Shown here: positions 1 through 64,000 of the stretch, one piece after another
How the letters are laid out: every line of letters begins with the position of its first letter
Position numbering within the stretch: position 1 is the stretch's first letter
NCBI GenBank assembly: GCA_964057225.1
Contig: OZ059900.1
Location: forward strand, 5,828,001 to 5,892,000
Source of the DNA: Auanema rhodensis
Taxonomy: Eukaryota > Animalia > Nematoda
Reading direction: 5' to 3'
DNA length: 64,000 nucleotides
The notes under the pieces: model-generated
Databases searched by the model: none
What the model saw: the letters and a program-made list of their open reading frames with translations, nothing else
Told to the model about the DNA's origin: nothing
Program-made: the position numbers and the translations under genes

Positions 1-35
1 CAAATGTTTTCTTGATATTATGCATATAATATGTG

Positions 36-2067
36 AGGCATTCGGAGTTTGTTCCTGTATTATCGATTTTTTGAAAACATATCTGATATTAATAGATTGA
101 ACAATATAACATCTTGGTGTAGTTGATGTGTTCCAAGTGAGTCAAAAACTTTCATTGGTTCCCATCCTCCCTGAAAACAAAAAATCTCTCTCTCTCTCTG
201 TAAATCTATATCCTCATCTCATCTACCATAACTAAATCTAAATCTCTATCCTTACATGAATCTCGAAATATCTCTGAAAACTGAAATCTAACCTATGACT
301 TATGATGCCAACTCTTGAAAAACATGAAATTCAGGAAGAAGCTTGTAAGCAAATTACTGACGAGAACTTTTGAAATTTTTAACATCCGTTCCTCTTTAAA
401 ATTGAGAAAACGACCCTACCTACTATGAGCAGAATGGCCTAAAGGTACACTGCATGGATTACAGATTAACCAACTAAGTTCAATACCTTTCTCTGTTTTT
501 TAAGAAAATCAATATCAAATCAAGAATCCAAAAAAACGGTCGGATGGATTTGGACTGTGAAAAGTCCTTTTTTTTCAACTTTTGAGCTTCGTAACTCAGT
601 TAGAAATTAATATTTTCCAATTTTGATTGAACGGGCAAATTGTGGAAGATGAACTCTTTCACCTCACTAAATTTTATTATCCTATCTGGTCTAGTATAAA
701 AGTTATAGCCTCCTAAAGAGGAGAGATTAAGTCAAAAACTTGACTTTGGAACACTATATCTCCTTAACCATTGAGTTTTTCAAAAATATTTTAGCGGATC
801 TGAACTCTACGTAGAAAGATCTTTTAGAAAAGCTACCTACATTGAAGATTGGAGTAGTTTGAAATTTTGGAAAATAGAAAATTCGGCCAATTTCAGGTTT
901 CAGAAATAAAAATTTCGAGATTTTCAAAAATTGAGAGTTGCATCTGATAGAGCTTGAATAGCTGATTTCAAATATAAAAAGCAAATTTCTTCATTCTCAC
1001 TTTGAAAGGAGTTATGAGACTTTTTATGTTTTGATGTTTTGTTTTCAGAAGGCCATATCTACCTTCAGACGGCATTTCAGGAATTTTTAGTTAGCAGAAT
1101 CGTTTTCTACGTGTCTGTTTTACTTGGTCAACTTAGTTTCAAATCATTTTGTTCGAATTTTCAATTTTCGATCAAATGGTCCAAATCCATGTACTACCCC
1201 CTTACCTACTTTTTCATCAAAGTTGACCATCATTATATGAACTTTTAAGATTTTCACAAGTTTTTTTCTTTAATTATATTTTATAAAAATAAGAATTAAA
1301 GATATTAGAAAAGAATTAATAAATATACTTTGAAAGTTCAAGAAATGATTGTCTCATCTAACAATCATTCAGATGCTCAACAAATCTTGTTAACCTAAAA
1401 CTTGTGATTATTCCGATTCTCGTGGAGAACTGCTTTCATTACAAATCTCTCAAGTTAGAAGTTGTTTCAAATTGGAAATCAACAAAAAACTTGTGAAAAT
1501 CTTAAAATTTTATGTGATGATGGTCAACTTTGATGAAAAAGTAGGTAAGGGGGTAGTACATGGATTTGGACCATTTGATCAAAAATTGAAAATTCGAACA
1601 GAATGATTTGGAACTAAGTTGACCAAGTGAAACAGACACGTAGAAAACGATTCTGCTAACTAAAAATTCCTGAAATGCCGTCTGAAGGTAGATATGGCCT
1701 TCTGAATGCAAAACATCAAAACATAAAAAGTCTCATAACTCTTTTCACAGTGAGAATAAAGAAATTTCCTTTTTATATTTGAAATCAGCTATTCAAGCTC
1801 TATCAGAAGGCACCCTCAATTTTGGAAAAACTCGAAATTTTTATTTCTGAAACCTGAAATTGGCCGAATTTTCTATTTTCCAAAATTTCAAACTACTCCA
1901 TTCTTCAATGTAGGTAGCTTTTCTAAAAGATCTTTCTACGTAGAGTTCAGATCCGCTAAAATATTTTTGAAGTCATAGGTTAGATTTCAGTTTTCAGAGA
2001 TATTTCGAGATTCATGTAAGAATAGAGATTCAGATTTAGTTATTGTAGATGAGATGAGGATATAGAT

Positions 2068-2120
<53 letters not shown>

Positions 2121-2263
2121 GTTTTCAGGGAGGATGGGAACCAATGAAAGTTTTTGACTCACTTGGAACACATCAACTACACCAAGATGTTATATTGTTC
2201 AGTCTATTAATATCAGATATGTTTTCAAAAAATCGATAATACAAGAACAAACTCCGAATACCT
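36..2263. mobile_element. Foldback-like long inverted-repeat element (non-autonomous, no transposase seen)
   Basis: Left arm 36-301 + 779-1266 is the reverse complement of right arm 1484-2263 (about 96-97% identity by eye). Spacer 1267-1483. Segment 302-778 is absent from the right arm (TT microhomology at the junction). Termini AGGCATTCGG / CCGAATACCT. No convincing TSD. Confidence 0.6.
2072..2114 (+). repeat. (GA)n microsatellite; mirror copy is the shorter (CT)n at 185-199
   Basis: Direct reading; about 21 units in the right arm vs about 7 in the left arm. Confidence 0.95.
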
Positions 2264-2275
2264 TGGTTATTATAA

Positions 2276-5060
2276 TATTTTTATCTGTGTTTGTATCAGT
2301 AGTTTGTTTACTGATTGGTATCTGAAACAATTTTGAAAATTTTCAAATTTGACATCAACTTGTTACAGAAAAGTTTTATTTTTTCGTTTCTTCATTCTAT
2401 TAATGCGTTGTCAGATGCTTAAGCCGTCCAAATTTCCAGTCAGGATACCAAATCCCATCTATTCATTTAAATAGCAAAGACCATCATTGGAAATGACTGC
2501 AGCTAAGCAAACAATAATGTCCTCAGTTCTTAGAAAATCTCGTATGATATCCTGGAAAATATTGGCAATTTGATGAGAATAGCATTCAGCGAAACTTTTC
2601 TCAACTCTTAATTATGCGAATTTCTAGCCAATTTAAACTCGACTTTCACAATGAGCATGAGAGGAAAATCAGTACATATCCAACATTTCTTTTCTTTGCA
2701 TATCTCTTAATACTATGAGTATGGAAAAGTACGAAAATAGATTTGGGATCTCGGATACTAACCTTCATGTTTCTGTTAACTTATACAAGGCACTTACAAT
2801 ACTAAGTTTACATACATATCATCTCAAACCTTCCATTTTCAGTTTTTGTCTGTCCTATCATTTCTTGGTTTTGCAGAAATAATGCAAAATCATCTTTTTT
2901 TATTGAATACATAATGAGAAGAAAATAGAAACATAAAATAGGATTCAATAAGTTTCAAATTGTTCGGTGATTCTTGGAGCCTCGATTCTACAATACGAAG
3001 CTAAAGCGTCTATATTTGTCAAAGTTATTTCAGATTTGTTGGAACTAGGTTGAAGGAAAATAAAATGAATTGAGGTCCATCTGTTTTCTAGCCTTGAACA
3101 GAAAAGTCAACTACATGTTTTTGTAATATTTAATGCTTTCCTGTTCATATTATCTTTTTTAGGATTTTGATATCTTTTTAGGATCTTAGCTGCTTTCAGT
3201 AGAAATAAAATTGAATCATGTTTGAAGTGACTGAATCGTTAACCAGAACATTTGTTGAATGCATTTTTAAGTATTTTAAAAGGTTATACGTAGGCTTCAA
3301 AAAGCTTCCAGGAAGAAACCTTGCATTAAATTTATGAAATAATACTCAGGCACATATGATTGCTGGGTGTGCTACCATTTGCATAATATTAATAAAATTT
3401 GAATGTCACTTAATAATACATATTGTGAAATTATTTTAAGCATAGTTATAAACGCAAGAACACGTCATCAAATCAAAAAAATTTTTAATTTAACTCCAGT
3501 TCTTTTTTTTTTGGATGGATTAATATTAGAAAAACAGGTGTAGATATTGAAGAAAAGCCACGAACACTACATTTGACCATTTTTTTGTATAATATACAAC
3601 ATGCAACTATGTTATAATAAGCAGCGTGCATTTCATTTTTAAAATTTTTTTTGTTGATAAAAGTACCAATAATTTTAAATGTACTGCTTTATGTTCTCAC
3701 GAAACACACATAATTTAGACATAATTGTATGTTGGTGGCGGCATGAGAAGTACGCTTGACCGCATAATTACGCTGTAGGGATTATATGGATTACAAGACA
3801 GCTTTCGCATTTGCTGCCCTCTAGTTAATGTATTTTCGTATCGCATATGTGCATCTGTTCCAACATCTCATGTCTCGTTTCTTCATTTTGTCACCTAACC
3901 ATCTCTCTACCTATTTGCTCTAACATTCTGCTTCTACATATCTCAAGCTCCACCCATCGGATAATGTCGAACAGCATTCAATGTCAATCCGTAGTCTACA
4001 CATGTTCTCTTTTCTTCTTATTATGTATTCAGTGAAGAACTGTTTTCAACGTTTTCTCTAACATTCTCTGTTTTTTTGTCGGATGGAAAATAGTGTTCTT
4101 CGCATGCAGACTAATTTTTAAATGATTATGCACTATTTCTGCAAAACCAAACAATGAGAGGTAAGATTTCTTGCAGAATCACTCAAGCAACTCGTAATTA
4201 AAAGACTTCAACCCACATAATGGTTGAACTTTGTGAAACATGCTTGATATAACGTGAAGTTCTCTGCTTTTTTCAACGGATCTCCGATAGACTTCCTGCT
4301 GAAAACGAAAATTGTTCCGTTTACACCTTGAAGTGCCTATCGGAGATCTGAAGACAACTCTTATATTCTAATTTCCGGACCCAGTGATCGGCAGAACGTT
4401 GATAAATCGTAAGGTGCAGACGTATTATAACCGTCTACACCTTCGCTTTTTTCAACGATCTTACGATATTTGACTCATTTCCTAAACAAAAACTGAAAAT
4501 GGAAGGTTTGAGATGCTATGTATGTAAACTTAGTATTGTAAGTGCCTTGTATAAGTTAACAGAAACATGAAGGTTAGTATCCGAGATCCCAAATCTATTT
4601 TCGTACTTTTCCATACTCATAGTATTAAGAGATATGCAAAGAAAAGAAATGTTGGATATGTACTGATTTTCCTCTCATGCTCATTGTGAAAGTCGAGTTT
4701 AAATTGGCTAGAAATTCGCATAATTAAGAGTTGAGAAAAGTTTCGCTGAATGCTATTCTCATCAAATTGCCAATATTTTCCAGGATATCATACGAGATTT
4801 TCTAAGAACTAAGGACATTATTGTTTGCTTAGCTGCAGTCATTTCCAATGATGGTCTTTGCTATTTAAATGAATAGATGGGATTTGGTATCCTGACTGGA
4901 AATTTGGACGGCTTAAGCATCTGACAACGCATTAGTAGAATGAAGAAACGAAAAAATAAAACTTTTCTGTAACAAGTTGATGTCAAATTTGAAAATTTTC
5001 AAAATTGTTTCAGATACCAATCAGTAAACATACTACTGATACAAACACAGATAAAAAATA
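2276..5060. repeat. Inverted duplication (palindrome 2): arms 2276-2849 and 4486-5060, 1.6 kb spacer
   Basis: Arms are reverse complements; about 4 substitutions plus a 1-nt poly-T length difference in ~575 bp. Confidence 0.95.
4029..4920 (-). CDS. Probable orphan gene or pseudogene spanning the right arm and spacer of palindrome 2 (model unresolved)
   Basis: Exon-like frames KYRKIVEKSEGVDGYNTSAPYDLSTFCRSL, QEVYRRSVEKSRELHVISSMFHKVQPLC and KSYLSLFGFAEIVHNHLKISLHAKNT...KTVLH*, with flanking splice-like signals. Candidate ATG at 4920 follows GTTGTCAG. Confidence 0.35.
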
Positions 5061-5158
5061 AAGAGAGAAAAACATTTTATTGACAACATCATACTGTTAA
5101 TCAGAAAAAACAAGAATATTCTTATATTACTGATTAAAAACTATTTTTAAATAGTATG

Positions 5159-5635
5159 TTAATATAAAAATATCAACGTGTAACTATTTTTAAAGTTGTG
5201 CCATCTCCGTCTTTCAATGTTAGTGACTTACAGTTCGGACCACATTCACACTTTAGGATTGCGTTTTTTTCGTTCTTCCTGTAAAATACATTAAGAATAC
5301 TTAGTTTATAAAACTCCAAAACCTATTGATAGTCAACTTGCTGCAACTAATGCCCTCTTCTTCATCAGTGCAACGATCTTGAATCAACGGACAAGTTTTT
5401 CTCTTTGGCGGTGTTTCTTCTGATGATTCTGAAAATGACGACAATTTGTGATAAACAAATGAGAAACTATTTACAAACCACTGGATTCATAATCATAAAC
5501 TGGGTAGAATATGGGACCAGGTCGGCCGCGAATCACAGGAGCTGCTGGCCTAGGCGGGGAATCAGCAGCTGGTATTCCATAGTTTGCCGCCACATATCCA
5601 ACCAGAATGAAGAAGTAATAGATGAGAGTCTTCAT
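5159..5635 (-). CDS. Small secreted Pro-rich/Cys-rich protein, 3 exons (absent from the ORF track)
   Basis: Spliced: MKTLIYYFFILVGYVAA (signal peptide) NYGIPAADSPPRPAAPVIRGRPGP...KTCPLIQDRCTDEEEGISCSKLTINRKNEKNAILKCECGPNCKSL... GT-AG introns in consistent phases; AATAAA near 5080 on the minus strand. Confidence 0.75.
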
Positions 5636-6440
5636 TTGTCTGCTGATTCCCAGTTATACAGGCATTTTGACGAATCTTTTATAAGAAATTTTCAGTGATT
5701 CACTAAAAATGGAATGTAATTTTGTATTTCATTCATGAATTATATGAATGATTAGTATTGCAATTCAGATTTGTTTCGCTTTCATGAATATGAATGAAAT
5801 TCTTGAACCATTCATTCATTTATTGTTGTTAAAATGAATTAAAAGAAAGTGAGGGAATCATGCTCATCTATCGATGTTTACTACATATTATACTTATAAA
5901 TATTCATTTTTCATATTGGAAATATATATACAAAGAAATGCGTTCATTAAACTGGATGAAAAATTATGAAAACAGCAATTTACTTTTCATCAATATTGAA
6001 ATTATGCAAGCGTAGATAAATGATGTTGCATAGCATTTCAGTGAAAAAAAAAAGAATTTTTTTGACCAAAATTTCTTCGAGAAATAAAATTTTACGTTAC
6101 AGAGGCATGCGTTCAATGGCAACAAGAATAAATGATCAAATCGGAATAAGTAAAAAAAAACATTAAAATGCTTCATGCATTTCGTACCATTAAGAGTTAA
6201 TCGAATCTACAGTGACCTGGTGAAGTATGATACAGTTACAGTTTCATAGGTGTATATAGTACATTGAAGTCACCGAATGCTGATAAATAAAATGTATTGT
6301 TATTATTGGAGTGCTGTAATAGCGTAAGTCAAAAAATTAAATTTTAGTTTTGGAATGAGATGAAAGTAGCTTGCTCATATATATATATATATATAAGTGT
6401 TGATAAGCATTCAGTTATGCTTATGAATAAGTTATTTTGT

Positions 6441-9400
6441 CTAGTCCTCTTTATAAACTTGTCCGTGAACTCGTAAACGATATAAGCATGTGAATTCAGC
6501 TCCGTAGTTTGAGACAGTTTCTAATTCGACAATTTTAACAGGGAACGGCGGTGAATTCTGAATTATGTTGTTGTCTTAAGAGCCAATCTGGATCAAATAC
6601 CTTAACGATGAAAAATTGAAGTGGTGGTTGATCAGTTTTGTATTCATATTCTCCAAGTAAGACACGACTGTTAAGATCATTTTCAGATTGATAGGCCTGA
6701 AATGTATTTTTTTTGGTCACAAAGTCAAAAGATAAATAGCAAAATACCCAGAATTTCAGTTTTTTAGGAGAGCTACGAAGTTCGCCGTCAGGAGTTTGAT
6801 TTTTGCCTGCAATCAATGAAAATTATAAAAATGTTTGGAAGAATAGATTTACCAATATGTTCGTAACTGATACTGCTGATTTTGATTCCATGAGATAAAC
6901 TTATCGTTAAATATCCTTTTCCTGTCTTGAAGCACCAGCATTCTCCGGGAAATAACGAATTTGAATTTCTCTAAAGCAGATTTTTCATCTTCATAATTCT
7001 TATATATCATGCCTGAATCACGGTGCGAGGACCATAGCTTGAATACCACAAAGGTATGTTCCATATTTTTTCTAAGCGGGAATACGAATCATAACTCTCA
7101 CTGCATCTGGTAGATATAACTGAAGCACCAGCACTTTCGAGTGCAAAATCGAATAAACCAGTTTTATCAATATCATATTGATAGATTGATTGACGAATTA
7201 AACTGGCTAATTCGGAATAATCATATTCAGCTCCATTTTTCTATAATTAGAGATATTTTCTACAGTTTCCAACAATTAATATAGTACCTGAGTCTTCAGT
7301 TCTTCAATTTGTTGCTGATAGCTTTTTTCAAATATATTTAATCGAGCTTCGAGCTCTGCTTGCAGCTGTAATTGAATCATTAATGAAATCTGCGAATAAT
7401 GCAATAAACCTCAGTCTTAATTTTATTCATAGATTCAGAATCTTCTTGAATTCTTATAGATGGAACTACAGGAGCAACGGGGACAGAAGATGGTTGTTGT
7501 TCCACTTTGTTAGCTACGATTGGAACTGTCGTCTTCAATTAAACGAATTACTTTGAAATCAAAAAATAAGAATCGTACGTGATCTCGTTGACATAGATAT
7601 ATCGGCAGAAACTCGGAAAAGAAAACAAAAGGATTTCTTACTCCAACATCAGCGATAACTCCAATGGTATAATTCCAAATGTTGAAGATATAGCTAGCAA
7701 TTAAATCACGGAATGAAATGAGGGACGACCAGCAGAATTGGAAAAAATGTTCAATCGCATGTACTGCATTTGTGAACCGTTCATACATTCCGATTTTCAG
7801 CTAAAATTGTCATTATTGTTTGAGAATTGTAAGCTTATGAAAAACCTGTGTTAAATCGATCTGTGATGTCATGTACCCCTTATATTTATAGACATCGTCA
7901 GCATAACTGCTTGTTACTATCTTTTCTTCATCTAAAATACTTATTTTTAAAAATATATTTAAAAAACAATAAAATACCGTCTTGTCGAAAACTTAAAAGG
8001 AAAAGAAAAAATGGAATCAAAAGCAAAAAAAGTAGAATCCAAAATTTCTTTCCTTTGGATGCCGAAGCCATTGAACATACTACAGTCATACAGCTTGAAG
8101 AACAAGCAGTTATGACTGATGTCAGAGACATTACTCTAAAGCGAACATTATTCAATGCTTCGAACCCATAATTGACAAAATCTGTGCCATCGTTATGAAT
8201 CTTGTTCACGGTTCTAAATATTAACATATTATAACAACTAGAACTTATCAACACTTACCTTTCAATCAATTCATAAAAGCGGAAAAATACTGTTAGAACT
8301 ATACGTAAAAACTCAAATAAAACAAATGCTATCAGGCCAATAAAGTATGAAGACCAAGAAACAGCTTTCTCATCATTTTCAGAACCTGAGTCTAGCCTTC
8401 GGCGCAATCTCATCCTAGGGCCTCGAGAAGGAGTTGAAGTTCTGAATAGAATCAAAGTTAAATTATTATCATTCCAATCAAATAAATTACATCACACCGC
8501 TGTCTTCATCTTCTGAATCAACTCCTATACGCCTGGAACGTTTGAAACTACGACGTTTCTCAGCCCCTCTAAACAATATTATTCTTTAGTTGAAGCTTTT
8601 CCCAATCTCATACTACCTCTCATCAGCATTAAATGAATTAGTAGCACACAATTTAGCATCTCCTTTTATAATACTCTACAACAAAGAAATATATCTATAT
8701 GTATACTTGAATAATATAATTACCATTGGAGTAGAATCGATATCAAAAGCGAGTGTTTGAGATATATCACTTATTGAAACTCTTTTTTGCTTAATAATAG
8801 CCTCAGAAATAGCAATCACACCCATTCCAATTCCTTGTTTGCAGTATTCTTAAACATTGAATTGGATTATTTTTTTTAAAACAAGAACTTACGAGCTAAA
8901 CCAACTATATTATTAGCAATAAAGGTGAGAAGAGATACAGTTCCAAATGTAAAATACCTTATAGTATTATATACACTTGAGATGATTAAAAGAATAAACT
9001 GTCCTATAAAATTAGAAAATATACACTAATCTCTACACAAAAATAAAATTTACCAAAAACGGAAAACAATCCTCCAATCCCACTAGATGCACCAGAATAA
9101 GTGTCACAGATTAGCTGTTTAGTTGATTGAGACGAATAAATCAATTGTTTGATAAAGGTTTCCGACAAATGGCGTAACCATACAACTATACGGTAAAAGG
9201 TTTGATAACATTCAACATCAGATAACCCTAACCTGGTTTAGTGATATTATTTCTTGTTTCTTGTAGAAAATAGATTAATCCACTTGTAATATGAGAAATA
9301 ACACTGTTCACTCCACCAAGTATTCCAAAAGTCAGTGTTTTAACAGCACAACAGACGAGGCTCACAATTTCAATAACTATAAGACACAATAATTAATTGA

Positions 9401-10147
9401 GAGAAAAAAACAAGAAAATCTAAAATAAGGTACTATCAGAGAACAAGAATTAATAATAGTTTTTTTTAAAGGTCATATAGAAGACGCGGTACTCTTTTAG
9501 TCGCGCGCCCAAAGTTTTTTTTGAACTGTGCGCGAGACTTGCCTGACGTAAATATTGTGAAAATCGTTTGATAGAAAAGTGCACCAGCGGAAATTGGAAC
9601 ATCAACAACAATTGTGCGAATAGACTTTGATAAGCAGTAATATGATATTTCTGCAATCCAAGTAATGCTCATCCAGATCTATAATAGAACACATTTTAAT
9701 GAAATTAACTTTGTATTTTCAAAATGATGTTATATCATGCGTTGCCATGTTTATATTTTTCAAATACTTTTTCTATTAATATCTACGTCACCTACCATGC
9801 GTAAGAGTGATGGAGCACCAAAATGTCTTGATTGACCTTTCTCTGTTTCCATGACATCTTGAACTTCCAGCCAATTATTAGCTAAGTTCGGAATTTCCCA
9901 TGAGTCAGTCTCTTCAGAATTATAGCAGTTACTGCAAAATTTACTATATACATTCTATTATTATTTTTTTGTACCTGCGAGCATAAGTATAACTTGTTCT
10001 GTATCCCAAAAACGGTGATGTTAACATCAGAGCTTCATCTTCAGTAAGCTTTGGTGAGTTAATAGTACGAACTGGAGGACGACTAAAAGACGGCCTTCTC
10101 TCCAAGATACGCTCTAAAGACGGTGATCGTGTTAAACGATCCGTCAT
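6441..10147 (-). CDS. unc-84: SUN-domain inner nuclear membrane LINC protein UNC-84
   Basis: C-terminal SUN domain: [14 protein letters not shown]...[22 protein letters not shown]...SYEHIG...RVLLGEYEY...PPLQFF...[23 protein letters not shown], closely matching C. elegans UNC-84 as recalled. Transmembrane segment [21 protein letters not shown] follows acceptor TTTCTAG. Confidence 0.9.
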
Positions 10148-10580
10148 CTAGAAATAAAAAAGATTGGTATACAGTCTTAAAGAATGTTGAAAAAATAAGA
10201 AACAGGGTGTTGTGGAGGAGGTGTGGTAAAGAAGAAGAGGATTAACGAGAAATGGTTCGATGTTGTCAAAAAACGTACAAAATGAATATTTTATTGCTAC
10301 CTTTCTTCTTATCGGTTGGTCAATATCTATTGAATAAATTATTCAAGGTCATTCTATCAATAGGAACAAGACAACACATCGAAACAAGCACGCCTCTTGA
10401 AGAAACATGACAAAAAATGTTTTTTTTTCTTGATACGAAAAAGAAAAAAAGTGTTTAAAACAACTGTAAGATATATATTTATAGTAGAAGAAAGCTATAT
10501 TTTTATTATGTATTACGTCGAATACAATAAGTAAAATGACCAGTTATTATAGAAAAGCTTGAAATTTCAAAATGAAAAAC

Positions 10581-10603
10581 TTGTTTACGAACTTCGTAAA
10601 CAA
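10581..10603. promoter_or_regulatory. Perfect palindrome TTGTTTACGAA-C-TTCGTAAACAA containing two inverted forkhead (TTGTTTAC) sites
   Basis: Direct reading; ~430 bp upstream of the unc-84 ATG. Function is inferred. Confidence 0.4.
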
Positions 10604-13600
10604 TTTCATACGCGCATTTGCGTATAATCATTTTGCCTACAGACTAAGTTATTTTGAAATAAAATATGCAAAAAAGACAAAAGACTGAAGCAAGCAATTA
10701 ATTGAAAAAGGCTTATATGTGTATATTATATTTTAAAATCGATTTTTCCTCAATCTTCATGTTGAGAAAGCGTTATTTGAATGTAATAAGAGAAATAGAT
10801 TGAAAATTGATAGCTTGTATGTCTAAAATAAACTTTTCTTATTGAAGAAATAAAGAAGAAAATGATTTTGTGATTAAGAAATAAAATACACATGAGATTG
10901 AAATGATACAAACAATAGAAAGTATGCTAAAATTCTCAACATCTGGGGACAGCGTTATAACATCTTTTGCACGCCTCGATTATTGATCGATCTGCCAATT
11001 CTGCCTGTTCGACCTCTCTCAATCACTCAGTGTCTCATCAACAATAAAGGTCAGGGCACAACAGACATAAGCCAACAAAAGCCTGAATGAGATTGTTTGC
11101 AAATTTGATTATTTCTCAACAAAAATGAAAACATATAGGATTATGATACTAGAGAATACAGGAAAAGAATTATTTTAATAAATGGATGAAATATGCAAAG
11201 AGTTTGAAATTTGTTCATTGTATGCAATAAAAAGAATATTCATTATTCTTATGTATATATCTAATTGAATGGAAAATATCTCAAAACACTTGAAACCTAT
11301 ATTAAAACCACGACCTTTATGTTATCAATACAGAGAATATTGATAGATATGAATATATAGAACTGAGCATGCTTTCTGACTACATTTATATCTATCAGAT
11401 ACATTTTTATGTTCAATCTATTTGAACAATACTCAAATAATCATTTTCTAAAAATTTTATTGTTTATCTTTGATCATATATCATGATTATGTCATTCGTA
11501 TCTCAATTCGAAGACAGATTCACAATTTTTGAGAGAGAGAAAACTCCCTAACATAATTTAACAATTGTTGTAAGTAAAGTGCAAACAGAATCTTTTTCTG
11601 CAGATTAGACAAGCAAATTAAGATTATTCTTCCAAGTATACGTAGATGAAATGGCCCTCCTTCGCGAGAAAATGATGTAACCATAAACTCATTTGCTCGT
11701 TTTGACATGTAGTGACAAATGTATTCTCACAATGTCAGACTGATTAGTAGCTTGTATGGCTCTAGCTTGTATGAAAAAAAAAGTTGTGACCAGCTTTTCT
11801 GTTTTAGTCAAAATTTTTTATTTTATTTATATTTATATCTTTTCAACTTCATTTAGCATTACTACAATGCTAAGCAATAAAAAATATGGGATAACTATTG
11901 TTTGAATTCACTTAAAGAATTCTAACTACGATTTCAGCAATATGTTTTATTTTCTGTTGAAAACACGGATATAAAACTATTTCTCTCAAATATATATCAT
12001 ACATTTATTGCGCTCTTGCCAATTGATATCCACTTTATCAACTTCCGTTTTTTCTCTCTAGAAATTAAAATTTCACTGGATTTGATAAAATTCGACATTT
12101 TCCATCATGTCTGCCTGGCTACAGCGGCATTTTGGTAACAACCTGTGCACTGACAGCATAAGCTCATAAATAAAAAATTTCCTTGGTTTTCCCATAAAAA
12201 TCGTTTTCCTTTCTTTTCTAATTGAAGCTCTCGCCAATATATTACAACTTTTGTCATTTTCCCTCTTGTGGCAACAGTGATGTGCAACAAAATATAAAAA
12301 ACTTTATATAATTTGTACTCAGATGGTCATCGCTTTAGTCTGAAAATTAAATAACCAAAGCTCTTTCTTTAACATTTTTCTATAATTTATTGTCTGACGT
12401 TAACACGATTATGCAGCTATTCTTCTGCACATTATTCATTTTCAAAAATTTGCTTTCAACGATTAGATAACTCTAAGTTATTCGCCGATATCTTTGAAAA
12501 CTTTATTCCACTTTAAGTCCACTTCAGCTGCCCTTACTGGATGTTAGATAGCTCGAGTAATATTCTTCTTGAGCACACAGGAGGCAATCTCTTTTTTAGC
12601 TCTTGTTATATATGATTTGTTGTTCGTGCTCTATTTAATTTACTTTCCGTGTATTTATCGTTTACTTAAAATTATTGTTATTACTTTCTTGCTTATTTCA
12701 CACGAAACCATCAAAGCGATATATCAACATTCATTTTTTACAATGAAAGAACAAAAAATATTATTTTTAGTTCTTTCTTTTTTTCTTTCAATCCTCTTAC
12801 TTGCTATAGTTTGGCTCTCTCCATTAATGATAGCTTGAGGTATTGTGTTGACATCAATCATGTATACAATTGGATTATGATGAATATAAAATTATAGAGA
12901 ATAATGATATTAGAAAGTTTTCATCTTTCACAAGCTTATAAGAAACGCACTAAAAGAGATAGTATTGAAATATGAAAATCTGAAAATTAAAAAAAAATTG
13001 AATTTTCACGTATTCATAAGTTTATAAGTAAAAAGTGATTGCTCTATTATTCAAAATACAGCCATCTTCTCATCTTTTAGCTACACATTCTAGAAAGATG
13101 TGAGATTCTAAACTAAAAAAAAGATTGTTTAATGACAAAACAAACCAAAAAACTTGCATCTAATTATATATATATATATAATATATTTCCATGTATTTTA
13201 GAGATTTTCTATATCATGCTGTGAAATTTTTATCATAAATAGCTGATAGTCTTCCTCTGCTCACATTTAATTTCTATATAGATAGATATCAATTTATCTC
13301 TCTCTTTCTATTTATTATTTTAGTCCTAATCCAAATCCGACCAATCTCATTTGCTTCCTTTCGACTACCTCTGAAATGAATTTATTTTCCTGATTCTAAA
13401 AAAAAAGATTTTTTTTGTTCTCTGGTCATTTTTGAAAATTTAATAATTGAATTATTACCAAAGTCCTCATTTTCAATTGTTTTCAGTGATCATAAACTTT
13501 TTTAAACTTCCTTATGGGAAATTAAACTTTTGTGCTTCTGACATTATTCATTTCAAATCTATCCATTATCTAGTCAACCGCCTTTTTTTTTTTGTTAAAA

Positions 13601-13642
13601 AATCGTATAGTTGAATTATATATTTTCAGAAATATTTATGAG

Positions 13643-14882
13643 ATGAAGCCACTTTATGTCATTCTTTTCTTTGTTCACATCACCATTAATTATGGATTCT
13701 TAATACGTAGTCACGTTCACAGGTACAATTATATTTTATTTATAAAGCATATATCATTTACTTATTTCATTGATGCACCCTGTAATGTAACAGAAGGACT
13801 AAAATGCTTTACCAGTCTGTTTGGAATGGTTGGAAATTTTTGTGAAGAAAAAATCAATCTAAAATGCATTCATTACGAGGTAAGGATTAGCGATAAACTT
13901 GAAAGTAAAAATGGTATTAACACTTCAAAATATGGCTTGAGCATTGAACAGAAAGGTTGAATCTTCACTCCTAACACTAAGCTCTACATTTTTACCAATC
14001 AAATGTTGCCATTTAGATATCGTTTTCAGTAACTTAAACAACCGCGAATGTTTTATTTTCAGTATTTGGATAAATGTTTCGAAAAAAATGTAGGCAAATG
14101 TACTGCTCAATGGGTTAGCAAATTATCGTTAGTTGGATATTATGATACAATAGATTTATGCACAAAACGAGGACGAGTACGCATGAGCGAATTAACTAGA
14201 GTAAGGAAAAAAATGTTTTAATGGTAGGGATCGTAAAATTGAAATATGATTTGCAGAAGCCAATTAAAACTCATCTGTCACAGAATAAAATGCTATTTAT
14301 GCTGGGACATCTGCAAGATCAATGTTATTCGACAAAAAATCGAAATTGTTCAAGTAGCTATATGAGTAATATTGTTACTCAATGTGAGGATAATATCAAA
14401 CATTTTGTTGGATTTACGGATTATGATAGACATAAGCTATTGAGGTTTGCTCGAATCATTTTGCTTTTAGAATTTCACTTTTTTACATTCAGAATTAAGC
14501 TGGAAACATCCGTAAAACTACTTACATTCGATAAAACAGATCGTGAACGAGAGTGCCTAGTTGTTCGTTCACTGCTCTCTGAGATGTATACAATGCATCT
14601 TCAATATTGCTATCATGTAGGCTTCTTTAAACTCTCTATCTCTCTTGCTCTTTTTAAAGTGAAATTCGTGTCTTTCAGACTGTCATTACTCGGTGTGTAT
14701 GTGAAAATCCGGCAATTGAGCAGTATTGCAAGATTGACTGCTCTTCTATTGAGCCTGAAAGTCCAACTCAGACACGTCTGATGTGGGACAAGTGGAACAA
14801 GATCTATCTTGTTAACTTTGACCATGAACTTTTCATGAATCTAATGCCGTTAGTTCTTTTGATTTTAATAATTTGTTGGTAG
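13643..14882 (+). CDS. Secreted/putatively GPI-anchored cysteine-rich protein
   Basis: ATG after TTTTCAG acceptor; signal peptide MKPLYVILFFVHITINYG; many spaced Cys (CNVTEGLKCF, CYSTKNRNCS, TRCVCENPAIEQYCKIDCS); hydrophobic C-terminus MNLMPLVLLILIICW*. Confidence 0.75.
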
Positions 14883-15514
14883 TCATGTTGTTGTTGTACA
14901 AAATACAGTATATAAGTAAATGAAGATCTCATAATTGTTATAATTCCATTGTATAGTTAAATATATATTTTTTTATATTGTTTATTCTTTATTCTTATAA
15001 TAACAATAACACTTATATAGTAAAGTTGATTTTTATGACATCATTTAGATCATAAGATAATGCTAAGAAAACTCTGGGAAATTTCAAAAAATCTTTTACT
15101 TTTTCAAAATGTCTCTCACGCTGACAAACTATTTGAATGAAGAAGTGTTTTAAAAAAATGAATTGTCTTCAAGAAAAAATTTGAACAGAATTTCTAGAAC
15201 TCTGTTCTTTATTGAGCCGGCAAGCATTGCAAACATCTTATGTGGCTCTGTTAACTTAATAAGTTAATTATATCTATTATAAGTAACACACATTTTTTTA
15301 ACATCTTCAGAAACAGATATATTCGATTCAATGTTAATCTCATACTCTTCGTCTCTTACACCACTCCCCCTAGCACTCCATTTGTCCCTCCTAGTTTAGT
15401 TTCTCATTCATTTCTATCCAGCTCTTCATTGCTTTATTCTCTCTCTATATTTTCTCATTGTTTTTGAAAGATTTTAAGCCTTTTCGGATTGTTTTAACAC
15501 TGTTCAACTAGACT

Positions 15515-16157
15515 ATGTTCACTCTTGACAATACTGAGATTCGGTATGTAAGTGCAGAAGAAGTTGAAACTGGAAGCTTCTATATCATTCGCCAATTTCA
15601 TACTTTCACTCGGATGAATGAAGATCTTCATGGACAGATTGTTTGGATTCCTCATCGAGAGGCCATTGATACTGCAACACTACCATCATCCTACTGGCAA
15701 GCGTATAATGTGCAGCCAGAAGATCGAATAGATTTATTTGGACCTCTTGGAGTTATTCGTAATGATCTCATGTCATCTGCCATGGTCTGTTCTTGTTCTA
15801 TTAACGTGATCTTGATGTTTATAACTTAGGCTAGAACGCGTCGTCGATCAGCTCGTTGTATTGATCGTATTCGTTCTGAAATTCCCGAAGAAAATAATAT
15901 GATACCGAAAGATGAACTTGAAGCAGAAGAGGAAGATGATGGTGACAAGACTCCTACCAACGAATGGTCAGATGGCTCTACTACTCCAACAAGCGAAATG
16001 ATTGAAGAAAAAGAAGATGTGTTGGAAAAAGAAAAAGAAATTATTCCCTATCCACATGTAAACATGGAAACTAAAATTTTTCACTTTTTAATTACTTTTC
16101 CAGGAAGGCCCATACTACGCTGGTTGGCATAGGAGAATCTTATTAATTGTTCCATAG
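15515..16157 (+). CDS. 183-aa orphan protein with acidic low-complexity region, copy A (exons 15515-15784, 15830-16057, 16104-16157)
   Basis: Two phase-0 GT-AG introns give MFTLDNTEIRYV...SSAM|ARTRRRSARCIDR...EEEDDGDKTPT...PYPH|EGPYYAGWHRRILLIVP*. Confidence 0.85.
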
Positions 16158-16596
16158 TTACTTTTTTTCATCTATATGTAAAGATTTATATATAGATATA
16201 TGTTATTATGTATTATATGTACACTATTCAATATGCTCTCAATTCTTCTTATGAACTCTTTCTTCTTCTTTTTTTGTCGTTAATTAGTAAACACATAAAA
16301 TACTATGCTGATAGTTTTTCTGTTGATTGAAGTTAAGGAAGTACAAGTAATCTATTTCCACAATTTATTTGAATTTGACAAAAAAATGCAAAGAAAAGAA
16401 AATACAACGTTATACTATAAGTGAGATAAAAACATTTTCAAATACAATAATTTACAAACTATATCAAGCTAAGATGCAAAAAAAAGAAGAAGAAAGAGTT
16501 CATAAGAAGAATTGAGAGCTTATTGAATAGTGTACATATAATACATAATAACATATATCTATATATAAATCTTTACATATAGATGAAAAAAAGTAA

Positions 16597-17239
16597 CTAT
16601 GGAACAATTAATAAGATTCTCCTATGCCAACCAGCGTAGTATGGGCCTTCCTGGAAAAGTAATTAAAAAGTGAAAAATTTTAGTTTCCATGTTTACATGT
16701 GGATAGGGAATAATTTCTTTTTCTTTTTCCAACACATCTTCTTTTTCTTCAATCATTTCGCTTGTTGGAGTAGTAGAGCCATCTGACCATTCGTTGGTAG
16801 GAGTCTTGTCACCATCATCTTCCTCTTCTGCTTCAAGTTCATCTTTCGGTATCATATTATTTTCTTCGGGAATTTCAGAACGAATACGATCAATACGACG
16901 AGCTGATCGACGACGCGTTCTAGCCTAAGTTATAAACATCAAGATCACGTTAATAGAACAAGAACAGACCATGGCAGATGACATGAGATCATTACGAATA
17001 ACTCCAAGAGGTCCAAATAAATCTATTCGATCTTCTGGCTGCACATTATACGCTTGCCAGTAGGATGATGGTAGCGTTGCAGTATCAATGGCCTCTCGAT
17101 GAGGAATCCAAACAATCTGTCCATGAAGATCTTCATTCATCCGAGTGAAAGTATGAAATTGGCGAATGATATAGAAGCTTCCAGTTTCAACTTCTTCTGC
17201 ACTTACATACCGAATCTCAGTATTGTCAAGAGTGAACAT
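16597..17239 (-). CDS. 183-aa orphan protein, copy B (convergent with copy A)
   Basis: Mirror copy with intact splice sites; differs by one synonymous (ACA/ACG) and one Cys>Arg (TGT/CGT) change. Confidence 0.85.
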
Positions 17240-18019
17240 AGTCTAGTTGAACAGTGTTAAAACAATCCGAAAAGGCTTAAAATCTTTCAGAAACAATGAG
17301 AGAATATAGAGAGAGAATAAAGCAATGAAGAGCTGGATAGAAATGAATGAGAAACTAAACTAGGAGGGATAGTATGAACGCAGAACAAATGGAGTGCTAG
17401 GGGGGAGTGGTGTGAGAGACGAAGAGTATGAGATTAACATTGGATCGAATATATCTGTTCCTATAGGTGTCAGAAAACTATATGCTGGAATTATAATAAA
17501 AATACATCATTTGATCGTTCGTAAAACAGATAGAAGCAAAAAAATGCTGAATAATCAGATGATCGTATCTTTTCTGTTTCAAATCTTTTGATGATCTCAC
17601 GTTTGATTGATCATTATGATATGAGATATATTGGTTTTCCCACTTTGAAAAAAGTAAAAATGGTGCCATTGCTATATATATGCAATAGTTCTTATAAGTT
17701 GTATGAATCATGCTCTCATCTATTCTATAAGTACGATGAGTTTGATTTAATAATTCATAAAATATTTCACAAAATGTATAATACTGATTTACGGAACAAA
17801 ACCAAATGCGTAGAAAACGCTAAATCATTCATGATATCGGATGTAGTGAAGGCTTTCAATTTACAAATTCACAAATTTATTTTCTGATGTTGTCAACTTT
17901 TTCATTTTTCCTACTTTGATTAGCTGAAGACAGCAGATATCCGGCTAGTTGTGGAACAAATGAGATTGGATTGAGTTGGATTAACAAGTGAAGAAGGAAG
18001 ACAATGAGGTACTAGGAAC

Positions 18020-18053
<34 letters not shown>

Positions 18054-19162
18054 TTGTGTGTGAATATTTATGTAAAATATATACATATAGTTAGAGATAT
18101 TGATAAAAATCTTTGAATCTATGATTAGAATAAGTTTATAAAACAAATGTTTATACAAGTCAACAATAAAAATTTGAACAATAGGGACGTTAAAACTTAA
18201 ACAAAGAAATTATTTTTCTTTTTCTTTGTATATTTTTGTTGTGAGAAATGTCAGTGAATATGCAAGAGTCAAAGATATTTTTAGTGCACATACTTGACGT
18301 TTCAAGTTAGAACTACTTCTTGAATTTGCATATGTCTGAGATATCATGATGAGGATAGCGGAAAGATTTTAATTTTAGTAATAATGTAATAACTACATTT
18401 GCTCTTTCAATTTATCTACGTAAATTGAATTTTTCCCATATTTTCTATTTTCTCATATATCTATACTATCTTAATGTTCTTGTGAAAGCTTCTCACAACC
18501 TTCTAATATCATTATTCTCAATCTTATATTTATGATAATCGAATTGCATGTGAGTTATGGCACGGCTGTTCATTAATTTTGTTTCCGGTCGTTCTCTTCG
18601 ATCTCTTACATTTCCTCTATTCCATAAGCTGAATGCGTTTGAGAAGAAAATAAGCAAAAGACCCAATCACTGTTCTTACTAAAGTTTTTTAATAAAAAAT
18701 AGTTTTTTTCCACATAATATCTGAAAAAAAAACCAAAAAAAAACCTTATTCATACTATTTGTAATATTTACAAAAAATTGTTTCAAAAGAATGAAAATGC
18801 TTAGCATGTCAGTGGGCGTTCTCTTATCTATCCAATAAGCACATGTTTTGATTCAACTATTATTATTGTGTTTCGGAATGAAAAAAAATACAAATTGATG
18901 GAAACTTTTATTAAACACGACAATTACATAACATATTGGAGAGTATTCTTATTAGTGTGTACACTTTTACGTTTCAAAACTTCTTATACAAATGACAATA
19001 TACAGCGATTGAGATTGTGAACCAAAAAAAAATTAATGAGAAATTCATTAGCGTGGAAAGGCGGATAATGGGATATTTAACGATGCGCGACTTAAATTGC
19101 CGATCAGATCGAAATTGCAGAAATCCTCTTTTCTTGAGATGAGTCAGAATGGATGAAAATTT

Positions 19163-20377
19163 TCATAGTTGAACTGGAGCTACATCGACGTCATCATTTC
19201 CAATGTCAGTAGATACTGTTGTCATTGATGCTTCTACAGCAGCAGCATTTGCAACAATAGCAGTTGTAGCTTCGGCAGCTGCAGCAGCACGGCGAGCGTC
19301 TTCTCTTCGTATTAAAATGCGCAAGTTATTATTATTAACTGAAAATCAAAATAGTTTGATCAATGTATGTTAAAACGGTTAGATTACTTCCACGTATCAT
19401 TGCTCGTAGAATTATATTATGTTCTGGTTCTGGAACCGGCACTTCATTTACAGGTGTATCTGAAATAAATTTTGTAAAACGATTGTTTACGATTATAACC
19501 ACTTTGTGCTTGCGGAGGTGGAGGACGGAAAGCGCCAGAAGGTGCTAACGACTGAATACGGCGTACTATTTCAGTTTCACTGTTGCCAGGTAAATCAGGT
19601 AATAAGGGCCAGTTGGGATGTAAACGGAAATGAACTGTAAAAAAGATTAATATAGCCAATGTTTTATCATGTTTACAAACTTCCTCTCATCATTACTCTA
19701 TGAAATAATTGAAACATGTCTCTTGTGTAATCACGCTCAACATAACGTACAGGCTGTTCAACTGAAAATGTGAATAATATGAACTTAGTTTATTCATAAG
19801 AAACTGAACAAACTAAATGTCAATACGTACCATAATGAATATCATCATCAATTGGATCCCTATATTTTGGTTCAATTTTATGATCTGAAAGAGCGAATAT
19901 GTATGAAAGCGACAGAATGACGAATACCTGGAAGAATTCCTTGACACATTGCGCTATACACGGAAAAATAGAGCTTGATGCTGAAACAAGATAGAACTGA
20001 ATAAACGAGTAGAATATAAATGGGAAGGAAGTAAGACGAAGTAGGAATAAGAAGAGCAGTTACGAAAACCAGGTTATTGGGGCATGAAACGAGCAAGCTA
20101 AGTGGAATCGATAACTAGTTGTCAGATAGAGGAAGAAGAGATGTGATTATATTGTTAATCGAAGATGTTGTAAGTAACTTGAAGTGAATTAGATCCTAGA
20201 ACATAGTTTACATAACATGTAAAGAACTTTCAAATGTGTGAGAATGACCACAAACTCAGCAGTTCGAAAAATATGATCCGCCCCTCTCGGTAATCTCATG
20301 TACATTGAGCGAAGATCATCCGATGCCCATATGTACCGAAAGCAAATGTCGATCTCAATGTTTTTATTCACGCGCAT
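19163..20377 (-). CDS. Orphan protein with Pro- and Ala-rich C-terminal half (5' exon at 20377 tentative; alternative start 19949)
   Basis: Phase-consistent splicing: ...MCQGILPDHKIEPKYRDPIDDIHYVEQPVRYVERDYTRDMFQLFHRVMMRGIHFRLHPNWPLLPDLPG...RPPPPQAQS...DARRAAAAAEATTA...APVQL*. Confidence 0.7.
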
Positions 20378-22566
20378 GCTGTGTGTAGAAAACAAAAGAT
20401 TGAGAAACAATAGAAGGAAGTACACAGAATATAATTGCAAAATTTGTTTTTATAAAGTTTTGCTGTTAAGGTTCAATGCAATGTAGGGAGGAGTTATACG
20501 AAATGACAAACAAACTTGAACAGAACCGAATATTTGTTGTATCTTGGAGATTATGGTATTTTAAATATCATAATATAACATTTCAATGTTTCAAAGTTTC
20601 TAAATATGAGAGAAGTCGGAGCATTTAAAATGGAAAATAAGTAGCATTTCATGATATTCACATAAATTGGAACTTTTAAGGGCGGTACACATAAGTACAT
20701 TTGATTCAATTTCTATTTCCATCTCATACACCAGTAGAAAAAGGATGAATTTAATCTTAAGTACTCTATTTAGAATCAATAGTGCTGTGCCATGTGGATT
20801 GAGATGGAAGAAACGATCATTAGTCAGCATAAATGTGAATGAAAAATATTGGAAGATGTAGATGGGTGAAAAACCTCAAAACGTGTGAGAAGGTGAACAG
20901 TACTAAAAGAAAATGAACATTGAGGAAGATAGGTTCAATAAGTGTTATCCCACATCGCCATCACATAAAACAGCAATGAATATATTGATAGATGTCCTCA
21001 TATAATTACAGGAATCTGCCGACATTCTGTCAAAATGAATTAAAACGCTAGAGTAGTTATAATAAACTTTTTTTTAATCGCATAAATCAATAGGGTATAT
21101 ATACTATATTACGCGGTTTTCAACAAGACTATTGAAAAGCACGAAGAATGCCATCTTTGAATCTGGATCTTTTCATTTCTGATTTATTACCACAGAGACA
21201 TAGATGTCAAGTCGAAAAAGTCACAGAATAACAGATACAATACTGGATATTCTTGTAATAAACAGAAAAGTAAGCGATATACATTGAAGCCTTCTACTCC
21301 ACATCCATAGAATGAAACAATGAATCACAAAAAAAAAGAAAAACCAGCACAATGACTTTTTTGTTTTGTTTTTTCAATACAGAATCAGATAAAAAGCAGA
21401 GTGTGGAGTGACGCTAGTATATTAAATCGACTGAATAAAAGATCATGTGGCGTCCTACTCCTCCGCCTCTTCCAGATGCTAGTATATCTTAATCCTGACC
21501 TCTTCTAGCTCTCTCAACCAGGTGATTACTCTCGACTATAATCATACAGGTCAAGACATAAGTAGGTCAAAAGGAAATGAGAGCAAATTCAAAAAAACAA
21601 AAGATTTACTCATTAATCAATACTATATAATATAAAGTTAACTAAATTGACACATAGATCGATTACTATAATAAAATCAAGCAATTAGGCGATTCAAGTT
21701 AAACTGTATAGATAGTCTGAAAAACATATTTATATGAAGATTGTTGGAACGATCATTCAACAAACAACTGGAATTTTCAGCAAGTATGTGAAGCTCATGG
21801 ATTATACTTGCGAGAGGAGACAATCAATATCAAGCCAATATTAACATCTGTATATTCCATCAATAGCTTCACTATGCTGATTATCAAAGATATGTACAAA
21901 CTCTTCATATTCAGACATCACATCAGACTCCATAGCAACATATGGCAACATTTGAAAAATGAGTAAACGGTTTTATATGTAAACATCACAGTTGTAAATC
22001 ATTCATATTCAATCCTTATAGCAACTAACTCAGATTTTGTATTAATTGATTTTTCAATAGCAACAGTAACTTGAAAGTGTTTTTTTTCAAATCATTGTTG
22101 TTTTTTCTCATTTCTTCGAATTTCATGGAGTTAAAGATGCCAAGTCAGAAATAGAAAAGCGATTATGTTTTTTTGCTGAAGTGTTGAATCAAAATAAATT
22201 TATCTTTCATCTCTAAGAAACTAACTTAAATATTTTATTTTAATTTAAATTCATGAGAGAATACAACAGTTATGAAAATTTTTTTTCACAAAAATGTAAA
22301 CAAACATGAGAAAATATAGAAATGTATAAGAGTAGTTCAGATTAATATTGAATAATTTAAAATGTCAAACGAGTTATTTTAAAAAAGTTCAAAAAAATAA
22401 AGAACTGACACTTTTATATAAAAAAGACTTGGAGGTTAAGTGAAATTTACAAAAAAACTCTTCTAAAAATAAATAAAAATCGATAAATATTGATAAAATT
22501 ATATTCTGTGTATGTATAAACTAGAGCTAAATTCAGTTAATACTTTTGGAATCGCTCGTGGCTATC

Positions 22567-25500
22567 TTATTTAGCATTGCCTTGTTGGCCAGCATTCACG
22601 TAGAAGGACTCAGAGAGTTTTTCGAGATAAGATATACGTGAATTGACGGTAGACTGGAAACGCTTATAGTATTTTGGATATAGATGAGAAATACGATCTG
22701 AGTATTGTATGTATTCGTTTGAAATGGCCGTCTAAAATGTGATTTACATCTAAAATCTTTAGTCTTCTTTTTTACCTTTATTTGTTTCCAAACAACTTCT
22801 TTTGTTTCAGATCTCCCATGAAATGATTGTGAGAGAAAGTTGTGACATTTCCTCATATCCTTTGTGAATTTTTTCTTGGAGTAACTTTTGAATGCCTGAA
22901 AGAATGGTGTTGACAATTTCTCTCTTCACAAAACAAAGATTACTGTAACAAAACGTCTCTCATTATATTTTTTAAAGTTGAGAATTGATTTGTCTGCTAT
23001 TCCTGATGCAATCATGCAATCGATTCCATTCATAAATATCTTAAACTGAACGTTTTTCAATATTAAAAACATTGATGGTATTACTCTGAATTTGGGATGT
23101 ATAGAAGCAATAGTCATCTTGCCATACATTAGCAACGAATCGTCAATAATTTTTTTAATTTTTTGTTGTACACCTTTGAAAGGAACAGCCCCAATATATG
23201 TGAGTGTGTCTACATAAAATAAGTTATATTTAGAATTATCGAAAGATTACCGTCAAGAACAAGGAATGAATCTATAAGTATGTTAAGTTTTGGAGCACGA
23301 TCATCATCTTTCAATGCTGCTAGTTTGATACCACCTATCATTGCATAGCACAACGTTTCTAGTCTGAATCAAAATGTTTGAGTGAAATATTTTTAAAATT
23401 TCATTGAACTCTTCCCATACGTAGTCCAGATTTTCGATATTCTTGATGTAATCAGTAACATGCTTCAAGAAATTACAAAAACGGTAGATATGATAGTTTA
23501 TGTTGGACTTCATGAACGTTTCATCAACATAATAGTTGAATTCGTTTTTCTGGAAATATATAGAAATTCAAAGAAAATTTTGAGCATTAACTTACGAAAT
23601 ACAGATTCATCAAAGATTTTGCATATTGAGCTGAGGAACGAATGATATCAATACTGGCTGAATCATGTTTTGTGATCGTCGGCATCATTGAAATCCAATA
23701 AGTGTAAACCGGTATGATACACCTAAATATGCTTGTGAATATGCTTGTTGTGGCTGAACCATATCTTACACTGGATCGGCATCATATATGTGTTTAGCTA
23801 AAGCACGTAAAGAGCTGCTTACAAGCTCACAAATAGGAGACTGTGCACTGTTCAGATCTGGAACACAAATACTTTTTCATAACTTTTTTGTATTATTTGC
23901 TCTGGTCAAACCTAAAAGCACTGGTTCTTTAATCTGCTGATTTTTCTCTTCTTCTTCATCTGCAAAATCGAATTTCGGCAATTCGGGCATTTCAAGTATT
24001 TTTTTAAGATAATTTCTTTCTTCGCATACCATCAGATAAATATCAGATGTGATATTTCTTACAATCTAGCATTACTGAATTATTATTCTGATAACAAAAA
24101 ATGCAATACCTCCTGCACATCAGTGAAGTCTTTGTAATAGTCTTGGTATGGCAATGAGTTTCTGCGTTCCAGTACACGATCCAAAGAGTTTTTATCACTT
24201 CCTAGAAATGATCATTTAATCATTTAATCAGTACTAAATACTTGTAACTAACGTGGCCCAAAGGGTGAACCAATATTTGTAAGATGATTGTAATATGCAT
24301 TGCAATATTGTGGTATCAATTCTTGAAGAGACCACATGCATCCATTTATGTAAGCAAAGCATACCAGATTATACCCAACTGGCCTGAACATATTTAAGTT
24401 ATAATTGTTTCTTAATTTTCGATCACTTTGTTTTCTTGAGCCATATTATAATTCTAGATAATGCACAAAGTGGGCTTCGACGAGAATGTTGAGATGGTAA
24501 AACAGGTAAATGTTTATCAAATGTGTACACGGAATTTTTTTGCTGAAAATAGAACATAGATTCTGAATATGTTAGTTCACTAACAATCATTGAAATCCAG
24601 TTGCAAACAGTGAAAATAAAACGATTTACTGCTAAATGACCAAGTTCTCTGGCATTCTTTGCGTTCCAGAAGTTATCATTCCAAATGCAATCAAAATGCC
24701 CTGTACATGCTTCACAAAAGTTTATCATCTCATCCAATAATTTTGAATTGATATATCGTCTTAAATGTTTAATATACTATTCTGAGAAATCAATCTTTAT
24801 AGCCAACCTTCCCTCATTCTGAATATGTTGTGTCATTGACCAGCTATTATCCATATACATAGTTTTTTTTCTTAAACTTGTGAGTAAATCCTAGAAGATG
24901 AACATGTTATTGAACTGGATTTTTTCTCACCTCTTTAACAAGCGATACAATACCACCTGAATACCTATTGGCAATTACTTGCATTGATTTCACACAGAAA
25001 ATCGTTATATTCAATATCTGAAATAGTGTTCTTTGATAATTATTGACATTAGCGTTATTGAATATATTTATTAAGTTAGTTACCTCAAGTATAGGTTCAA
25101 AATCAACTTTCTTCACATCTGAAAATGCAGAAAAATCATGATTTTACGATTACTAATAAGCTTACTGAATGGCAAATCAACTAGTTCAGAAGAGTACAAA
25201 CTCTTTAGACCGGAAGTGTTTTCTTCAAAAACTGACTTCTTCTCTTCGTATGATTTATATTCATAATCCTTATAGCAAGGAGCATCTTTGAGACTTAGCA
25301 AAGTTTTTATCAAGACCTGAAATTGAGTGGCATCACCTATAGTTAACTATGTTGAATAGTACATCTTTTAGCCAGAATACATAAAGATCCTCAGACACTC
25401 GGATAAAGGTGAAAGCCTCGATGTTGTAATTATCAAGTAGTGTTGATGATGCTGCAGCACCTTGTTCAGTATGCTGAAAAATTGGTACTCTCAAACATAA

Positions 25501-26662
25501 TAATCTGAACCTCATACTTTGAATTCTTCAATTTTGATTTTGAGTTCTTCTAGCAGTTTGTTTGTTCTGGTATAAGTTCTTCTTTTTTTTCCATCAAATA
25601 TCTTAATTTATAAAAACTATATGAGTAAATATATCAGCCTAAGTCACAATGAAGCTTTTTAGGGCATTTGAATCCTGGTTCAATTTTTCAAGCACAATGC
25701 TGGTTTGATCGGTCTTGCTTATTTTCAGATACATAGATGCATCTCCTTCAGTGAATATCTCAAAAGAATTGATAAATCTAGAAAAAACCCAACTATTATA
25801 CCGGTACGTCCAGCCATTCGTCAGTAACAGTTGATGCTTCATTTTCCATTTCGGTTTTCAATTCGAACAAATGGGGATAGGCAATTTTCAAAAGTGTTAT
25901 CTTTTGATTTTCAAAAGTAATCTGAATAACTTAGGTTAAGTTTCAATTAAAATATGCCGTACCGTGAGAAGTTTTACGTCCTCTGTAGGAATTTTAGAGT
26001 TTACATCAACCACATCAAAATTGGCATCAGCTGGCACCTCGATATGTTCATTTTTCTCATCATTCTGAATAATTTTTCGAGTCTCTTTTTTCATGTCTTG
26101 AAATATTCTAACCAGAGAAAAGATTGGGACATAAGTTGTCATCTTCTTCACTTTCTTTTTTCCAAAGGGGAAAACTCCGCGGATTTTATCCACAGCCGCG
26201 AATATAGGTGTTCTATGGCTTTTAATAGCATTTTCTTCAGTTGTTTGAATCGAAGCTTCGAGGTTGGTTGTAAGGTCAGTTTGAGCGAGCTAAATGTTCA
26301 AACAATAAACTATGCCGAAACCTATTAGTTTCTAACTTGAGGCTTTTCAGCTTTTTCAGGGCTCTTCAAGGTATCAAAAGCAAGAAAATTGAGCATTTCT
26401 TGAGAAGTCTTGATCTCGACAAAGGATGCACTTTTGATATTATTTTGTTTTCCAGATACATCAGGTACAGTAAGCTGGAAAGATGGTTCATCCAGCTTAA
26501 GTGCTGAAAGGGAGCAGTCGACTTCTTTCTCAGAAGATACGTATTTCTTCTCGAGATTCTGTAAATTATATGCTGCAAATGTTAGAAATTATTTAAACTC
26601 ACAAGTTGCGGTTTTCCGGATTCTTCTGCAGGATCGGTTGGGGAATTGAAATTCAAATCCAT
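22567..26662 (-). CDS. Large multi-exon protein of unknown function (~1000+ aa)
   Basis: Chain of minus-strand exon ORFs joined by short GT-AG introns from MDLNFNSPTDPAEESGKPQL to ...SESFYVNAGQQGNAK*. Several junctions checked in phase; no domain recognised. Confidence 0.7.
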
Positions 26663-27443
26663 TATCAAAGAGAGCTCAACAATACACAACCGCACGGCGT
26701 TGATGAAAGGTGGTGAATGAAATTTTAGTTGTAACTGCGCAGAAACTGTCCGAAAGTGACCAAAATGACATATAGTCATTCAATGTTTCTTTAATTTTCG
26801 CATAGTTATGTTATTTTTTAGTCTAGTCTAGCATGACTAATTGCAACAACTTAGCTTAGTTATTACAAGCTATGTTTTTCAACATTCGGCTATTTACCTA
26901 TTTTTTCCAATTCATAATTTTTCTGAAAAATATTGAAATATTTGAATTAGTTATGAAAATTGGATCATTTTGATACCAAATATCATATGTCCAGTATTAA
27001 TTGTGTGCGATTGAATGCCGATGTAAAGGTCACTTCTCCAGATAAGTCATCCAGCATGGATAAATACACAGAATCTCAACTGCTTTTTGTATAAAATAAA
27101 AAATAATTATATATTTCATAATAATTCAATCAGTTAGCGATCATGCTGTGACGTTCGTGCTATTCTGTGTTTTTAAACAATTATTTCATATCTGTGATCT
27201 CATATCTGTGTTTTCATAACTTTCTGCGTTTTTTTTAATTATAACATGATATAGTGCTCATTGTGTATTTAATATGTTAATTATAATATATGGTATGAAG
27301 ATAATTATAAAAAATAATTTCTAATTCAATTAATCACTTGTTTTCGTAGCCACAGCAATTATTTTTATTTTTTATAATTAACTGTTAATAAAGAAAAATT
27401 ATTGAAAAAAACTCATTTATTCAAGCAAAAGAAGTTAAATGAA

Positions 27444-28495
27444 TTATAGAATGGTATCATCTTCTTCTTGTCCATCGTACAATCCCAGATCATCGGGTTC
27501 AAATGTTAGAATATGCTCTGAGTCATCGTCCGATCCAACTTGAATTTCAGGAGATTCCGATGAGTTCTCATAGTACTAATGTAGATATTTTATCATATTT
27601 TCATTGCTATTCTTCAACTCACATCAACCAATTGAGTGTGGAGTGGCAAAGAATATACCACAGGTGCTATATGAAACTCTTTGAGCACCCTTTCTGTTTC
27701 TTCATCAGGTGTGATTGATATTATTGGAGTACGGCATGGCTTTTTATAAAGCTGGTTGTATTATTTAAAAAAAACTTTATGAATCAAACTAACCTCCTGT
27801 TGATCAACGGTGTTAACGTTATTATCATCAGGTTGATATTGCTTCTCGTAAGTCTGACATATAAATATACTCTGTATGATTATAATATGGAGGCAACATA
27901 CATGGATTTGATTAAGTATTGGTAAAGAAAGGGTCATGGATTTGATTCTCAATCTACGCATGACGGCCTCTGATTCTTCATCCATTGTCGAATCAAATTC
28001 AGAAGCTTCAGACGATTGGTAATCATATTGCTATATGTGAGTAAACTATTCATGTACAGCTTATTTTGTAAACATACAGTAATCAGATCGTCAGATTCGC
28101 TTTCATTTTCAGAAAATTCAACTGCTGTTCTGCAGTACTTGTACGAAAACCAATGGTTATTATCAAAATACAAACAAACTTACAGGATCGATTTGATTAT
28201 TGATTGACAAAGATCGTTGCTCAGGTATCAATCGAAACTCTTTGATAACCAGTTCGTTTGGATTACGGTGAACCATCACTTCCACTTCGTGAACAACAGG
28301 TTGTTCTTCAGTCGTAGGCTTACGATTCACAGGAAAACGTTCCATTCGAGAACTTTCAATCTAAATATAAGATTAGTTGTTAGTTGTTTTATCTTACACT
28401 ACCTTGTCTTGTCCTCCCATGAGATTACGGCGTTCATCTTTATTACCAGTGTCCCGACGGAAAAAAGCGATGATTCCTTTCCAAAATCCACACAT
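27444..28495 (-). CDS. ~257-aa orphan with three internal repeats and a PxIxIT motif, 7 exons
   Basis: All six introns phase 0; MCGFWKGIIAFFRR...; exon sizes 31/59/20/43/20/43/41 aa; ends ...GQEEDDTIL*. Confidence 0.8.
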
Positions 28496-30686
28496 TGTCG
28501 CAGAGAACGGATGAAGATATTAAGTTAGGCTAAAAATTATTATCTAAGAGTAATAGTAAAAATGTTTGCAAACAGAAGTCTGCAACTGATAAAATAAAAT
28601 ACCAAGAGATGTTCACTTCTCTTAGCTTGAGGTAAAAATGAAACTACTTACTTGTTATGCTCAACTTATAGGTTTAAAAGCTTCATAACTAGTTTTTTAT
28701 TAATTTTATTATAAAAAACTATTACAGTTCAATTAGTAGATATTACTTTATTTCATTATGAAGATTGAGCAAAGCATAGTTAATATATTATATATATTAT
28801 TACATATATATAGGTAAGGCATACTGTTACATTACAAATCAAATAAATAAAGTATAATAAGTATTATTAAAAAAATGAAACTCACTAGAGAATACAAATT
28901 ATGTTTTGAATGTGATGTTAACATAATCTTATCCTAATTGCTCAAATTAGCAATTTTTACCAATTATGTTTATAAACTGTAATAACACAAGTTATTATGT
29001 CGTAATAGTATTGCTTGAAGTTTAGACAAAAAACTTAGAAAAAAAAATTCAAATTTAAATAGATGGGGTGAGGTGAAATGAATGGATAATAGAATGTTTG
29101 TGACGTAGGTACGTCCTTACAGCATGTTTATTCTACTAAAATGAATCAAAAACATTTGTGTTATAGCAACAACAACATATGGATATGTGTTGTTTTTTAC
29201 CGCTTAGAAGTATTTTCTTCTCAAAAAAACATCGTTTTTTTCTCATATTTCGACACTTTTCGTCACGCTTCTTATACGCCTGTGTTCAACATCGTTCTGT
29301 TTTTGACTTGTTTGACATATTTTTTATCTATCTTTATATCTCTAACCATCTGACTATCTAAATGATAGTATTTCACAAAATTTTCTCTCAAGCCTGCTTA
29401 TGGATGATGAGACGTTCTACATAGTATATGTGACAGATCTTGTAGCGAAATTGGTGATTAACTTCACTAGACAGCTAGTCTATCACCATCAATGTGAAAT
29501 TGTGATGTGACTAAGTTTAAACATTTTTATTCAATAAAACCATTCGTATTCTCTCACTTTTTCTAATTGAGAACATATTTTTTTCTGAAAAAAAATGTGT
29601 AAACATTTCCATCATCCCATATCAAATTTTAAAAGAGCATTGTTATATTTATAAAACTGCTATGTAAAAAGGTTGTTTATATCTTTTATTGATTTCAGAA
29701 TAAAAAACTGATTCATTTTCCTACTTGTACTGTCAGAACAACCTATCGATATGATTTTTATTTATCATGAATAACACATGCTCTATCAATGTATTGTTAT
29801 CTATTTATATAAATAGAATGCTACTGTATGTGCTTATGAGCATTCTTCTTGTTGGCTGATACAAATACTTCAAATCTGACTACTTCATAAATTTAATTTT
29901 TATTTGATTTATCATTTGGATCAAACAATACAAATTGAAATCTTACCCATGTTCATACATGCAGAGAACTCCTATGGTTTGTAATAAGAATGTTCAAATG
30001 AATCTGCATGATATATAATATGTTGTTGTCCTTGAAAATAATTCAAATGAGTAGGTAGTCCTTTGTAATTACTTCCAAAATGAGTACTTTATAAAGAGAC
30101 ATTTTTTATAGCAATTAACCTTGAGAACATTTTCAAAAAAAGAAAAAAATTTCGAATTTTTGATTTTTCTCACAACTTTTATAATTTCGTGAATTGAAAC
30201 TAGGTTAGTTCTTCCGTTTTAGTCAATTCAAGATAATCTTAAAGAACAATATGTTGCCTATTAGTTTTCCGTCTATTTATACATAAATTTTCAATTTTCA
30301 CAATCTTTATCAATCTTTATTACATATATAAAGATATTTATTGATTGATTGATGATATATGTATAACTATATTGATTATAATGGTTTAATATATGATATA
30401 CTTGAGAAAAAACAAGTTTTTATTGGAAAATATATTTTGATATATTTTGTGTACGCTAATTATATTTGTTATGTCGGCTAACATTTTGGTTATAATATTT
30501 TTTTTATTTTATTTACTGCACACTTCAACTTCTACCTTACATCCAATCTATTCCAACTGTACACAAATATCCATAACATCTGCCTCACTTTCATTTCAGT
30601 TTTAATTCTAACTATATCGATCAATATACATATGTATATTTCATTTATTATATCTATTAAATATAAATTTGCACGTTTATTATTGA

Positions 30687-32300
30687 TTATTCAGTGTATG
30701 TACTATATAATTCAAGATATAGAAATTGATTGAGAGCTGATAAGAATTGATCAGTATATTCATGAATATATTCATAGCATCTCTGAACATCTTTCAATAT
30801 TATTTTATCAGTATATTCGCGCGCAAGTTTTTTTTTCTCCATTTCTTCAAATATATTGTGATATGTAAGAAGACAATATAAATTGAAAAATAAGAAATGC
30901 ATAATATAGTTGAATTTGCCGATAGGAATTGGCGTCATGACGCTTTCTTTATGTAATATCTGAATCTTGAATCATTTCTCATGTTCATAACATAAATGAA
31001 ATATATTATAGAATATACAATATAAATAAATAAGTATATAGTATGCATATGTTCAGAAACTATATTATTTGTACATTTCAATTTTACACATAATAGTCGT
31101 AAGAATTAGAATTCTAATTTAAAACGGTTCTCTATTCGCTGATCTGATTGTGTCTTTCTTCATTCTTTCAAATTCTTTACATACTTAATGAATATCTTTC
31201 CTCTTTCTTCACTTTGTCGTGTTCGTTTTTCAGTCTTTTTGACTATTTATTTAATCGTGTCATAGTATGAAATCACCATTGTTCAAACTATCGCTAGCAT
31301 TCAAGTGCATTTTATAGCAGCATTGTTGTCAAAGCGGTACTTTTGAAACAGCTATATGCAAATCGGAGGTAATTGCATTTAGTTTTCAAATTTGTACATA
31401 CAATGAGTGATTTTAATAGTAATAGTGTGATATCATTCTATAATTCGCTAGTGTAAACGCTGTTACGAGTTAAAAGGCTTGAGGAAAGTCTTTAAAACAC
31501 TTTTCTCGTTTTTTCAACACATTCATCCATTATTTGATTGAAATTTTTTTCTTCAAGTTATTTGAAATCAAATACTGTCAACAACATTTTGTTTCGGGCA
31601 CTTGATTCTGTTAAATCTTATCTGGCAACATAGATTGTTTTACTTTGTCTTTACTATTTGGTTTACTTAGCTGTCTGTTGCTGTGTCATTCTTCAGTTTG
31701 CTGTCCCGTAAAGCTCTTCCTTGGATAGCGTAGGCGAATCTTCAACGTCAACTATGTCAGTTTTTTCATTGAAGCATTATGTGTTGCATTTTGTGTCACT
31801 CGATGATCATTTACTCAGACATATTTTAAGCATATAATCCCTATTCTAATAAACAACTAACTACATACAATTGCATGCTTGACATAAGATGCCATTTTTC
31901 TTTACTCTCATCAGTAAATGGAGCATAAGATGTTGGTTAGCAAATATCATAACAAGCTGTTTCCTTCACTTTCTTGCACAAGAGGTCAGCTAGGTTTGAT
32001 TTCCAATACCATCTGTCTATGCTTCCGCCAAGTCAACACGATTATGCTATCACAAGCTTTTTTAGCATCATCACAACCTCTCGAAGTGGTCTTTATAATT
32101 CTTAATATTTCTGTTAGACTTTATCTTTTCTTTACCTCTCCTATAAAGTTTTTTATCATTTCATTTTTGCAATTTTTTCACCATTTTAATAATTTTTATC
32201 ATTATCGATCAATAAATATTCAACAGTAGCAAATGGACTATCATTATTTGCTAACAGAATCTGAATGAACTAATCATCTGTTTCTTTGATGTTAACAAAG
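30687..32300 (-). pseudogene. Possible decayed coding sequence
   Basis: A/purine-rich minus strand with K/E-rich frames (EEMEKKKLAREYTDKIILKDVQRCYEY; IVKKTEKRTRQSEERGKIFIKYVKNLKR) broken by stops; no coherent model. Confidence 0.25.
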
Positions 32301-33810
32301 AAAATGATCATTTTGTACTGTTTTGGATTTTTTCCGCATTACTAAAACTTCAATTTATTTTATTTTTTCATTCTTCTTATAAATTGACTTGTGTTAATCA
32401 TTTTTATTCCAAATCAAAATATTTATTTTTGTTCTTAAATGTTTCGATAATGAGCTGAAACATTTACAATTAATCTTCAACTCTCCGAACAATTGGGCAG
32501 GAATTAAATTTTTTTTTATGTCGCAAGCAAACGGCTATGACAAGTGCTAATCACTAATATCTAAATAAAAGTAAATTGCTAATCAAGATATGTTTTTGAA
32601 AAGCTAATGCTCTTCCATGTAATCCAGATAACTATTTACTTTCAAAAGCAATAAAACAAAAATATCATTTTTATTGTAGGATAATTGAGGTGATGCTTGA
32701 ACTTGATGTGTTAAGCAACTGTTATATTGATGTTTTCACCTCATCTACCCTCACTTCATCAGATCACATTGCTTAGGGTATGCTGAAGTGTAATGGCTAT
32801 GAGAAGAAAAGAGCGAAATACGAATCACACATGTAACTGAAAAGAAAATTTGAAATTTTATAAAATATTGTCGTATCCTATTACTCTTATATCTTTCACA
32901 TAATTTTTTTTCTTCAATATATTTCCTGCATAATCTATATTCATGGATATTTCATTTCTTTTATAAATTTCTCAAAACAGTTTAACAGAAAACATTTTGA
33001 TTATTGTGCTTCTTAAATGATAAAATGTATATTCAATTCTTAATTAGATTATGAAATTTTAACTGAATGACATGAATACGTCAATATATATTATATATAT
33101 ATAATATCAAGGCACATTTTAACCATTGCATTGCTGTTTTAGTGTCATATGAACATGGTTATGACTATTGTCTTAACATTTAAAGAGAAGCTCATTTCCA
33201 AATGTTGATAGTGATAACAATTCCTATTCTATCTTTCCTCCTACACATTTTTGCTCTTGTTTTCTTAGTCATCTTCATATCATATATTTCGCACATGTTG
33301 TTATTACCTATTGAACTTTTTGCATTATGAAATTTCAACTCGTATATTCAAGCATGTCTGATAATCGTCACTTTATATTATCATACAATCAGGACGTCAC
33401 ACTGTACACACTTTATCATTTCACTTTACCAAAAAATGGTCAAAGAAAAATTTGTGACAGTTGTCATAATCCCTTTCTGATGCTCTTAAAGACTTACTGA
33501 AGAGAAAGCATATACATGTCTAATTAGTGCATTCTAATAGATTCAAATATTAGCCAGTGTTGTTCTTACATATGTATATAAACTTTTTGTGAATAAAAAA
33601 ACAAAAATAGTTTTGCTTCTATACATGCTTTTGAGTTTATTCTCCTTTCTTCTGTTTTTTTTGTTCTCAATTATTTTTTAACATTCTGGTGTCTGCTGTT
33701 AGTTCAGGCACTTATGCAAATGAATGATTGATGAATAGGGCCACTTTCTCGCTAATTAGTGGTTTGTTCCCTGCAATCTAACACTTGATGCAGGTGGTAC
33801 AACTATGTAT

Positions 33811-33828
33811 ATGTGTGTGTGTGTGTGT
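33811..33828 (+). repeat. (TG)n microsatellite
   Basis: Direct reading. Confidence 0.85.
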
Positions 33829-35455
33829 GAAGTAGGGCACACACGGGCCGAGAACGCTTAGATAACAGGGCATCTTAACCCATCATTTCCATAGTTTTCC
33901 TCTTATTCAAGCTCTCTCTAGCTTGTCTCTCACTCTTTCTCTTTATCTTTCTCTCTCATCTCTTTATGCGTGTATTTCTTATCGTTCCTGTATAAGAAGC
34001 TGTGTATTCTCCAAGTACAGTTGCATCTGATCAAAGGATTGCATTACAAGAAATAGTACAGGATTAGGAGAGTTGTTAGATCGCTAGAGACCGTTACCCT
34101 CTAATCTCTCTTACCTTTCTGAATGATCTTATGGTCTTCTTCATATTTCTTCTCTTCTTCGACTCTCTCACACCATCCCTATATTAGACCTACTCTAATG
34201 GGCTCACCTATTTCTTTGCTCTTGCTTTTGCACACTTTATCTTAGCCTTGTTTGTCTAACCTCGTTCTATAGTATGAAGTAGTCAAGCTGCTCCAGATAG
34301 TACTACTTATCCAGTAGACCATCTTATCTGACCTTTTTCGGTAGTGTTCATTATTTTCTCTAGCTTCTGTTTTGATTCATGCACTCATAAAACTTTAAGC
34401 AATGCTTTTTATTATTTCTATCAATATACTTTTAAAAGTTTTTTCTATAATTAGAGTTATTTTTAACCTTTTCAATGATCTAAGCTGCCTTCGAAACAGA
34501 ATATAATTGCTTTGAAAAATTCTGGCCATAAGGTCTAAGAGCAAGATATCTGTCAATCATCCTGAGCGTCATTTGGAAACTATGCATCAAATTCAAATAG
34601 TTGAAACCACTAAAAAATGAAGCTTACTCTTGTTGGGCCAATTCTTTTTCAATGAAATAACTTAGTTTAACTTAAACTCTTTTGCTTAATATTATATTTT
34701 CCATATTTTTTTATAATAAACAATCCAATCAATGTAAACATGATTTTTAGATAATTGCAAAATATGTGAAATTTTTGAACAATTTTTAAAAAACATATGT
34801 TTTCTAGTTTGTACTATTTTCATATTTTATTTAACTTTTTTTCCTTTTTCAGGAAAAAAAAACAACTAATTGCTGCAACTCTAGAAAGAATCACTTTTTC
34901 TCTTCACTTTAACATTACATTCATGTTTTTTATATTTTATTCATTCTATTTCTGTTTTATTAATATTTTAGTTTAATGTTTGAGAGTTACTCACTTGTCT
35001 AGTAAATGATGCTTTAAGGACCATCCCTTCTAAACAAACACGAATGTTGGTTTGATATGCTTCAAAGTGTTTCTCACTCAACTAAGATCTCTTCAAGTAT
35101 TATGATGCTGATGATTGACCCATGTCTCGTCTTCCTCTTTGAGATGTTCTTGCTCTATCCAAACTTAATATTTGGCGGTGTATTATTGAGCCGACTAACT
35201 CTAGCCATTTGTTTGCTTACAACTCGGCTCATTTCATTGCGTTTACGATTATTTCTCATATACATATGCTTATTGGATTAGTTCAATATCCTCTCAAAGC
35301 TGTATTCCAGATCATAATGATATAGATTATCTATAACAAACAATATGAATATTAAAATGAGCTTATTAATAACCTTATCTCTCAAATATTATTTATATCT
35401 TCTTTTTTCTTTTTTTTCTTCTTTATTTTAAAAATTTTCAGTGTTATATATTGAA

Positions 35456-36136
35456 ATGACAAAAGTTATTGTGGCCCTACTTTTTGCACTTAGTTTCGTG
35501 GCGGTCAGTTATGAAACTGCAACATCAAAAGCCACAACTATCGGAACTATCGATGATGAGGATACAACTGTAACAGTTGGCGAAGGTAGCGGACTTGTTG
35601 ACGATGAAGATGCACTTGAGGTAACGTATATATCATTTGAAATGGCTTTTTCTTTTATTTCTGTTTACCGTTTAAAGTAATTTTTGATTGATTCAGGGTT
35701 CTGGCCTCCCCCCTGAGATCAAATATTCAACAAAGAATATTGTTAAAACTATTGATACGACAGTTACTCAATCACGACTTCGACCAGTAACCAGTCCAAC
35801 TATCGATGTTGTTCAGCAAGACACGGTAAGCACCTGGTTTCTCATGCACCATTTGTGAAAAGGTTTAATTGTCATTACTGTATGATGTTTACAGATTGTT
35901 GCTGCCACAACAACACAACGTGTTATCGTACGAGCCCCGGATGCTACCGGAGGATCAATTTTAGATTCGAACATCGTTCTTATAAGTATAGGCATTCTCT
36001 TATTTCTTATTGTTTCCGCACTTGTCATCGTTTTATGCTGTTGCAGAAGTGAGTTGCATTCATAATCTCAACTTTATAACAAACTGTACTTTTTGCAGGT
36101 AAACGTGGTTATCAGCCAGGAAAACAGGAAATGTAA
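35456..36136 (+). CDS. Syndecan-like type I transmembrane proteoglycan core protein, 4 exons
   Basis: TTTTCAG acceptor at 35435-35441; signal peptide; two acidic EGSG glycosaminoglycan sites (GEGSGLVDDEDALEGSG); Thr-rich stalk; TM IVLISIGILLFLIVSALVIVL; short tail CCCRSKRGYQPGKQEM*. Confidence 0.8.
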
Positions 36137-38128
36137 ATGAAATATGCCGCATAAGCTCTATGACTTTTTTGTCATATTTATATTATCCATATCACGTGGT
36201 CCATGAATTCACTTGAACATTACTCAGAGTCTTCCCGGTTTATTCCACCTTACGCTAGTACTTTTAGATACTGTTTTCTAATTTACTTAATATTGTCTCA
36301 TATTGTTTATTTTTAATTAATCTATACATATATAAACGAAAGCAGTTACCATTGGATTTTTGAATCTTTTGAATTTTCTGCGTACTTCATGACATTTTAA
36401 ACGCACCGTTGTAGATTTTTTAAAAAATAAAACGTTATTCTCCTCTTCAAGAGAAGTTCTTGTGTTCCAAAAAACACTATTATTCATTATGTTTTCTTAA
36501 TTATAATATTCATCTCACAACTTTGTGATTCCAATAGTGCATCTGTTTTCGCTTTGTTTTATCGAATCGTAGAATGTGACAACTTTTTTTTTTCATTGTT
36601 TTTGGTTTCAACTAATACAATCATTGATAATAAAATTATGCAATTTTTAATACTGTTTCACGAAGATAGAACATATTAGCTCAAATGACAGATAAGGGCT
36701 ATATATTTGAGTCTGACAACATATATTCTGATTGGTTGTTATTCTATAACTGGAGCATGTTAAGGTCTTCAATATGATCTCATAGGGATTCGATTCAATA
36801 ATTTTGGCCTATTCCGGATATAGAAGCTTATTCCACACATAAACCATGCTAATCCATTCAAACTCTAATTATTGTGTCAGGTGGTATAATTTTTAAAACT
36901 TCATCATGCGGTAGATGAAGTAATACTGAATTTATCGACAAAAAAAAAGAAACATTTGATGTATTTTTTCTCAATAGAGTTAATATTGAGATACATTGAT
37001 TTTCAATAATTTTTATATGCTTTTTTCACTCCATAAAGAACAAATATTAATTTTATTAATTTTTTACCTGATTATTAGAATGTTCATTCAAGCTCTATAA
37101 TTATCGGCAACTTTAAGCAATAATCTGGCATAATCTACTTCATGATCCATTAGTATATTAGAGTCTCTACATCCATTTATGCCCGGAAGTTATTTGGCTG
37201 GATAACGCAGATATAACAGATATAACAGGATGTTCAGAAAATCTGCAGACATTTGAAGAAAAATATAATAAATCATGAATTAAAGCTATATCACTTGCGG
37301 CTGTCTATCGTCTCCTTTCCTCAAATCGCAACTTGCTATACTTGTACTCGCACTCATCAGAAAGTACACCATATTTATAATCAATTGAATCAATGTTACA
37401 TATTCTCATAATGGCAATATTTTACGTATATTATAGAATATTCTTAATTCAATATTCACATATATCTAATAAATATTGTTCAGTACATAACACATAATTT
37501 GTGGACTATTTCCCCTTTTTTTACTTCACAATTACTATACTTTCTTCATATACCTTTTATTCTTACATATATGCTCATGTCTTCTCTCTTATCTCCTAAT
37601 TATTGTCAATCCGTTCCAATTATGGCTTCATTTGATTCTAGGTTTCATTGCTACCCACATTCAGAACCACCTTCTACTGTTTGTCTTTCAACCTTTTCTT
37701 GTAAGATCATTTTATACACATATCTATGTTTATTTTTTCAATCTTTTCAATATATTTACTCATATTATTTCAAAAAAACAATTATCTCTTTTTATGATCA
37801 ATGCCTTGTTTTCAAATTATACTAATCTGTTTATTTGGTTGATTACTATAACCTTACGTTTAGATGAATGCTAATCTTTTAACCATTGTTCTGAACATTT
37901 TCTATCAAAATCTATTATTCAGGAAACATAGTAATTTTTCTTGAAATGCATTCAGTTTTTTATATCTTTCAAATTGACATGAATTTAAACGTAATACATA
38001 CTGTTCTTTGCAGATATAGTAGACGAATTATATGCATGTATAAATATTTATTTATATGTATATCTATATGTATGTATATATATAAATATATATTATGATA
38101 AATAGTTGTATAATAGTTTTTGGAAAAT

Positions 38129-41100
38129 ATGCCGAACAGTCGTGACTTATCATTGGAAAAACGTGGCGATAAGTTTGTTTTTCATTATATTACTTCTACA
38201 GAAATTTGTCGATTAGAATAGAAGAGCAACTCTGTTTTCTTTATTATCTTTTAAAAAAATCATATGAGAGTTGAGATATCACAGAGAGATGAGATAGCAC
38301 AGAGAAAAATTTTGAAAAAAAAACCAATTATTTTAAAAGCTTCACTTATGCAATAAATGATAATATTAATGGAAATTTATTAAGGCAGCATTATACGAGT
38401 TTTGACGGATCACCTCGAACAGATCAATCGTCATCAGCTAAAAGATTGCGTCAACGACTTGTTCATCAACAAAGCGGCCAATCGAGTTAGTTTATCTTTT
38501 CAAACCTTACAATTCAATTATTTTGTTTTTTTTTTGCAAGACATAAAACATCAAAGAAGAACAGCGCTTAGTTTTTTTTTATTTTTTGAAATTTTTTGTA
38601 TTCGCTTCAAATTTCTGAAAGTTCGATAGCATTAATAGATTGCACTTATAGTCAAAGTGATTTGGCCAGGCATCTACAGCTATATATAACTCAAATATTA
38701 CGGAAATGAGCATATATCCAATTTCCAATAATTATTCTATCACGATAGTTTTTGATTTTATCATTTTATGAGAACTAATTGTATTTAGTAATCGGTCTAT
38801 TTGGTCGTCGACATACAGGGGAGAGTAGTGAATATTCATCTTTAGTGGGAACACCAACTGAACACGTAAAATCATTTACGTCAGCTGGCAGTTATTCTGG
38901 CCGTGCCGGAGTAAGGTAAGTGTATATGTAATTGATTAATAGAAGTTGTGGCATAAAAAATAAAAAGAAAAAAAAAGAAGATGAGAAGTATTAATACTTA
39001 TTATGAAGATATGATATATGATTAATCAGAGACATCTGTTTCATTATTAAAGAATATAATAACCAACTTGCTTCCAAATGAAACATTAAGAGGAATAGAA
39101 GGAAATCCTAAAAATTTGATATATAAAGGAGAAAGAATAATAAATCTGGAGCTGCTTGATTTTTGGATACTGCTCTGAACATGTTGTTCATGGCAAAAAT
39201 AAAAACAAAAGATAGCTTTACTATATCCAGATAAAGCAAAATATTTATTATTGCCGTTTTTCTTTTACTTGTACAGCCATATACTATGTGTATTTTACAT
39301 TTTTTTTTCTGAAATGGCTTATTTCAACATTTTATTTGAGAAATCTTGAAGTTTCTCTATCATCTTGGCAGGTTTAATTATATTTTTTGTGAGATTAAAT
39401 TGAAGTTTGCCATTAGTACAGATACTTATGGCTTCTTTGTTTCAGAGATGACTGGAAAAATTCAATGACGCAAACTAATATCTGCGAATTATTACTAGAG
39501 GTATATTCAGCATGTTCAAATCCTATTGTTCAGCAGATCACCAATACATACTTACCTATACACATTCATACGCCCATTCACATATTTCCTGCACCGGATG
39601 TTAATAACGTTATTCTTGATTAAAAGCTAATATATTCTACTATCACTGACTATCAATTGCATTTAACCTATGTTTACGGACACCTGGTTTTATTGCACCA
39701 TCCTTCAGGCAATTCACTATGAAGATTTTGGACTGGTCGAGCGCCTTATGTCGGCGCACCAAAATAAATCGGTTATGTCGAATTCACCATCCTTAGGTTG
39801 GTTACTTGTTTTTATTTACACTGACGTTTTTGAAAGTATGTATAAACTTTTCAAATAGGCAGCACAAACACTATAACTGATCTTGCTCAACGACGCCATG
39901 GAGCTTCCAATCAAAGGCGTTCTACTACCAGTACAATGGCTACCTCACATTCAAGTGTTAGGTAAAGTTGAAACATTTATTTTTTGATATTCTTTCTATA
40001 TTCTGGTTCTATTTATTCTATTTAGAGTAGCATGTTCTATAATGAATCCGCTGCATTTGGCGATAGCACATAAGCAACGAGAAATTGTAGAAATATTACT
40101 TCGTAATGAGTATGATCCGAATAGTGTTGCATCATGTAACTGTAAAGGCGCTTGCTCAACAGCTGAAAATAGTCCATTACAATCTTTGCTGATAAGGTAA
40201 TAAGCTGATTTTTATCACAGTTTTGCAACTTTTATGTTACTTTTTTTTTCTTTAAGTTCACGGCAACACTCTATAACACCCGAACTATGCTCAATATGTT
40301 CACAACTACGTGTAAATTCGATATTAGACCAAACGCCACTTGGAGTGGCTGTACGAGCGCAAAGCAGTGAACTAATCTCTTTGCTGATTGCTTATGGTGC
40401 CGATGTTAATCTAGGTATTCATCTAAAAGATAGAAGCTAATATCCAAAATCTTGAAAAAGAAAGCTAATAACTAAACTGTCACATTGTCTAAAACATGTT
40501 ATATGATATAATATATTTTAATATATATTATATATACTATATACATAGGTATGAATATATATATTTGTATATAAAGATATTGGACTAAAAAAAGAAAAAG
40601 TTCATATCTTTGGATTAGCTATCAGATATCTGAAAGCAATCTCTTAGAAGATTAGAGCGATTGTTTTCAACGCAATATCTGTTTGCAATCCTTTCTTGCT
40701 TTTATGCTAATCTTTTAATCTTATCTTACTGGTCAGCTCAAATATTCGGATCGGAAACAAAAGCTATTAAACTTTTATCATAAATTCATAATATCATATG
40801 TATATCGATTTATAATTTTGAAGGCGATGATGATGGAAATACACCACTTATAATTGCTGTACGTGATTCACCTTTATCATGGCCATGTCTCCATTCACTC
40901 ATATTTTTTGGAGCTCAGTAATCATAAGCAGTCAGAAAGCTGTCAACACCATTTATTTTTTAGAGTAGAACAAAAGAACATGCGCGGCATCTGCCCTTTA
41001 GATTTAGCTCCTGAATTGAAGAAGTTACAACAATCATGTGTAGAAGAACTGTTCCGTTTTGCTTGCGGTGCCGAATCAACAGCATCTCATACGCCTCAAA

Positions 41101-44100
41101 TGGCGTTTCACAAACATTGGCATCGATCGCAGGGTGATAATGGTCAGTTTGTTTTGTGAGCATATCACTTGTTATAAGACATGCTCATCAAATTCTGAGC
41201 TTTGTAGTTTCTGCTCAATCGGATAAAGCATCCGGAAAAGTGCCTCTTTCTCCTAAGCCTTCAGCAGCGCCTAGCATATCGACATCCAGCATATTGGACA
41301 CAATGTCTGCACGTGAAAATGCCAGAAGAAAATCGTTGATATCTTTGACGTTATATAATACAAAATCACGCGTTATACGAGATAGTAAGCTATAAACAAG
41401 TTGATATTATAATCAATATTCGTCAATGTTAGATCCTTCAATTGACAATATCAGTTGGGACCAAGCCTGGGAGTTGCTTAGAAAAATGGCTCATAATCCA
41501 GAATGTCTTTCAAATATAGCTGTAAGCAAAATAATTACATGTATTACTAACTGATAATTACTCTATACAGAGTACATTACTTAAACAGCTGCCTACATTA
41601 GATAGTTCACCTATTATTGCTGACAAGGAGCTGTTTGACTCTCATCTTAGTGGATTATTGCATCGTCTAGTTGTGGTATTCAAGTTTTACCAGACGAACT
41701 TTTAAAAATTACAAATTTAGACTGCAATGAATGAATATCAAGAGTTAACAAGTACATTGAAAAAGACTAAAAAATCTCAGCTTATTTGGCTTCTCAGTCA
41801 ACTGACTAGTGTATGTTATGCATTAATTGAGAAACATGGCGCAAATCGTCAATTTTCGGCATTAAATACTTTAAATAAGGTTAGTCAATGTTGTTTTATT
41901 TCAATTATTAACTTAACTTCACAGATTATTGATATTGGTCTCGTTCATGATTTGTATTCATTCAATGATCTCTTCTTTTTCTCATCTAAATTGCTCAATC
42001 GATCTCACGTTTTTGATAATGAAGACACGTTCGGTGATTATTTTTCTTTTTATCAAATTATTTTTCATAATATTCAGCTGAATCAACTACACCTGAAACA
42101 AACGAGAGTTCTCAAATGGAACATACTTATTTTTATGGAAATGTTTTCAAGTAATAAATTAAAATTCCTCATATTCATACTGATATTCTTATAGCTTTTA
42201 TTTTCGAAATCCTTCACTGTCATCGTCTCCTCCAACTTCTCCAATGCGACAAAAGTTTGATTTACAACAAGCATTTTCTGAAATGGAACCAAGACAAAGT
42301 ATTAAATTATTTTCATCATTCAAATATATAATTACCGTTTGTTTTTTTCAGTTATACAAACACTTCAAAATTCTATTACAATGCAAAATAGAGATCTTAC
42401 AACCCGACTAGTCTGTTCACCTGCACATCGGTGGCGTCAATGCTGCAATCATTGCTCTCAGATACTGTGTGCACGTCTATTATTATTCTTAACTCATTTC
42501 AAGTATTATAAATTACTACCATCTTATGTTTACTTCTTCGTTTACAGAAACTTTCGACAAAATCTATCTGATAGAGGCGAATTGAAAAATTTTATCAGTT
42601 TATTAGATCCTACATTAGAACCAGTCGGTTAACTTATACAGATTAGTATAATCATCTACTTATTTCAGCAATTATTATGCCTTCTACTGCAAAGTCTAGC
42701 AATTGTTTCATTGGATTTATCAACACACCCTCAACTTATTCATGACCAGGTTGATGACGTTTTAATTCAAATGCTGCTACCAGCTGACGATTGGTATGTT
42801 GATTTGCATTACAAACACTAACTACAAGAAATTCAAAGCATTGATTTTACCATACTATTTTCATTTAATTATTATTTCAAATTTAATTTGGAATTATTTG
42901 TATTTCTAGGTATTATACTAATCAAAGTACTAAATATGGTATTTTTGTGAAACAACATGCTGCACGGATACTTATATACATGGGATTAGGAGATCGAGTT
43001 GGGAATCGAGTTAATTTATTCTCATCATCAGGTACATTGTAATAATTCTAATAATATCAATTATGATGTTGAAGATTTCCCTAATAATCCTATAGCTCGA
43101 GCTGGCCAAACAAATCCAAATGAAGATGATTATATATGTGAAACATGTTCTACACCTCGTGATATGACTAGTTTTTCAAAATCATCCATATCAGTGGAAG
43201 GTATTGTAATCAAGATGATAAATGAAGTTGCTGAGGTATACTTTTAATATGATCTTGTTGTATGATATCCTTTGTTCAGTTTATTAAGCAAAACAGCAAT
43301 TTTCTTGCCGTAAACGAACCAATAACTGAAGAATCACCCAGTACCACTTGTCCACCATCAACGATTCCGGGAGAAAAGGTATTATTTGAAGTTTTAAACA
43401 TGTCGTACAATTATTATTTTTTCAGGGAGGTGATCGAATCAATACTGACAATGTTCACACTACTATGGAAATCAAACCACAAACTATAGACCTGTTGCCC
43501 TATGAGCCAGTTCAACGAATTGTTATTGACAGTGATTATGAAAAACAACTAATCAATATCGCTAATACACTACGTTTACATGGCCAACCGGAAAACCAAA
43601 ATACTAATGTAGTTAATGAAAAAAAAGTAGACGAACTGAGGCCGAATGATAAAGCTGTGCCAGATCCAGTTGTAATTACGACAACACTTCCTTGCATACC
43701 TTTGATTGATCATATTGATGACGATTGTGATGACATTGAAAACTTATACGGTGATAATGTTCCGGCAACAGCGCAGCTACTTCATTCAATGGAAGCACTC
43801 AATAATCATTTGATTAAATTGGGTATGGTATTAGATTCTGTTCTTCTTTTGAGGATACTTTTGCATAAGTTAACATGGGATTTAGGTAATTATATATTTT
43901 TTTAGATCGTTTTCATAATCTGCTTTAGGTTTGGTTACAAAAAACAATAAAGTTAATAAGGAGCCTCACAAAGCTGTAAATGATTTGCGTGCTCATTCAA
44001 GTTGTAGTTTAGGTGGAAATACTAGGTATATCTTGTTATAAAATTTTCATTGCATCATAATTGTTTTTGCAGATACTTTGGTAAATCAAAATCATTTGAT

Positions 44101-47100
44101 CGCCGTGAAATTGATAATAAGCACGACAAAAACTTCTTACGTGTATCACGAGGCTCACGTGCTTCTCGTCGAACTTTAGATATGCGTCGTTCTAGGTGAG
44201 TCTATTAAAGTTAATTAATTAGTAATATATGTTGTTGAAGCTCGGTTGAAATAATTCGCTCAAAGCGATTAAGCTCTGGTGCCAAAGAAGCCAAAATGAG
44301 GGAAAGAAGAAAACGGTTAGGAACTGATGCTAGCAGTGGATCAGGATCAAAGAAAACAACATCATCTTCAAATAGTAGAAAACATCTGCCAAAGTATATT
44401 CAGTCACTCTTTCGTGGACGTATGGGCACAGATCCATGCAAGCGAACTTCTCGAAGTAGCACTAATTATCTATCACTTCCACAAAGTATGAACACAATTT
44501 TTTCAGGAGATTCTGATTCTACGGGCAGTGAAAACAGCGTTCAAGAGTTCACACGTAAACTGCAAAACTATCCGTTAACTAGAAGAGAAGCGGAACAATT
44601 AGCTCGAGCTCAAGCACAACAAGAAATTGATAAAGACAAAGTAGGATATACTTATGTACCGGAACTTGAAGTTCAAGCTGCATCACCCCCAAGGTTAAAA
44701 TTATTTATGGCAATAGACTTTTTTCAAAAACATCTTTTAGATCACCGGCAATATTACTAGAAGAAGTTCGTACTTATCTTGGAGAAAACTGCCGAGCAAA
44801 TAGTCCCCAAACACTCCCCGGATTACCATTGGTTTGATTTCACTATATTGAATATGACAACATACGTTTAAGATTGAAATTCGTCGTGCTTCCGCAATGT
44901 CTCAATTCGAATTCGGATATTTTGTTAATCCACCTGAATTAACTGGAGCAAATGAGGTTAAACCAAGTCAAAATCAAATTTTTCAATCACATTTAATATA
45001 GGTTTCTGATTGTGCCCCCTTACTGCAAACTCGAGGGCAATGTGGAAGTAGAAAAAGCTCTGATGGTGAATTTTTAGCTTTAACAATTTTCAAAAAAATA
45101 TTTTAAGAAACTTCTATCGGTGGATGGTCATCAAGAGCGTCTTCTGTAATGTCTCATCGTTCATCACGATCGAGTGTGGGCATTCGGTTATCGACGTATT
45201 CGGGAGGTGATGATGTAGAAACGTTTGAAAATAATTAAAAAAGTTTTTTTTTAGGAACAAGTATAACATCTGATAACTCTGGACCTTTCTTATTTAGCTT
45301 TGCTGTCAGAAAACGCGCTTCAACTATCGGAACACGGTGCCCGATTCCACGACGAGCATTTTCAAGATGTTCTGGTGACAGCCTCCGTGTGCCAGATCGT
45401 GAAGTACTCGAAATAACTTTAACAAATAATTTATATAATCATTTTATAGAGTCCATTACATTTGCTTCCTACTTTTGAAATGTCTCCAGATTTTCATTGT
45501 GTTAGACATTTAATATTGAATTTACTTAATAACTATACAAGAACGTGAGTTATCCTATATTACAACTTAAAAGGTACAATTGAATTACAGCAATATTAAT
45601 GTAATTGCTACAATGAAAGAATGTGCTGATATACTGCGAACTATACTCAATTCGCCTCAACACCCAACTGTGAAACAATGGTAAATAAAATTCCTGACAA
45701 TCTTCTAACATCACCTATTAGGTGTGCTGAAATTATTCATATTGTTGCTGCTCATCTTGTTAATGAAGAGGAAGCTGATGTTGAAACAATAGAACAGATA
45801 AACGACAAGTATTTTGAGGTAATTTTTCACAATGTCCTTTCTCAAATAACCTGAAAACTATGAAAAATTACAAAAATGTATTTTGTTTTCAATAAAAAAA
45901 AAGTTATAACATGACTATGTTATTCTATTTCGTTTATATTATTTCTCTCGTCTTTTTCTAATCACATTTTGGAATTTTGAGTCAAGCATTCTTGAACGTT
46001 TTATTGAAACATAATCGTAAAGTTCTATGATAGCTGCGTTGTATTGGTTAAGGTTGAACAAATGTCATGGAAAAAATTGCTTTCAACAACCAAATACTGT
46101 TGACAGATAATTCATTTCTTGATCAAAGACATGAAATTTTACTGCATACTCAAACCATATGTTATGTAATCATTTTATCGTTTATACTAGACAGCATTTT
46201 GATTTTGGATGCAACGACATGACGAAAAAAGAAAGAAAGAACGAAAAATGGTATATGATCTACAATCAATCAATGTAAACATATTCCTTGATTGTGCTGA
46301 CTACCCGTCATACGCAATCGCCTCATCATGCTCATCGATTAATATTCATCTCAATAGATTTTGTATTCGAACTATAATTCGATTTCACATTTTGAACAAT
46401 CATTTTTTTCATATTGAACTTTAACTAGCCTTTTCTAATATATTCGAGCGCTATTGACCTCTCATTAATTTAAACAGTAGCAATAGCCCATGACAGAACG
46501 ACCACGTCTTTATCAACGAGCCACTAATAATCGAAAACATTTGCATCGCCAAAATCCTTGTACTACACGTCGTATTAATCCTAATTTTCAATTATTACAC
46601 TTATCAGCAGACGATGAAATAATTCATGATTTGCTAACCCAGTTGCCACAACATTCTGGGAATGAAATTATATCGTATACTCCTGAAACTGATAGACCAA
46701 GTGATAAAAAAGATTCCGCATACTTCATGGATTGTGGATGTCTTTCATTTATCTGGTCGTTTTTGAAAAAAACATTTAATAGTCCAGAAAATGATTATCT
46801 TCATCAAAATAGGAGCACATACTCAATAGACTATTCGATGATGCCATCATTCCTGGCTGTCAATCGCAAACGGAATCGTTCCGTCTGGCCTATTTATAAA
46901 ATTTCAATTCCTGAATTTGAAAACAAAGAAGTAGCAGAAATATCAGCAAAACAATTGAATGACATATCCAACATTATGGAACCACTTTGGAGAGATGAAT
47001 GTTCTCTTGAAGCTTTTCATAGATACTGCAATCAAGAGGTTTCTTATTTTTAAATCTAAAATCAAAATACATATATGATCAGACTATATTCACTAAATGT

Positions 47101-50100
47101 ACATTTTTGCACGAATGTTATACATTTCAGCTGCAAGAGCAAGTTGTTTCGGGCTCATTACCGTGTCAGAAGGATGAAGCAACATATTTGGCAGCAATCC
47201 AGCTGTGTATCGAAGAGCAATGGCCAACCAACAAACAGCAAGCTGCACTACGACGTAATATGGGGCACGGTCAGATAGGTAAAAACATTTTATTTATAAG
47301 AAAAGCAATTAAATTAAATCGGAGTTACAGTAAATGAAAATTTTAATTTATTCAATTAATTTTCTAAATATTGACAATTTAGTACGAGTCAAAGACATGG
47401 CAGAGCATGTTACTCTAGCACCATGGTCAGAAGCAACTAATGAAACTCGAGGCCCTGCCCTTTCCAATACTGGCCTTCCACGCTTATCTGCAACCGAACG
47501 AGCAGCTGTTGCTGCAGCAACGGCTGTACCACCACTCTCTGATGCTTCTGCAGCAGTACTGGCAAAAAGTTCACCATTAACTAGACGAAGTCAACCAACG
47601 ACTGCCCCAACAGAAGAAGTGCGGCGAGAACCTCGTAGTAGAACGCGCAATACTTCGATGCTCCGGTGTTTATCAGCTCCTGATAGCCTACTTTCCTTAG
47701 AGGTACAGTGTTAAAAAAATGAAAGTATGATCATAGATTGATTTCTTAAGATTCAAAATCAGTGTTTACCCCCATCTTTACGAGGAGATCGAAGAGCTGT
47801 GAAGCAAGTTAAAGTAAAATTAATGAAATATCATCTGAGCTATATAAATAAATTTTATTATAGAACAGAAAACGGAAATTATTTCACAGCCAAGTCTATG
47901 ATAGTGAAATTCAAATAAAAAAATTATATATACAGGTTTAAATAATTTTTTTGAAAAGTAATTAATTTGTCATATATTAGACCATCAAACGATTAGCAGC
48001 ATTCGGCTGTCGAGTGTTTCAAGTTAAAGAACTAGTGCATGGAAGCACATTGCGGAAGGTAATCCAAACTTTTTCAATTTTTTTTCATTTGGTGTTTAGC
48101 TATTTTACTGTTTTTTTTTATTTTTTTGCCTATTTGTTTGGTTGTTTTGTTAAAATTGTGAAAGTAATTGTGATGTGAAGATGTGATCTCATTGTATTGA
48201 CCATTGGTAAATATATCATGTTTCTAATCAATGATCTATCCGAAACTTTTCAATTTTAGAAATTCCAGACAGTACGTCTATTGTGTGTATCTACCGAATC
48301 GCTTAGTCTAATTGACGGCTCTTCCAAATTGGTCCTTCGTCGCCAGCCCGCTTCTACTCTTCAACAATGGCGTGTTGGCGGAGGAGTTAATAAGCATCAA
48401 CTTCTATTGGAATTTCGAGGAACGAAATGGCAATTGATTGGTTGGTTCATTATCTTTACATATACATAACAACATACAATGATAGTAATGATTAATATTC
48501 TGATTAAAAGGACATTTTTTGAAATGGAAAGTTATCAAGTTTTGAAAACTTCACATGATAGCCATCTGCATGCTTCGCTCAGATGGCAGAAAAAGATAAA
48601 AACAAGTGCTTGGCTAATGTTTTGTAATGAAAACTTGAATAAGCAAAAAACAGTAACTCTCACTTCAACTAATTTCTCTGGTTATTTTTATATTTTCAAG
48701 AACATTTCGCTCTAAGTTCTGAGCATTGATTTTAATTTTCTTTTCCTCTTTAAATTAAGCCTTCTATTCTCAATCAAAATAAAAAATTGAATACTTTATA
48801 TGGCATATGTCATCAAAAAAATGCCAATTTGTGCCTAAGTACTTTCATTATCTTTGATGGATAACTTTTCAGTTTTCAAAGGCCTTCCAAATTGTTAACT
48901 GAATCAAAAGTTAAATTTAAAGAATTAATTTAATTTTATGAATAGAAGAAAATAGTGAAAACATGATGTCCGTTGAAATAAAACAGATTTTTCAATTTAA
49001 TCTTTGTTTTTGAACTTGTGCTCTAACAAAAGAATTATTTTTTCAAGAGAAAACAATCCTGCTGCTCTTTTACGGATTAAAAGAAAAACTGTTCTATGTT
49101 TTAACATATAGGTTATTCTATTGATATAATATGATTTGAACATATGAATCATGTGTTTAGTATCAAAATGATAAAAACCATTGAAAAATCATGAATATCA
49201 TTACTTAGTATATACGTAGGTGTCCTCGAATCAATCGGATAAAACAATAATTTTGGCTATCGCCGACTATTTATTGATATATTTAATAATCATTTTCATG
49301 AATACTGATCAATAATCTAAATAATTCTATCTATTAAAATGTTATGATTGATATTTCAGCTCCAACAGCAAGTGCTCTGAATGCGATCGCTATGAGTTTA
49401 TGGGAAATTATGCAGCATGCAAACTGTGAACAGATACAACGTAATTTGCGTAACATGATGCTACCGAATTCAGTTGACAAGAAATTACGTGAGTAGATGT
49501 AGTAGTTCGGTCAGCTTCACATCGATTCAGCTATTTTTTCTTCAAATTTTTTTCTTTTATTCACATATCTCTTAAGTTATTCCATGAATCCTTCTTATTT
49601 TTTATTGAACTTTGTTCAATTCAGTCATTTCAAAGTACGGTAAATTCAGAATTTATTTTCAAAGAAATTACTCTGTAATTAAAAAATCCTAAAACGTTCT
49701 TCAAAGATTAAATTTATGAGCTTGTGCTGACACTTCAATTCAAGAAAAAGGCTTCTTGAATTACTGAGCTCTTTTAATATCTAGTTCAATTACTTTTAAA
49801 GAACTTTTCTATTACTCCAGAAAAAATGTGCCATTGCCAGTCGCTTTTGCTTCATTGCCATTCAATTCAGTTACTTCTAGCTAGTTATGGAAGACTGCAT
49901 ATCCCATATTTAAGCATCTTGACAGCTCGGAGAAAAAAGCTAAATAATCATCTCTCAAGTTCATTTTTATATCTGCGTATGGGAGTTTGAACATCATCTT
50001 CTCATTGCACTTGCTCATGTGAATTTTTTAGTTGAAGTTTAGGCTTTTTTTCATATATCTGCTCATTTTCTTGTTCCCATATTGCTGCTGTGAAATTATA

Positions 50101-53100
50101 TAGAAAGTTCTTTTTTTTGCATTTGAAAAGAAAAGAAAGAAAGTTATCTGACTTTTCTTATAAACACTGAACTTTTTAGATCATTATCTCATTTTGGAAC
50201 AAAATATCTTAATATCTTCATACTTGTTCTAAACAACTGCACAAAGTATGATTTGATGAAAATTTTTACTAACTACCTTTTTTCATTTCAATAATCTTTT
50301 TTATTATTTATTTCATTTTATTTTTGTCCAAATCCTCTTGTTCACACATAAACTAATTCACGGATGGATTGCACTGCTCCGCCCTCTAAGTTCCAGCTGG
50401 TTGTGATCTGCTAACAAAAGCCACATCCAAAAAAAGCTCGTCGAATTTTAAACTTGTTCGACACCTTCTAGTAACTTCCTGCTTGAATTAGTTATTGTCT
50501 ATATAATTCTTGCTGCTCAAATCTCTAAAAAATCGCCATAGGTAAGCATTTTTCAATTGTTTAAGAAACTGCGAAAATTGGACAAAAGTGCTAATTTTGG
50601 AGACTTTAACTCACGGAAGGTGTTCATTTTGTTCAAAGTCAAAACGATCAGCAGAGAACTTCTCTTCTATTTTCTCACTTTATTTCTCTCTTTCTCTTTT
50701 TATAACAGTGCCGACCACCCATTAATTTTCGGAGCAGGCTGTGTTCGTCAAAAACTCTTCATCTTGTTCCATTTTTCATGTTAACATTTTTGAAAGTTTT
50801 ATGTTTCTAGCCATAAAATCACTAATTACTCTTTCTTTTCAATCTTAATTCTTGATTATTCTTTGACTTCTATTCATTTAATTTCTTTCAGAAGAAACCA
50901 ATTTTTCGCATAATTAATTTGAAACTAAAATTCATATATATCATATTTCAACAGAAAGTTATTCTTTCTCTCTTAAATTGAGCTTAAATCGTCTTTTTTC
51001 TAAGAATAGACTTCTGTTTTGTTGAATGAAGCCGAAAAAAGCTTTAATATCTGCTATCGGCGATCTTGTTGCTCTCAGTGCAATGTGATTGTCGCTTTGA
51101 TGATGTGGCTCTAATTACATTGCTGTATCGCCTTGTCTATTTCCATAGATTCTTGCTACGATCATACTTTCAGTGATTTGGACCTGAGACCAACTTAACA
51201 AATCGTATTTTAGAAAGACTGGTCAACGAGCAAAAACAACTGAAATCGTTATACGTATTCTTTCTCGCTTGTTATATGTTTTCATAGACATATAAATATA
51301 TCTATTCAAAACCACCGAAAGAAACAAAAAAATAGAACATCATGCTAAATTTCAAAATTTTGAAGAAATTCAGTAGAACAACACCAGATACTACTTCTAC
51401 TTCAGTGACGTCACGGAGTCCATCAACGGCGTCTTCCCAGTCATCTGGGGCGTCGTCCAAACCGCCGTCAATTCCTACATCACTCTTCCGATTGGAACTA
51501 GAACGATTACAGAACATGCTAAATTTTCCAGAAGAAGTAGCTTATGAGGTTGGAATACTGAATTCAATTAAAAGGAGAGTGTCTTGATGATTTCATTACA
51601 GCTTTGTCAAACAGAATATCGCATTTTCTACTCAGTCCAGCCAATGGATTATGTTCGTTATGTAAGCTGTGATCTAACTTCAGTTCCTGTAAAAGATAAT
51701 CCTAGCCCGGTTCGTAACCTGGTTAAGCGACTGAGTGAAGTAAGTGATCAACTATTTCTGATGAAAAATAAGCAATTTGTCCAAATATTGTAAGAATTAT
51801 CTCGTAAATCATTAGGTGAGCTCTTGGATTACACATCTTATCATCAGCCAGCCAACACATGACGACCGTAAAAACACGTTGAACGCAATTGTGCGTGTAA
51901 TCGATGTTTCATGGAATATAGGTGGGTTTAAACATCATAACATTATTGTTTCATTAGAGATAACAAAGTACAACATGTGAGCATATTCAGGAAACTTGAA
52001 TGCTGCTGTAGAATTGCTTATGGGTCTCAAAAGCGATAAACTTAGACCTTTTTGGTTGTCACTGCGTGATGCCGAGAAAAAACACTTCGATGAGGTATGC
52101 AGTGGTTTTGTTCTACATCCAAGAGAACATGAGGTCAAACTTTCAGCTATGTGACAGATTATTGCCCATACTTACTGCCGTTCCAGCTGCTGAATATACT
52201 GAATTGGTTCAAAAGGCTTTAAGAATGCCTCAAGCACGTATAATTCCCTTTTTTGGGATCTTTCTAAGGCACTCAAAACATATTTGTAGAAATAACTTGA
52301 AATACTTTAGAGATTTATATGCTATAGCGAATGAGCTACCAGACATAGTTGTTATCGGTAATGAAGATCAGAAAGCCAAGTTAGAGGTCAGTTGAATATT
52401 CAATTCATATATACTCTTGTAATTATTTATCTTTCAGTTCCTCGAAGATCTGAACGGAGAGGACCATTTTTCGTCACGTATTGGAGTAGGTGGTCTCTTG
52501 AATGCCGACAAGATCAATCTCGTAGCTGTAGGTTGGTACACTCCTTTTCATCTTTGTATCTCATTTTTTCAAATATCTTCTATTATTTCAGTGATCAATA
52601 ATCTCGACTATTTTCATCGACACCATCGAAATCTCTTAGTACAGCTGGATGAACAGATTAGTGATGAAGTTCTTAGCGCTAGCGATCCTAAACGTAGTAA
52701 AAAAAAATCTTATATCTAACAACAAGATATTACAGCGTATGAACCCTTAGAACAAATAGCAGGATCAGCACATGGGGTTTCAATGGTTCAAATTAATTCC
52801 GTCAATTTCGATTTAGATATTGTTCAGCGAATGCATCATGGAACAACTGTATGTATAACTGAAACAATCAGATTAGATGATACATTTCAGTTAATTCAAT
52901 ACGACCCGGATTGTGGAAGAAGTTGCATGATAATGCTTTTCTTAGATCCGAGCAACTTATCAATATTTTGGCGTCGAGCTGAACTTATTCATTTCCCTGG
53001 AGGAAAACAGAATAAGGTATTCACAAATTAACTCAAATATTTTTCCAAAGGTTAAATAAACTATTTCTAAGTCTGACCAGTTATCTAAGTCAGCAGCCGC

Positions 53101-56100
53101 TGCTTTAGCAACAACTATAGAAAATCAGAAAAATGGAGTTTGGACGTTTCCACCCCAGCCGGGTATGGTGAGCTATGGTGTTGAAGAAGGAGAGTTAAAA
53201 CTTCAATATATGAAAGATATTGAAAAAGTGGACGGTTACACGTTTGATGTAGAAGTAAGAGTAAATGACAATAAACTGACACTTTCGTTCAATAATTCAG
53301 AATATTTATCGACGTCATCACTCGGAAGAAATGTGTGCACCCATGTTCTGCTTCAAAATATGCTATGGCTTATCTTTTGCTGACACTGAAAATTTGTTTT
53401 TCATGGCACCCACATCAATATGCCATTTATGGATAACAGGATTAACAAGGGTTAATTGGTTAAATTGAAAAATATTTTTTTTGTTATTATTTTCAGATGA
53501 ATAATCTATTTCATGCACAGTACAAGTACGCTGATCGTAGGATGTTGTGGCTCAAACAGTTATATCTTCAACTATATCGTGAAAGCTCGCCTGATCCAGC
53601 CAATAAACGACATTTGGGACCAAAACCATATGAAGCTCTGCAAGCATTTGGCGGCAGAGTAGAACGCTGGAAAGGATTCGGCTTGACCCAGCCGTCTAAC
53701 TGGCAGAACCGTCCAAACGATTCATCTCATTCTAGTGAAAATGGAGGAGGAGCAAAAAATAGGTAAACATATTTTGAAAATTTTAAAATTAAGAACATTA
53801 AATTAAATTTTATAATCAAATATCAAAGCAACAATTTTCTAGTAAGCCAACTTTCAGACTAAAAAATTTTAAAAATGCTATGCAAAGAAAGCTTCGAGGA
53901 GCTTCTAGAGATAATAGTCCTTCAACTAGTCCACAACCTCATTCATCCATGGTAACTTTTTTTCATTTTTGTGATGTTCAGGTTTATATCATCAGGTTCG
54001 ACCACCATCAATCAAATCTCAAATGTCCCTTCAATCTGGTCCAGCTGGATCAAATTCTCCTGGCTACCTTCTAAAACCTCGTTGTGATACAGCTATTAGT
54101 GACACTTGTGATGCAGATAGTATTTACACTCCAAGAAGTCGAACTCCAACCAGCAGTTCATATGGAGGTATTTCTTAGGTACTATAGTTTTTTCATTCAA
54201 TAATTAAGGTAAATCATTGGGAGGTCGTTCTGTTAGATCATGGCGTTCACGCGGCGGCGAAACACCAAATAGTGGCTCTGTTAGCAGTAGTGGACAAATA
54301 TCTAATCTTGGATCAGGATTAAGTGCCCCAAGTGGCAAAGAAATTCAAGACAAGCCACTAACTTTCCTAGAATTTTGTGAACTTTTCCGTTTATTGGTGA
54401 CACGTATGCGTAAAGAATTGAAGTAATTACTTGCACGATATTAATTCTATAACTTAATCAAACTTTACAGAGACATTTTTAATGAATTCATTGCTTCAAC
54501 GCTTATTCATATAGTGGTACCTGCTAAGCGCGATAGAATATCTTTACCCCAAACAAGTACAGCAGATCATTCAGGGGTACATCTACCAAATGGTTTAACT
54601 TTTAATTTGCTAAAATTTTTGAAGCGTTTTTATTCAGATTTTCTAACAAGAAATTTCTTTTTGAATAGTCCAACACTAGGAGAAAAACAGCTGAAAATAT
54701 ACAATGCATTAGCCGTTGCCAGTGTTAATAGGTAATCAAGTTATTCTAATTTTAACAAACTTTGCTTTTAAGTTCTTATGGGTTCATTGACACATCTCGT
54801 ACAACAGTTATGACAGCCACTATGTTGAAAGATTTTATTTGTAATCATCAAATGGAAGACGTTGATGAAGATCGAGCCGTTCAGTTGATACATGATCATG
54901 AGCCTGATCCATATTTTCGTTCCAAGAATCAATTATCATTTGAAGGATTTTTCCGATATCTTACCGATCCAGCAAACTTTGCATTCATACCGGAAACAGT
55001 TACTGTTGATGAATCAACTATGCATTATCCACTTTCACATTACTTCATCAATTCGAGTCATAATACTTATCTCACTGGACATCAATTGAGAGGTCCAAGC
55101 AGTGAAGAAATGTACCGACAGGTACTCGTGGCTGGTTGTCGATGTGTTGAGCTAGATTGCTGGGATGGAGATGATGGTTTTCCACTTATATACCACGGAC
55201 ATACATTAGTTTCAAAAATAGCCTTCCGACAAGCAGTTGACGCTATAAAGAAATCTGCTTTTGAAAGTTCAGACTTACCAGTAATTCTATCAATTGAAAA
55301 TCACTGCTCTTTAGAACAACAAGTGCTAATGGCACAATCATTTAAGGTTTAATTGATTTGTTTTTTTTGTTTCTGAGCTGTTGTTTCAGGCGGTTTTTGG
55401 TGAAAATCTTGTAACAAACTTTTTATTTGAAGCCGATTATTCGGACAGCCCTCACTTACCTTCTCCCTGGCAATTACGAAACAAAATTCTAATCAAAAAC
55501 AAAAAAATCATAGGTATGCTATGCTTGTTGGAAGAATAACGAGTTATATTTCTATTTAGTTGAACCTGCTGCTCCTTTGCCACTGATTATGAATAAAGAA
55601 GCTCATCAACAATTACTAAGAAAGCAAAGTCGTAATAGCAATGAATCAAGGTGTTGTCTTTCAACGCCTTCTTTTTTGCATTTTTATCGTTTAGCTATAG
55701 CAACTTGGATGATTTGTTTGATGATGCTGAAATGGGAGATGAATTACATACTTCAGATAGTGATGATCAATTTAGTTCGTGTTCTATGAACTTTTTGATT
55801 GAAACATATGCATTTTAGATAATGATAGAAAACTTAGAAGAGAGGAAAGTCCTAATTTACGGAAGTCAATCCGACTAAAAAATCTTCCAAAACAGGATTC
55901 GCTTGCCAGTGATCCAAGTGATGAAAAGCCTAACCTTCATCAAAATGTTAGTTTAAATTTTAATTATTGAAATCAGTGTTTCTTCAGTTGAACGCTCAGC
56001 TTTCAAATAAAAATGATGATGAATCTTTCTATTCTTCGCTGTCATCAACAATTGCTGCAAACCCGCCATGTCCCTTATCAGCAGCATGCAAATTGACAGG

Positions 56101-58851
56101 CAGACAAAAATCAAGTAGCTCTGGTTCTCATCAAATCGCCCCTGAATTATCTGATATGGTTATCTATCTACAAGCCTCGAAGTTTAAAGTATTCAAAGTA
56201 TGAGCTAATGAAATAGTAACATTCTAAATTGCAGACTTTTCCCAATATTGATAGCGTTCAATCACCCCATATCTTGGATCTTGAAAGTGCTCGTTCAAAA
56301 ACGCCCAATAACTTGTTAAACACTCCCTCATTGGCACAGAGACGCATGCTTCGAAATAGTCAACAGTTCAACCAAGTTGTATTTCGCATATTATACATAT
56401 ATGTGAGAATTATATATTTTACTTTATAGAACGGGCTGTGTATAATGCTATCTAATTTACAAACTGATTCGTCCTACCAGCTTAATAGATGTCCAAATGC
56501 AAATGCTCCATGTTATCAGGTTATAATGAGTATTTTCAAATTCAATAATTAACATTTTTCAGGTAATTTCTCTCAATGAAAGTACTGTCAAAAAGCTGGT
56601 TAAACGAAATTCTTTACGTAGCCTTGAATACACAAAGGATCATGTAAGTAAAAGAAAACGTTGAAGTTTTTAGTTGTGAATTCAGATGGTTCGCGCATAT
56701 CCTTCAGCAAAACATTATGATTCATCTAATTTTAATCCTTTGTATTGTTGGTTGCATGGAATGCAGGTATTTAGTTTACTCTTATCTCAAAGCATTGTAT
56801 TGTTATTCCCTAAGATGGTTGCTCTAAATTTCCAAACGCCTGACACCGCTATGGCACTAAACTATGCTATGTTTGAAGAAACAGGAAACTCCGGGTAAGC
56901 TTCCGCTTAAAATATGAATTTCTAAAATATTTCTTTTCAGCTATGTTCTCAAACCGCAAATTATGTGGGACGAAACTCATCCTCTTCACGCGACTTTCTC
57001 ACCTCTTAACACAAGAGCACTATCTCTTCATACAGCCATAATCCTGCACTTGAATGTAAAATTTATTCTAAGTGGACAAAGTTGTAGTAAGACTATCCTT
57101 AGGTTATTTCGGGACAACACGTTTGGCCAACAAACTTTAACGGCAGTGTGCATTTAGAAGTTGAAGTTCACGGAGCTCCAGTGGATTGCATAAAGGTGTG
57201 ATCTGTCAATTGATTATTGTTTGACTGTTTCATATTTAGGAAAAAGCTAAAGGAACCCAAAGAAATACTGTTAGCCCAGTTTGGAATTTTAATTTAACAC
57301 TTAGACTAATTTTTATCGATGTCTGTTTCTTGCGTATTTCTGTTATGGATAGGTTTGTAGAATATAGGTATTTTTAAAATTTGTGTTTAGTGCGACCAAT
57401 CGCATGATAAGTCAAAGAATTGTGCCCATCAAGTGTTTACGTCCTGGATATCGCCATTTACCTCTACGGGGCCAAAATCACCAGCTTTTGGATTATTCAA
57501 CCTTATTCATTCAGTATTAGCTCATTCATAGTTTTACAGAAAAATATTTCATTTAGCACACGTTTCGAAAAAGAAGAACATATTTACTTATATGATGATG
57601 ATGAACTGCACGACACTGATAGTCATGACTATCGTGTTGAACTTGTAAGTTCATTCATATTCAATTGTAAATTCTTATCTTATTTTATTTTTAGAATACT
57701 CATTGTTTTAATTTTGACATTCCTAAGAAACATGTTTATGTTATGAAAGTTTTTGCCAGCTTTGTTGAAGATGGCAGTGTTACAGTGCATTGTAGCGAAG
57801 AAAGTACTGTTCGCTCTGTTATTCGTCAGGTACTATTAATAACTTTTTTCTTCTTAAAAACAAATTTCAGGCACTTTCGATTGGAGGTAAAAGTGACTCA
57901 CCAGATGATTTTTATTTAGTAGAAGAACCCATACCTAATCAACAGCTATCTGACGGGACTATAGAACCAAGAGTTCATATACTTTACTCTTACTGAAGTT
58001 AACTGAAAAATATTTCAGATATTACAATCAGATGAGTTAGTTATGGATTCAGTCGCCTGTTGGAATGGTGCTCAACGCCGATTTGCACTGCGGAAACGAG
58101 GAAGTGTAAGTTGAATTAAGAATTAGTACTGAAAACTTGTAAGCAATTCACTTTTTAGGATCCATCATCTCGGGCATGGATAACATCAATGTTGAAGAGT
58201 AGCAGTTCCGCTACTCCGTATTCTAAAAATGATTATGTCAAAAGCGCTTCAAGTTCACAATTGCACGGTCGTTCGTTGGATACCGATGGTACTGATCATC
58301 TTGAAGTTTGTGATGGTAATCGAATAATTTCAAACTTGTAATAATACATTATTCTATACACTAGGCTTGAAACCTCGAACACGTTCAATGGGAGATACAT
58401 TTTTGGTGTGTGTACATAATGTAAGTGATGATCAACCGTATTCTATTCTACGATCTAGTGTACATTCCACTGCAAATGATATTATTAAACACGTTAGTTT
58501 TTTTGTCGTTCTAATCATTCTTCATTATTATTTTCAAGATTCTTCTTAAAACTCACCGGCCAACCGCTGATGAAACAGAATATGTATTAGTTGAAGAAAC
58601 GAGCGAAGATAAAGGACTAACACCTGCAGCTTGTAAGTGAAAGCACTGCTTGCACTATAATTTGAATGTTTATAGTTCCACTCAAAAATCAACCAACAAA
58701 TGGAAATGGAGGAAAAGTGAAATGTCGTGTTCTTGCTGGGAACGAAAACGTCTGGAAGTTGCAGAGTCAATGGCGAACATTAGGTCGCTTTGTCATGAAA
58801 AATCGACGAAGCGCACTGTACTCTAGTCTTCAAAAAATTCAAAAAGTTTAA
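38129..58851 (+). CDS. plc-1: Phospholipase C epsilon, long form: ankyrin repeats - FERM B/C lobes - RasGEF(CDC25) - PLC X/Y - C2 - RA domains
   Basis: PLC-X: [17 protein letters not shown]...[11 protein letters not shown]...PLIYHGHTL...[13 protein letters not shown]: [17 protein letters not shown]...VALNFQTPD. Ras[13 protein letters not shown]...FPEEVA...[20 protein letters not shown] matches C. elegans PLC-1 as recalled. Ankyrin [19 protein letters not shown] and [10 protein letters not shown]...[34 protein letters not shown]. First exons (38129, 38385, 38789, 39447, 39709) are phase-consistent. The link across 49489-51373 is inferred. Confidence 0.85.
46490..47038 (+). CDS. Putative alternative first coding exon of plc-1
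   Basis: 183-codon ATG-initiated frame inside the intron 45819-47130, ending GAG|GTTTCT in phase 0, compatible with the acceptor at 47131 (LQEQVVSG). Confidence 0.55.
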
Positions 58852-59571
58852 TAAACATTATAAATGAAATGCTTTTTTTTATGATTCTATTGATTTTGTT
58901 TATTTGTGAATTGTTTTTCTGGCTCTTCTTTGTCATAAAACTGATCTGTTTCAAATAAGAATAATGCATTAGCGTTATAGCCATTTGTGTAAAAATATAA
59001 TTGTTACTTATTTATTAAATGTATAGCTTAATATTCATATTTGTACTTACTTAATAATAAAAAAAATTTTTTTTGAGTATTGTTGTGTATTTGAAACTTT
59101 TGCTGTTTTTCGGTCAAATCTCTCAGATGTGAAATTGCATAATTGTTTAATACAACATTCAGATGAAAACATTAGAAATATGTCGTTCAGAATAAAAAAA
59201 AAATGCTGTGACATTAAATCATAAAACCGAATTATGAGAACATTTGGAATTCAGATCACTTTGAATATTGTTGAGCTGTGTTGTTTAGTAGAGAATATTG
59301 AAGGTATGGACCAGCTAAAGTTATGAATGAGGTACAATTATTATTGGTTACATAGAATACATAATGCGACTACTTCAGAATAAAGAGTATACAGTATAGT
59401 TTAAATGTTATGTGGAAATCATATTATGAAGGAAATGAGAGGGAAATAGCACAGGTAACATAATATTCTTTTTTTTCTAAATCATTTTTTGTAAAAAGAT
59501 AACACAAGCCAAAAAAAAGCGGAAAATCTTATTTAAACAGTTCTACACGTTTCATTTGTGATTATCCATCA

Positions 59572-62378
59572 TTACCATTGAGGAAATCCTAAAGCTAAGA
59601 ATGGTGCTTGAGTTGTGGAATGTACCACGCCTGGCCCGAATGGACCTCCTGGACTCATCTTTGTTTTTTCCAACTCGGCTTCTTGTAGACGTTTGGACTT
59701 GGCGCGCCGATTCTAAAAGAATGTAAAGTACATTTTAAAAATAATGAATTTTTTTTCAATTATTTCATTCCTGTCGGAGTCTCAAATTTTTTTTTTTTTG
59801 TTGAAAAACAATTTGAATTCAATTTAATTATCTAAAGCCTATTTTGTTTTTGTTTGCATTTTATGCAAGAAAGATGATCGGTTTCATTCCAAATTGTTAT
59901 CTTCGATAACAATCAAGTTTCATTAATATTCCGATTTTAATTTGCTAGCGCTAAATTGTCAACGATCGCACTAACTATGTGTAAATATAGTTACAGTATA
60001 CATTTTAATTTTCTTGCATGCTGACTAGTCACAAGTTTAAGGTTTTGAGTGACGCAAACCCTGTTTTGGCTTATAAATGCATCTACAAAATGAAGAATAT
60101 TTCAAGATTCGTAATTCAGCACAAGGTTCATTGTAATATTATTTCAATACACAATTTGAAAAATTCGTATTTGCTTTGATTTAAGTTTATTCTTCAATTT
60201 CTTCTTAATCTGGAGCATTTTCCCTCTAAAAAGCTCATTTGGCAACATTTTACACTAGCAGAAGTTGCCAAAATTGCCTTTTGAAGACTAATTAAGAAAT
60301 CGTGCTCTGGTCTTTTATCGTTTTTCCTCCACAGAATGTCAATTTCATCTTTCCTGTTTCTCATTTGCTTTGGAAAGGTTTTTTAGGGTAAGACTTCATT
60401 TGAAATTCAACTTTCACAGGAAGGAAAATCGTTGGTATGCCTTTGATCAACAGTGTAGAAGGCAGAATTTCCCGTTACATTGGTATAATAGCGAAGTTCG
60501 TTGGCTAATGAGTCTGAGGAAAATTGTTCATTTGTTGCGGAAATTAAGCTTGGAAATTGAAGTGTTTTAATAGGAAAAGGCAACACGAACGGTCACGATG
60601 TTTCAACGTATTAGAATCATTAGTTGCCAGCTAACATCCCTTTTTCTTTTGTGATTTCAAATACTGGAACGATATGGAAAGAAAATGAATAAAACTTGAA
60701 GGAAACGCATATAATCGTTAAATAATAATTAGAAAGCTATGGGAAGAAAGAAATAATATGATTCGCAATAAAAAGGATAAATGATGCGACTTAATGATAC
60801 ATTCAAGATGCTTCCCAAATTCCAAGCACCTATTAATGATCCATAAAACTTGAACGTGATATTTCTCCCAGATGTAAAAGTCATGGAAATTAATTGTTCA
60901 TGTGTATTTGAAATCGAAGATGGAATTTTGGTAAATCAAAAACAAACCTAACAACAATATTTGTGAACATGATTGGTATATACTATATGACACTTTTATA
61001 CATACTATAGTCAACTTGTAAGATATGTTTACCATTCACGTTTCTAAAGATAATTTGATGTTTGTATGAAATATAAATGCGTGAATCTAGCATATTATTA
61101 ACTATTTTTAGATTATAATCAATTAGCTTGAACTCTCATTTTTACTGGCATAATCAAACATTGCCAGCTGATCATGAGCTGCGTGGTAATGCCCCCTGAT
61201 GTTGCCTTATAATTAGCTCACCCTCAATGTGTTTGCAGTCGATAAAGATGGATTAATCATAATTCTCATGTTTCCTTTATTGGTATACACACCTTGCACC
61301 TATCTTAGCACACACTTGACCTACTTTATCAGGCTCTGATCAAGGATTGGTGTGATTTATTCATTATTTTTGTTATATATGATGGAGGTGCAGATGCTGA
61401 GCAATAACCAACATTAGCCATTCGGGAGTGTTATTATTACGAGCGATTATGATTAGACTGGCCATAATACTCAAATATATTGTTTTCTCTCTTTCTCACT
61501 CTCATTTTTATTAGACTCATATTTCCTCACACATATTAGAGATAATCTCAAATGTACTCACCTGGAACCAAATTTTAACTTGAGTTTCTGTTAATTTCAA
61601 GGAAGCACTGAATTCGGCCCTCTCAGCTATGCTCAGATATTGTTTGTGTTGGAATTTACGTTCTAATGACGTCAATTGCGATGTGCTGAATGGCGTGCGT
61701 GGTTTACGATTATTGCGATGCTTGCGTAGCATGCATTTATTGAAAGTCATCTGGAGACGAAGTTTATCCATATCTTAAAGAAGGAAATTGAATTATTTCC
61801 TAATGAAGAAGGAAATTAAAATATTTGAATCTTTGATTGAGGCGTAATGAAAGGAATCATAATCAGATTTTTAAATTGCGAAATTGGCTATTGTGTTGAT
61901 GCAGAAGACATGAAAGTTATTTACCTGGTTCTGATGAATCCGAGCATGAGCTTTTAACGCTATGCGCTTTACTTGAACTGGTAGCTGCCATATTAAATGC
62001 GTTATGATTAAGCAGAGAACTATTATTGTTCGGTAGTATATCAGAGTTGGGACTAGTATTGGTTGAAGAATTTGAGGGTGTTGATTGCGAAGAACAGGCT
62101 ACGGTAGTTGGATCGGGTAGCCTAAATTCGGAAAGGATCTTGATGGAAAAGATTGTTTATTTAACAAACCCCATGCGTGGAAAGAATAGTGAAGCATCAG
62201 TAGCAGGGTTCTGTATTTGGCATATTGGCAAAGGCAGAAATGATGCAAAATCAAAGATAGTTGGAAATGGCAACATGCCTGACTTTGTAACATCGACAAG
62301 CGAAGATACTGTTTTAGAATCAGATAAAAGCTGATCTACACTGAATTGCGATTTTTTCGGAGTCTCCGTAACAGACAT
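59572..62378 (-). CDS. vab-15: Msx/msh-class homeobox transcription factor VAB-15
   Basis: [58 protein letters not shown]|[16 protein letters not shown] (intron within WFQ/NRR); N-terminal eh1-like motif FSVDQLL; ends ...LGFPQW*. Confidence 0.93.
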
Positions 62379-64000
62379 CCTGAAAACAAAAAACTGAATA
62401 GAATAAGTTAGAGAGGAGTTAGGCCTGAGAAGAGACTAAAAAGAAATTTAAAGAAATGAGCATAGATGTTGCGAGCATAAGCTTAATCATTAAATATTTC
62501 TTTTGGAAATGCTAAATGATATTTTTTCTGCTGGTAAAGGAAATTACAATGATAACGCTAGCTCTCGTGTGCTTGCTAGTATAACCTCAAAGAAGGTGGG
62601 AGGGGTCGTTAGCCAGCTGATGAGTACAGAGTGTTAACGGCAGCATTTCGTCGTTCAGGAGACAGAGAAAGAGAATGGAAGAGAGTGGGATAGAGTACAG
62701 CTATCGCAGAGAGCAGTTTGCGACAGATGTAGCGTTTGAGAGAATGCGACAGATCTGGTTGTGTACAAGATGGCTTCCGAGAGCCTGATCATCAACTTTA
62801 ATTAAATAATTAATTGTTTTAATGACGTTCTCATTATAGAGCCTTGCTTGTGAGATGATCTTGAAAACACTATTTAACCCATTTCATTCGTCGAAATTTT
62901 GAAATCGGGCCAACTAAAAATAATAAATGAAAAATGAAAAAGATCGAAAATTATTTTTTAAAGTTTTAATTTTCTCTCATTATTTGAAAGTTATTAAAAT
63001 AACGTTAACGAGGAATAACAATAAAAAATGAAAACTATATAGTTAATGAAATAGTTTGTAATATATATAACTATAAATATAGTAAGGAAAATAGCTTGAA
63101 GCATTCAGATGGAAATTAAGTTGACGAATGAAATAGCATTTACGTCAGCACTGATGTAGTTTAACACATTCAGCTAGCAACTTTTAAGGGCTGGTAGCAT
63201 AAGGTAACGAGATTGTGCCATAAAAGGATTTGTTGCTATGAGCATACGGTGCACCGGGCCATATCAAATTAAAGGTCAATTATCGTTTAAGAACGTGCAT
63301 AGAAGCTAATGATGATTATAAATGGATAGAAGAGGTGAATATCATGCTAATGAAGATAACATAAGGCAAGATGGGTACTCTCAATGCTTTTATAGTTGTG
63401 GAATATGTAAACTGATATGTTTGAAAGCTTATGAGGTTCTAATATGAGATGCATCTATTACGATATGTGATAATCCGATATTACGAACAGGAAGCCCTCT
63501 TGACGATGAGCTCACATTTGCATCTGGCTCAGTTTCATAGTTTGTTTGATATAAACCGATAGTAAGGTCTTAATCCGTTAAAAAGTGCTTGACCATCTGA
63601 CACATTAGCAAATGCTGTAAATACGGTATTACGAGGCAGTGAATAGCTCTTTGCGATAATAAAAGAATTTGTGTGAATATATGATGCTTAACCACTTAGC
63701 TAAAACAATGAAGAAGGTGATATTTTTTGAATGAAGATTGGTTATTACACCACGTTGTACAAGCACAGTATGATTCTTGAAAAATGATGCCACAAAAAAA
63801 AAGGAAAAGAGAGAAATGGAGAATTGTCAGGAAATGATGGCCGACATCCCAAAATCTTTTCTTCTAATAATAACATGGCTAGCATATGAGTTTCATTATA
63901 TGTGTAGGAGAAAACAAGAAAAAATATTTGACTTTTAGCATTGAATATGCAAACGTTGAATGATTATAGTTTCCGAATTTGTGCGGAAAAGACTGAACTA

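Follow-up and report, generated by a model that had tools for sequence, protein, structure and literature searches.

Three palindromes of different origin in an X-linked window of the roundworm Auanema rhodense, one of them a member of an X-only palindrome family

Introduction

Sex chromosomes of mammals, birds and some plants characteristically hold palindromes bearing amplified, fast-evolving genes, and these are usually explained by restricted recombination together with germline- or drive-related selection. Inverted repeats are also found in the foldback or palindromic non-autonomous DNA transposons of nematodes (Tc4/Tc6-like and PAL-type repeats), in the hairpin-RNA and Stellate/Su(Ste)-type suppressor systems of Drosophila, which sit on sex chromosomes, and in inverted-repeat template switching, known from human DUP-TRP/INV-DUP rearrangements and from fission yeast, where replication U-turns occur at inverted repeats. 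Auanema rhodense is a three-sexed roundworm (XX/XO, without a Y) with programmed DNA elimination, and its X segregates abnormally and is handled unlike the autosomes in that elimination. Among newborn duplicates of C. elegans, young adjacent inverted copies have been described as common (PMC2728529). A full-text literature search found no nematode precedent for gene-bearing palindromes on a sex chromosome.

The window analysed here, a stretch of 64,000 nucleotides from the A. rhodense germline assembly (180.9 Mb), had been interpreted in an initial annotation as a possible X-linked palindrome/amplicon system. At the scale of the chromosome this interpretation stands, as about 29 X-only palindromes with concerted arms and two X-only orphan gene families (X1 and X2) were identified, but the three palindromes of the window itself (P1, P2 and P3) are not one system. 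In our reading, with a probability of roughly 0.6, the window marks the margin of a system of palindromes and amplified genes restricted to the X, of which P1 is an old member, and P2 and P3 are separate young duplications.

Results

X linkage and the three inverted repeats

The proposed X linkage was borne out directly, because the published X-retained satellite probe XR-1 matches the contig of the window (OZ059900.1) from 7.21 Mb with a 348-nt period; contigs C1-C7 are not listed for this probe, and the autosomal probe AT-1 lists contig C1. Synteny with C. elegans alone would be insufficient for this assignment, since C. elegans X genes also map to LG2 and LG4 of A. rhodense in published work. 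As for the marker genes proposed in the window, a plc-1-like exon was confirmed, and no homeobox signature was found at the position called vab-15. X recombination in A. rhodense females has been published as normal.

The three long inverted repeats claimed within 17.5 kb were all recovered in place by a repeat search and self-BLAST, with arms of 0.57-1.2 kb that are 96-99.4% alike, which is far beyond chance matching, and the remark that none was noticed in the remaining 46 kb agrees with the repeat search, in which no inverted repeat of at least 100 nt appeared elsewhere in the window. Non-family inverted repeats of the size of P2 and P3 occur about once in the 200 kb of other X sequence sampled, and the two singletons P2 and P3 in 64 kb are thus only a mild excess. 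The three palindromes are of different origin, P1 being an old family member and the other two young single-copy duplications. The suggestion that two of them carry orphan-gene sequence failed for all but P3, which alone has a credible gene.

P1 and the X-only palindrome family

The features of P1 (25-2274) are as follows.

25-1266, no strand: left arm, of full length for the X-restricted palindrome family, whose core lies at about 475-1232
1187-1209, plus strand: copy of the conserved 23-mer, with one mismatch to CCATGTACTCCCCCCTTACCTAC, the family's most conserved 23-mer (contig 5829187-5829209)
1267-1483, no strand: spacer of 217 nt, which matches those of six further subfamily-A loci at 96-99.5% identity, in one orientation or the other
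1484-2274, no strand: right arm with a one-sided deletion, lacking the counterpart of 302-778 (477 nt)
1541-1563, minus strand: mirror copy of the 23-mer (contig 5829541-5829563)

Self-comparison revealed that the arms of P1 are 96% identical over the inner 488 nt and 88-97% identical in their outer parts, with at least 21 substitutions between them. P1 has no gene and is decaying, and its family is non-coding: tblastx between subfamilies detected no coding potential, with stops in all six frames, and the 69-aa ORFs in the P1 arms were therefore rejected as genes. Moreover, no X1 or X2 gene lies within reach of P1 in the window, so that P1 is tied to the gene system by family membership only.

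The structure, copy number and X restriction of the family could be read directly from the assembly. Its approximately 29 loci all fall in one region of the X (5.65-10.33 Mb), and all 39 candidates scored were on the X contig. A search for the 23-mer with up to two mismatches gave 56 matches in 181 Mb, 28 per strand and all at 5.655-10.328 Mb of the X contig, compared with zero for the control. Searches with the subfamily-C unit and the outer arm module likewise returned the X contig only, save three matches of 33-48 nt; all substantial DNA matches were confined to the 5.65-10.33 Mb region instead of being spread over the genome like the copies of foldback elements or MITEs. The loci are evenly spaced (84.5 +/- 21 kb), and none of 200,000 random placements was equally even. 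The family core is about 70% conserved overall, and the 23-mer inside it is invariant and, read outward, looks like a 5' splice donor. Arms reach 99.8% identity over 3.4-3.7 kb and vary in length by locus (the palindromes as a whole, P2 and P3 included, have arms of 0.6 to at least 5 kb), and nested, higher-order palindromes are present among the loci.

Within one arm, the search for a conserved fold gave only a weak consensus (-9 kcal/mol for an alignment of 390 columns) and hardly any covariation, and no tRNA was found in the palindrome. An Rfam match to a plant miRNA hairpin family was far below the gathering score and was rejected as mirroring hairpin shape only.

Orphan gene families and RNA genes beside the palindromes

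The association of the family with genes was equally plain in the assembly. The 27 X1 and 17 X2 open-frame matches are all on the X contig, and 28 of these 44 lie within 6 kb of a palindrome centre, against 12% expected; 26 of the 28 read toward the centre, as do all nine 5S, U2 and U4 RNA genes near palindromes. In addition, mirror gene pairs occur within arms at 9.428 Mb (X2) and 10.324 Mb (X1), and U2 and 5S genes are found in both arms at 5.69 Mb. Should the loci all derive from a single unit by duplication, neither the orientation of the genes nor the regularity of the spacing could be counted as independent evidence.

With a dN/dS of 0.2-0.6, X1 and X2 are, as predicted from their open frames, intact and fast-evolving X-only orphan families located by palindromes or inside their arms. 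They show no kinship to each other, and profiles of their single exons retrieved nothing at E <= 0.001 in a word search spanning 0.55-1.75x the query length. The predicted structure of X1 is confident and all-helical, with no significant PDB match, and that of X2 is of low confidence.

P2 and P3, two inverted duplications

The features of P2 (2278-5057) are as follows.

2278-2849, no strand: left arm, single-copy in the genome, beginning 3 nt past the end of P1
2850-4485, no strand: spacer of 1636 nt, its halves not mirror images save for a 40-nt remnant of 88% identity (2854-2893 versus 4122-4161)
4486-5057, no strand: right arm

The features of P3 (15312-17459) are as follows.

15312-16275, no strand: left arm
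15515-16157, plus strand: gene copy A, with exons 15515-15784, 15830-16057 and 16104-16157 and introns of 45 and 46 nt (GT..AG), a 183-aa model read from the sequence
16276-16478, no strand: spacer of 203 nt
16479-17459, no strand: right arm
16597-17239, minus strand: gene copy B, which mirrors copy A, with exons 17239-16970, 16924-16697 and 16650-16597

The arms of P2 (572 nt) are 99.3% identical, with four differences, and its ORFs are all at most 55 aa long. P2 is probably a young single-copy fold-back inverted duplication separate from the P1 family. Two divergence strata in P2 were considered and rejected, as the halves of its spacer are unalignable apart from the 40-nt remnant.

In P3, the ungapped arms (15385-16275 and 16479-17369) share 891 nt with five differences (99.4%), and with one indel allowed they extend to 15312 and 17459 (981 columns, self-BLAST). 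The two gene copies, which differ by one synonymous and one non-synonymous change, are the only two in the genome at both the DNA and the protein level. An adjacent, inverted pair with five differences in 891 nt and no further copies has the properties of a young inverted gene duplicate, and P2 is likewise single-copy. As such, P3 is, on its sequence, a young single-copy fold-back inverted duplication in which a predicted three-exon orphan gene was doubled tail to tail. Its exon 1, used as a single-exon query, gave no match among 1.84 billion representatives; single-exon queries for P3, X1 and X2 had no Pfam match, and the P3 protein shows no kinship to X1 or X2. For P2 and P3, a very recent origin alone may account for the near-identity of the arms.

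Concerted evolution and probable outward growth of the arms

In a tree of the family arms, the two arms of a locus were sisters in about 17 of 21 loci, and identity was 94-99.8% between the arms of one locus versus 68-92% between loci. Because the arms group by locus, this shows that P1-family arms evolve in concert, and the shape of the tree, which carries no date, suggests arm-to-arm gene conversion as the cause. The GC content of arms versus spacers gave no conversion-type signal.

At the centres, spacers are 96-99.5% alike between loci, and identity drops outward. The cores differ by 4-10% between loci, compared with a dS of 0.44 to >2 for adjacent paralogs. Beyond the shared unit, the flanks are locus-specific mirror images, one of which (2.1 kb) is single-copy with arms 100% identical, and the arm-arm difference is 0.25% in the outer parts and 1.47% in the inner parts (Fisher 2e-23). 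These patterns point to arms that have grown outward from a shared core into unique DNA, possibly by template switching. One-arm ectopic conversion into the inner unit is an alternative source of the lower divergence of the outer flanks, in place of recent growth. Two further candidates were rejected. The mirror flanks do not stem from a nested transposon, as the 2.1-kb flank tested is single-copy, and insertion of a small, young foldback element into the centres conflicts with arm alignments that run unbroken through the centre-proximal region.

Taken together, a mechanism can be proposed in which arm-to-arm gene conversion would keep the two arms of each locus alike, ectopic repair or constraint would keep the centres alike between loci, and template switching mediated by the inverted repeat would lengthen the arms by taking in adjacent DNA peculiar to each locus. 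The DNA presumed to be gained in this way bears, at many loci, X1 or X2 members and 5S, U2 or U4 genes pointing at the centre. P2 and P3 would have arisen separately from this process as young fold-back inverted duplications, reportedly the kind most often seen among new duplications in rhabditid worms, P3 doubling its putative orphan gene.

Discussion

Alternative explanations

Chimeric fold-back reads in long-read assembly can yield near-identical arms and short spacers, and the palindromes would then be artefacts. This is extremely improbable, because the arms are imperfect, with 4 (P2), 5 (P3) and at least 21 (P1) substitutions, an indel in P3 and the one-sided 477-nt deletion in P1; moreover, all three lie well inside a HiFi contig of 26.9 Mb, and P1 has about 28 diverged relatives of the same architecture. 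It is also very unlikely that the window merely holds a chance meeting of three unrelated ordinary inverted duplications, of a type frequent genome-wide and without meaning for the X. The single-copy state of P2 and P3, their lack of relation to P1, and the observation that newborn nematode duplicates are often inverted neighbours (PMC2728529) agree with such a coincidence, but P1 is one of a family confined to the X, the genes of P3 are arranged tail to tail like those at the family loci, and P2 adjoins P1 within 3 nt, which suggests a mechanistic link between the two.

The P1 family could instead be a non-autonomous DNA transposon of the foldback type that makes local jumps and has not left the X, the genes being bystanders or preferred targets. 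This would account for subfamily D, whose members share a discrete unit, about 2.7 kb long and consistent in where it ends, for some 29 dispersed copies lying in flanking DNA that differs from copy to copy, for cores much younger than the adjacent paralogs, and for the spatial clustering of the subfamilies. However, neither a target-site duplication nor a shared terminal motif was found at unit ends or palindrome ends, no transposase was seen, arm length varies by locus, and insertion would not produce two-sided flanks that mirror each other; strict limitation to 4.7 Mb of one chromosome with even spacing would also be unusual for a transposon, making this explanation distinctly unlikely. Also unlikely is the idea that the conserved core is a functional X-specific element, either a protein-binding X landmark marked by mirror pairs of the 23-mer every ~85 kb, or a central promoter or hairpin at the point of gene convergence whose outward transcripts would silence X1 and X2 via small RNAs; such transcripts would be antisense to X1 and X2 because these face the centre, and the palindromes would then be kept for their role and not as by-products of repair. 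The invariance of the 23-mer in a core otherwise about 70% conserved, its resemblance to a 5' splice donor when read outward, the peak of conservation at the centre, the even spacing (84.5 +/- 21 kb) on the X only, and the orientation of 26/28 X1/X2 exons and 9/9 RNA genes all speak for it. Against it, BLASTN found no similarity of the core to the flanking genes or any other locus, including X1 and X2, which a source of hairpin RNA would need, Inr+DPE-type promoter modules were not found in the palindromes, and Auanema belongs to the lineages listed as lacking the condensin-DC SMC-4 duplicate (PMC12629237). Furthermore, gene conversion can account for the conservation, descent from a tandemly duplicated unit for the spacing and orientation, and the window's own copy, P1, is decaying. 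The preferred reading remains that of an X-restricted palindrome system with the window at its edge, in which any function of the palindromes can only be inferred.

Significance of the system

If the core is functional, the palindromes could help to recognise or organise the X. With arms of a few kb, about 29 loci, a culturable worm and CRISPR used in relatives, the system is a small and tractable case that could test how palindromes arise, grow and become homogenised, and whether the amplified genes have a bearing on biased transmission of the X. In addition, base-level evidence for outward growth of arms from a shared core bears on inverted duplication mechanisms in general.

Comparison with known systems

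The young adjacent inverted duplicates of C. elegans (Katju and Lynch, in PMC2728529) are the closest match for P3, and probably for P2, being small, adjacent and nearly undiverged, with inversion as if part of the duplication itself. They are, however, genome-wide and short-lived, whereas the P3 pair is embedded in a system of palindromes specific to one chromosome; the P1 family differs from them in being old, multi-copy and homogenised. With the foldback transposons of nematodes, the P1 family shares multi-copy, non-coding units that measure 1.6-3 kb and are palindromic almost throughout, leaving a short loop, and it differs from them in the failure to find a target-site duplication or terminal motif, in its mirrored flanks, and in its even spacing on one chromosome. 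In Drosophila hpRNA and Stellate systems, too, long inverted repeats occur together with sex-linked genes that are amplified and evolve fast, but their hairpin arms derive from target genes, whereas no similarity to X1 or X2 could be detected in the Auanema core, and the P3 arms would match only their own gene. Template switching, for its part, would explain arms growing symmetrically into unique flanks and higher-order palindromes arising near an existing inverted repeat, although the human and yeast cases are sporadic pathogenic or experimental events and in Auanema the products have become fixed on a single chromosome, at many loci.

The palindromes of mammalian sex chromosomes (human Y P1-P8 and those of the primate X) share with the present system a sex-chromosome location, established here by XR-1, near-identical inverted arms around a unique spacer, and concerted evolution, the last in the P1 family only. 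Nested higher-order palindromes are common to both. Multi-copy, fast-evolving, chromosome-restricted genes lie in the arms at some family loci and in the flanks at others, and in the window only P3 bears a gene, a two-copy singleton. Mammalian arms are far longer (9 kb-1.45 Mb versus 0.6 to at least 5 kb), and the Auanema family, unlike them, has a common non-coding core with an invariant central motif on which genes converge, carries RNA genes (5S, U2 and U4) in its arms, and belongs to an XX/XO host without a Y and with programmed DNA elimination. By analogy, then, this X-only palindrome family with its X-only orphan genes resembles the palindromes of mammalian sex chromosomes.

Structure of the three inverted repeats

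Three inverted repeats (P1, P2, and P3) were confirmed at the positions where the initial annotation had placed them, with the following arms (window coordinates):

25-1266, left arm of P1
1484-2274, right arm of P1, without a counterpart of 302-778
2278-2849 and 4486-5057, arms of P2 (572 nt each, 4 differences)
15385-16275 and 16479-17369, arms of P3, ungapped (891 nt, 5 differences)

Their spacers measure 217, 1636, and 203 nt, respectively. The P1 arms are 96% identical over the inner 488 nt and 88-97% identical in their outer parts, and those of P3 reach 15312 and 17459 if one indel is allowed. The remainder of the 64-kb window holds no other inverted repeat of at least 100 nt. Because the arms carry substitutions, an indel, and a one-sided deletion, the evidence argues against fold-back assembly artefacts. 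P2, which is single-copy and unrelated in sequence to P1, starts just 3 nt past the outer end of the P1 right arm (2274-2278); an unstable palindrome may have led to a secondary rearrangement here.

Chromosomal and gene setting

Since C. elegans X genes fall not only on LG5 (the X) of Auanema rhodense but also on LG2 and LG4 (PMC6469403), a probe test of X linkage was required, for which FISH probe sequences are printed in the APS4 germline-assembly preprint (bioRxiv 10.64898/2026.08.27.747507). Matches to XR-1, the probe for the X-retained satellite, recur at a 348-nt period from 7.21 Mb of C8, the contig holding the window at 5828001-5892000; XR-1 is unlisted on contigs C1-C7, and the autosomal probe AT-1 is listed on C1. 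C8 is therefore the X chromosome, bearing out the X linkage proposed for the region, and the window lies within its first gene-rich block. Recombination of the X is normal in females.

The reported plc-1 was recovered as a plc-1-like PI-PLC-X exon at 54762-55352, in a gene whose exons start at about 43 kb, and no homeobox signature for the reported vab-15 was found. Ten long stop-free stretches sampled from 5-48 kb of the window gave no Pfam matches. Upstream of the plc-1-like gene, positions 1-42000 appear gene-poor.

A palindrome family on the X chromosome

Searching the genome with P1 returned 187 matches from 39 candidates, all on C8. The family comprises about 29 non-coding loci in four spatially clustered subfamilies. 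Each locus forms a palindrome in its own right; arm length ranges from 0.9 to >3.7 kb, spacers mostly measure 135-370 nt, and identity is 88-99.8% between arms and 68-92% between loci. The family core, the part common to the arms (about 475-1232 in the window), has stop codons in all six frames, and no conserved fold was found in it. The most conserved motif, the 23-mer CCATGTACTCCCCCCTTACCTAC, gave 56 matches in 181 Mb at no more than 2 mismatches (28 per strand; reversed control, 0). All 56 fell within 5.655-10.328 Mb of C8, nearly every one in a facing pair, and queries from another subfamily and from an outer-arm module gave the same picture. No 23-mer match occurs beyond 10.33 Mb of C8, and the third of the gene-rich blocks, at around 13.7 Mb, hence has none. 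Read outward from the centre (1187-1209 and 1541-1563 in the window, and likewise at all loci), the 23-mer resembles a 5' splice donor (AG|GTAAG); an in-frame ATG mini-ORF precedes it in three of the four subfamilies.

Between 9.14 and 10.33 Mb of C8, 15 loci are spaced at 84.5 +/- 21 kb (CV 0.25), an evenness matched by none of 200,000 random placements; spacing in the first block has a CV of 0.47 (P = 0.008). Ancient tandem duplication with decayed non-coding DNA would explain even spacing as well as functional constraint would.

Concerted evolution and proposed outward growth of the arms

A tree built from 41 arm cores placed both arms of a locus together as sisters at about 17 of the 21 loci. 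Subfamily A spacers (217 nt) show 96-99.5% identity among loci and are present in either orientation. Between-locus identity is highest at the centre (97-99%) and declines outward to about 72-90%; flanks beyond the common unit are locus-specific yet still mirror images, including a single-copy 2.1-kb flank whose arms are 100% identical. At eight loci, arms differed by 0.25% in their outer parts versus 1.47% in the inner unit (Fisher, 2e-23). Neither target-site duplications nor terminal motifs were found at the family palindromes. Under the proposed mechanism, arm-to-arm conversion would homogenise the two arms of a locus, exchange between loci would be biased to the palindrome centre, and template switching at the inverted repeat would extend the arms outward. 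One-arm ectopic conversion could alternatively produce the contrast in divergence between outer and inner parts.

Palindromes also occur at a higher order: C8:5999783-6004722 and 6010109-6015036 match inversely at 98.5% over at least 4954 nt (centre near 6007416), and each arm holds an entire family palindrome. A second such structure, again with a whole family palindrome per arm, was observed at about 10319-10330 kb of C8. Separately, at about 9.135-9.145 Mb (sequence piece L031, 1-3950 and 9623-10000), a tandem repeat of ~164-nt period lies in opposite orientations on either side of a family palindrome.

Genes around the palindromes

With palindromes masked, tblastx of the flanks uncovered two orphan families: X1, represented by a stop-free exon of ~180 aa with a predicted all-helical structure, and X2, represented by a ~150-aa exon that has invariant histidines and cysteines. 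All 44 genome matches (X1, 27; X2, 17) are confined to 6.18-10.43 Mb of C8, and none falls in the 64-kb window. Frames were intact in every X1 match, and four X2 matches had one or two stops. Paralogs share 21-47% of their residues (71% in one recent pair), with dN/dS of 0.2-0.6 and dS mostly >1. Neither family had Pfam matches, Atlas neighbours, or word-search relatives within the length window. No more than 6 kb from a palindrome centre lie 28 of the 44 matches, versus 12% expected, and 26 of these 28 are oriented toward the centre; the events counted are non-independent if loci share ancestry. Mirror gene pairs occur within arms at 9.428 and 10.324 Mb. Cores diverge by only 4-10% beside paralogs whose dS runs from 0.44 to >2, implying that the cores were homogenised, are constrained, or arrived later.

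In addition, genes for 5S rRNA and for U2 and U4 snRNA, scoring past the Rfam gathering threshold, lie inside or beside X palindrome arms, all facing the centre; a U2 and 5S pair at 5.69 Mb is present in both arms. Their positions, in coordinates of the individual sequence pieces, are:

L021:4123-4545 and 8603-9025
L029:32-150 and 2711-2829
L032:346-495 and 2832-2950
L037:9522-9640

Single-copy palindromes and comparison with known systems

P3, likewise single-copy in the genome, carries one copy per arm of a well-formed three-exon gene (183 aa; GT..AG introns of 45 and 46 nt), whose left-arm exons were read from the sequence:

15515-15784, exon 1
15830-16057, exon 2
16104-16157, exon 3

The two copies stand tail to tail with 440 nt between stop codons; their coding sequences differ by two changes, one synonymous and the other non-synonymous. 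These ORFs, found just twice in the whole genome, had no Pfam match, and the protein is unrelated to X1 and X2; with exons searched singly, exon 1 had no relatives among 1.84 billion representatives and none in the Atlas. P2 contains no ORF >55 aa, and its spacer halves show no mirror symmetry beyond a 40-nt remnant. Two of the three palindromes were said to carry orphan-gene sequence; P3 alone holds a credible gene, and neither P1, with its stop-interrupted core, nor P2 does.

No description of amplicons on nematode sex chromosomes turned up in our full-text literature search. The idea of an X-linked palindrome/amplicon system is partly supported, and better at the chromosome scale, with an X-only palindrome family and X-only genes, than inside the window. 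As for the single-copy duplications P2 and P3, pairs that are small, adjacent, inverted, and almost undiverged are reported to be frequent among newborn C. elegans duplicates (PMC2728529).
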